A DNA stretch of 64,000 bases from Eledone cirrhosa (taxonomy: Eukaryota), in NCBI GenBank assembly GCA_964016885.1, contig OZ024743.1:250976001-251040000 (forward strand), read 5' to 3'. Below are positions 1 through 64,000 of this stretch, one piece after another. How positions within the stretch are numbered: the stretch's first letter is position 1; each line of letters opens with the position of its first letter. Made by a program: the position numbers and the translations under genes. The notes beneath the pieces are model-generated. The model was not told the DNA's origin. It ran no database searches and saw only the letters and a program-made list of their open reading frames with translations.

Positions 1-3000
1 TGATGGTGTTGTTGGTGGTGCTATTGTCATTGGTTGTTGATGGTGTTGTTGATGGTGCTATTGTCATTGGTTGTTGATGGTGTTGTTGGTGATGTTATTG
101 TCATTGGTTGTTGATGATGTTGTTGGTGATGTTATTGTCATTGGTTGTTGATGGTGTTGTTGGTGATGTTATTATCATTGGTGTTGATGGTGTTGTTGGT
201 GATGTTATTGTCATTGGTTGTTGATGGTGTTGTTGGTGGTGCTATTGTCATTGGTTGTTGATGGTGTTGTTGGTGGTGTTATTGTCATTGGTTGTTGATG
301 GTGTTGTTGGTGATGTTATTGTCATTCGTTGTTGATGGTGTTGTTGGTGATGTTATTATCATTGGTGTTGATGGTGTTGTTGGTGGTGTTATTGTCATTG
401 GTTGTTGATGGTGTTGTTGGTGGTGCTATTGTCATTGGTTGTTGATGGTGTTGTTGGTGATGTTATTGTCATTGGTTGTTGATGGTGTTGTTGGTGATGT
501 TATTGTCATTGGTTGTTGATGGTGTTGTTGGTGATGTTATTATCATTGGTTGTTGATGGTGTTGTTGGTGGTGTTATTGTCATTGGTTGTTGATGGTGTT
601 GTTGGTGATGTTATTGTCATTGGTTGTTGATGGTGTTGTTGGTGGTGTTATTGTCATTGGTTGTTGATGGTGTTCTTGGTGGTGTTATTGTCATTGGTTG
701 TTGATGGTGTTGTTGGTGATATTATTGTCATTGGTTGTTGATGGTGTTGTTGGTGATGTTATTGTCATTGGTTGTTGATGGTGTTGTTGGTGGTGTTATT
801 GTCATTGGTTGCTGATGGTGTTGTTGGTGGTGTTATTGTCATTGGTTGTTGATGGTGTTGTTGGTGGTGTTATTGTCATTGGTTGTTGATGATGTTGTTG
901 GTGGTGTTATTGTCATTGGTTGTTGATGGTGTTGTTGGTGATGTTATTGTCATTGGTTGTTGATGGTGTTGTTGGTGATGTTATTATCATTGGTTGTTGA
1001 TGGTGTTGTTGGTGGTGCTATTGTCATTGGTTGTTGATGGTGTTGTTGGTGATGTTATTGTCATTGGTTGTTGATGGTGTTGTTGGTGGTGTTATTGTCA
1101 TTGGTTGTTGATGGTGTTCTTGGTGGTGTTATTGTCATTGGTTGTTGATGGTGTTGTTGGTGATATTATTGTCATTGGTTGTTGATGGTGTTGTTGGTGA
1201 TGTTATTGTCATTGGTTGTTGATGGCGTTGTTGGTGGTGTTATTGTCATTGGTTGCTGATGGTGTTGTTGGTGGTGTTATTGTCATTGGTTGTTGATGGT
1301 GTTGTTGGTGGTGTTATTGTCATTGGTTGTTGATGATGTTGTTGGTGGTGTTATTGTCATTGGTTGTTGATGGTGTTGTTGGTGGTGTTATTGTCATTGG
1401 TTGTTGATGGTGTTGTTGGTGATATTATTGTCATTGGTTGTTGATGGTGTTGTTGGTGATGTTATTGTCATTGGTTGTTGATGGTGTTGTTGGTGGTGTT
1501 ATTGTCATTGGTTGTTGATGGTGTTGTTGGTGGTGTTATTGTCATTGGTTGCTGATGGTGTTGTTGGTGATGTTATTGTCATTGGTTGTTGATGGTGTTG
1601 TTGGTGGTGTTATTGTCATTGGTTGCTGATGGTGTTGTTGGTGATGTTATTGTCATTGGTTGTTGATGGTGTTGTTGGTGGTGTTATTGTCATTGGTTGT
1701 TGATGATGTTGTTGGTGATGTTATTGTCATTGGTTGTTGATGGTGTTGTTGGTGGTGTTATTGTCATTGGTTGTTGATGATGTTGTTGGTGATGTTATTG
1801 TCATTGGTTGTTGATGGTGTTGTTGGTGGTGTTATTGTCATTGGTTGTTGATGGTGTTGTTGGTGGTCTTATTGTCATTGGTTGTTGATGGTGTTGTTGG
1901 TGATGTTATTGTCATTGGTTGTTGATGGTGTTGTTGGTGATGTTATTGTCATTGGTTGTTGATGATGTTGTTGGTGATGTTATTGTCATTGGTTGTTGAT
2001 GGTGTTGTTGGTGATGTTATTGTCATTGGTGGTTGATGGTGTTGTTGGTGATGTTATTTTCATTGGTTGTTGATGGTGTTGTTGGTGATGTTATTGTCAT
2101 TGGTTGTTGATGGTGTTGTTGGTGGTGTTATTGTCATTGGTTGTTGATGCTGTTGTTGGTGGTGCTATTGTCATTGGTGTTGATGGTGTTGTTGGTGATG
2201 TTATTGTCATTGGTTGTTGATGGTGTTGTTGGTGATGTTATTGTCATTGGTTGTTGATGGTGTTGTTGGTGATGTTATTATCATTGGTGTTGATGGTGTT
2301 GTTGGTGGTGTTATTGTCATTGGTTGTTGATGGTGTTGTTGGTGGTGTTATTGTCATTGGTTGCTGAGGGTGTTGTTGGTGATGTTATTGTCATTGGTTG
2401 TTGATGGTGTTGTTGGTGGTGCTATTGTCATTGGTTGTTGATGGTGTTGTTGGTGGTGCTATTGTCATTGGTTGTTGATGGTGTTGTTGGTGATGTTATT
2501 GTCATTGGTTGTTGATGGTGTTGTTGGTGGTGTTATTGTCATTGGTTGTTGATGGTGTTGTTGGTGATGTTATTGTCATTGGTTGTTGATGATGTTGTTG
2601 GTGATGTTATTGTCATTGGTTGTTGATGGTGTTGTTGGTGATGTTATTATCATTGGTGTTGATGGTGTTGTTGGTGATGTTATTGTCATTGGTTGTTGAT
2701 GGTGTTGTTGGTGATGTTATTGTCATTGGTTGTTGATGGTGTTGGTGATGTTATTGTCATTGGTTGTTGATGGTGTTGGTGATGTTATTGTCATTGGTTG
2801 TTGATGGTGTTGTTGGTGGTGCTATTGTCATTGGTTGTTGATGGTGTTATTGGTGGTGCTATTGTCATTGGTTGTTGATGGTGTTGTTGGTGATGTTATT
2901 GTCATTGGTTGTTGATGATGTTGTTGGTGATGTTATTGTCATTGGTTGTTGATGGTGTTGTTGGTGATGTTATTATCATTGGTGTTGATGGTGTTGTTGG

Positions 3001-6000
3001 TGATGTTATTGTCATTGGTTGTTGATGGTGTTGTTGGTGGTGCTATTGTCATTGGTTGTTGATGGTGTTGTTGGTGGTGTTATTGTCATTGGTTGTTGAT
3101 GGTGTTGTTGGTGATGTTATTGTCATTCGTTGTTGATGGTGTTGTTGGTGATGTTATTATCATTGGTGTTGATGGTGTTGTTGGTGGTGTTATTGTCATT
3201 GGTTGTTGATGGTGTTGTTGGTGGTGTTATTGTCATTGGTTGTTGATGGTGTTGTTGGTGATGTTATTGTCATTGGTTGTTGATGGTGTTGTTGGTGGTG
3301 CTATTGTCATTGGTTGTTGATGGTGTTGTTGGTGGTGTTATTGTCATTGGTTGTTGATGGTGTTGTTGGTGATGTTATTGTCATTGGTTGTTGATGGTGT
3401 TGTTGGTGGTGCTATTGTCATTGGTTGTTGATGGTGTTGTTGGTGGTGTTATTGTCATTGGTTGTTGATGGTGTTGTTGGTGATGTTATTGTCATTCGTT
3501 GTTGATGGTGTTGTTGGTGATGTTATTATCATTGGTGTTGATGGTGTTGTTGGTGGTGTTATTGTCATTGGTTGTTGATGGTGTTGTTGGTGGTGCTATT
3601 GTCATTGGTTGTTGATGGTGTTGTTGGTGATGTTATTGTCATTGGTTGTTGATGGTGTTGTTGGTGATGTTATTGTCATTGGTTGTTGATTGTGTTGTTG
3701 GTGATGTTATTATCATTGGTGTTGATGGTGTTGTTGGTGGTGTTATTGTCATTGGTTGTTGATGGTGTTGTTGGTGGTGTTATTGTCATTGGTTGTTGAT
3801 GGTGTTGTTGGTGATATTATTGTCATTGGTTGTTGATGGTGTTGTTGGTGATGTTATTGTCATTGGTTGTTGATGGTGTTGTTGGTGGTGTTATTGTCAT
3901 TGGTTGTTGATGATGTTGTTGGTGATGTTATTGTCATTGGTTGTTGATGGTGTTGTTGGTGGTGTTATTGTCATTGGTTGTTGATGATGTTGTTGGTGAT
4001 GTTATTGTCATTGGTTGTTGATGGTGTTGTTGGTGGTGTTATTGTCATTGGTTGTTGATGGTGTTGTTGGTGGTGTTATTGTCATTGGTTGTTGATGGTG
4101 TTGTTGGTGATGTTATTGTCATTGGTTGTTGATGGTGTTGTTGGTGATGTTATTGTCATTGGTTGTTGATGATGTTGTTGGTGATGTTATTGTCATTGGT
4201 TGTTGATGGTGTTGTTGGTGATGTTATTGTCATTGGTTGTTGATGGTGTTGTTGGTGATGTTATTTTCATTGGTTGTTGATGGTGTTGTTGGTGATGTTA
4301 TTGTCATTGGTTGTTGATGGTGTTGTTGGTGATGTTATTGTCATTGGTTGTTGATGGTGTTGTTGGTGATGTTATTATCATTGGTGTTGATGGTGTTGTT
4401 GGTGGTGTTATTGTCATTGGTTGTTGATGGTGTTGTTGGTGGTGTTATTGTCATTGGTTGCTGATGGTGTTGTTGGTGATGTTATTGTCATTGGTTGTTG
4501 ATGGTGTTGTTGGTGGTGCTATTGTCATTGGTTGTTGATGGTGTTGTTGGTGGTGCTATTGTCATTGGTTGTTGATGGTGTTGTTGGTGATGTTATTGTC
4601 ATTGGTTGTTGATGGTGTTGTTGGTGGTGTTATTGTCATTGGTTGTTGATGGTGTTGTTGGTGATGTTATTGTCATTGGTTGTTGATGATGTTGTTGGTG
4701 ATGTTATTGTCATTGGTTGTTGATGGTGTTGTTGGTGATGTTATTATCATTGGTGTTGATGGTGTTGTTGGTGATGTTATTGTCATTGGTTGTTGGTGGT
4801 GTTGTTGGTGATGTTATTGTCATTGGTTGTTGATGGTGTTGGTGATGTTATTGTCATTGGTTGTTGATGGTGTTGGTGATGTTATTGTCATTGGTTGTTG
4901 ATGGTGTTGTTGGTGGTGCTATTGTCATTGGTTGTTGATGGTGTTGTTGGTGGTGCTATTGTCATTGGTTGTTGATGGTGTTGTTGGTGATGTTATTGTC
5001 ATTGGTTGTTGATGGTGTTGTTGGTGATGTTATTGTCATTGGTTGTTGATGGTGTTGTTGGTGATGTTATTATCATTGGTGTTGATGGTGTTGTTGGTGA
5101 TGTTATTGTCATTGGTTGTTGATGGTGTTGTTGGTGGTGCTATTGTCATTGGTTGTTGATGGTGTTGTTGGTGATGTTATTGTCATTGGTTGTTGATGGT
5201 GTTGTTGGTGATGTTATTATCATTGGTTGTTGATGGTGTTGTTGGTGATGTTATTATCATTGGTGTTGATGGTGTTGTTGGTGATGTTATTGTCATTGGT
5301 TGTTGATGATGTTGTTGGTGATGTTATTGTCATTGGTTGTTGATGGTGTTGTTGGTGATGTTATTATCATTGGTGTTGATGGTGTTGTTGGTGATGTTAT
5401 TGTCATTGGTTGTTGATGGTGTTGTTGGTGGTGCTATTGTCATTGGTTGTTGATGGTGTTGTTGGTGGTGTTATTTTCATTGGTTGTTGATGGTGTTGTT
5501 GGTGATGTTATTGTCATTCGTTGTTGATGGTGTTGTTGGTGATGTTATTATCATTGGTGTTGATGGTGTTGTTGGTGGTGTTATTGTCATTGGTTGTTGA
5601 TGGTGTTGTTGGTGGTGTTATTGTCATTGGTTGTTGATGGTGTTGTTGGTGATGTTATTGTCATTGGTTGTTGATGGTGTTGTTGGTGGTGCTATTGTCA
5701 TTGGTTGTTGATGGTGTTGTTGGTGGTGTTATTGTCATTGGTTGTTGATGGTGTTGTTGGTGATGTTATTGTCATTGGTTGTTGATGGTGTTGTTGGTGG
5801 TGCTATTGTCATTGGTTGTTGATGGTGTTGTTGGTGGTGTTATTGTCATTGGTTGTTGATGGTGTTGTTGGTGATGTTATTGTCATTCGTTGTTGATGGT
5901 GTTGTTGGTGATGTTATCATCATTGGTGTTGATGGTGTTGTTGGTGGTGTTATTGTCATTGGTTGTTGATGGTGTTGTTGGTGGTGCTATTGTCATTGGT

Positions 6001-9000
6001 TGTTGATGGTGTTGTTGGTGATGTTATTGTCATTGGTTGTTGATGGTGTTGTTGGTGATGTTATTGTCATTGGTTGTTGATGGTGTTGTTGGTGATGTTA
6101 TTATCATTGGTGTTGATGGTGTTGTTGGTGGTGTTATTGTCATTGGTTGTTGATGGTATTGTTGGTGGTGTTATTGTCATTGGTTGTTGATGGTGTTGTT
6201 GGTGATGTTATTGTCATTGGTTGTTGATGGTGTTGTTGGTGATATTATTGTCATTGGTTGTTGATGGTGTTGTTGGTGATGTTATTGTCATTGGTTGTTG
6301 ATGGTGTTGTTGGTGGTGTTATTGTCATTGGTTGCTGATGGTGTTGTTGGTGGTGTTATTGTCATTGGTTGTTGATGGTGTTGTTGGTGGTGTTATTGTC
6401 ATTGGTTGTTGATGATGTTGTTGGTGATGTTATTGCCATTGGTTGTTGATGGTGTTGTTGGTGGTGTTATTGTCATTGGTTGTTGATGGTGTTGTTGGTG
6501 GTGTTATTGTCATTGGTTGCTGATGGTGTTGTTGGTGATGTTATTGTCATTGGTTGTTGATGGTGTTGTTGGTGATATTATTGTCATTGGTTGTTGATGG
6601 TGTTGTTGGTGATGTTATTGTCATTGGTTGTTGATGGTGTTGTTGGTGGTGTTATTGTCATTGGTTGCTGATGGTGTTGTTGGTGATGTTATTGTCATTG
6701 GTTGTTGATGGTGTTGTTGGTGATATTATTGTCATTGGTTGTTGATGGTGTTGTTGGTGATGTTATTGTCATTGGTTGTTGATGGTGTTGTTGGTGGTGT
6801 TATTGTCATTGGTTGTTGATGGTGTTGTTGGTGATGTTATTGTCATTGGTTGTTGATGGTGTTGTTGGTGATGTTATTGTCATTGGTTGTTGATGGTGTT
6901 GTTGGTGATGTTATTGTCATTGGTTGTTGATGGTGTTGTTGGTGATATTATTGTCATTGGTTGTTGATGGTGTTGTTGGTGATGTTATTGTCATTGGTTG
7001 TTGATGGTGTTGTTGGTGATGTTATTGTCATTGGTTGTTGATGGTGTTGTTGGTGATATTATTGTCATTGGTTGTTGATGATGTTGTTGGTGATGTTATT
7101 GTCATTGGTTGTTGATGGTGTTGTTGGTGGTGTTATTGTCATTGGTTGTTGATGGTGTTGTTGGTGGTGTTATTGTCATTGGTTGTTGATGGTGTTGTTG
7201 GTGGTGCTATTGTCATTGGTTGTTGATGGTGTTGTTGGTGGTGCTATTGTCATTGGTTGTTGATGGTGTTGTTGGTGATGTTATTGTCATTGGTTGTTGA
7301 TGGTGTTGTTGGTGGTGTTATTGTCATTGGTTGTTGATGGTGTTGTTGGTGATATTATTGTCATTGGTTGTTGATGGTGTTGTTGGTGATGTTATTGTCA
7401 TTGGTTGTTGATGATGTTGTTGGTGATGTTATTGTCATTGGTTGTTGATGATGTTGTTGGTGATGTTATTGTCATTGGTTGTTGATGGTGTTGTTGGTGA
7501 TGTTATTGTCATTGGTTGTTGATGATGTTGTTGGTGATGTTATTGTCATTGGTTGTTGATGGTGTTGTTGGTGATGTTATTATCATTGGTGTTGATGGTG
7601 TTGTTGGTGATGTTATTGTCATTGGTTGTTGATGGTGTTGTTGGTGATGTTATTGTCATTGGTTGTTGATGGTGTTGGTGATGTTATTGTCATTGGTCGT
7701 TGATGGTGTTGGTGATGTTATTGTCATTGGTTGTTGATGGTGTTGTTGGTGGTGCTATTGTCATTGGTTGTTGATGGTGTTGTTGGTGGTGCTATTGTCA
7801 TTGGTTGTTGATGGTGTTGTTGGTGATGTTATTGTCATTGGTTGTTGATGATGTTGTTGGTGATGTTATTGTCATTGGTTGTTGATGGTGTTGTTGGTGA
7901 TGTTATTATCATTGGTGTTGATGGTGTTGTTGGTGATGTTATTGTCATTGGTTGTTGATGGTGTTGTTGGTGGTGCTATTGTCATTGGTTGTTGATGGTG
8001 TTGTTGGTGGTGTTATTGTCATTGGTTGTTGATGGTGTTGTTGGTGATGTTATTGTCATTCGTTGTTGATGGTGTTGTTGTTGATGTTATTATCATTGGT
8101 GTTGATGGTGTTGTTGGTGGTGTTATTGTCATTGGTTGTTGATGGTGTTGTTGGTGGTGCTATTGTCATTGGTTGTTGATGGTGTTGTTGGTGATGTTAT
8201 TGTCATTGGTTGTTGATGGTGTTGTTGGTGGTGCTATTGTCATTGGTTGTTGATGGTGTTGTTGGTGGTGCTATTGTCATTGGTTGTTGATGGTGTTGTT
8301 GGTGATGTTATTGTCATTGGTTGTTGATGGTGTTGTTGGTGATGTTATTATCATTGGTGTTGATGGTGTTGTTGGTGGTGTTATTGTCATTGGTTGTTGA
8401 TGGTGTTGTTGGTGATGTTATTGTCATTGGTTGTTGATGGTGTTGTTGGTGATGTTATTGTCATTGGTTGTTGATGGTGTTGTTGGTGATGTTATTATCA
8501 TTGGTGTTGATGGTGTTGTTGGTGGTGTTATTGTCATTGGTTGTTGATGGTGTTGTTGGTGGTGTTATTGTCATTGGTTGTTGATGGTGTTGTTGGTGAT
8601 ATTATTGTCATTGGTTGTTGATGGTGTTGTTGGTGATGTTATTGTCATTGGTTGTTGATGGTTTTGTTGGTGGTGTTATTGTCATTGGTTGCTGATGGTG
8701 TTGTTGCTGGTGTTATTGTCATTGGTTGTTGATGGTGTTGTTGGTGGTGTTATTGTCATTGGTTGTTGATGATGTTGTTGGTGATGTTATTGTCATTGGT
8801 TGTTGATGGTGTTGTTGGTGGTGTTATTGTCATTGGTTGTTGATGGTGTTGTTGGTGGTGTTATTGTCATTGGTTGTTGATGGTGTTGTTGGTGATGTTA
8901 TTGTCATTGGTTGTTGATGGTGTTGTTGGTGATGTTATTGTCATTGGTTGTTGATGATGTTGTTGGTGATGTTATTGTCATTGGTTGTTGATGGTGTTGT

Positions 9001-12000
9001 TGGTGATGTTATTGTCATTGGTTGTTGATGGTGTTGTTGGTGATGTTATTTTCATTGGTTGTTGATGGTGTTGTTGGTGATGTTATTGTCATTGGTTGTT
9101 GATGGTGTTGTTGGTGATGTTATTATCATCGGTGTTGATGGTGTTGTTGGTGGTGTTATTGTCATTGGTTGTTGATGGTGTTGTTGGTGATGTTATTGTC
9201 ATTGGTTGTTGATGGTGTTGTTGGTGATGTTATTGTCATTGGTTGTTGATGGTGTTGTTGGTGATGTTATTGTCATTGGTTGTTGATGATGTTGTTGGTG
9301 ATGTTATTGTCATTGGTTGTTGATGATGTTGTTGGTGATGTTATTGTCATTGGTTGTTGATGGTGTTGTTGGTGATGTTATTGTCATTGGTTGTTGATGG
9401 TGTTGTTGGTGGTGTTATTGTCATTGGTTGTTGATGGTGTTGTTGGTGATGTTATTGTCATTGGTTGTTGATGGTGTTGTTGGTGGTGTTATTGTCATTG
9501 GTTGTTGATGGTGTTGTTGGTGATGTTATTGTCATTGGTTGTTGATGGTGTTGTTGGTGATGTTATTGTCATTGGTTGTTGATGGTGTTGTTGGTGATGT
9601 TATTATCATTGGTGTTGATGGTGTTGTTGGTGGTGTTATTGTCATTGGTTGTTGATGGTGTTGTTGGTGGTGTTATTGTCATTGGTTGCTGATGGTGTTG
9701 TTGGTGATGTTATTGTCATTGGTTGTTGATGGTGTTGTTGGTGGTGCTATTGTCATTGGTTGTTGATGGTGTTGTTGGTGGTGCTATTGTCATTGGTTGT
9801 TGATGGTGTTGTTGGTGATGTTATTGTCATTGGTTGTTGATGGTGTTGTTGGTGGTGTTATTGTCATTGGTTGTTGATGGTGTTGTTGGTGATATTATTG
9901 TCATTGGTTGTTGATGGTGTTGTTGGTGATGTTATTGTCATTGGTTGTTGATGATGTTGTTGGTGATGTTATTGTCATTGGTTGTTGATGATGTTGTTGG
10001 TGATGTTATTGTCATTGGTTGTTGATGGTGTTGTTGGTGATGTTATTGTCATTGGTTGTTGATGATGTTGTTGGTGATGTTATTGTCATTGGTTGTTGAT
10101 GGTGTTGTTGGTGATGTTATTATCATTGGTGTTGATGGTGTTGTTGGTGATGTTATTGTCATTGGTTGTTGATGGTGTTGTTGGTGATGTTATTGTCATT
10201 GGTTGTTGATGGTGTTGGTGATGTTATTGTCATTGGTCGTTGATGGTGTTGGTGATGTTATTGTCATTGGTTGTTGATGGTGTTGTTGGTGGTGCTATTG
10301 TCATTGGTTGTTGATGGTGTTGTTGGTGGTGCTATTGTCATTGGTTGTTGATGGTGTTGTTGGTGATGTTATTGTCATTGGTTGTTGATGATGTTGTTGG
10401 TGATGTTATTGTCATTGGTTGTTGATGGTGTTGTTGGTGATGTTATTATCATTGGTGTTGATGGTGTTGTTGGTGATGTTATTGTCATTGGTTGTTGATG
10501 GTGTTGTTGGTGGTGCTATTGTCATTGGTTGTTGATGGTGTTGTTGGTGGTGTTATTGTCATTGGTTGTTGATGGTGTTGTTGGTGATGTTATTGTCATT
10601 CGTTGTTGATGGTGTTGTTGGTGATGTTATTATCATTGGTGTTGATGGTGTTGTTGGTGGTGTTATTGTCATTGGTTGTTGATGGTGTTGTTGGTGGTGC
10701 TATTGTCATTGGTTGTTGATGGTGTTGTTGGTGATGTTATTGTCATTGGTTGTTGATGGTGTTGTTGGTGGTGCTATTGTCATTGGTTGTTGATGGTGTT
10801 GTTGGTGATGTTATTGTCATTGGTTGTTGATGGTGTTGTTGGTGGTGCTATTGTCATTGGTTGTTGATGGTGTTGTTGGTGGTGCTATTGTCATTGGTTG
10901 TTGATGGTGTTGTTGGTGATGTTATTGTCATTGGTTGTTGATGGTGTTGTTGGTGATGTTATTATCATTGGTGTTGATGGTGTTGTTGGTGGTGTTATTG
11001 TCATTGGTTGTTGATGGTGTTGTTGGTGATGTTATTGTCATTGGTTGTTGATGGTGTTGTTGGTGATGTTATTGTCATTGGTTGTTGATGGTGTTGTTGG
11101 TGATGTTATTATCATTGGTGTTGATGGTGTTGTTGGTGGTGTTATTGTCATTGGTTGTTGATGGTGTTGTTGGTGGTGTTATTGTCATTGGTTGTTGATG
11201 GTGTTGTTGGTGATATTATTGTCATTGGTTGTTGATGGTGTTGTTGGTGATGTTATTGTCATTGGTTGTTGATGGTTTTGTTGGTGGTGTTATTGTCATT
11301 GGTTGCTGATGGTGTTGTTGCTGGTGTTATTGTCATTGGTTGTTGATGGTGTTGTTGGTGGTGTTATTGTCATTGGTTGTTGATGATGTTGTTGGTGATG
11401 TTATTGTCATTGGTTGTTGATGGTGTTGTTGGTGGTGTTATTGTCATTGGTTGTTGATGGTGTTGTTGGTGGTGTTATTGTCATTGGTTGTTGATGGTGT
11501 TGTTGGTGATGTTATTGTCATTGGTTGTTGATGGTGTTGTTGGTGATGTTATTGTCATTGGTTGTTGATGATGTTGTTGGTGATGTTATTGTCATTGGTT
11601 GTTGATGGTGTTGTTGGTGATGTTATTGTCATTGGTTGTTGATGGTGTTGTTGGTGATGTTATTTTCATTGGTTGTTGATGGTGTTGTTGGTGATGTTAT
11701 TGTCATTGGTTGTTGATGGTGTTGTTGGTGATGTTATTATCATCGGTGTTGATGGTGTTGTTGGTGGTGTTATTGTCATTGGTTGTTGATGGTGTTGTTG
11801 GTGATGTTATTGTCATTGGTTGTTGATGGTGTTGTTGGTGATGTTATTGTCATTGGTTGTTGATGGTGTTGTTGGTGATGTTATTGTCATTGGTTGTTGA
11901 TGATGTTGTTGGTGATGTTATTGTCATTGGTTGTTGATGATGTTGTTGGTGATGTTATTGTCATTGGTTGTTGATGGTGTTGTTGGTGATGTTATTGTCA

Positions 12001-12215
12001 TTGGTTGTTGATGGTGTTGTTGGTGGTGTTATTGTCATTGGTTGTTGATGGTGTTGTTGGTGATGTTATTGTCATTGGTTGTTGATGGTGTTGTTGGTGG
12101 TGTTATTGTCATTGGTTGTTGATGGTGTTGTTGGTGATGTTATTGTCATTGGTTGTTGATGGTGTTGTTGGTGATGTTATTGTCATTGGTTGTTGATGGT
12201 GTTGTTGGTGATGTC
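1..12215. repeat. 37-bp tandem satellite array (~330 units), open at the window start
   Basis: Consensus tgatggtgttgttggtgatgttattgtcattggttgt; unit 1 = 1-37, unit 2 starts at 38. Recurrent 36-bp (attatcattggtgttgat) and 34-bp (one gtt lost) variants. Confidence 0.99.
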
Positions 12216-12920
12216 ATTGGGAGTGATTATGTTGTTGTCGGTGGCAATGATATTGTTGCTGTTTGTAATGATGATGTTGCTGTGGATGCTGTTGCTGTTG
12301 ATGTTGTTGATATTGATGCTGATGATGTTGCTGGTCGTGATCATATTATTGATGTTGATGTTGTTGATGTGGATCTTGGTGGTTTTGATGTTTTTATTAG
12401 TGGCGATAATGACATTCTTGTTGGTGGTGTTGTTATTGTTGATGATGATGCTGTTATTATTGATGGTGGTGATGTTGATGGTAATGGTTTTGTAAATAGC
12501 GCTGATGATGTTGATGGTGATGATGTTATTGGTGCTGATGATGTTGATGGTGATGTTGATGTTATTAGTGGTGATGATGTTGATGGTGATGATGTTATTG
12601 GTGCTGATGATGTTGATGGTGATGTTGATGTTAATAGCGCTAATGATGTTGATGATGTTATTGGTGCTGATGATGTTGATGGTGATGTTGATGTTATTAG
12701 TGGTGATGATGTTGAAGTTATTATTGTTGTTGTTGTTGTTATTGATGATGTTGATTATGATGTTGTTACTATTGTTGGTGTTATTGTTGGTGTTGATGAT
12801 GGTGATATTGTTTTTGTTTATGATGATGATGATATAGGTGATATTGACTTATAATAATGTTGATATTGATGATATAGAAGCCATTACTGTTGTTGATGTT
12901 GTTACTGTTGAGGATGATAT
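12216..12920. repeat. Degenerate (GAT/GTT/GGT)n low-complexity tract
   Basis: Triplet-phased gat/gtt/ggt with internal repeats such as gctgatgatgttgatggtgat (12500-12710). It is the source of the D/V- and M/L-rich pseudo-ORFs. Confidence 0.9.
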
Positions 12921-13161
12921 GTCTGTCATTTTGTTTTTTGTTTCATTGTCTTTAACTTTATTATTAATTTCTTGTTTTCAAGTTTCTTTTGTTTTATTTA
13001 TATTTTTATATTTTTTCTATCTCCTTCCTTCTGTTTGATGATCTTAATATGACACGACATTTAATCTTTTCAAAATATTATCTCCCATATGTCTATATAT
13101 ATATGTGTGTGTGTATATATATATATGTGAGTGAATGTGTGTGTGTATATATGTGTGTTAA

Positions 13162-13192
<31 letters not shown>

Positions 13193-14269
13193 GTGTGTGT
13201 ATATATAAGTGTGTGTGTGTGTATATATGTGTGTGTATATATGTGTGTGTGTATATATATATATATGTGTGTGTATATATATGTGCTAATGTGCGTGTAT
13301 ATATATATGTGCATGTGTGTGTATGTTATCATTATCATCATCATCACTGTTTAACCTTCTTCTTTCTACATTAGCATGGGTTAGATGAGCTGTCCTATTG
13401 TGAGACAAGCTAAGTTGAATGACCATGTTTTACTTACACCAGAACTGATTTTCGCTTGGTTTCTATGGCTGAATGCCCTTCCTCATGCTAACCACATTTA
13501 CAGTGTACACTGAGTGCTTTTATCATGAAACCTACATGACTATGTTACAGTGTGGACTAGGTGATTTTTGTTGTGATACTTACACAACCCCCTTACAGTG
13601 TGGGTTGGGTGCTTTTTGTCATGTCACCAACATAACCATGTTACAGTATGGACTGGATGCTTTTTATCATGACACCAAAAACGACCACTTTGCAGTGGGG
13701 ACTGGGGGGTTGGGGTGGGGGTGGTACATGAGGAATGGAAAGGTAGATCTAGTGGGTGTGTGTGGATGAAGGGTGGGGTGTTATGATGTGGGTGGAGTGT
13801 TAGGGCATGGGAATTGTATGGAAGGAGGAGGGGTAAGTAAGGGAAGGTAGTGCATACTAGATGTATACTTCAACCTGTGCACATGGGAAGGCAAGTCTTC
13901 TGTATTACTGCACTATGCCAGAGATCTTGATCCTGTGTCATTGCCTTTGAAAATTGTAATTGTCAAAGTTCTGCTTTTATCATCTCATCCCAAGTCTTCC
14001 TAGGTCAACCTACTTCATAGCTTCCATTAAATTTGAGTACTCTGCACCTTTTTATACAACTTCACATGAAAAAAACAAACATAAAAAACGATGACGATAA
14101 TGTTGTGATGCTCTCTTCTTAGTGAGACAACTACAAGAGATTTTTGATTATTAAGTGTAAGCTATTATAGCTAACTTTAATCTGAAGAAGACCTTTCACA
14201 GGACAGAGTTCCCTAATGGTTCAGCTGCTTTGCCTGTCTTCATATCTTTAATTGGCAAACTTACTACAC

Positions 14270-14930
14270 TACTGTTAACTTGGATGGCTTGTTCTTCTGT
14301 TGGGTTTTCTTGAAGCAGACCATCTTCCTTCCATGCAATCTCCTCATTTGGCTGCCTCTCGTAATTGCACTTCCATGTTTCTGTTTTCTCAGCATTAGTG
14401 ATGGCATGTGCACCACTGTCATTTCAGATATATTTCTCCTAGCAACATCTTGATTTTCCCTTGCAAACTACTTTGCAATTCTGAACACCTCATGCCTTTG
14501 GTCTCACAGTATGAAACATGTTAAAACTTCTTTCTTTCTCCTTCTCTTTTTGCTAATTGTACCTCTTCTAGCTTCTTGATACCCCAATTTAAAAGTCTTT
14601 CTATGCATGTTTATTAGATTTAATCACCTCATCCACCCGGCTATTCTACCATCATATCACCCTTTTTCAGCCCAGAGCCTTGCACCAGTGACATATCTCA
14701 TCTGTAGCAAGTCATCTCACAAGAACCTCCACAGCTGTCCAAAGCTTTAACTCATCTTCCTTACAGTCGTAAGAGTCAAGAAAGGCATCTCTCAATTTGT
14801 CCCCGGGTGAGAGCTCCTTCAATTTCCATGACTTTCTCCACCAAATTGCCTTCTACCTACATGTTATGTCTCTTAGCTTTGATTCTAATTTTGCTGATCA
14901 CAAAGTTATGTTGGGTTGTTACTCCTTCCC
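14270..14930 (-). mobile_element. Highly degraded non-LTR retrotransposon fragment, R4/Dong-like
   Basis: The minus strand gives remnants such as WKEDGLLQENPTEEQAIQ and a decayed GGRGL-like motif near 14620-14650, resembling the region after the RT in RLE-type LINEs. Confidence 0.35.
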
Positions 14931-15001
14931 AGGAAAGGGCCTTGTGTTCGCAACCAGTCTCTCTCTCTCTCTCACTCTCTCTCTCTCCCACTCTCCCTCT
15001 T

Positions 15002-15037
<36 letters not shown>

Positions 15038-15486
15038 GTTGGAACCTAATACCAACACTGTTCGTAACTGCACTCCTTGTAATTGTTTTTGTTTTTTACT
15101 TTGCCTATATATATTTATATATATATGTATATATATATATAATGTTAGTACAAAAATGGCTTCTACAGACAGGACTAGAACTGTTTCATTGAAAAGAAAT
15201 CATCAGTTCTAATCCTATAGAAGCTATTTCTATATCAAACATTGTTTACACTCTACTAATTCATTGAGTACCTTACTGTGATTACCCCCGATTGAATCCG
15301 AGACTCATATATATATATCTATTGGAAAATTGTGAGATCCTTGGTACAGTTAGGTATATTTGAAAAAACGAAAAGAATGACTTCACTTGTAGTGTTTTGA
15401 TTTAATTTTATAATATTATAATATCATAAAATTAAATCAACATTTTTTAACACTACAAGTGAAGTCATTCTTTTCATTTATTTCAA

Positions 15487-15518
<32 letters not shown>

Positions 15519-15521
15519 GTA

Positions 15522-16823
15522 CAGGGTGTGGACGATATTTGTTCGCAATTTTCAACTGCTAATTTTATGCAATATTTTTTTACTTCCGTTGTCACTCTTG
15601 TCTTCATAAAAACAGTGACTATATTTCCATTATATATTTTCAGAATAATTGATTATGAATAATTTTGAACCTCCATATTTGTGGAAGAGATACGGAGTTC
15701 TTCTTGGAATCTGCACCGGAAGGACAAATAATGAAATTTCAGACTTTCTCAGCGTCAGTAGGAGAATGGTGGAAAAGGTCAGAAAGGAATTGAAAGATTC
15801 AGGATTCGACTACGAAGCAACATCAAAGAGGAAAACACATGATCGACGATCTGACACCTTGGGAACATCCGAGTTCGTCGCTGAAGTTCAGGATATCATC
15901 AACAATGAACCTAGCAAGTCGATGCGTGCCATTGCAAGGGAAAAAGGCGTGGATGAAAAGCTCATTAGGCTGGTGGTACATGAAGACATTCGCTACGTTT
16001 CATACAAGATGAGGAACGGAGAATTTCTGTAAAAGGCAATACAAGAAAAGCGACTGAAGCACGTAAAGAAGCTGATCAACAAGTTGAAACACCCACTGGA
16101 GCCAGACATGCTGTGGTTTTTCTCCGACAAGAAAAACTTCTGCCAAGACCAGAAGATCAATTCCCAGAACAACAGGTGGCTCGCTGTCTCATCCAGAGTT
16201 ATGCAGACAAAGTTTGCAGCAACAACATTGGTCTTAGGTGTCGTCAGCAGTCAAGGTGATGTCATGCCACCTCACTTCTTCCCTGAGGGCCTCAAGCTGA
16301 ACACCGATGGCTACATCTGCGTTCTAAGCGAGGTAGTAAAGCCCTGTATCAACCAGGTAGCTGCAGGTAGGCCGTACGTGTGGCAGCAAAAATCAGCACC
16401 CTGCCATACTAGCTGAAAGACCCAAGCCTGGCTGTCATAGAACTTCGTCGACCACACTTCACCTGACATCTTGCCTCCCAGCTCACCTTACTGCAACCCC
16501 CTAGACTTCTTTGTGTGGGGCGCAGTGGGACGAGACACCAACAGATCTAGCTGCAATAGGAAAGACGATCTGAAGGCCAGGATCACAAGTGCCTTTAGAG
16601 GCCTAAGTCGGGGAACAGTGACGAAGGCCTGTAGCCGGTTCCGAGGTCGCTTTGAGGCCGTTATCAAAGTCAATGGCAAATGGTGGGTTTATCGAGTGAG
16701 ATCAAAAGAACAAGTCATGAAGACAAACTGACCCAAGTTTGATAAATATATCTTAAAAAATAAAACTACTGTGTTATTTTTTCCTAGACAGTAATCTTGC
16801 GAACAAATATCGTCTGCCCCCTG
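15522..16823 (+). mobile_element. Tc1/mariner DNA transposon, DD37D (maT-type), full length but inactivated
   Basis: 27-bp TIRs cagggtgtggacgatatttgttcgcaa (15522) and ttgcgaacaaatatcgtctgccccctg (ends 16823), 3 mismatches, TA on the left. Motifs WFFSD, WQQ(K)SAPCH and SPYCNPLDFFVW, with 37 residues between the 2nd and 3rd catalytic positions. Confidence 0.93.
15655..16700 (+). pseudogene. DD37D transposase pseudogene
   Basis: ORFs 15649-16032, 16084-16416 and 16471-16731 lie in one frame separated by in-frame stops. HTH-like KSMRAIAREKGV; the second catalytic D is replaced by K. Confidence 0.9.
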
Positions 16824-17829
16824 TGTATATATGAACACAGTACTACACAGTGGGACTGAACCTGAACTCATTTGCTTATGGAGCAAACTCCTTAACCACA
16901 TGGCTATGCCTGTGTGAAATTTCACCAAAATAATATTCTCACTGTCTGTAGTCCATATGTCAGTACCAGATAAGATCTTACCGCAGAAATTTATAAGGCA
17001 TTCTTGTATTGGCAGTGACAGGCCTGCACTGAGAGATTCCTTTCCCTTTTATCTGTCTCTCTGTCTGTCTGCCTATATGTATGTTTGTTTGTCTATCTAT
17101 CTGTCTGTTTGCTTGTGTCTCTCTGGATATCTGTCTATATGTATGTATGTGTATATGTCAGTCAGTATGTCTGTATGTCTATATGCCTATCTGTATGTAT
17201 GTTTATATGTATGTATATCTATCTGTATATATGACAGTTATTCTACTGTATGGTATTGTATTCCAAGTATGAGAAATTGTACTGATCTATCTACCTATCT
17301 ATTAGATCACAGCTCCTGCTACTACCACTACTTCTGCTACTTCTTCTACTACCACTGCTACAACTATTGCTGTTGCTACTTCTGTTTCTACTACACTACT
17401 ATCACCACCATCACCATCACCACTACTACTACTATAATTATTGGCCTATGAGAAAAATCTCTTCTATGTTTCATCTTTCATTACAGAAATCCTGTACAAT
17501 TATCTGATAACATACCTATTCCTTTTCTTTTATTTCTGAATAACAGTTGCTCAAAGACAGCAACTAATTCCACCCCTCATCAACTCTACTAGTCTTTCTA
17601 ACAGTTGCTCAAGGATGTCAACTAATTCTACCCAATCTTTCTTACATCTTGACATAAGGTGAACATATTGTAGGAATATGTTCACACACAATGAAGCTTT
17701 CATGGCTGTGCCTCAGCATGGCCAATCAAATGATTGAAAACACAGTGAAAAAGAAAAAAATGATGATGCACCAGCATATATATGTGTGTGTGTGTGTGTG
17801 TGTATGCAAAAAGTAAACAACACAGTGAA

Positions 17830-19250
17830 ATAAAGAAATATATTAGTTAAGCGTTTGATATAGTAGGAAAAGAGTCTTTACGTTTCAGACATTAGTCCTT
17901 CATCAAATAAAAGATGAAATAGAAAGATATAGAGTGGGAAGAGAAAAGAAAGGGAAAACAATATTTCTGAGAAAAAACACGTTTGCATTCAGTCAACCAT
18001 TTTGGAGAAGTGCTGGGCAGTGGGTATATTTGGTATTAGAGAGGTTTTGAAAGGAAGGTAATAATTGTATATTTTGAGTGGAGGTGTGTATTTAAGTTTG
18101 TTCATTGGTTTGTGCAAAAGTTTAAGGGAAGGAAGGGAATTGGACCATTATGGGACTGGCTGCTGCGAGAGTGTCGAGATATGAGTCAGTGTGAATGCAA
18201 GAGGTACAAGCACACATGCACCCTGAAGTGAGAGCACTGGGATGTGTGTGTCGGTGGTGTGTGATGGGACATATATGCATACTTGTATGCACATGCACAT
18301 ATGCATCAGAATCTGTAGGGAAGAGAGATAGTATTATAATGACCAAGGATGCAGATGTATGTGTATATGGTGCAACTGTATGCGTGTGTATGCAGGTTGT
18401 GTGCATGGAGAGCTACATATTGTGTGTGGTGAGACTGAGGGGTCTGATAGGGCAGATATGCATGTGTGGGTATAAGAATATGAGGGTTATGTGAGAGCAA
18501 AGGTATATATATGTGATAGGTTGTATATATGGGTGTTGTGAATATGACAATGTATTGTGTGGTGGCTGGAGTTATGTGTGTGTATGTGCATGTGTTTATG
18601 TGTGTGAGTAAGGATAAAGAGAGGTTAAAGGATCTGGGGTGGGGGCACTGAGTTTATTTGGGAAAGTAGTTCCAATGTGAAGAATATAGTTCTGCTTGGT
18701 CTTGTTGTGATGACTGTTGAGTAGAGCAGCAGGTGGAATGGAAGTAATGAGCAACATTGGTATCTTATCCAAGTTGTATGTCCCTCTGGTGTTAGGTTAA
18801 TCAGTCCATCAAATTGTGGCCTGTTTGTTCAATGTATATGAACCTACAAAGGAATACTGAAGGGTATAAATATCACTATTAGAGGTGTAGATGAAGAAGT
18901 AGCAAATGCAAAAGAATGCTTCATACCTGTGAGAGTAGTGAGGCTGATTATGTAGGGACAGCTATTACAGCAGGAGTGAGAGCAGGATCAGGAGCCATGG
19001 GCAGTCTTAGAGGAGAAGAAGGACCCGTGTACAAGAAAGTTATGGAGATTACAGGTATGCTTAAAGGTAGTAACATGTAAGATAGGACAGATGCAAGAAG
19101 TGACAAATTCAGAAAGGAAGGTTCAGAATCAATGAAGGATACGGTACCACAGAGTAGGGTGATAGATGGTAGGGGAGGGGAAAAGAAAGTGGATCTTAGG
19201 AGAGGGGCTGTCCTGGTGTAAGAGGGCTGCTGAGCAGTCAGTATCATAGT
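17830..19250 (-). mobile_element. Degraded Penelope-like element 3' portion (GIY-YIG remnant, 3' UTR, decayed hammerhead)
   Basis: Minus strand 18640-18900 reads FIYTSNSDIYTLQYSF..FIYIEQTGHNLMD*LT*HQRD ... QNYILHIGTTFPNKL, matching the PLE GIY-YIG pattern. A hammerhead-like motif lies at 17876-17913. Confidence 0.6.
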
Positions 19251-19714
19251 AGTAGATAAGAGCTGTTTAGATCAATGTGTCTGTGATTTTGTTAGTGCTT
19301 ACATTTATGTGTGTGTCTGTATTTATGCCCCCTAACAAGTAGTACAACAAAAAGTAATCAATAAAATAAGTACCAGACTGGAAAAAGAAAAATGAAGCAG
19401 TAAGGCTGATATTTTTGGTTAAATCCTTTCAAGATGGTGCTCCAGTATGGCCATAATCTAATGCCTGAAACCAGGAAATACAATATACTCGTAAGATTAA
19501 TAGAATAAATGAAATGGCTGATTCTAATCTATTTTCTTGTTTTTCGCAACAGGAAAAGCATATTTCTGAAGATTTTTCTCGGTTGTTTTTTTTCCCAGGA
19601 ATTTTGGTTGTGGAGGATAACATCTTTGTCATTCAGTAAGTTTAGAATTAAGCTTGGAAGATTTTTTGTTGTTTTTTAATATGAGTGTGGGGTTGTAGTT
19701 GTTGTTTTCACACA

Positions 19715-21605
19715 GCATCGGACAATATGCTTCACAGTATAGAGTTGCAGCCGTTTAAGCTCTGAGTTCAAATCCCACCAAAGTTAGCTTTGCGTTTCAT
19801 CCTTACGAGGTTGATAAAATAAAGTACCAGTAATGCACAGGGGTCGATTTAATCGACTTTCCCCTCCTCCTTCAAATTGCTGGCCTTCTGCCTAAAGTAG
19901 AAACAATTATTATTATCACTATTTGGACAGTGTTGGCAGAATTGGTAGAGTATCAGACAAAATGATATGCCGTATTTATATAAAACTTTCTAAATTCAGA
20001 GTTCTAATCCTGCCGATGTCAACTTTGCCTTCTGATGTTGATAAAATAAAATACCAGTTAAATCCTGGGGTCAATATAACCAACTCCCTCTTCCCCCAAA
20101 TTGCTGGCCTTGTGCCAATGTTAGAAAGAAATAATTATTAGGACAGAAGATTGGCAGAATCAACAGAGTGACACTCAAAATGCTTTGTGGTATTTATTTA
20201 CAAACCTTTACATTCTGTGTTTTACTTTACATCATTCCAGGGTTAATAAAATAAAGTTCCAATCAGGTACTGGGGTCAAATAGAAGACTTTCCCCACTCC
20301 CTTGAAATGCTGACCTTGTGTTTAAATTAGAAATTATTATTAGGTGCAATGGAGGGCGGTGGAATGGCAGAATCAGTAGAGTGCCAGACACCCTGCTTTG
20401 CAGCATTGAGTTACAGCCCTTTACATTCTAAGTTCGAATCCCACTGATCATAGCTTTGTCTTTCATGCTTACAGGGTCAATAAAATAAAGCACCAGTAAT
20501 GCACTGGGGTTGATTTAAAAGACTTTCTTTCTCTCCCCAAATTGCTGGCCTTGTGCCTATAGTATCAATCATTACTAGGTGCAAAGGATTAGCAGAATCA
20601 TTAGAGAACTGAATAAATGCCTGGCCTTACATATTGAGACACTTTATGATTTGAGTTCAAATACTGACAAGGTTAGTTAAGTCTTTTATCTTTGGAGGTC
20701 AATAAAGTAAAGCACTAATCAAATATCTGAGTTGATAATATCAACCTCCCTCTCCCACCAAAATTGCTGTCAGTATGCCTGAATTAGAAACCATTATTAC
20801 TGTTTCCCGCCGAGGTTGACTTTGCCTTTCATCCTTACGGGGTCGATAATAAAGTACCAGTAATGCACTGGGTAATTGCTGGCCTTGTGCCTGAAGTAGA
20901 AACAATTATTACTGTTTCCAGCTCTGAGTTCAAATCCCGCCGAGGTTAACTTTGCCTGTCATCCTTACGGGGTCGATAAAATAAAGTACCAGTAATACAC
21001 TGGTTAATTGCTGGCCTTGTGCCAAAAAGTAGAGACAATTATTAGTTTCCAGCATAGTTACGTCCCTTTACGATCTGAGTTCAAATCCCGCCGAGGTTGA
21101 CTTTGCCTTTCATCCTTACGGGGTCGATAAAATAAAGTACCAGTAATGTACTGGGTAATTGCTGGCCTTGTGCCTAAAGTAGAAACAATTATTACTGTTA
21201 TAAGGGCGGTGAATTGGCAGTATTGGTAGAGAGTCGGACGCCATGCTTTGCAGCAAAGAGTTACGGCCCTTTATGGTCTGAGTTCAAATCCCGCCGAGGT
21301 TAACTTTACCTTTCATCCTTACGGGGTCGATAAAATAAAGTACCAGTAATGTACTGGGTAATTGCTGGCCTTGTGCCTAAAGTAGAAACAATTATTACTG
21401 TTATAAGGGCGGTGAATTGGCAGTATTGGTAGAGAGTCGAACGCCATGCTTTGCAGCAAAGAGTTACGGCCCTTTATGGTCTGAGTTCAAATCCCGCCGA
21501 GGTTAACTTTACCTTTCATCCTTACGGGGTCGATAAAATAAAGTACCAGTAATGTACTGGGTAATTGCTGGCCTTGTGCCAAAAGTAGAAACAATTATTA
21601 CTGTT
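19715..21605 (+). mobile_element. Head-to-tail array of ~10 tRNA-derived SINE copies (MetaSINE-like core)
   Basis: A box tggcagtattgg, B box gagttcaaatcc, core gcctttcatccttacggggtcgataaaataaagtaccag, tail gtagaaacaattatta. The motif ctgagttcaaatcccg recurs at 21075, 21278 and 21481 (203-bp period). Confidence 0.92.
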
Positions 21606-21838
21606 ATTAGTAGTATATTTTTACTTTGTTTTTAATGTGTCCTCCCCCAAAAAGAATTGAAGTTAATATGATATAATATATAATAGTTTAATTTGAATAA
21701 AACAGTTGGCTGTAAATATTAAACATACAACAAAATAATGCTTTAACAAGATACACACACACACACACACATATATATGTATATATATATATATACACAT
21801 AGATATACATTATACGTGTGTGTGTGTGTATATATATA

Positions 21839-21909
<71 letters not shown>

Positions 21910-21913
<4 letters not shown>

Positions 21914-22484
21914 CAATTTAAAAATTAAAAAATATATGATCAACACTACTGTGTTTTTTTGCAAAATGACAATAATTTTTTAGCCAGATAGAAATACCTT
22001 AATTCAAGTACATATAGTCGGTCTGTATCGATCTAGAGAATTTTAAATATTAAATCTATGCTTACAGACGTAAAATGGCAACTGCCTGGTGCTTAGACAA
22101 GTTTAAATTTCAAAATTCAAACCTTTTCAGCAGATCGGGCGGAACTTCAAAACATAAACCTGTTTCACAAGGGATGTTATACTAATGAAATAATTAATTA
22201 ATTACGGAACAACTATTTATAAAATAATTATTAGTGAAGTAATAAATTTTCTGTGATCTTCGGTAGGCACCTAGAAATTAAAATCACTTCTCCTAAGATA
22301 ATATCTTAAGACTGATCTGTCGCAAGCCTAATACATATGCTTTTGCACACGACCTTCTCACCATTCTGGCTCATATCCATGGCGCTAGAAATAACAGCCG
22401 TGAATATGTGATTATGAATTCAGCTCAACCGAAGGAGCAGATAATTTTCTTAGAGCTTAATATTTGTAAATGACTACTAAACTG

Positions 22485-22490
<6 letters not shown>
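21910..22490. mobile_element. (TA)n-flanked PLE-derived fragment related to the 61795-62450 fold-back
   Basis: Shares tttaaatttcaaaattcaaacct (minus strand reads ..KGLNFEI*) and gagcttaat..ttgtaaatgact with 61950-62435. Confidence 0.55.
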
Positions 22491-22559
<69 letters not shown>

Positions 22560-22610
22560 GTGTGTGTGTGTATATATACACACACACACAAACACACACA
22601 TGCATATATA

Positions 22611-22674
<64 letters not shown>

Positions 22675-23229
22675 GTATATATATATATACATGTGTGTGT
22701 GTGTGTGTATATATACACACACACACACATGTGTATAATGATCAAATGTGTAATAACATCAAATGCTCCCATCTACTACATTGGTTTCCGATCACAGAAC
22801 CACAAGGCCTTCCCCTCCTACTAAAATGTTATGGCAGAGTTTCCTTGATGGCATAAAGGATATTCAGGAAGTTGTTTGGGGACATAATAGCTATATGAAA
22901 TATATCAATTCTTAAAGTAGGTGTAAGCAGAGTAAGGAGGACAGGCGGAGTGAATATGGTAGTGGGGTGGTTATAATTAATTTTACAGCTGAAGTTGCTA
23001 GAATTTTGTAGTCTTCTTTTGTTATTGGAAGTAAGAACTGAAATTAGAATTGGTCTGGCATTGGGTTATTCTTTTTATTGTATTTCATTTTTCTCTCTGT
23101 TTTTCTCAAGCTGGTGGGAATTACTTTTGAAGAATATTTTATTTTATTCTGAATATATTCACACACAACAGTAAGAAACAGAGGTAAAAAAATATCTGTA
23201 AACTAGTTGGAGAAAACTCTTCTGTTTAT

Positions 23230-23385
23230 TATATGGTTGTGTAGTCAAAGAATTTGTTTCAGAACTATATGGTTTCGGATTCAGTCTTTCTGTATGATGA
23301 GACTTTGGGCAATTGTCTTCTACTGTAGCCTTGGGTTGACTAATGACTTGCAGGTGAAATTTTGTAGGCGCGTCTTGTGTGTATC
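23230..23385 (+). mobile_element. Old tRNA-derived SINE, second family; another copy at ~16825-16930 on the minus strand
   Basis: tggttgtgtagtcaaagaa ... ggattcagtc ... ctttgggcaattgtcttctactgtagccttggg, a decayed A/B-box head and body. Confidence 0.55.
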
Positions 23386-24832
23386 AACAAAAAATGCGCA
23401 CACACCTCCACATTTACCTTAACAGCTCTGTACACGCACACACTCCCTTATATACACACACTTTTGCTCACACACACACTCTTTTACTGACATACACACA
23501 CACATATCCTCTTAGCTATGTATGGATGTATAATAACATGCACACATACACGTATATCCATGCGCACACGTACAGCTCTATATACAAAACAGTTTTTTCC
23601 CATTTCAGATAGATGCACTCCATTATCACATTTTCGAAAAAAGTATATCATACACAAAACACTAGCATCAACAAGTTTCCAAGAGATGACAACATGAAAC
23701 GACTTGTCATCTTCCTATAAGAACATTTTTTTTTCTGTTTCTGCCCTACCGGTCTCCTCAGTCTTTCTATTTCTTCTTTAATTTCTCATTCTTTCCTCTG
23801 ATGAAAGACTAGCATCCAAAACATTAGGATCTTTCCTACTATATCAAGTGTAAAACCAATAATATATTTCTTGATTGTACTGTGGCATTTGTCTTGTTAT
23901 TTCTGTTTGCCTTTTGCATACTTATACGTATATATATACATATATATATATATGCCTCTAACAATTCGATGGACATCTGCTATAGTGCAGCTGCAACTTC
24001 GATTTATATATATATATATATAGTTAGACAGACATACACCCACCAACACACACATATATACATATATATCATCATCATCATTTATTATCTGTTTTCCCTG
24101 CCAGCAGGGGTTAGACAGGTCATTATGGGTCAAGTCAGTCCTTAATTGGTGATACTGAAATCTCAGATGGGCCGGGGGCCACATTTCATTCCTATAATTT
24201 CACAGATTGTATTGGATGCATTTTATCATGCACTAGCGTGGCTGTCATGCCTTTTGAGATGACTGAAGAACCCTCCTGCCCCTTTATTTGGCATGTTTTC
24301 TATGGCTAGATGCCCTTCCTTTCATCAACCACTTTACAGGATCTAAACACAAGAGAGGTTTTGTATTCTTGACACAATTGTAGAGAACCCTGAACTTTCA
24401 TTTTGGTATGGATCTACAGTTGAATAATTATCAATCACTTTACAAGTAGAATGGTAGAAGACAAGGATGGTTTCTGGCAGAAGAGAGTGTGATAGTTGTT
24501 ACAGCTCACACATATGCAGGTTTAATTGTTCTCCAATGGTGTTGCATCTCCTAGGAGGTTTCTTGGGTGTTTTAATGAATGAGAGGTTAAGTTGACCATG
24601 GCAAGATTTAAACTTAGAACACAAGGAGCCTTAATAAAGTATTTTGTCTGATGTTCTAATGTCTCAGCTAATTTCTGTGTGTGTGTTTGAGAGAGTGTGA
24701 GAGAAAGGTAGAGAGTGGGAAAGAGAGAGTGGGAAAGAGAAAGTGGATGATGGAGAGTGGGGATAAAAGAGAGTAGCCAACATGTGTGACATGTGGAACA
24801 AAGAAATGAGTGAGGGTGAGAAAATGAATGTA

Positions 24833-24901
<69 letters not shown>

Positions 24902-25494
24902 AACAGGAAGAAAAGAAAGAAACCATTAGAGAAAGATGGATGGAGGGAAAGAGAGAAAGAGAGTGAGGGAAGGGAGAGAGAATGGGTGGGAGAGAGGGAA
25001 AGAAAGAAGGAGGAGAATTCTAATGGGAGAGAAACTTGACCATGGAAGTTCCTAAAGTTGAATTAAATCTCTGATATGTCAATGACATGAACAGATGACT
25101 TGTACAGTTGACAGACAGAAATATTTAGAAAACGATTAAAAAGCAAGAAAAAAAGCATAGAATGATACTAAAATAGATAAGAAGTTTCAAAAATAGTCTT
25201 AACTCTTTCAGTACCAGCCTGCATGAAATCACTTCTAGTTTTATTATGCAAAACTGTCCTTGTTAAAGTGTTTATATTGAAATTAAACATTTCATTACCT
25301 TATTTCTAATGAAAAGATATCATCATTATTATAATCATTGTTTAACAATGATGATGATAATTATGAGTTTTCATTAGAAATAGATGATTTAAATTGTTTA
25401 ATGATAATGGAGATGATGGTGATGTTTTCTCATTAGAAATATGTTATCAAAGGTTAAATTTAAGACACCTATAATTTTCAAATATTAATGAAAG

Positions 25495-26150
25495 AGACCT
25501 CATCATTTTAGCAGGTCACTTCAAAGGACATGTTGGACCATACCAGAATGGAGTCAGTGGAGTTCACGGTGATTATTGTTTTGGCTCAAGAAATGAGGGA
25601 TTGAGGCTCCTGGAATTCAGTGATGCTAATGAACTAACCATTTGCAACACAAATTTCAGGAAACCAGCTAGCCATCTGATCACATATCAATCAGCTGAAA
25701 ATACAAGCTGATTTCTTGCTTGTATGACAATGAGATAGACGAACAGTAATAAATGCTAAGGCCTTCCCTGGGGAAAGAATGTGTTGTCCAACACAAGTTA
25801 GTTATTAATGACATTAGGATAAATGCAAGATAGAACAAGATACCCAGAAAATATGGAGATGGAAGGTTTGGAAGTAAAGGACCTTTCTGTTAAATAAAGG
25901 TTTACAAATGCCCTACAGGTTGTATTTGATGAAAAGAGAAATGAGTTAGATTCATTTAACATAGATGACAATTGGAAAGTCTTATGTGATAACTTTTTGT
26001 GAACTACTGACGAGACTTGTGACTGGAGCAAAGCACCAGCCAGACAGAAGGTGGACTTGTAGTGGAACAGAACAGTGGATAGTGCCATTAAAGCCAAGAG
26101 ACAGGTATGGAAAGACTGGAAAAATGGGGGTAGCAGAGACCAGTATTTTT
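25495..26150 (+). mobile_element. Degraded RTE-clade LINE, AP-endonuclease region
   Basis: Reads AGHFKGHVG..GVHG..GSRNE..RLLEFSDANELTICNTNFRKPASHLITYQS, the GDFNGHVG-type APE motifs, with many stops and frameshifts. Confidence 0.75.
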
Positions 26151-27214
26151 AGATAAATATAATACTTTAAAATAAAGAGCTTTGTATGATAAAACCAAAA
26201 GCAATTACAAAAGGGGTTAACAAAATTTCTTACATACAATTATGATATAAGGTGTTTTGATGAATATAAATAATTTAAAATAAACAGAACCTTGTGGTGA
26301 GGTTCAGGTGGGTTGGTATCTAAAGGACTAAAACAAAGTTGTGGGTTTAATTATCATTGTGTTCTTAAGCAAGACACTTCATTTCTCATTATACAGTCGA
26401 ATCAGCTGAAAAAATGAATACCAGCAGCAGGTGGAATTGATCTTGTAACATACTACCAACTGATCCCAGAAAGAGTCTTGTATTCTCAGTTGCTTAATAG
26501 CACAGGAAACCTGGATAAGCTTTATTTTGATGAGTCTCTGGACTTGGGACAGACTTTAACTTTTAAAACCATATCCTTGAATGTTGTAGGAGGTGACTAT
26601 AAAAATTTGCATAAACAAGGGCATCTAGCCATAAAATACTGCCTCAAAATTTCCTGTTCAACTCATGGTAGCATGGAAAAGTATTCATGAAAACAATGAT
26701 GACTGTCGTTGGTTCTAGCATAGTAGCAAATATGAGAAATGAGGGCAGTTGATTATATTGACCCCCAGATTTCACTGGTACTTTATATTAGCAATTCTGG
26801 AAAGACAAAAGTTATAGTTGACATAGGTGCAATTTGAACTCAGAATGTGACGAGCAAAAATAAATATTGCAAAACAGAAGATTCTGCCAAATTCACTGCC
26901 CACCTCTGGCTGATCAATCAAAAATGGTTGTGAATTGAATTAAATAAATAATTTACTAGTTTTGAATGAAGATTTTTGAGTTTCAATTTTCAAATGATGT
27001 ATGCAATGCAGCTAAAGACTGCTCCAAAGGAGCTGTTCCCAATTTGTTGTTCATGGACTTCTAGGAGATCCACAAAAGCAGTATAGAAGGACCACGAGCT
27101 AAGTTTAATAGTTCAAGAGATTGAGATTGCAGTGTAAAATGTATATTAATCATGATTAGGCTTATTAAAATATTCTTCTTCCTTCTCCTTCTTATCGATA
27201 AAAATACTGTTATT

Positions 27215-28110
27215 TTAACCCTTTTATTACCATATCTTAATAAAATGATTTTAAAATAATTTTGAAAATAATGAAGAATTTAGGGGAACTTAGTAATGAA
27301 ATTAACTTACTCATTATTATTTGGTATTGGGAACATAACATGAACATTCTTACATAAAATTGTGGGAAGGTTTTTAAATAGACAGAAATACTTTAACCTT
27401 TCCAATGCCATATTTTTTATAAAATATTAATTTGTAGGAATTTGTATTTGTTTCTACAAATTTCTACAAATTTCATACTTGATGACCCAATACATGGCCT
27501 ACATGTATCAATTAAATTAAAAAATTTGAAGAATTTAATGAGATAACTACCATGCTATTTAAATAAGCTGATGTTTGAAATAATACTTGACAAACATTTC
27601 TTAAATAAAATTATGATGAAAGGTTTTATTATAAGTGTAACTATATTAAAATTAGCAGTTTTGTATCATAAAACTAGAGCTGCTCAAGTGTGTTGGTTTC
27701 AAAAGAGTTCACGCTTTTAATACCATATTTCTAATAAAAGTCACTGCCTATGATTTAAAAAAAGTTTTGAAAATAATCAAGAATTTACTGTCTAACCCAT
27801 GCTAGCATGGAAGATAGACGTTAAACGATGATGATGATGATTAGAGGAGTATAGTAATATAACAAACTTTCTCCTTATTAAAGCTGGTAGTTAGAACATA
27901 ACTTAATAAAGGTTCTTTCATAAAATTATGATGAATATTTTTAGATAAACAAATTTACATTAAGCTTTTTCATTGCCATATTTCTATATTACTATATTTC
28001 CTATAGTATCAATTAAATTCGAAAAGTTGAAGAATTTAATGAAATAAGTAACATTCTGTTTAGTAAGTTGATTTTCTCAATTAATTTTGAAAATTATCAG
28101 GAATTTAGAA
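27215..28110 (+). repeat. About four tandem decayed copies of an AT-rich TTAA-CCCT-type MITE-like repeat
   Basis: Recurrent ttaaccctt..ccatattt, ttgaaaataatgaagaattt and aaaattatgatga motifs at ~27215, 27393, 27712 and 27960; one copy is interrupted by a SINE tail at 27790-27842. Confidence 0.5.
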
Positions 28111-28871
28111 GCATTGATTGTTGGTGTTGTTGTTGTTAGTTGTTGATGCTGTTATTATTGCTGTTGTTGTTGCTGTTGTTGCTACTGTAGTTTCTACTAC
28201 TACTGCTGCTGTTACTGTTGTTGTTACAGCTTAAACCTCTGCAGATCTAGTTGGCCTCCTATGAGGTTGCATCTCATATAATGATTTCTAGGGTGTTTTA
28301 ATTACAGGAGCTGCAGTTCTATCTGATCCCCTTTGTTCCAGTGATAGGAGGTGGGACTTGAACTCAGAACAAATACCATAATACATTTAATGCCAATTCC
28401 TTGCACAGAAACCTACCAATAGTTCCCATCTTTTGACAACCTGTTGTTCATGGTGATAGTTGAAATCATAAAACCAAGGCATGTGATTTATGAATGCTTG
28501 GCATGTTGAAAGGACAAGGGTTAATTGGCTGGATTAGCTGGATTAACATGTTAACATTTGAAATTTAAAAAGCATATTAATAATAATAAAAATAACAATA
28601 ATTATCATTATTACCATTACTATAATGTAATGTTAACAATAAGGCTAATGATGATGATGATGATGATAATAATAATAGTTGTAGTAGTATTAATAATGAT
28701 GATAGTAATATGAAAATAAAAATTATTTGTGTGAGATGACAAGTCCACATGAAAAAAAACTTGGAGAAAACATACTCTAAATTATAAAATAAGAGAAAAA
28801 TATAAGGAACTCCAAACACAAATAGTACCAATAATTGTAGGTAGCTTTGGTGTAAGAATAGAAAAGGTTCA

Positions 28872-29094
28872 CCCTTTAACATTTACATTACTCTATATAT
28901 ATATACTATTGTATTTTCGCAGTAAAGGCTTTATCTCACATAATTATTTCACAGTATCAAATCTATGAGATTTTGATATTATTTATTTTGAGAACAAAAT
29001 CTTAACGTCAGTATGAGGGGCTGGTTATGGTCGGTTTGAACAAAAAGAGGTGACAAAATTCTGGCCAGATATGGTTGGTTTAAATGCTAAAGGG
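28872..29094. mobile_element. piggyBac-type MITE, copy 1
   Basis: TIRs ccctttaacattt and aaatgctaaaggg, flanked by ttca and ttaa. Internal sequence is homologous to 30650-30922. Confidence 0.8.
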
Positions 29095-29499
29095 TTAAAA
29101 TATCTTCAAGAAATTGATAAAATGTGAGAAAACCTGTGCAAGATATCCAGAAATTGGTTCTCATGGAAAGCAACACCATGCTCTGGAAAGTCATCAATTG
29201 GCTTTGCCTTTAAAATTTGTCCAGTGATTCTTTCCTCAGATATTTTAACTACATATCTGTTGTTTCAGAGTTACACACTCTATCAAGTAATGTTATTTCA
29301 AAGATCCTACAGAAGAACCCCATTTTGGCCACTTATAATTGCATATTCTTTCAGTTATTGCCCAAGATTCCTGACCCTAGGTAAAGGTAGGAAGGAATGC
29401 TGGATTAAAGATAGCAAGTTTGGCTTTTACACTTTCTCCTTCTTCTAATGACTGAGTGCTGAAGCTGGCCCATTACTGTACCAGCTTAGTAATAATAAT

Positions 29500-29710
29500 A
29501 ATTTCTGATTTAGGCACAGGACCAACAATTTGAGGGGAGGGGAAAGTCAATTAAATCACCCTCAGTGCTTACTGGTGCTTTATTTTATTGACCCTGTAGG
29601 AATGAAAGGCAAAGTTAACCTCGGCAGGATTTGAACTCAGAATACAAAGGGCCGTAACTCAATACCATAATGCATGTTGTCTGATGCTCTACCAATACTG
29701 CAAATCCACC
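29500..29710 (-). mobile_element. SINE of the same family as the 19715-21605 array
   Basis: Reverse complement of the core: ctggtgctttattttattgaccctgtaggaatgaaaggcaaagttaacctcggcaggatttgaactcag. Confidence 0.85.
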
Positions 29711-30649
29711 AAAAAACAACAACAGATATATTGAATCAAGGATTAGTTAAAATTTCATCGTTTCATTTATCAAATGGGAACAGCCAATATTTGAAGCTGC
29801 ATTGAAAGAACAAAATTCAACCAATCAAATATCAGAGAATTTTATTTTCTATTAATATTTATATAAATATATTTGTTTTATATTTTCTAATCTTTTATAA
29901 AAATACATCATTGCTGACTGCTTTGTTACTTTTTAATTTATTTACTTATTCATGTATCTATCTATTGTTATTATTTACTTTTATTTTTGTTTGTTTATTT
30001 ATTTTTTTATTATTGGCTTTCGGCAGTTAATACTCAATGTGAAAATTAACATAACTTTCATTAAAAAGTAATGTTAAGGATGGCGATGGCACATCCACAC
30101 CAAAACCAACAGTGACTGTGATGATGGTGATGGTGGCAGTGATGTCGGTGGTGATGATAGTGATGGTGGCAGTAATGGTGATGACATAGATGATAGCAAT
30201 AAAGTACCTATCTTGAAGAAATGTAGCCAAGTGTTTAGATCGTTCAGTTCAAGGTTGTGATGTCATGTGTTTGATTCTCTGACTGACATTGTGTTATTAA
30301 GTAAAACATTTCATTTTACTCCACTCCAGTCTACTTCCACTCAACTAAAAATGACTAGCAGCAGGAACAGGGGTTTAATCCCACATTAATCTGGTACACC
30401 ATCTGGGTGAGTTTGGGGTGGTCTTGTGCTATGTACATTCAGTTACGAATGAAACAAGGATAAGCTCTGACCTGATGAGTTACTAGCCTTGGAAAAAAAC
30501 TATAACATCCTCCTTGAAATAAAATTTATTATCTCCACCAAAATTATTTCCACATGAAAAACTCGCTTCAGAACAATCAACATTACACCTTAACCTTATA
30601 ATGGACTGGCGTCTGATTCAGGGGAAGTTGTGCACTCTCAGTCATTTAA

Positions 30650-30922
30650 CTCTTTAGCATTTACATTACTCTATATAACTTTGATAACTTTCGGCTAGTA
30701 TTGGCCCAGTCCATGTCTAACTTAATAATACCACCTGGCAAATACTATTGTATTTTCAAGGTAAACACTATACCTCACATAATATCGAATCTACAAGATT
30801 TTGATATTATTTATTTTGAGAATAATTCCTTAGCATAAGTCCGAGCAGCCAGTTATGGCCGGTTTGAACAGAAAGAGGTGAGAGAATTCTAGCTGGATAT
30901 GGCTGGCTCAGATGCTAAAGAG
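30650..30922. mobile_element. piggyBac-type MITE, copy 2, inserted in an older SINE
   Basis: Perfect TIRs ctctttagcat and atgctaaagag, with TTAA on both sides (30646-30649, 30923-30926). Confidence 0.85.
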
Positions 30923-31574
30923 TTAATGCCAATGAAACTGGAATAAATTCAAGCTTCATGAACCTCTGGGCTTAAAACAGACATAACTCTTTTATTGTTA
31001 TATTTCTAATGAAAGCCATGGCCATTATTTTCAAATAATTTTGAAAAACATATCAATTTTTGAAGAAATTTAAATGGGTAGTTTTCCATCATAGAACCCA
31101 GGATAATATCAGGTGGTTTGATATTAATAGGGTTAAATCAAATCATGATGTAAGGTTAAAATATAAATACAAAAACTTAAAAAACAGGGAGCTTTGTATC
31201 ATAGAACCAAGAACAGATTCATACAGGTTGGTATCAAGGGAAAATAACATAATCACAAAATTTACTAGTAAGCTAAAATAACTAAACTACTTCACGCTGG
31301 AGATATTAACATCATATATATAATAATATATATATTATATTTCCAATATAGGAAGCATAAGGTTATGAAAAAAAGGGGAAGTGTTGTTACAAAAAGGAAA
31401 ATTTAGCGGGAAGCCTGAACTGTTAGCTTTTAAAACAATACAGTGGTAGGTTTGTTCCATGTAAAATATTTACAGATGTAGACTAAATACATTTACAGTC
31501 TAGAAATTTCATTTATCAGAGAATATGTGTGTGTATATACATACAGACACACACACACACACATATGTATGTGA

Positions 31575-31741
<167 letters not shown>

Positions 31742-31752
31742 TATATACTGAA

Positions 31753-31823
31753 AATTCCCTTATCCCCAACACCTTATTTTGCTTTCCCACAAAGCAAAAT
31801 AAGGTGTTGGGGATAAAGGAATT
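31753..31823. repeat. Hairpin with 33-bp arms and a 5-nt loop, next to (TA)n
   Basis: aattcccttatccccaacaccttattttgcttt-cccac-aaagcaaaataaggtgttggggataaaggaatt, one mismatch. Confidence 0.95.
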
Positions 31824-32074
31824 GACTAGTGTTTATTCAAAGCTCTTAAGTAAGTTTCAAATACTTGGGTGTGTATATTTATGCATACATAAATATATAA
31901 ATGATTACACACACAGACACAGACACACACACACACACAACACACACAACACACACATATATATATATAATTATATGGATATATACACAAAGAGAAACAT
32001 GTAAATACAATCTTGATTTCTTTCTCTATCTCATTGTATGTATACATATACATACATATATATATATATATATA

Positions 32075-32180
32075 TCATCATCATCATCATCGTTTTACGT
32101 CCGTTTTTCCACGCTAGCATGGGTTAGACGGGTTGTCCTGATGTGGGCAGTGTCCAGTCAGCTGACCTTGTCTTGCTCAT
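32075..32180 (-). mobile_element. Retroposon 3' end with (GAT)n tail; near copy at 35817-35925, decayed copies at ~13330, 24065 and 27790
   Basis: (cat)n-cgttttacgtccgtttttccacgctagcatgggttagacgggttgtcctg...gaccttgtcttgctcata occurs at both sites. Confidence 0.7.
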
Positions 32181-32390
32181 ATATATATTTTGCATTTTCG
32201 CAATATTATACACAGATGAATTCAATCGCCTAATTTAGGTGTTGTCTCCCTTGCTGAACCCCACGTGGGGTCAGTTACAAACACATCTATGTGGACTTTC
32301 GAACTGAATCCCGTTGACAACGCGTACTCCTAGTTCAGTCAGGATACGAGAAACTTAACATCCTTTTTGTAAGTGGACAGTAAATGACCT

Positions 32391-32680
32391 ATGGAGCCGC
32401 AGAAACCCCAACACTGGACTTAACCATCATTCCAGGGATCCGGGTGAGTATCAAACATTTATATTTTCATATATTTTTATATCTGTATATCTGTTTGACC
32501 CGAAATAGGAGATCGAATCTTCGCTGTGTAGATGATTAGTTTAACCACCATCTCAGTGTGTTTGGCCTTTAACGTAAGTTGTAAGCTCTAATTCATTTGA
32601 ATTATTGAGCGCTTGCCTCACAACTCGAAAGTGTTTTCTCGTTATTTCATGGGCTGAAGTTCGATTCTCGCTAATTTTTA

Positions 32681-32685
<5 letters not shown>
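32391..32685. repeat. ~290-bp dispersed repeat, copy 1 (copy 2 at 40121-40412)
   Basis: tggagccgcagaaaccccaacactggact ... gattctcgctaatttttactta is nearly identical at both sites, and both copies run into (TA)n. Confidence 0.92.
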
Positions 32686-32761
<76 letters not shown>

Positions 32762-33140
32762 ATTTAATTTGTTGAAAGTCCGACAAACATGAATGTTTAT
32801 AACTGATTTAGAGCACTCAACAAGTTACTGGAGTAAATATTCAATGATATTAAATAAATGGAAACTATATTTATAAAACCATATTTATTTTATTATATAT
32901 ATTTCAAGGGCAACCAAGACAACATTGGTACGCTTTCATCAGATAAAATACAAAGTTTGTTTTATAAATAGAGATGTACCCATGAAAATCATACCTTATC
33001 GGTTGGAAATTCACTGGGTAGTGGAAATATATTAGGGATTATTCGAACTTATGTGTGAATATGCAAATGAATATGTAAATAATTGAAAAACAACCGTTTA
33101 TATAAATGACACTGGAGAAAGATAGAGAGAAAAAATATTA

Positions 33141-34579
33141 CTCCTAATTTACTTAATAAAGCCCTCATCTATGCATCTAAACATACAGATTCATCTAGCG
33201 AAGAAATGCATATCATTTTAACCCCACGGAAAGCTTTAATTGAATTCAACAATGATCTCTTGACTAGAACTGAGAGAAAAAAAAGTTTTGATATTACCAT
33301 GGGGTCATCGAACTCGGCGCAAATAACGGATCTTGTGAGGCTATTTATTAATAATACACTACATAGAAAAATACCAGAGATGACCCGAGGTTTATATCGT
33401 GATGACATGCTGCTTTTAATTGAAAATCATAGTAATTGTGAAATTAATAGAAAAAGAAAATCAATAATACAATTTTTCAATAGCTACAATCTTAAGTTAG
33501 AAATAGAGAATAACTATAAAATTGTTAACTTTTTAGACGTAACATTAAACCTTAACACAGGGCTCTACTATCCATTCCATAAAATTAATGAGAATGTAAA
33601 CTATGTAAGTTTTAACTCTAATCATCCTAGATCTATCAAGAACACTATTGTTAATTCTATCCAACAACGGATTTCACGCATCTCCGCTAATAAAAACATT
33701 TTTGACGATAAGGCAGAATATTATAATGAAAATTTAAATAGAGCAGGTTATATAAATAAGATTAAATACATCGACAACAGTGATAAGGCAAATAACCCTA
33801 CTATTAATTATAATTATAATTACAATAAAAAATCTAACTTAAACTCTAAAACTAACAGAAATAATAGAACTAGAAATATAATTTGGTACTCACCCCCATT
33901 CTCATTAAGGGTTAAACACCTTTAGCAAAGCTATTCTTTAAAGCACTAGATAAATGTTTTCCTAAAGCCCACAGATACCACTCAATTTTTAACAGACATA
34001 CAATAAAACTATCTTACTCTACTACTATGAACATAGCACAAAATATAAATAGAATCAATAATAGAAATTTAAACCATAACCAAAATAGCAGTAATATCTC
34101 TAGCAATATCCAACATAATAGTACCGTTCCGAATAACATAAACTCCGCTAAATGTAACTGTAGAATTAAATCAAACTGTCCTTTAAAAAATAAGTGCTTA
34201 GATAAGGACGTGGTCTATAAATGCAGTCAAAACCAGTGATAATATATTTAACTATGTAGGTTCAACTTCTACAGACTTTAAAAGTCGTTGGAATAATCAC
34301 AAATGCTTTTTCAGAAAACTTGATAAAAAATCTTCAACTTCTCTATCAAACCTGATATGGAACTTAAAATCCAAAAATATGGACTATTCTTTAACTTGGG
34401 AAATAATTTCATAAGCACCTGCCTACCAAAACACAGCTTTATCTAGATTTTGCAAATTGTGTGTTGAGGAAATTTTCTTCATACTTAAATATAAGAACTC
34501 TATTAATGTACGGACGAATTTATTTAGTTCTTGTAAACATCGCCTAAACTCAACGTTTAGAACTATATACAAATTATAA
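33141..34579 (+). pseudogene. PLE RT / GIY-YIG endonuclease ORF, truncated and frameshifted
   Basis: ORFs 33206-33925 and 34027-34239 plus the downstream frame join through frameshifts near 33920 and 34230. Ends SCKHRLNSTFRTIYKL* at 34579. Confidence 0.9.
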
Positions 34580-35642
34580 GTACACTTATAATATTTCTAC
34601 TTATTTCCATAACAATCTTATCCACTCTGTTTTAATATATTGTTATCTCTAAATCATATCTATAATATTTGCTATAATTTCACTTCTTAAAATTTCTTAA
34701 AATATATACATATATGATCCTAACTTTTAAATTTTTATTTTAACTTTAATTTTAATATTTTAAAAGTTTTTTTTAATTCTTTATTTTTTATTTCTTAAAT
34801 TTTTCAGATATTTTAAAAATTACTTTTTTTTTTTTTTAATTTACTTATCTCTTATAAATTATGGTCTTAAAAATTTTCCCGAATTTTTAATATTTTTTAA
34901 TGAAAATTTTTAATTAGATTTATAACCACTAACTAATTCAGGCTAAATATATCTTTAACATTTATATCTTTAACATTTAAACTTATTTTGACAAAATAGT
35001 CTCATACTAACGAATAAATAAACAAAACTGGAGTTTTTTCTGTATCTTCCCAATTTAAAATATATAAATATAAATATTCTTATTAACTCAGTTAACTTAA
35101 TTACTTACATTAAATATAAACCAATATCCCTCATAACTCATTAAAACAATTATCTATAACACGATATACCCATCTATCTATTTATCTATTTATTGATTTA
35201 TTTTTATATTTATTTTTCTATCTAATTTTATATATATTTATTTTTCTATATATATCTATTTATTTTTTCTATCTACTTATAACAGTAAATATTATATTAA
35301 AAAGAATTTTAACAACTAAATAATTGTAAATATATGTACCATTAGTAGGTATATACTTAAAAGTTATTCCCCCATATTAACGTTACTTGAGTTCTATTCA
35401 TCCTCTTGTTAATTTCTACTCTCTATCTCTCTCGTAATATTAATATTTTTCTCTCTCTCTTTCTTCTCTATCTTTCTCCAGTATCATTTAAATAAACGGT
35501 TGTTTTTCAATTATTTACATAATCATTTGCATATTCACACATAAGTTTGAATAATCCCTAATATATTTACACTACCCAGTGAATTTCCAACCGATAAGGT
35601 ATGATTTTCATGGGTACGTCTCTATTTATAAAACAAACTTTG

Positions 35643-35707
35643 TATTTTATCTGATGAAAGCGTACCAATGTTGTCTTGGTTGCCCTTGAAATATATATAA
35701 TAAAATA
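35643..35707 (+). ncRNA. Type I minimal hammerhead ribozyme in the PLE pseudo-LTR; identical inverted copy at 32886-32950 on the minus strand
   Basis: tattttat-CTGATGA-aagcgtaccaa[tgttgtc]ttggttgccctt-GAAA-tatata-TA-ataaaata: 8-bp stem I, intact core, palindromic stem III. Confidence 0.85.
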
Positions 35708-35749
35708 AATATGGTTTTATAAATATAGTTTCCATTTATTTAATATCAT

Positions 35750-35817
<68 letters not shown>

Positions 35818-36138
35818 ATCATCATCATCCTCACCGTTTTATGTCCATTCTTCCATGCTAACATGGGTTCGACGGGTTGTCCTGTTGTGGGCAGTGCCAG
35901 GTTGGGTGACCTTGTCTTGCTCATACGAGAACTATACTATATATATATATATAAATTAATTAATTGAAGATATATATATACATTTATATAAAAGTATAGA
36001 CATAGATATGAGGGAGTCCAACCGATATCAGTTTTGCTCAAAGCAGGAATTAATAAAAATCAATTTATCAGAGCATAATAACATTATATTTGGGAAAAGT
36101 AGACAAGAGAAAAAGTTTTTTTTATATATTTACTTTGA

Positions 36139-36211
36139 TGTCCCGACTGCAGTTTCACTGAGTAATACCAGTTTTTGAGCACTACGAAAAGTCTCAGCTC
36201 TTCAAGAAACA
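36139..36211 (-). ncRNA. Hammerhead ribozyme motif (C3U core variant)
   Basis: Minus strand: tgtttc-TTGAAGA-gctgag...ctcagt-GAAA-ctgcag-TC-gggaca. 6-bp stem II, palindromic stem III, GUC site. Confidence 0.7.
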
Positions 36212-36514
36212 ACTCAATAAAAAACAATCTTTCTGAGTTTTCCGTTAACAGCGATAATTCCAAAAGGAAGAATTATCACTGGTAAGTGGACAATGGCAAA
36301 TAATGGGGCTGCTAGAAGAAGCATATCTATCTATATATATATACTACTAAAACTTTGTGATTGTGTGTTTCTCTGTCTCAGACACCCACGCACATACACA
36401 CACACGCATACAAATACACACACATATATATATATGTGTGTGTGTGTGTGTGTATGTATGAATATATATATACACACACACACACATATATATATATTTA
36501 TATATATTATAATA

Positions 36515-36720
36515 ATTGTTTCTACGTTTGGCACAAGGCCAGCAAATTACCCAGTGCATTACTGGTACTTTATTTTATCGACCCCGTAAGGATGAAAGCA
36601 AAGTTAACCTCGGTGGAATTTGAACTCAGAATGGCAAGGGTCGTAACTCTATACGTCAAATATGGCGTCCGACCCTCTACCAATACTGCCAATCCACCGC
36701 CCTTTATATATATTATATAT

Positions 36721-36758
<38 letters not shown>

Positions 36759-37005
36759 TATAATATATATATATTATATATATATAATATATATATTATA
36801 TATATTATAATAATAGTAATTGTTTCTACTTTAGGCACAAGGCCAGCAATTACCCAGTGCATTACTGGTACTTTATTTTATCGACCCCCGTAAGGATGAA
36901 AGGCAAAGTCAACCTCGGCGGGATTTGAACTCAAATCGTAAAGGGGCCTAACTATGCTGGAAAGCATGGCGTCCGACCCTCTACCGATACTGCCAATCCA
37001 CCGTT
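36515..37005 (-). mobile_element. Two SINE copies (36515-36705, 36820-37005) separated by an AT microsatellite
   Basis: Reverse complement of the 203-bp SINE unit: ggcacaaggccagcaattacccagtgcattactggtactttattttatcgaccccgtaaggatgaaa. Confidence 0.92.
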
Positions 37006-37069
37006 TGTTAATAGTAATAAACGAAAGATATATACTTTATATCATCTCTATTTACTTTATTGTATATAT

Positions 37070-37560
37070 TTCGTCGGTCGGGAGTCCTTTTCACGGAACG
37101 GTAGGTCGCACGGCACGTTGTACGTGAAACGATGAACCGGTACGGGGCAGTAACGTTGGCGTCGGATTCGATGTAAGAGTGTCGGTCGGGTGGCCGGTTT
37201 GCGTCGTTCGTTTCGTTTTCTTTGCCCCTCTTTCGGCGGACGAGGGCGGCTGTGGGTTTGTTCGATTCAACGCGCGTGCAGCGGATAGGAAGAGAAGGGC
37301 TCGAGGCTGGAGGATCGTCGTGTGAAGCGCCGTCTCCGCGTCGCTTTTTCTTTTTGAAGGAGAACAGCGGGTGAGATGTGTGTGCGGCGGCTCTCTTCTC
37401 ATTGCTTTTTCTTTTTTTATTTCGTCGCGTCGTGGCGGCGGCGGCTCACTGTCGTTTTTTTTTTTTTGCTCCATCGAAAACAAACACGGGAGACTCGGAA
37501 GGCAAGCAGCAACAGCAAGTAGCGCACGGTCACTTTTTGCGACGTTCGGTTTTGATACAT
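37070..37560. other. GC/CpG-rich non-coding island, possibly an rDNA spacer or expansion-segment fragment
   Basis: Abrupt CpG-rich stretch with T-runs, ~500 bp from a 28S fragment. No recognisable protein motif. Confidence 0.35.
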
Positions 37561-38078
37561 TTCTCATAGATAATTATTTCCCTTCTTTTAAAATAAATAA
37601 TTTACCTCACAGCATTATAACCTACTCAGCTATAAATTTATAAAAAATAAAAAAACATATCAATTATTAAATACTTTTCTACTCTTATAATTTCACAAGC
37701 TAATTTATACATAAACAAAGATAACTTACCTACAAATTCTGTAATCCAAATTCTTTCCCCCTTTATTATTATATTTTCATAATACTACTTTTGTTTCCTA
37801 GAATATTTTTTCATTTTTTCCTTTGATATAATATATACTTTTGATTTAATACCTAGTTTTAATTGATTATAAGCAACATATAGACTGAATAACGGTCAAA
37901 TTTTGTTTTGTTTTTTGACCAATCTAATTACGCTATATTTTAAATAATTTGTTAAACGATTAGACCTACTGTAATTATTCTCCCAATCACGTAACCTCCT
38001 ATATGTTGAGGTTTCCTGGTCATATTCTTAGTGGTCACCGATCTGTCCAGATCGTTTGTCTTCCGGACCGATTCAAGA

Positions 38079-38335
38079 GCTGCGAATCGTTACGGACCCA
38101 GATTTTCCAGGGCCGCCGAGAGTGCACCGGATGCCACCCGAGACGCAGCGCTCTACAGGTACCAAATTCGTATACACGGACGAGCCGATTCCACGGACGG
38201 GTTCCTTTACGAAGAAGAGAGAACTCTTCTCGGGGATCCTGGCAACATCTCCGGGCTCGCTTGCATTGCCGCGTCTTCGCTCGACCGCCGGCTTTGACGG
38301 CAACGCGTGCGATGAAGTGCGTGTCGCGTTAACCA
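38079..38335 (-). rRNA. 28S rRNA fragment (pseudogene), conserved core near the D7 region
   Basis: cagattttccagggccgccgagagtgcaccggatgccacccgagacgcagcgctctac...cgattcca...acgaagaagagagaactcttctcggggatcctggcaacatctccggg matches, as I recall it, the reverse complement of eukaryotic LSU (ggattttcaagggcc..gagagctcaccggacgccgcc..aaagaaaagagaactct). Confidence 0.85.
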
Positions 38336-38394
38336 CACCGCCGGACTGGACTATTGCTCCCAGCTGTTGTCACCCCATAGTGTCAAACTAACAC

Positions 38395-38945
38395 CGGAGC
38401 TTAGAGCCAGCCAATGAAGCTACACCAAGAGAATTGCCACAATGAAGGAGATGAGTTACAGGGAGAGGCTAAAAGAACTAAAACTCTACACCTTGGAAGG
38501 AAGATGGGAGAGGTATGCTGTGATATACAAATAGAAAATCCTGGAAAGACTAGTACTGAACTTTGTCACTGAGAGCTGGACCAACTCTAGAACAGGACAT
38601 CACTGTGTGGTGCCAAAGTCCCTGTCTTTCACATCTAGAGTAAGGAGCATATATAGTTATAGCCTTGGGTTCAAAGGTACTCAACTCTTTAATAAGCTGC
38701 TAAGAAAATTGTGAGATCTACATGGTCTGGACGTGGATGATTTGAAGAAACATTATGACACTCTGCTATCCAGGATCCCAGATGAACACACAGCACGGAA
38801 TGAAGGTAACCTAAGGGCAACAATAAAGAACGCCCTCATACACCAATGGCCTGCCAATGCAGGCTGGATATAGAAAGTGTACCAACAAGGGCGATGCCCC
38901 AATATGGCCTCAGCCGGATGGCTGGAATAGGCAAAAGAATAAAAA
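38395..38945 (+). mobile_element. CR1/L2-group LINE 3' end, degraded
   Basis: MSYRERLKELKLYTLEGRWERYAVIY..KIL ... SLGFKGTQLFNKL ... DDLKKHYDTLLSRIPDE, a typical C-terminus for this group. Confidence 0.8.
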
Positions 38946-39491
38946 GGTAATATATACAGTAGACATCCTACAGCCCGGTCTCTCTTGCTCTATTCTCCCT
39001 TCTTACCGTTTCTATGCCCCAGTGTCATACTTTATTGTCTGCACGTTGGACTACAATTCTTCTCATTCCCTTCTGTTTTACTATTTCTCTTCTTTATATA
39101 TTTTTTCTCCTTTGGTTAAGCCCTCGAACACTATTCTATCCGTTCTTAGTCAGCTGACGCACATGGGATGCTTTTTCTTCTATATTTGTTTAATTTGCGG
39201 AAAAGCCTATCTTGTCTCTACCAATTTTGTTATGAGTGTAATTTGCCTAAAGGCATGACACGTCTCTACATGTGTTGTTATATCCTAATGTTCTCTGGAA
39301 TGAATGGTTGCAACCTTAATGATCCGAAACCGTAGTGATTTCCAGAGGTTTACTGAGGAGATGGAACTCTCTGTCTTTCCGTTGTTTTTTCTATTGTCTT
39401 TGTCTTGTGCTCCCCTATTTTGAAGGAAACGACAAAACAGAGGTACAACAAGTCTTATTAGTTTCACGCTTTATATGGAAAGAGGAAAGAA

Positions 39492-39529
39492 ACTTCGACA
39501 TGTCGGGCTTTAGCCCATCTTCAGGAGTA
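39492..39529 (-). ncRNA. Hammerhead motif with mutated core (GACA for GAAA)
   Basis: Minus strand: actc-CTGAAGA-t-gggc[taaa]gccc-GACA-tg-TC-gaagt. Confidence 0.55.
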
Positions 39530-40076
39530 TCAAAATAGAGACAGGATCACAAAGGATAGATACAGAAAATAAGAGGTAGTCCAAGTAAAACAAAAACGAA
39601 AATAATGAAAGTAAACAAATATATATATATTTTTCCCCATTTATCGTTTTCGGTGCGCCCGGCCGACTGAACTCACTCGATATGCAAATTAGGCTGCTCA
39701 GTCGTTAATATGCATAAGGAAAGTATATACTTTCAGACGTTCAATCATCTGGCAGGAAGGTATACGATGTTGACGATAGCTAATAAGCTTGAAACTAGTA
39801 CATCGTTCCTGTGTCAGTGTTGACCAAAAGGGCGACGATGGTTGCCGAGCACTGTACGGCGTAATTTGGGCTGTTTGTTTGTTTACAAACAAACATACCG
39901 AATATTGGTTATACATGTTCGGTAAACCCATACGTACATATATATATGTGTGCATGTATGCATATATATACATACTACTGTACGTCTGTATACATATATG
40001 TATGTACGTATACATACATACATACTTACATTTAAGTATCAGCCGTACTAAGAGTGAGAAATGAAATTCTTTCATT

Positions 40077-40120
<44 letters not shown>

Positions 40121-40121
<1 letters not shown>

Positions 40122-40408
40122 GGAGCCGCAGAAACCCCAACACTGGACTTTACCATCATTCCAGGGGTCCGGGTAAGCCTCAAACATTTATATTTTCATA
40201 TATTTTTATATCTGTATATCTGTTTGACCCGAAATAGGAGATCGAATCTTCGCTGTGTGGATGATTAGTTTAACCACCATCTCAGTGTGGTTGGCCTTTA
40301 ACGTAAGTTGTAATCTCTAATTCATTTGAATTATTGAGCGCTTGCCTCACAACTCGAAAGTGTTTCTCGTTATTTCATGGGCTGAAATTCGATTCTCGCT
40401 AATTTTTA

Positions 40409-40412
<4 letters not shown>
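40121..40412. repeat. ~290-bp dispersed repeat, copy 2, embedded in (TA)n
   Basis: Near-identical to 32391-32685, with (TA)n on both sides. Confidence 0.92.
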
Positions 40413-40467
<55 letters not shown>

Positions 40468-40602
40468 CAATATATATATATAGAGAGAGAAAGTACCTAA
40501 CAGTATCTGTACCAACGTATATACATATATACACATATCTAGTATGTAGACATGTAAACATGCCAGAAAATAGAATTTTCCCTGTAAATTGAAAAATGCT
40601 GA

Positions 40603-40651
40603 ACATCTTTAATTGATTTTCAGGTCTTATTGGACCCTCATCAGAAGATGT
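40603..40651 (-). ncRNA. Type I minimal hammerhead ribozyme with intact core
   Basis: Minus strand: acatctt-CTGATGA-gggtc[caataa]gacct-GAAA-atcaat-TA-aagatgt, with a perfect 7-bp stem I. Lies between direct repeats at 40556-40593 and 40896-40933. Confidence 0.85.
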
Positions 40652-41696
40652 ATATATCATGCAATCAACCACAAGGAAACATGTATTTGATGGGTATATA
40701 TAAGCTTTTAATCTTAGAATTATACTAATTTGTAAATAATTAGAGCTCATGTGGTTAATTAATTAAGATATATATCAAGAAGCAAGCTAGCCACCAAAAT
40801 GTATGATAAAGTTATATCTGTATAAATACAGAGTGTCCAACCGAGACTGCACCAACATGTATAAATATATATACATATCCAATATGTAGGCATCTAAACA
40901 TGCCAGAAAATACGAATTTCCCTGTAAATTGAATATATAAATTCATAATTAAATTTGTCACGAACATACTTAACATCTCAATAATAAGAGATCGCTAGAA
41001 AAATCTCTTTCAAAGAAGCAAATATATATAGAATATCATATAAAGTGTCAGTGAATGGTAGATCCCAGTGCTTTAAAAAGAACACCTCCCAAGCATCTTT
41101 CCCAAGGGACATATTCACAGTTAAGCAAACTAAAAACAGTAAGCCTAACTAAAATTCCCGAACAGCGGTTTCAAAACTGAAGAATAAATCTGACCATTAC
41201 AATATGGCCATCACTAACAGAACAGTTCTTCATCGGAGGGATTCTGTTAGGTATAAAAACATCTATAAAGACCTATTCGGTGATTTTAAAAGAATATTAA
41301 TATTGTACGCATGCATATATCTACAAGGTAAATATTTGTACATACTTACAAAGCGACTGGCCTAAAAGGCCATTAGAAATAGCAGCCAATATGGGCTGTC
41401 AATCATTTCACCATTTTGAGAGCAGTATTTATTATTATACATAATTAAACTTGCCACGAATATAAATAACTGTCAATATGTCCCAAGAGAAAGATGCTTG
41501 TGAAATGTTGTTTTTAGAGTACTCTACCAGGATCTACACATCAAGATATTCTATATATACATATATATATATGAGTGGTATGTATATATATATATATATA
41601 TGTGTATATGTATATATGTATATATGTATATATATATATATATGTATGTATACATGTGTGTGTGTGTATGTATATATATATGTATATATGTGCATG

Positions 41697-41808
<112 letters not shown>

Positions 41809-41846
41809 TATATTTAATTATGTAATAAACAACACAATATAATTAT

Positions 41847-41903
41847 TTCATTACCCAAGGTTTCACGAAGGCACGAAGTCATGAATCCTTTCATCAGATA
41901 GAA
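41847..41903 (-). ncRNA. Hammerhead-like motif, imperfect
   Basis: Minus strand: ttctat-CTGATGA-aagg...cctt-cgt-GAAA-cc[ttg]gg-TA-atgaa. Stem III resembles that of 62927-62995. Confidence 0.5.
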
Positions 41904-43169
41904 GTATTTATATATATATATATATATAGACCTAATGATTAATTGATTAATTTAATTTGACAATTCCATTGATTGGTTAATTATTTAAGTTTGTTTAATA
42001 ACGGTCTGGTTGAGTGCTTAATTCAGTTTGTGTATGGAATTTTTTCCATTGCTCATGATTTTAATTTGACCGCCATAAACCGGGGTTACCTCCCTTTGGA
42101 GTAACATGTGCTATCACACCGGGATTTGGGTTAGAACGAAAGCCTGTTGAGAAAGTAAATCCTCTGTTCGATCTTCCAGAAATCTAACTTGTATACACCA
42201 CAAGCGGATTTTGTTGATTTCGGATTTACAGAAACTTCACTTAGATATTCAATAATTTCGAAGTGATGGTTCAGGTATGTTATATATACAGATATGTGCA
42301 TATACGTATATATATATATATATATATATAATGCATGCATATATGTGTGTATGTATGTGTATTTATGTGTGTGTATGTATGTGTATTTTTTCCGCACTAG
42401 TCAGTTCTTTCGTTGCTACTGATCACGCAGCTGAATTAGCGGTCGCTATTTTCAATTTGCAAAGCCCTTTAAACTCTATGTTATTACTCTGAGGCCTATA
42501 CCTTGTTGACTGCTTGGCTTGGCTGTACTGCTGAAGGCATTCGTTGGCTTAGCTGCTACTCGAACTTCGAATATGCTGTACTTTTATATATATATAGTGT
42601 GTGTGTTGGGTAGTACAGTGAATTGCTGGTGTTGGTACTAAATCTAGCACTCTATGCACAGGCAGAGTGTATATAATAGAAAAAAACGAGGAAGTTTCGT
42701 TTACTTATAAAAAGTATTTATTGTGTATCGACCTGTTAGCTCAAGGTAATCCATATATAAATATGCGCATGTATGTATATATGTATGTACATGCATACAC
42801 ATACATACACACATTCATATATATTCATGGACCCTTAATTCTTAAGTGAATTGTAGGGGTGATGTACTGGGCATTGAAACTCCTGTAGGAGAGAACACAA
42901 CTAAATTCTTCTAGTGAAAAAGAGAAAGATGGAAAGAAAAATATGAAAAAGGGATGTAATGGAAGACTTGACGCCAGTAAATGACTGGTACTTTATTGAT
43001 TTCGAAAGTGTGGAAAGTGAAGAGAATACTGGTGGTATTTGAACAGAGGGAATAAACACTGCAAACCATTTTATCTGATGTAACAAATCCTGCCAATGTG
43101 CTGCTCTGTACACACGCACACACAAATATATATTTTCGTGTATACATATTTCTTTATATCTCTATAAAT

Positions 43170-43225
<56 letters not shown>

Positions 43226-43396
43226 TTATATATGTATTTATATTTATATAAGTTTGTATATAAATAAATATATGTATGTGTATATGCATATATATGTGTA
43301 TAAATATATATATATGTTTATATAAATATATATATGTATGTTTATATATAAATTATATATATATATATATATATTCGTATGTATTTATTTATTCCT

Positions 43397-43466
<70 letters not shown>

Positions 43467-43999
43467 CTAGCGCATTTATTGAAAACAACATTTTATGAAA
43501 GAATTTCATTCGAAAGACATATTCTTAGAAAAACACGGAAATATATCAAAACGAAATGTCAACTAATTGTTCTAAAGAACTTATTGTCATTTTAGAACAA
43601 TAAGAACAGATTTCTTCAATGAAATATATATTAAATTTATTTTCAGGCTATTTGTTTTGTTTATTTATAAGAATATAAATCAAAATAGAAATAAATTGAA
43701 TCTTAATTATTGGATCTTAATGGTTTCATGTTTTATAAACAATCATCAGTGAAAAGTGACACAACAGATTGAAGTTTTTTGTATATCCTAGTTTTACAAG
43801 CGGTGCACTTTACCCCAACAAGGATGACAGTAAATAGAGAACGTGAAGGAAATCTAACCTCAAACACACAACCTCAGAAAAGGAAATATGATGAGTTAAG
43901 ACTATTATGATGCCTACAAGGCTATTTCATTCCTCCTACACACACTGTAGCAGAGAAATCATTATCGTTATAGTTTCATTTTTGCTTCCCATTTTGGAA

Positions 44000-45744
44000 T
44001 AGGTTAGACAAAAATTGTTTCTATGTTCCTGGCTTGTAATCACTTTTTTGTGTTGCTTAGGTCCCAAATAAATAAAAAAGTGCTATTAAAAAGTTAAAAG
44101 TTTGGGTTTGTAAACATTCTAAGCTATTCACTAGAATTATTTGTATGCTGGATTTTACGTTGTATGTAAGTTTAATTTGCTTATGTTAAATGATTTGTTT
44201 ATATATGTTTCAGGTTAAATTAAAATTATAAAATAAAGAGTAATACCTAAAGAAAATGTTCAAAGTGCAATAAAGTATAAAATTGTTAAAAAGAGGATTA
44301 AAGAGATTTATTGATACTGGATTTTCGCACCCTGAATAAAGGGTCAGTTGTGTTTTAAACATTCGTCTCCAGGATGAAGCAGTGGAACTTGGTCAAGGAG
44401 GAAGTGCAGGTGCCAAGTCAGAGATGTCGACACGAACCTTTTACACGCAGGCTTTTACACTATTAGGGATGGCCTCTGCTTCTGCCATGACGTGCCTGGA
44501 CTGTTTGACGTTATTGGGGTGTCGTTTGTGCCCAAGGAGTGGCGGCTATTTATAGACAGTTCCACCACAAGTTTGAAGGCTGTCCTCCTCCATAATGGAA
44601 ACAAGTTCTCGACACTGCCCCTAGCTCATTCAGTCTGCCTGAAGGAAGATTACTACAGTGTGAAAGTCCTCTTGGAAGTTCTGCAATACAACCAGTACAA
44701 TTGGGAAATCATTGGAGACTTTAAGATGGTGGCTTTCCTACTTGGACTCCAAGGAGGCTTTATCAAATTCCAATGCTTCCTCTGCCTTTGGGACAGCAGA
44801 GCCACCTCTGACCACTACAAAAGAAAGAACTGGGAGAAGCGAACAGAATTTGTAGTTGGGACCCGGAACGTCACGTGGGAGCCACTGGCTGGTTGATCTC
44901 AAGATTGTGCTCATGCCGCCACTGCACATTAAGTTGGGGTTGATGAAGCAGTTTTTGAAGGCTCTCAACCAAGAACCAGCCGCTTTTAAGTACCTTCTTG
45001 AGTTTTTCCCCAAGTTATGTGAGGCCAAAATCAAAGGTGGAATTTTTGTTGGACCTCAGATAAAGAAGCTTTTTGAGTCTACCGAGTTCTCCAATAAGCT
45101 CAATAGGATTGAGAGAACAGCATGGAACTGTTTCAAGGCAGTTGTTAAGGGCTTCCTGGGCAACTACAGAGCTGAAAACTACCAGAAACTGGTGCAGGAT
45201 CTGATAAAGGCTTTTGGCGTCATGGGATGCAGGATGTCGCTTAAACTCCATATGCTGGACGCTCACCTGGAAAAATTCAAGGACAATATGGGCGCCTACT
45301 CAGAAGAACAAGGCGAACGATTCCACCAAGATGTGAAAGAGATAGAGAGGAGGTACCAGGGCCACTACAATGAAAGAATGATGGGGGACTATATCTGGCG
45401 GCTAGTGCGGGAATGCGACCTGGACTACAACCGCAAATCCAGGAAATCCAGTCACTTCTGACGTGTATAAGCTGCTTTATAAGTGTTATTTGTTTTTACT
45501 TGTTTGCTTTTGATAAGCTTGTGTAATAAAATAAATATATACTCTGTTGATTTAATTATATGAACTGATAAATTTTTTTTTAAATGTGTTTTTTCTTGAA
45601 AAATATGAAAATTTCGAAATATGAAACTCCTGACCACAAACCCAAACTTCTGATTAAATAATAGTGTTTTTTTAATAATAATGGTATATAACAAACCATG
45701 AAATGCCACTTAGAACCGGGGTACAAAAAGTATGTTACACAGTG
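44000..45744 (+). mobile_element. Chapaev3-like (CMC / Transib-related) DNA transposon, internally deleted
   Basis: Right terminus gttacacagtg followed by tta. A weak inverted left-end similarity (aagtttgggtttgt) lies at ~44000-44112. The left boundary is uncertain. Confidence 0.75.
44362..45461 (+). pseudogene. Chapaev3-like transposase catalytic core with a frameshift
   Basis: WRLFIDSS, LKAVLLHNG, IIGDFKMV, CFLCLWDSR, PPLHIKLGLMKQF, MSLKLHML, SEEQGERFHQD and ERRYQG motifs. ORFs 44492-44896 and 44856-45461 are split by a 4-bp duplication (ccactggctggttgat). Confidence 0.9.
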
Positions 45745-46019
45745 TTATCACAGTCTCAGACATGACAAGGCACTTTATTTAATCACACTTTACTCATAAA
45801 TTCCATACTTTGGCATGGTTTCTATGGCTGGTTGCCCTTCCTATACCAAATAATTTACAGGGTTTACTGGGTGCATTTCATCATGGCACCAGCAAAATAA
45901 CTTGTATAGGGTGAATTTAATTGTGACACCAGGACTACCATTTACAGAGAGTGTAGTGAGTGTATTTTATTGTGATACTAATATTACAGCATTCGGAGTG
46001 TACCGTGTGTATTTTACCA

Positions 46020-46666
46020 TTCTCATTACTGATGAAAAAGGGTGTCTCTAGATTAATGTGAAGTCTAAGTGATTATGGGTTGATAAAGTGAGTGAACCAT
46101 AATAGCAAGCAACGGCTGACCTCCACACTTCCTAAACCCTACTGAGTGTCTGGTGGGACCAGAAAGGTGTCGTTCACTACGAGATGTCCCCACCAAACAT
46201 CAACATTATCTTGGATGTCTATTGTCAACAACTTGACAGATTATTGGCAAAAATCGCACAGGTGTGTCCACACCATCGTACTGTTTGATTCCTTCATAAG
46301 AATACTTCGCCACATACATTAAGGATGACCCATGACAAGCTGCTGGAGCTAGGTTGGAGGTTCTGCCCCACCCACTGTTATTGCCCAACCTCATGCCTAC
46401 AGACTATCACATTTTCTCTTAATGAACAATGTAATACAGTCAAAGACCTTTGCTAATGAAGATCAGATAAATCAGTGATTGATGGAATTCTTTGTATCGA
46501 AGCCAAAACAATTCTACAGGGATGGTATCAGGGGCTTTCCTAAACGATCGCAGACGGTAATCGCAAATGACGGCGATTATTTTGACTTGTAAAATTTTCC
46601 TAATATAAAAACTGTCGAGGTCAATAAATATTTGAAAACCAGCGAGAACATTCTGTCGAAACTAAT
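46020..46666 (+). mobile_element. Degraded mariner (DD34D-type), 3' two-thirds with right TIR
   Basis: ITDEK.., SVWWDQKGVVHYEM, ELGWEVLPHPLLLPNLMPTDYHIF and FYRDGIRG.PKR remnants. Ends cattctgtcgaaactaata-TA. Confidence 0.8.
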
Positions 46667-46724
46667 ATATGCATTTGTATGTATATATTCATATATCTAT
46701 GTACATATGTATATATATATGTTT

Positions 46725-47592
46725 TTATATGTATTGAGAAAAGCCCTGGACGAAAACTCAGAGCTTGGTTTCACTCTCACAAAGCGAAAGTGTAGACGCC
46801 ATGCAGCTCAGAAAATCACTGATGCTGACTATGCAGATGATTTAGCGGTCCTCGCTGACTACCTTAAGGATGCAACATCACTATTTCACAGCATCGAATC
46901 AGTTGCAAAGGAAATCGGACTATGTCAATGCAAGCAAAACAGAATATATTTGCCTGAACCAAGACTCCTCAGTTGGTATGCGAAGTCTAAACGGCGATAT
47001 AATCAAGCAAGTTGACAACTTCAAATACCTGGGTAGCTATATCGCCTCCACAGAACATGATGTTAACATCAGACTGGGTAAAGCCTGAGGAGCATTGAAT
47101 GCAATTGAAAAAATATGGAAATGAAACCTGCCGGCCAAACTGAAAAGGAATTTCTTCAGAGCTGCTGTGGAATCTGTGCTTGTTTATGACTCTATCACTT
47201 GGACGCTAACGTCGAAACTGGAGAAAAGGCTAGACGGGGCATACACACGTATGCTCCGTGCTGCTTTAAACGTGTCTAGGAGGGAACAACCAACAAATAA
47301 GGACCTCTATGGCAATATACCACCTATCAGCATGTCAATACGTGGACAGAGACTTAGATTTTCTGGCCACTGTTGGCGCAGCAAGGAAGAAATAGCAGGT
47401 GATGTGTTGTTATGGAGTCCATCTCATGGAGCAAGAAACGCTGGTCGTCCCAAGAAGACATACGTCAAGCAACTTGAAGACGATACTAGATGCACTGCGG
47501 AAGAACTGGCAAACGCTATGAGAGACAGAGATGGATGGAGGTAACGTGTCGTAGAAAGCCGAGCAAGCTCGACCTGATGTTGATGATGATTA
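46725..47592 (+). mobile_element. 5'-truncated RTE-clade LINE (RT C-terminus and tail)
   Basis: [38 protein letters not shown] and GRPKKTY motifs; (tga)n tail at 47575-47590. Confidence 0.9.
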
Positions 47593-47619
47593 TATATATA
47601 TATATATATATATAATAAA

Positions 47620-49355
47620 AAAAATAATTATAAAAATGTTCGCTTTACATGGCTGAATACAATAAATGTAATCTGACTTTTTCGAATATTAATAATATTC
47701 GATTCGTTTGCAATTATGCAAACAAGCCTCATTTTTAAAGCAATGTCAGTAGAATGAGCCCCTCATTCTTGCTCTTGCGTTGGCATGTAAACAGAACTGA
47801 AGACACTAATGTTTCTGGGTTTTACTCTTCATCAGTATAGTTCACTGTTCACCTTCCAACTGTCAATGCTAGTGAAAATATATGATATTTTCTAAAATAT
47901 ATAGTGACTGATCGGCCTGATTTGCATATTAGCAGACGGGCTGATCACTCAGATGTGCATATTAGCAGATCCACTGATCAACCAGATTTGCATATCAGCA
48001 GACTGGCCAGTCAGTTTCCTGTATACGAGAGATCAATGACCGGCTTTGCCATATTAAATAAAAAAAAAATTTCGCTCTACTTGATTGAATACAATAAATT
48101 TAATCTGAGTTTTTCGAATATTAATAATAATATTCGATTCGTTTGCAATTATGCAAACAAGCCTCATTTTTAAAGCCATATTAATATAAGTAATGGTATA
48201 AACATAAAATATACTTAGCTACCGCATCAAGACGTAAATTATCCGCGTATTGTCCATACTATCCGTTAGGGTATAACGTGGGGCTGTAATACAGGAAGGT
48301 TTTATGCAATTTGTGTTTACAAGCCGAAATTGCCTCAGATTTTTTGTTTAAGATGTAATCATTAGCGTAGATTATTTCCAGGGCTTCAGCGGCACAGAGA
48401 TCGCATGGTCTTTTGTTTCCGTTATACGATCTAGCTTTAGCTAGGGTCTCCCAGTGTAACCTATATTGGGCGTGGTTGTCTTTTAGACTCCAGATATAAG
48501 CCGAAAGTGACGTCATGTTCCTTCTTAAAGCGTTAAGAAAAGAAAGGGTGTGCATGTAAATACGCTGCTTGAATCTATTGGCGGTTAACCCTATGTAGGC
48601 CCTACTAAACGTTGGTGTTTCGACCTTACATTTGTAGACAATATTACTGGAGAGGCATTTCTCGGATAGAGGGCAGTCTACCCGATTCCTACAATTACAG
48701 TTAGTACTAGCTACAGGGTTGTTAGTGTTATTATGGCTAGGTAATTCGGCTAAATTTGATGCAGTGATGTTATGTGTAAAGTTAGGAGTCGTGGAGTAAG
48801 ATATTTTAACGGTATTTCTATTAAAAATGTTATTATATTTATGTGCTGAGGGGAAATGTTTCTTAATTAGAGAGAGAAAGATTTTAGCTAAAGGTGTGGC
48901 CACTTTCATATTATATGGTGGGTTATACCATATAATGCGTCGGGATCTATTTTTCCTAGGTTTATTGTTCATACTTAGTATGTTCTACCTTATCAACAAA
49001 TCCGCTCCGAGCAAGAGCTTCATTGTAATATGTGGAATGATCGGTGAACATATGTTCGTTTGTAGATAGACGAGAAAGCCTCAATGAAACGTTTCTTACT
49101 AGGTTCTTGGTTATGCTGGCAGGATGGTTAGAATGCTTACTGATGTAATTAAGCGTATCATTCGGCTTTCTATACGGGTAGTGCAAGCCATTTGGCAATT
49201 TGAGTGTAACGTCGAGGTAGTTTACAACAGAAAGGCTGGCCTCAACTTGTATGGAGAGGTTGAAGCCTTTAAAGAAAGATGTGAGTTCTTTCCTAAACCT
49301 ATCGCAAGCGCGGGGACCGCACTTGGTCATGGTCAAAAGACCGCCATCACGGTAG
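47620..49355 (-). mobile_element. Second 5'-truncated Penelope-like element (Naiad-like) with direct-repeat pseudo-LTR
   Basis: ORFs 48962-49375 (YRD(G)GL, NYLDVTL, SNHP) and 48259-48972 (WYNPPY, CNCRNRVDCP, IVYKC..YIGLT, CDLCAAE). Direct repeats at 47638-47740 and 48072-48175. Confidence 0.92.
47794..47843 (-). ncRNA. Hammerhead motif in the 3' region of the PLE
   Basis: Minus strand: gaactata-CTGATGA-agagt[aaa]accca-GAAA-cat[ta]gtg-TC-ttcagttc. Core intact, stems I and II with mismatches. Confidence 0.7.
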
Positions 49356-50051
49356 ATATATATATATATATTCATTTACATACTCTTATGTAATTATATG
49401 TATATTTGTACACCAATGTGCTTTTAGGCGAAATGGTCAGACATCCCGTCTAATTGGATATTGGTATACCGGCACATAGTCAAACAAGGAAGAAGGAACA
49501 TACCTCAATATTATGTTATGTGAACATTTTTTAATAGGAGCAATTACAGAATATATTCAAATACATTAGTGCTCCTTGGTTGGGATATATTTTAGTCGTC
49601 ATATAAAACCGCATGGTGTGATATCGTCCTTTGGATCACTGCGTGGAAAACACGTCTATTGCCTCCGAGGTATCACCGTTCAAGAGTTATTGTTTCAGCT
49701 ACTGACGTCAGAACGTGACGTCAGAACTAAGGGAAGTTAATCGACTGCCTTCAAAGTCGACGCTAGATGGCGTGATCTTCTACATTTCCTCCCACCAGAT
49801 TTTTTAGAAAATTAAATAAAAATCGGTTCATCGAATCATCTATGTAGAAAAACCGATTAGCAACCATCAAAAATCTCTAACCAAGGAGCAATCAGCCCAA
49901 CCGATCATGAAGGGCACAACAAATTTCAAAAATACATATTAAACAAGCATTCAAGAACGTGAAAGGAAACAACAAATGTAATAAAATGTAAATACAATTG
50001 CCTAAATGTTCCAATAGTCACTACAGGATTAAAGCACCGCACAATACCAGT

Positions 50052-53000
50052 TTAAAAATATACCGTGCTACACAGTTTTCTGGGCCAATGAACCCTCCGA
50101 CCGGAACGGATCGTAGTCTTATATCTTGGTGATGGGGGGGGGGAACAGGTGTGTGTGTGCAAAAGAGAAAGATGGGGGTGTATGTGGCTCAGGTGTGTGA
50201 GCATCTGTGTGGGCCCGTTTAAGTCTATCAACCGCAATGGTCTCTCTGGATCCCTTAATGTCTACAGTGAAATGTTTATCAGAACGAGCCAACACACAGT
50301 AGGATCCAGAGTACGGTTGTGTGAGAGGTGGTTTCACGGCATCGTTTCTCACAAACACATGGGTCCACGAGGCAATATCCCCCGGGACTGCTAATTTTAC
50401 AGTTTGCTTCCTCGTATCCATCGGCGGCAGGTCCTGAAAATAAGACGCAGACGGGATACGTAGGAAAGCGGATCTTGTTCAGCAAGATCGACAGAGGCAA
50501 GCATTTGCCCAGGCAACGCTAGAGGAGCACCATACAATAATTCGGCCGGGGAGAACCCAAGGTCCTCCTTTATTGATGACCGAATCCCCAACAACACAAT
50601 TGGGAGGTACTCGCTCCAACGCGTAGAGTCAGAAGTCCGTAGAGCGGCTTTTAGTTGTCGGTGGAAACGCTCCACCATTCCATTAGATGCAGGATGATAT
50701 GCAGTCGTTCGGATGCGTTTAGCGCCGATGATTTTCGTTAATTCATGGAAGAGATTCGATTCAAACTGTCTTCCACGGTCCGTTGTAATCGTGGTTGGCA
50801 CTCCAAAGCGGGCAATCCATCCTGATACTAGGGCACGTGCTGTCGTTTCAGCAGTGATGTCTTTCAAGGGGATGGCTTCAGGCCATCGCGAAAAACGTTC
50901 AATAACAGTCAATAGATAAGTATGACCCCACTGACTGGCCAAGGTCCCACGATATCCACATGAATGTGCCGGAAACGGGCGTCCGGTGTACTGAACGTAC
51001 CGAGCGGAGCCTTAACGTGTTTATGGATTTTCGATTTCTGGCAAGCGATGCAGGAACGGCACCAAGCAGTAATATCGCGCCTCATATTTGGCCAGAAGAA
51101 TCTGGCTGTTATGAGCTTTACTGTGGCAGAAGATCCTGGGTGGGAAATGCTGTGTAAAGCAAGAAACACAGTACGACGATGGTTTAGCGGGACTAATGGT
51201 CTCGGTGAATCCACGGAAACGTCGCAGAGAATCTGTCCGTCTGCGGTGGGCAATGGCAGGTATTTCAAATTACTCGTCGCAAATTCGGCTGATGTAATAT
51301 CCAACGATTCCAGTTGGTCTGCTGCCAAGTGATTTAAATCGATGTCGTGGGATGACGCAATTGAACCGATCCGCAATCGAACAGGGCGTCAGCCGCTGTG
51401 TTCAATGAGCCTGGAATGTGTTGGATGTCGTTTGTGAATTGCGAGATAAAGTCGAGATGCCTTGTTTCTCCGAGCGAGTACTTGTCGGATTTTGCCCTTA
51501 AAGCGAAGGTCAAAGGTTTATGGTCAGTATAGATTGTAAAACACCTTCGAGCATATGTGAAAAATGTTTCACGGAAATGTTGATGGCAAATAGCTCCCGG
51601 ACAAAGGTGCTGTAGCGAGTTTCTGCAGGCTTCAACTTCCTGGAGAAAAATTCAAATGGTTGTTGGTGATAGTCACTACTCTGTTGTAAGATTGCACCCA
51701 CTGCAGTATCCGACGCATCAGCACAAAGCGAAAGCTTGGCATTGGACTCTGGGTGGGCCAGCAAAGATGCACTAGCCAATGCTGATTTGGCTTTTTGAAA
51801 ATCCTCGAGCTGAGTCTGAGTCAAAGAGATGTCCTTATTTTTCTTGCGGCAATTTTTCAGAATCTCAGTAAGAGAGAAGAGTAGATTAGCACAATGCGGA
51901 ACAAAACGTCTATAGAAATTTATCAGTCCTAGGAATTGTCGCAACTGACGAAGTGAGGTCGACGGAGGCAAATCCTCTATAGCCTGAACTCGTTGAGGGA
52001 GGGGTCGAATACCCTCGGAGTCAATGACATGACCTAAAAAATTCAGCGATTCCGCACCGAAAACACATTTTGTGGTATTTATTTGAACACATGAATGTGG
52101 ATATCCTTGAGTCGACAAAACAAAAGATTCAAATGACGTATGTGTTCTTCTCTGGAGGAACTAGCAATAAGCAGATCATCAATATAAGTGTAGACGAAGT
52201 CTAAACCACGAGTGACCTCATCCATGAACCGTTAAAAGGTGCTAGCAGCATTCCTAAGTCCGAAAGGCATGGTAAGAAATTCGAATGATCCAAATGTAGT
52301 CGTAATGGCCGTTTTCTGAATATCTTCTTTCTTGACAGGAATCTGATGATAGGCTCGCACCAAATCGAGCTTCGAGAATATTTTACATCCCTGCAATGAC
52401 GATGCAAAATCTTGCAGGTGTGGAATAGGATATCTATCCGGGACAGTTATAGCATTTAACTTCCTATAATCCCCAGTGGGTCTCCAGTCGCCAGAAGTCT
52501 TGGGTACCATGTGCAACGGAGAAGCCCAAGGGCTCGTAGAAGGGCGAATTATGCCTAGCTGCAGCATGTGGTCGAACTCGGACCGTGCTGCCTTCAATTT
52601 GTCCGCAGGCAAGCGACGAGGACGTGAGAACACTGGGGCGCCAGTTGTAGAGATAAAATGCTCCGTTGTGTGAGTCGGTTCGACAACTCGAAAATTTCCC
52701 TGAGTAAGCTGTGGGAAAGAATTCAACAATGCATGAGGGGGATTCCCAGCATTAGCGATGAAAAAGGTCGGGCTAACCGTTGGAAAATTAGCTTTCTGGC
52801 CACGAAGAGAAAAACCAGTAATGTCGTCTACTAGGCGTCGGCCACGGACGCCCACCGTCAATGCAAAATGGTGTAGAAAATCCGCTCCCAAGATCGGATA
52901 TGGTAGGTCAGCAACCGTAAAAATCCATTTGAATTCTCGTCGAAGATTTTTGAATTGCAGAGGAAGCGAGATTTGTCCAAAAGTCCGTATCGGCGAATAA

Positions 53001-53190
53001 TTGACAGCTTGTAGATTCATTGATGACTCAGGAGGAGTTACTGTCATACAATTGACAGGCCAAATACTGCACGAAGCTCCTGTGTCAACGAGGAATGCTC
53101 TTCCAGACAGGAGGTCCTCTATGAAGAAATGGCGGTTCTGTTGTGTCTCGCAGAGTTCATTTACCGCCTTTAGTGACTCTGGTCCACATT
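50052..53190 (-). pseudogene. pol: Gypsy pol (protease, RT, RNase H, integrase) with multiple frameshifts
   Basis: [52 protein letters not shown]-x3-H..C-x2-[29 protein letters not shown] and PYSG motifs. Confidence 0.93.
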
Positions 53191-53930
53191 TCCCGAAGCT
53201 GAATATTTACATGGAGGCCGGCAATGTTTTGCCTTATCCGCGAAGGTGGCATGATACCAGAAAAATAATGGATTGCTGGCGGGCGAAGTAGTATGCTGAC
53301 GTGGAGTCGCGAAAGAACGCGAACGACTCCTAGGCCGCCAGGAATACGGCCTATTCTCCCTGCATAATCGAGAGACTTGCTACGTCAAAGCGTCAATAGC
53401 CTTCAACATGGCATCCTCGCGTGTCGAGACGGGCTGGTTCAAATGAGAGGAAGCAATATGCGAGTCCGAGGCGGTAGCCTTTTTAGAAAATCCCACGATT
53501 CGATCCCCGGAGGCAGCAATTTGCTCCAAAGAGCTGGTGTCTACTATATTTGCCAAAATAATTTGGACGTTGTTTGGCAGGCGAGAGGAAAATAATTTTT
53601 TAATAAAAGAATTATCCTGTTCAGGCGATTCACTGAGGTCCCTAATGTGGCGCAAAAATTCGGACTGCGACCTATCGCATAGACACTCATCCTCCAACAA
53701 TGAACGCAATCTGCTCTCAGCAGAACGACTGTTCCTTCGAAGAATTTCTTCCCGCAACGAATCATAAGAAATACTGGCCGACGGGTTCGTAATCAAATCT
53801 TTCACTGTTATAGTTATAAAAAGTTGAGCTTTTTCTCGGTTTTCACTTCGTTGGCAGCGAAATAAGCGTCGAGCTGCGCAAACCAGAGCTTAGTATCACC
53901 CGAGAACGCAGGCAAACCAGGACCACTCAT
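53170..53930 (-). pseudogene. gag: Gypsy gag, disrupted
   Basis: MSGPGLPAFSGDTKLWFAQLDAYF..., YDSLREEILRR, and C-terminal WYHATFADKAKHCRPPC followed by a GGGAAAT slippery-like site at 53188-53194. Confidence 0.85.
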
Positions 53931-54887
53931 CGTCAATCTATTACCATATGGACGAATAAAAGTATGTAATGTTCAAAACGACGGGAAAACAGCACAATTT
54001 TCCCTCAACATCCATTAAGTTGCCGCAAGCAAAAGAAATTCAGTCACAGTACAAGAAATAGCAGCGAAAATCCAAAAGGTGGAATCTGTGGAACAAGATA
54101 GCCATTATCAAACAAGATGGCGTCGCCTTTCTTTTCCAAAACAAGAATATGGTCGCGTGACGAGGCTAAGCCAATCAGATGGCTGCATTGGAAGAAGAAA
54201 GACAATGTGCGGGTATGTTAGCTGGCCAGTCAGCCATTTTGAAAAAAAAAATTTCTTTTTTTTCTTTCCTTTTTGTATAAGACGAACAATTTTCAATTTA
54301 AAACGAATGGCGAAATTAAGTAAGCCCCATTTTCATACTTAATCGTCGAGGGTCACCACTTTAGGCGAAGTGGTCAGACATCCCGTCTAATTGGATATTG
54401 GTATACTGGCACATAGTCAAACAAGGAAGAAGGAACATACCTCAATATTATGTTATGTGAACATTTTTTAATAGGAGCAATTACAGAATATATTCAAATA
54501 CATTAGTGCTCCTAGGTTGGGATATATTTTAATCGTCATATAAAACCGCATGGTGAGATGTCGTCCTTTGGATCACTGCGTGGAAAACACGTCTATTGCC
54601 TCCGAGGTATCACCGTTCAAGAGTTATTGTTTCAGCTACTGACGTCAGAACTAAGGGCAGTTAATCGACTGCCTTCAAAGTCGACGCTAGATTGCGTGAT
54701 CTTCTACATGTTTATGTACGAGTTGCGAGTGTGCGTGCCTGTGTTTGTATTTAAACCTTACTATATTTTTTTGTTACTTTATCGGCTGTCTGGTCAGTTG
54801 GATACAAATATTAAGTCAATAACCCGAAATGTGCTTATGTTTGTATCTATGTATACTCACGCATGTATATATGTGTGTATGTATGTG

Positions 54888-54958
<71 letters not shown>

Positions 54959-55133
54959 TAAAATAACAGATTAAAGTTTAAACAAAGAATCGCTGCTACG
55001 ATTCTTATATATTTGATATATATTTATCCTTATCGAGCCCTCTTTGGATTTTAGTCTTCAAATTTATTATTATTACTATATATATGTATATATATATTTT
55101 AAAAAAAAATAGAGGTGTGACACACGAGTTGTG

Positions 55134-55473
55134 ATATATTAGTAAAAAGGAAAAGAAAATGCTGACAAATTTTTTCCAGTGAAAAATAGTTTAATTAGGA
55201 ATAAGTATAAATTAGTAATAAGTATTGATTAATATTCAGTTTTAGTTTTAAGTTTTCACCGGTTGCACATTTCTAATGCTTTTCAAAAACATCACGAGCG
55301 TTCTATCTCAAAATTATTCTTGAAAAGCATTAGAAATGCGCAACCGGTGAACACTTAAAACTAAAACTGAATACTAACCAATACTTATTACTAATTTATA
55401 CTTATTCCTAATTAAACTATTTTTCACTAGGAAAAATTTGTCAGCATTTTATTTTCCTTTTTACTAATATATA
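55134..55473. repeat. Fold-back palindrome, ~150-bp arms and ~35-bp spacer
   Basis: atatattagtaaaaaggaaaagaaaatgctgacaaa...ctaatgcttttcaa is mirrored by ttgaaaagcattag...tttgtcagcattttattttcctttttactaatatat with a few mismatches. Confidence 0.95.
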
Positions 55474-56314
55474 AACCACCCCCTACACTTCCACCACCCC
55501 TACCCCTGCCTTGATCGACTCCTATGGCAGCACAGACTTATGCATATGTCCATACATAGATCCTGTTATTTAAGATTGTACATGCACTGATACTTACACA
55601 TGTGTGTGTGTGTGTGTGTATGTGTGTGTGTGTGCGTGCGTGTGCGAGTATATATATACATATATATATATGGGTGTGTGTGTGTGTTTGTATAATCTGT
55701 GTGTGTGGGTGTGTGTGAATATGGGATGCACCTGGGCCCGTGTTGGTGCGTGTGGGCTTGCAACGATGTGGGTTGACATACACGCATATGTACTCTATTT
55801 CCGGATTTTGACACTCAGGTTATGGTGTTTTACACCACTCTTGTCTCATTTGCTCTTAAAACGCACCACCCCATGATAGTGTAAAGATCGTAATCCTTTG
55901 CATTTCCCGATTCTGACACATAGAATATACTTCAGTCAATATTTTCCAAATCTTTCAAACTTTAACATTGGCTATAACACACACGCACTTTATTCTTCTT
56001 TGATATTTGATATTGGTTATAACAAACACGCATTTTATTTTATTTTATTCATTTATTATTTTTTTTTTTTTACTTCTTCATTTTATTGTATCGTATCTTA
56101 TTATTTTATTATATATTTTATCTTATTTTTTTATATTTTATTTCTTCATTTTACCTTATCTGATTCCATTATCTGTTTGGCACCCCCCACCACGTGAAAG
56201 GGTGGTAGAATTGATGCCACCCCACACACACTCATTCTTCTAAAGACAGCAGCAGTAGAACTAAGGCTGACCTGCCAGCTGATCCGCTAACACCAATATT
56301 CTTCTACATACCAC

Positions 56315-56480
56315 CTTCGAAGACTGCTACAGATACCTAGGGATAGATGAGAGTATATCCTATGAAGGTATTTGTAACAAGGAATGCCCTAAACAAGGAA
56401 TATCACACCCGATTAAGAAAAACATGGTCTTCTGTATCTCTGTGCACAGTGGCTCATAATGTGTTTGTTGTGCATGTGTT
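56315..56480 (+). mobile_element. Short R4/Dong-like RT fragment
   Basis: FEDCYRYLGIDESISYEG then NKEYHTRLRKTWSS, matching the YKYLGI.E / EY..R..K pattern. Confidence 0.45.
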
Positions 56481-57204
56481 GAAAAATAAACTTCATTTGG
56501 TCATTTCATGAGAGTATCATGGTCAGGAAATCAACATTTCAGCTGAACCTTGTAAAGTAAAAACTTTAATTTAATTGTTTCTACTATTGGCACAAGGCCA
56601 GCAATTATCCCAGTGCATTACTGGTACCTTATTTTATCGATCCCGTATTATTTTAATGTACAGTTGACCACCACTTGTCTAGTTCTAAATCTAATTCTGT
56701 GCAGTAAGATTACATTTTGTGTGAAATACTATGTGTTTACGTAGTAAATGATAGTTAAAAGACTACCTATTACAAATGCTTCTCAAACTCAGAGAATATT
56801 AAACATAAGGTCATAGCACTTGTCTCAAAGATTTGAGCAATTCTAAATTTTTTTTTTAAATCTAAAATGCACACTTAAAATTTTCTACAGAAATAATATG
56901 CTGCTACAAAAGGAACTTCAAACATCACTGGTGACAACTCACTATATTATACTAAAAGAAGAGAAATAAATAAAGAAATATATAGAAATATATTTTTGTA
57001 AATAAGACAATAGAACCGTGTGGAAATGGAAGCACCAATTGAAACATAAGTTTTAAATCTCCGAAGCCGTTTATGAAAGTATTGAAGAAGAAAAGAAAAC
57101 ACACTTCGATCTTCCGAATCATCATTTTTCTTACCTGTTGTACAAACCTGGCTGGACACAGAACACTGCACAAACATTCTAAAAGTTCTATAGAGTTATG
57201 AAAT

Positions 57205-57385
57205 AATTGTTTCTACTTTTGGCACAAGGCCAGCAATTATCCAGTACATTACAGGTACTTTATTTTATCGACCCCGTAAGGATGAAAGGCAAAGTTGACC
57301 TCGGCGGGATTTGAACTCAGAATGGAAAGATCCGTAACTCTATGCGTCAAAGCATAACGTCCAAACCTCTACCGATACTGCCAAA
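57205..57385 (-). mobile_element. SINE of the array family; truncated copy also at 56573-56648
   Basis: ggcacaaggccagcaattatccagtacattacaggtactttattttatcgaccccgtaaggatgaaaggcaaagttgacctcggcgggatttgaactcag. Confidence 0.9.
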
Positions 57386-57769
57386 GCCATAGATGACGAA
57401 CATCATTAAGTAATGTCAGTTTCATGAGGAGATAAAACGCCTCCATCCTTTTGAAGGAAAAAAAAAAAAATGGGTATAATTCCTGGAAAACTGTAAGTCC
57501 GGTATTGAGAAAAAAAAAAATCACAAGGGATTGACACTCAAATTTCACTATCCTCCTTTTACTTTGCTCCACTTTTCAAATTAAATGACACGACGGTTCA
57601 GTTATATTCAAATATTGTAAGCGCGTCCATTGAGAATATCGTTACGGTGTTTGCGAAAATGTAAAACAAATCTTTATATCCCAGACAGAAATGTTGACTT
57701 TTATTCCTAGATACTTTTTTTTATATAATTGTCTGCTGGTGGATTTTGTATTTCGCTCTATATCTTCAC

Positions 57770-60700
57770 CATTAACAAGAGGAAGGCAGCGACAACAACA
57801 GTGTCATTAACAACAACAACTCTACCATTAACAATAGGAAGCCAACCCCAGCATCAGTGACTCACCACCAGCCACTAGGTCCTATGACAAACTGCTCAGT
57901 TGCTAGCATGTGTGCGTGCTGAACTCTGGGTCTTTCCGATGGGAACAACCCCTTGTTTCCACCACCCCCACACTTTTTTGTGTACATCCATCCATTCACT
58001 CATTCATTTACTGCCATTCTACCTTCCTGTGTCTCCCCCTCCATGCAGCCCCTTTTCGCTCTCGTTTTCTGGCACCTCTAGGTGAGCTATGCTGCCCTCT
58101 TACCAGCACTTTCCCTTCCACCCACACTCGCCACCCACCCATCCCTGGTGCCGCTCGGTGCCCCAGTCCCCGGTCCCACGCCCCACCCCCACCCTTCCAA
58201 ATCGACACTTGCAGCACTTGCGGCACCACTAACAAACGGAAGAGGGGCCGGAACTGTTTGGGGTGCGGCTGCTTCCACCACCTCACCTGTCTTGGCTTGA
58301 CTCGTCGAGTTTCCAATGCCCTCGCAGCGTAGAAGTGCAGGAGCTGCCTCTTCCCCACGTCTTCCCACCACGGCCGTCTGGCACACCACCAGATGGGACA
58401 GCGAGCTTGCCTGACGCCCGAGCCTCGCTAGTCAACATTGCTCGGCTCAGGCGGCTCCGGAAGATCCCACTCAGGATCCCGAGAGCGGCACGGGTGCCGG
58501 TAGCCGATGCCCTCGCTTCCTCAATTGAGAGCGCCCTGGACTCCAATCGAGCCAGTGACTGGGAGCGGCTGTTCTATTTCGCCCCACTCGCCCTCGGCCT
58601 CCCCAGCTCTGGCGCTGACCGGGGCGGCCGGTCAACAGCAGCCGTCGTCAAGGCCAATGTCTCGTCATTTGGGCGAGCGCCCATTCCAAGCGTGCCCAGG
58701 GACACCACAGACCCCACCCTGAGGTACCCCCTATCCTCCACCCCCGAGGCCAGTGCCAAGCGTTAACGTGACCAGGTAAACGCAAATCTTATCATGGGTG
58801 ATGTCTCGGCCGCAGTCAGAGTTGTTGCCTCAGAGGACACTGTCCTCCAACCCACCGAGGAGGTCGTGGCTGCTCTGCGGCTCAAACACCCTGAGCCACC
58901 CACTGATCTCAGACCCCATACCCCCACCCAATCCCCACCTGCTCCTTGTGGCTACTGATGCAGATATCATGTCCGCCCTCAGGTCCTTCCCAGCTAGCAG
59001 CAGCGGAGGTGTTGATGGTCTCCGACCAGGCCACCTCAGGGAGTTGACATCCCCCTATCCGCTGAGGCCGGCGCCGCCTTCTGAGTGCAATTGTGGTGCT
59101 CACCAATAGCCTCATTCATGGTGCCCTCGACCCTTACGCCCGAGGCCTCTTTTTTTCGGCCAGCCTCAACGCTCTCAGGAAGAAAGAGGGTGGCATACTC
59201 CCCATTGCTATGGGCAATGTCTTCTGGCGGCTGGCTGCCAAGGTGATCTGCAAGTCCGTCACACACGAACTGGGTGAGGAGTTTAGTACGGTGCAACTGG
59301 GTGTCGGCGTGTCCGGTGGCTATTTGGGAGCCGCTCATGCAATCAAGCAGTTCTTCAGCAGCTGCCCATCGGTACCGGCATCCAGAGACTCCAGACACCT
59401 CATTATCAAGCTTGACAGGAGGAATGCCTTTAACTCTTTACGCCGGGATCATCTGCTCGAGGCCTGCCTCAGCCGAGCCCCCCTCTGCCTACCCGTTGGC
59501 CTACCTGTCATATGGAGCCCTGAGCATGCTCCTAGCTGCTGATACGTTCATACCCTCGGCTACTGGTGTCCAACAGGGCGACCTTTTGGGACCCCTCCTG
59601 TTCGCCCTTGGTATTGACCACATGGCTCGGAGTATCACGGCCCCTCTCACCGTTTGGTATCTGGATGATGCTACGTTGGGCAGGCCCGTACGGACGGTCT
59701 GCCAAGACCTTCAATCGGTGATTCCTGCCCTGGCGGGAATCGGCCTCCAGGTCAACTTGGCCAAGTCGGAGGTGGTGAACGTCAGCCTCGATGCTGCGAG
59801 CTTTGCAGCCTCCGTCTTGGACGTGCGGTCCATTCTCCGCCAGGTTCAGGTGACCCCCAAAGAGGATGTCCTCATCCTCGGGTCACCGATCCACCCGCCG
59901 GCCATCCGCTCCACCATCAGGTCCAGGCTTCAACAGTTCCAGACTTTCACGAGCCGACTGGGCTTGATTGAGGGCCACCCAGCTCTCTTTCTGCTGAGGA
60001 ACTGCTTCGCCATGCCGAAGCTCCTCTATACATTCCGCAGCGCTCCATGTTACACCCAGACATCTCTCCTCGCTGACCTCAATACTTGTAGCCGAGCAGC
60101 AGCCGAGGGGATATGCAACGTCAAGTTTGACGACACAGAGTGGCAACAGGCCATTTTACCGGTCAGGTATGGCGGCCTTGGCTTCCGGTCCCCGTTTTGA
60201 CTAGCTTTGCCGGCGTATCTTTTGTCGGTAACCTCGTGCCGCGTCCTCGTCAGCAGGGTTCTTCAAAACACAACAGAACCCTTTGTGTTCAGAGAACGTG
60301 AGGCCGCCTATGAGACGTGGGACCGGCTGGGACTTAGCCCAGTAGACCTCCCTCCTCCTCCTCTCCCTCTTGACGTCAAGTCCCCCCCAACGCACTTGGG
60401 ATGCCACCAGTGCAGCCTGGCCTCAGACAAGCTCACGCGCCAGCTTGACCAGCACCACCTTGCTTGTTTTCGTGCGGCCTCCAAACCCCACAGTGGTGCC
60501 TGGCTCCATTCCCTGCCCTCCTTCTCCACTGGAACGCAGCTAGACAACCATAGCCTGCGAATCGGCGTTTCTCTGAGGCTCGGCCTCCGGACCTGCCAGC
60601 CACACCAATGTCGCTGCGGTTCCACCGTGGACTCTTTCGGCCTCCTCCCGCTTTCCTGTCGCCACAGTGCCGACCGCATTCCACGCCATGCTGCCCTCAA

Positions 60701-61190
60701 CGAGGTCATTAAGCATGGCTTGGATGCTGCAGGCTTCCTTTCCCAACTCGACCCGGTGGGGCTGGATCGAGGGGACGGCAAAAGGCCAGATGGCATGACC
60801 ATCTTCCCGTTCCGCGGTGGCAAACTCCTCGTCTGGGATGCCACTTGCACCGACACTTTCTGCAACCGCAACCTGGTGCAGACTGCGACTGACCCAGGTT
60901 ATGATGCACGTCGGGCTGAGGGGGCCAAACTACTCAAATACCGGTCGCTCTCCGACAGGTTTGCAGTCGTTCCCCTGGCAGTGGAGACTTCTGGTGTCCT
61001 CGGCCCCAGGGCTACCTCCTTACTCACCGCCATAGGCGCTGAGCTGGCCAGCCGCAGGTGTGAGCCCCGCGAGTTGGAGTGGCATTTCCAGCGCGTCTCC
61101 CTTGCCGTCCTCCGGGAAAACGCCTTCTCCATTCTGTCCGCCGGGGCTGTGGGTGGGCCCCATCACGTACCAATACATTAGTTAAATACC
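57770..61190 (+). mobile_element. CRE-clade non-LTR retrotransposon (single RT-RLE ORF), near full length, frameshifted
   Basis: SSGGVDGLRPGHL, LRKKEGGILPIAMG, QLGVGVSGG, KLDRRNAFNSL, GVQQGDLLGPLLF, WYLDDATLG, YGGLG, CRCG zinc knuckle, RHAALN, KRPDG, WDATC, EGAKLLKY and PLAVETSG. GC-rich block with sharp borders. Confidence 0.92.
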
Positions 61191-61702
61191 ATTCTTTCAT
61201 CTGATACAACACAATAAAGACTAAAGTGTTTATAAACACAAGGGAGGAGGTCAGATGTACTTAACAAAAAATACCACAACAGATTGTCTTGCCTCAGAAA
61301 AAAAATTCTATAGACTTTTGACTGAGGAATGTTCTTACAACTGACCAATGGGAGGAGAGAGTGTCCTATGATGCCGAAATTTGTTTGTCCGAATTCATAT
61401 GATTCCAGTTCCTCAGAGAAATAACAACCCAACCAGGAGCTGGATATATCGGAGTTTTGACGGAGTAAAACACTGTACCCGTCTCTACCACACCAATTCG
61501 AACTGCCTGAAGAGGTCACAGCCAATGATGGCTGTCACCGAAATATATATAGCAGTACATCTTTAATAAACGAAGCCAAATCTTGAATATTTGACTTAAT
61601 TACTTTATTTTACATTACTCCGGAGTAACCAAACCAACCTGCGTACTTCATCGAGTGCTCCAATCTGCATACTGAGGTGTCGGTAAACAACCAACATATA
61701 CT

Positions 61703-61705
<3 letters not shown>
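61190..61705 (+). mobile_element. PLE 3' end, probable continuation of 57400-57770
   Basis: PFFHL.. and, with frameshifts, REEV.MYL.KKYHNRL C-terminal remnant; hammerhead at 61502-61556; aataaa at 61565; ends at (TA)n. Confidence 0.55.
61502..61556 (+). ncRNA. Type I hammerhead ribozyme with intact core
   Basis: actgc-CTGAAGA-ggt-c-acagcc[aatgat]ggctgt-c-acc-GAAA-tatata-TA-gcagt: perfect stem I, 9-bp stem II, palindromic stem III. Confidence 0.88.
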
Positions 61706-61794
<89 letters not shown>

Positions 61795-61799
<5 letters not shown>

Positions 61800-62376
61800 A
61801 AGTGTACGATAAACACGAAATGTGTTTACATTGCAACAGACAAAGTTAGCTATTAATGAAATAAACTAATAAAAGTGAATACAATTTGTCTGTCTCGATA
61901 TAAGTCAATAAAGACAATATTATATTGGCAACAGCCATGATTCCTGGACATATTTAAATTTCAAAATTCAAACCTGTTCTGTAGACGAATTTGAACCTCG
62001 AAACCCAAATAAGTTTCGCAACGGTGGAATGTGAATTGAAAAATAAAGAGAATCGAAATGGGATAGAAATAAAAGAGTGAAATACCCATTTCACTCTTTT
62101 ATTTCTATCCCATTTCGATTCTCTTTATTTTTCAATTCACATTCCACCGTTGCGAAACTTATTTGGGTTTCGAGGTTCAAATTCGTCTACAGAACAGGTT
62201 TGAATTTTGAAATTTAAATATGTCCAGGAATCATGGCTGTTGCCAATATAATATTGTCTTTATTGACTTATATCGAGACAGACAAATTGTATTCACTTTT
62301 ATTAGTTTATTTCATTAATAGCTAACTTTGTCTGTTGCAATGTAAACACATTTCGTGTTTATCGTACACTTTAAAT
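61795..62376. repeat. Perfect palindrome, 289-bp arms and 4-nt loop
   Basis: 61795-62083 is the exact reverse complement of 62088-62376 by eye; loop accc at 62084-62087. Confidence 0.97.
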
Positions 62377-62451
62377 GTATTAACTGCTCGGAAGAGACCC
62401 TTCCTGGAGCTTAATTATTGTAAATGACTGAGAGTTTATTCTCAAAATATA

Positions 62452-62482
<31 letters not shown>

Positions 62483-62642
62483 GTATCTATCTATATATAT
62501 GTATATGTGTATGTGTGTATGTATGTGTATATGGACGTGTGTATGTATATATATATGTGTGTATGTATGTGTGTGGGTATATGTATATATGCGTGTGGGT
62601 AGGTATATATATATGTATGTATATATATGTATATACATATAT

Positions 62643-62765
62643 ATATATTAGTAAAAAGGGAAAGAAAATGCTGACAAATTGTTCCCAGTGAAATGGGAAA
62701 AATTTGTCAGCATTTTCTTTTCCTTTTTACTAATATATCACAACTCGTGTGTCACACCTCTATTT
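62643..62765. repeat. Short fold-back of the same family as 55107-55473
   Basis: atatattagtaaaaagggaaagaaaatgctgacaaattgttccca-gtgaaa-tgggaaaatttgtcagcattttcttttcctttttactaatatat, then cacaactcgtgtgtcacacctctattt, which is the reverse complement of 55107-55133. Confidence 0.92.
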
Positions 62766-62926
62766 TATATATATATATATTTTTTTTTTTTTCTTACCCT
62801 ATAACCTTACGTTCTGCTTCAGTGTGTATATTTTATTTCTCATCTTTATTTTATTATATATCAGCCTCGCTTTCAATTATAATAGCCTTTGTTTTTAAAT
62901 TCATATCTTATGTCCATATCAAATTG

Positions 62927-62995
62927 TCATTCTGATGATCGATTTCAGACGTCTCTGTTCAGCTCGTCTGTCCTGGTGAAACCTTTGGTAAATGG
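62927..62995 (+). ncRNA. Hammerhead motif with extended stem II
   Basis: tcatt-CTGATGA-tcgattt-cagacg...cgtctg-tcctggt-GAAA-cc[ttt]gg-TA-aatgg. Confidence 0.65.
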
Positions 62996-63089
62996 AATAA
63001 TTGTCTTGTGTTGTTTATTACATAATTAGATAGCTCTGTAGCATACATAGAGCACTCTCGTTTCCTTTACCCCTCCTAATGAAATACTT

Positions 63090-63661
<572 letters not shown>

Positions 63662-64000
63662 CAACTAGAAATTGATTAACATATAAATAAACAAATGAAA
63701 CAATCACAGAGGATAATGTTTACAAGTGTGTAAGCACACATAGCTAGGTAGGTAACTAAATAAAGTTAACTAGAACTTCAAAAATAAATACCTTATAATA
63801 TGATTAATCTTCCCTGTATATATTCCATTAAAGAAATATATTTCACCAATTAATCGAATGGTAAACCACGGAGGCCGATACTTGGATTTTCAACAAGGAA
63901 GAAGTTCAGCTATCTGTGTTTACTTAATTTTGGATATATATATATGTACCGTCTCCTCCGTTATATATATATTGTATGCCCTTTGTGTGTGTGTAGCCTC

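Follow-up and report, generated by a model that had tools for sequence, protein, structure and literature searches.

Insertions of Penelope-like elements (PLEs) are described as partial tandems, often accompanied by an adjacent inverted and 5′-truncated copy, with a tail at one end (PMC8557442). In the account of PMC3846280, PLE target duplications of 8–10 bp surround the composite, and palindromes at the inverted junction are read as the product of self-priming. The tail itself is presented in PMC11167929 as the sequence between two reverse-transcription start sites; the same report describes a PLE protein, predicted to act as a dimer, that cleaves and extends both strands in vitro, with no difference in start site seen between the strands. 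Hammerhead ribozymes are not universal among PLEs, as Naiads and most Chlamys elements are reported to be without one, and Naiads are further described as preferring (TA)n (PMC8557442).

We analyzed a window of 64,000 nt from the 3.0 Gb genome of Eledone cirrhosa (C4:250,976,001–251,040,000) that contains a perfect palindrome of 582 bp. The preliminary description, which gave arms of 289 bp without mismatch, a 4 nt loop, and a start at a (TA)n tract, was borne out by base-by-base comparison: the arms (61795–62083 and 62088–62376) are 289 nt each and differ at 0 of 289 positions, and the sequence at the axis (62084–62087) is ACCC. A repeat search of the window returned arms of 293 nt (61791–62083 and 62088–62380) with 4 nt between them; counted from the axis, complementarity first fails at offset 290, within the TA-rich edge, and we therefore set the perfect arms at 289 nt. 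Folding of the palindrome (582 nt) as single-stranded DNA yields a single hairpin at −344.8 kcal/mol, compared with a mean of −50.6 ± 4.8 kcal/mol for 100 dinucleotide-preserving shuffles (z = −60.8), none of which folded as well. The palindrome in the window is not due to chance.

The two sides of the palindrome differ. The left arm (minus strand) abuts a (TA)n(TG)n(TA)n microsatellite (61706–61794), which is the likely insertion target. The right arm (plus strand), the perfect complement of the left, continues into a "tail" of about 70–74 nt (62377–62450, plus strand) and then into a microsatellite rich in (TA)n and (TG)n (62451–62647). The right-arm continuation had been described as unique sequence followed by another (TA)n; the (TA)n is there, but the continuation belongs to the same repeat as the arm, because each of the 40 scored genomic matches to query positions 1–363 includes it. 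The tail contains an ATG at 62424 (MTESLFSKYNI...), in a frame that is not kept open in related subfamilies. The summed contig word depth around the palindrome is highest just left of the (TA)n tract, at 61494–61700 (up to approximately 500,000–620,000), and this segment is probably another very high-copy repeat. The large "inverted repeats" that the repeat search reported at 63077–63678 are merely (TA)n/(TACA)n microsatellite.

A search of the genome with the right arm and its continuation (62088–62450) gave 2357 first-look candidates, and the 40 full-length matches that were scored are 97–100% identical over 363 nt; one of them, on another contig (C23), is 100% identical over positions 1–363. 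A second search, with a tail-free query (62230–62376), gave 1137 first-look candidates, of which 40 were scored. Thirty returned loci were mapped, and tandem copies at one of them (L020) revealed a unit with a period of 556 bp. We took L020:1864–2419 as the reference and numbered it u1–u556. On this scale, 62088–62450 corresponds to u194–u556, with u1–u193 missing, and the left arm is a 5′-truncated copy of about u194–u486. The palindrome is therefore one unit segment present twice, with both copies truncated at the same point and joined there head to head. One copy ends at the outer 3′ end of the family (the 70 nt tail) and the other at an inner, tail-less 3′ boundary that abuts the (TA)n, and the whole structure lies inside (TA)n. 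The longest stop-to-stop frames of the unit are no more than 70 aa, and its copy number is probably on the order of a thousand. We conclude that it represents a recently active, non-coding, (TA)n-targeting family of approximately 556 bp that was previously unclassified.

The window also holds a diverged subfamily copy of the unit, near full length and on the minus strand, at about 21911–22487; it is 70–82% identical (approximately) in aligned blocks. This is the diverged relative that had been placed at 21910–22490, and its minus strand does read ...KGLNFEI*, with an in-frame TGA just before. Its tail-less end lies at the (TA)n on the left, and an inverted, tail-bearing arm of about 45 nt lies at the (TA)n on the right. 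A third subfamily, in L051, forms a palindrome with arms of about 65 nt. When the three diverged subfamilies are aligned, two blocks are near-invariant: CGGCTGTTATTTCTAGC (columns 91–110) and a block of about 85 nt around TTGCGAAAC...GGTTTGAATTTTGAAATTTAAA (columns 325–410, approximately). In the longer block lies a possible CGAAAC/GTTTCG stem, which wobble changes may have preserved, and both blocks are candidate cis elements for the mobilizing enzyme.

The architecture of the family was examined in 41 distinct insertions, 29 from the first search (in which L020 and L026 overlap) and 12 new ones from the tail-free search. These are the best-scoring matches to our own queries, and the first 29 were chosen for a tail-bearing copy, so that only the tail-less partner is informative in that part of the sample. 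Runs of (TA)5 or longer border the insertion on both flanks in 32 of 41 cases, on one flank in 8, and on neither in 1. Head-to-head pairs, in which the 3′ ends point outward, make up 30 of the 41; the other 11 are single-orientation or tandem insertions, and no tail-to-tail arrangement was seen. All but one of the 30 head-to-head pairs (the exception being L101) have one tail-bearing and one tail-less outer end. The tail-bearing end lies at u556 (plus 6 to 13 nt), and the tail-less end lies 70 nt short of it, at about u486. This one-tail rule is kept by six of the seven pairs that were found only with the tail-free query.

The 5′ truncation points are variable and spread over the unit, and partial tandems are common. 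Tandem stretches reach 999 nt in L020 and 863 nt in L012, and upstream partial copies begin mostly at u457–u498. By manual count, 15 arm 5′ ends cluster in this same interval, which is likely to mark where the full-length RNA starts; the clustering also suggests that transcription driven by the family itself would proceed outward in each arm and not across the axis. In the preliminary description, the palindrome was also proposed to be able to extrude a cruciform or to yield a long hairpin RNA for small-RNA silencing of the family; we treat both as hypothetical. Across the family, arms range from about 23 to 999 nt, junctions overlap by 0–9 nt, and in 10 of the 29 measured pairs the arm without the tail exceeds its partner in length. 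In pure (TA)n, which includes the window locus, a target-site duplication is unreadable; at one locus, L013, it can be read. The family combines partial tandems and 5′ truncation with an inverted head-to-head copy, a one-sided tail, and insertion into (TA)n, all features of PLE-type architecture. A DNA transposon of the Foldback or MITE type, which would have constant terminal inverted repeats and a target duplication of fixed length, was considered and rejected: the axis varies between loci (about u191, u161, u135, and u52), the arm lengths vary, and the two outer ends differ in sequence.

Of the 29 measured pairs, 24 are asymmetric and five form symmetric palindromes. Besides the window locus (arms of 289 nt, loop ACCC, no arm differences, axis at about u191), the symmetric group comprises L003 on C19 (arms of about 322 nt, a loop of 4–6 nt, no differences, axis at about u161), L022 on C24 (about 350 nt, a loop of about 3 nt, 3 differences, about u135), L013 on C4 at 147.03 Mb (about 424 nt, a 19 nt loop, 1 difference, about u52), and L024 on C1 at 123.6 Mb (about 424 nt, an 18 nt loop, 5 differences, about u52). 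As their axes and flanks differ, the five palindromes are independent events. L013 does not lie in pure (TA)n, and ATATTAATAGATA is found on both sides of the entire palindrome as a 13–15 bp target duplication. Because this duplication brackets the whole palindrome, both arms must have entered in one integration. L013 and L024 have almost the same axis (loop CCTGCATAAGCGGCTGTT, u41–58), and this axis adjoins a short segment that is found in the opposite orientation in the diverged copy of the window, at about 22380–22400; it may be a preferred fold-back or pause site.

Near-equality of the arms is more frequent than random pairing would give. Arm lengths agree within 7 nt in 3 of 29 pairs, compared with 0.55 expected when arms are randomly re-paired (P = 0.014), and within 25 nt in 5 of 29, compared with 2.17 expected (P = 0.051). 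The two arms of a locus also resemble each other more than they resemble copies elsewhere: the pooled difference within loci is 0.79% (27 pairs, 5199 nt), whereas comparison between loci gives a mean of 1.78%. On these comparisons, the arms of a pair share an origin. The preliminary description had offered two accounts of the perfect arms, a very recent fold-back insertion or active homogenization of the arms. The first agrees with all of these results (0 differences in 289 nt here, 0–5 differences in sister palindromes with other axes, and the target duplication at L013). The second is not needed, because older sister palindromes have gathered arm differences (3 in about 350 nt and 5 in about 424 nt).

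The same description had derived the palindrome from the 3′ end of a Penelope element, on the strength of a peptide, ...WVSRFKFVYRTGLNFEI*, that was thought to resemble the end of a PLE endonuclease. The frame ...AKLIWVSRFKFVYRTGLNFEI* is indeed present on both arms, but the proposed resemblance failed in four kinds of comparison. A blastx search of the unit against 48 ORFs from PLE-bearing loci gave nothing relevant. Five ORFs of the unit matched no Pfam family at E values up to 10; in the same test, a control PLE ORF (from L073) scored above the cut-off for GIY-YIG and below it for RVT_1. Local DNA alignment of the 95 nt region with 44 GIY-YIG loci gave a best non-family score of 34, compared with 27–34 for shuffled queries, and the only higher scores came from related units that lie in L074 and L033. 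Finally, with an HMM built from 90 distinct endonuclease C termini of this genome, the top 25 hits were all shuffled ORFs and included no real ORF of the unit. The frame is also broken in the subfamilies, by the in-frame TGA of the diverged window copy (about 22100) or by a 1 nt deletion (L074_b), and by manual count the number of amino acid changes from one subfamily to another is close to that expected under neutrality. Two likenesses seen by eye were discarded: that of GLNFEI* to the ...LLNGLNFGLN* end of one PLE family has no backing at the DNA level, and that of the tail to the 3′ UTR of the L061 PLE is not significant, L061 being absent from the top local-alignment scores. What stands of the Penelope assignment is the insertion behavior; derivation from a coding 3′ end is not supported by these tests, and the unit is non-coding.

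Searches for a ribozyme and for a parent element gave a similar picture. No Rfam family reached its gathering score anywhere in the window, and no hammerhead was found in two tandem units at E values up to 10. The suggestion that a search with one arm would rebuild the parent succeeded to the extent that the 556 bp unit was recovered, but no autonomous parent emerged: none of 104 GIY-YIG loci (44 plus 60, out of 150 scored among 10,596 candidates) contains an ORF-bearing partner that shares pLTR or tail sequence with the unit. The sole matches to the unit in these 104 loci (L033 and L074, L051, and L106) are incidental neighboring insertions of related units in shared (TA)n. The unit carries no single ORF with both a PLE reverse transcriptase and a GIY-YIG domain, and so does not qualify as an autonomous EN+ PLE. 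As it shows no coding homology to PLE ORFs, its link to PLEs is one of insertion architecture alone.

ORF-bearing PLEs are abundant in this genome. All 150 scored candidates, out of the 10,596 found in a first-look search for GIY-YIG, lie above the Pfam cut-off, and the long PLE ORFs that were sampled have a C-terminal GIY-YIG domain preceded by a C-x5-C-x2-C motif (a CX5CxxC linker). One such element (L066; G000:C1:438609200–438619199) itself forms a palindrome, with arms of 1732 nt (1913–3644 and 3671–5402) that are 99% complementary and separated by a 26 nt spacer. Two open frames of 551 aa lie head to head within it (1149–6318), and a similar inverted pair of ORFs is found at C1:97887800–97889983.

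The window also contains a small fold-back of another family, about 200 bp to the right of the palindrome (62648–62766, plus strand), with (TA)n on both sides. By our own reading, its arms (62648–62680 and 62701–62733) are about 33 nt long with 1 mismatch and a 21 nt loop, and they are followed by a one-sided tail of about 33 nt (62734–62766) and then by (TA)n. At least 10 GIY-YIG-bearing loci contain sequence that matches it with 83–93% identity. Such matches are found, for instance, next to the L067 and L073 ORFs, and the one in L073 is located immediately upstream of the start of its ORF. From these matches, we assign the small fold-back to the pLTR region of an ORF-bearing PLE family of the L067/L073 type. 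Its short-read word depth is very high (approximately 70,000–190,000, summed over contigs). Three other regions of the window carry traces of mobile elements. A GC-rich retrotransposon remnant at 58233–61181 (plus strand), unlike the AT-rich PLE families in composition, has a frame that matches RVT_1 with an E value of 1.1e-6 (29.0 bits; cut-off 29.6) and contains a YLDD motif, and a 326 aa frame follows it. In tblastn comparisons, 48262–49171 is 86–90% identical to an ORF of L065 seen next to PLEs, and 33278–34558 is 28–45% identical to ORFs seen beside PLEs in other loci; by these similarities, both are remnants of other transposons.

How did the palindrome arise? It is likely that the unit is moved by Penelope-like retrotransposons. 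We give an even chance to the fuller explanation that the palindrome is one very young insertion of the approximately 556 bp non-coding (TA)n repeat with PLE-type architecture, likely produced in a single retrotransposition during which the nascent cDNA primed its own copying by folding back. In such an event, a PLE reverse transcriptase/GIY-YIG endonuclease would act in trans on the unit. Target-primed reverse transcription would begin at the end of the tail and halt about 363 nt in, and the 3′ end of the cDNA would then snap back over a 4 nt turn and prime the synthesis of its mirror image. The mirror strand would end at the inner boundary, either because the endonuclease cleaves there or because the boundary is a second start or stop site for reverse transcription. 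The order of these steps is provisional.

Three observations limit how far self-priming can be taken. Because the tail-bearing arm is the shorter of the two in 10 of 29 pairs, self-copying of a tail-bearing cDNA cannot explain head-to-head pairs in general. Truncation points recur (u193 here and in L028; about u41–65 in L013 and L024), so that pause sites could give symmetry without a snap-back. In addition, three of the four loop bases can, by our own reading, be read as a continuation of the tail-less arm, a detail that would not be expected if the tail-bearing cDNA had simply snapped back. Against the explanation as a whole stand the lack of an ORF-bearing partner in the 104 GIY-YIG loci, the lack of protein similarity between the unit and PLE ORFs, the missing hammerhead, a tail longer than usual, and a sample drawn from the best-scoring matches.

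The observations on arm lengths and truncation points bear on a rather unlikely but substantial alternative, in which PLE-type machinery acts without any snap-back: both (TA)n strands would be cleaved, each would prime reverse transcription of its own RNA molecule, one from the outer and one from the inner start, and the two cDNAs would by chance end at one pause site (u193) and be joined. The asymmetry of 24 of 29 pairs, including the 10 with a longer tail-less arm, is readily accommodated by such two-ended priming. So are the use of u193 as the truncation point of the tail-bearing arm in L028 and the nearly identical axes of L013 and L024, and cleavage and extension of both strands by a protein predicted to dimerize is the activity reported in vitro (PMC11167929). 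The excess of pairs that agree within 7 nt (3 observed, 0.55 expected, P = 0.014) is harder to reconcile with it, as the re-pairing control already contains any hot spots, and loops of 3–4 nt in three of the palindromes are what a hairpin turn gives. Nor is the strict one-tail rule (29 of 30 pairs) predicted by the in vitro result, in which start sites are reported not to differ between strands (PMC11167929).

It is improbable, though less so than the explanations that follow, that the machinery was not of the PLE type at all, and that, for example, a microsatellite-specific LINE acted on a SINE-like RNA, with the fold-back arising by template switching. The unit has no homology to any PLE ORF or pLTR that was sampled, no hammerhead was found in the window or in tandem units, and the RVT_1-bearing remnant just upstream of the palindrome (about 58.2–61.2 kb) does not look like a PLE; all of this would suit such a source. 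Against it, the ORF-bearing PLEs of the genome show the same shapes as the family, and L1 twin priming inverts non-overlapping segments, whereas the arms of this family duplicate one segment. The combination of partial tandems, an inverted 5′-truncated copy (30 of 41 insertions), and two 3′ ends, one per side, is, in the accounts consulted here, described only for PLEs (PMC8557442, PMC3846280).

An origin of the mirror arm after insertion, through an inverted duplication in replication or repair, or the maintenance of an older inverted pair by gene conversion, is very improbable. Either would be in keeping with arms that are identical while copies of the family differ by about 1–2% on average. 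However, the arms terminate precisely at the two canonical 3′ ends and at (TA)n, a pattern kept in 29 of 30 pairs, and the L013 palindrome lies inside one target duplication. The arms of sister palindromes have diverged, so conversion is not keeping them identical, and copies that are 100% identical to the window arm exist at other loci, so zero divergence indicates a young insertion.

An artefact of assembly or of a fold-back chimeric read is the least probable explanation of all, since missing-adapter and fold-back artefacts mirror whole kilobase reads and not a 289 nt segment that ends at element termini, and since the 582 bp lie deep inside a 379 Mb contig with different sequence on the two sides, have the element's canonical ends as their outer ends, and have counterparts at four other loci, which differ in axis, show arm mutations, and at L013 also carry a target duplication; that no listed piece spans the axis among short Logan contigs, which derive from many copies of the family, says nothing either way.

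We conclude that the palindrome is an expected by-product of a known class of transposon, and neither a regulatory hairpin gene nor an assembly error. What is new here is the non-coding family and its clean one-tail rule in vivo. We suggest, tentatively, that in vivo a single PLE-type integration forms its two ends by different means, with the outer 3′ site used on one side and the inner on the other, and that a distinct route of hairpin self-priming gives the perfect palindromes. If this is correct, an abundant, near-identical, non-coding family would be a natural record of integration intermediates, from which the PLE integration pathway could be read, including the first strand to be synthesized and the site at which the endonuclease resolves the intermediate. 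The strict one-tail rule and the recurrent symmetric palindromes provide countable in vivo footprints of PLE integration. Perfect palindromes with arms of 300–430 nt are potential fragile or cruciform-forming sites, and a family that keeps making them may therefore affect genome stability.

Other retrotransposons also produce inverted copies. In the 5′ inversion of L1 elements by twin priming, the inverted segment is made during target-primed reverse transcription, but what is inverted is a different, upstream part of the RNA, and the arms are not duplicates; in the present family, the arms are the same segment duplicated.

Among short non-coding elements, metazoan retrozymes (Cervera and de la Pena, 2020; PMC7229834) resemble the family in that their units are short and non-coding, are often in tandem, and are presumed to be mobilized by PLEs in trans. 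A type I hammerhead is the defining feature of retrozymes; in our unit, no hammerhead could be detected. Non-autonomous Chlamys elements such as MRC1 (PMC8557442) are likewise short non-coding units that are presumed to depend on PLEs in trans; they are reported to share 3′ ends with autonomous families, whereas no such partner was found for our unit in the 104 GIY-YIG loci.

A preference for (TA)n microsatellites is shared with the Naiad and Neptune clades, and Naiads, as described, also lack canonical hammerheads (PMC8557442). The CX2-5CxxC-type linker that has been proposed for microsatellite recognition (PMC8557442) is present in the PLE ORFs sampled in this genome. Naiads are, however, described as having an N-terminal endonuclease (PMC8557442), and in all of the long PLE ORFs sampled here GIY-YIG is C terminal.

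The family differs from EN+ PLEs in that its unit lacks an RT/GIY-YIG ORF, in that neither homology to the PLEs sampled nor a hammerhead could be detected in it, and in the length of its tail (about 70 nt, compared with a published tail of usually 30–40 nt). In the form of its insertions, it agrees with the EN+ PLE insertions described by Arkhipova et al. (2013; PMC3846280) and Craig et al. (2021; PMC8557442) at every point compared: partial tandems, variable 5′ truncation, an inverted and 5′-truncated head-to-head copy, a one-sided tail, targets that are AT-rich or (TA)n, a duplication around the whole composite, and palindromic junctions.
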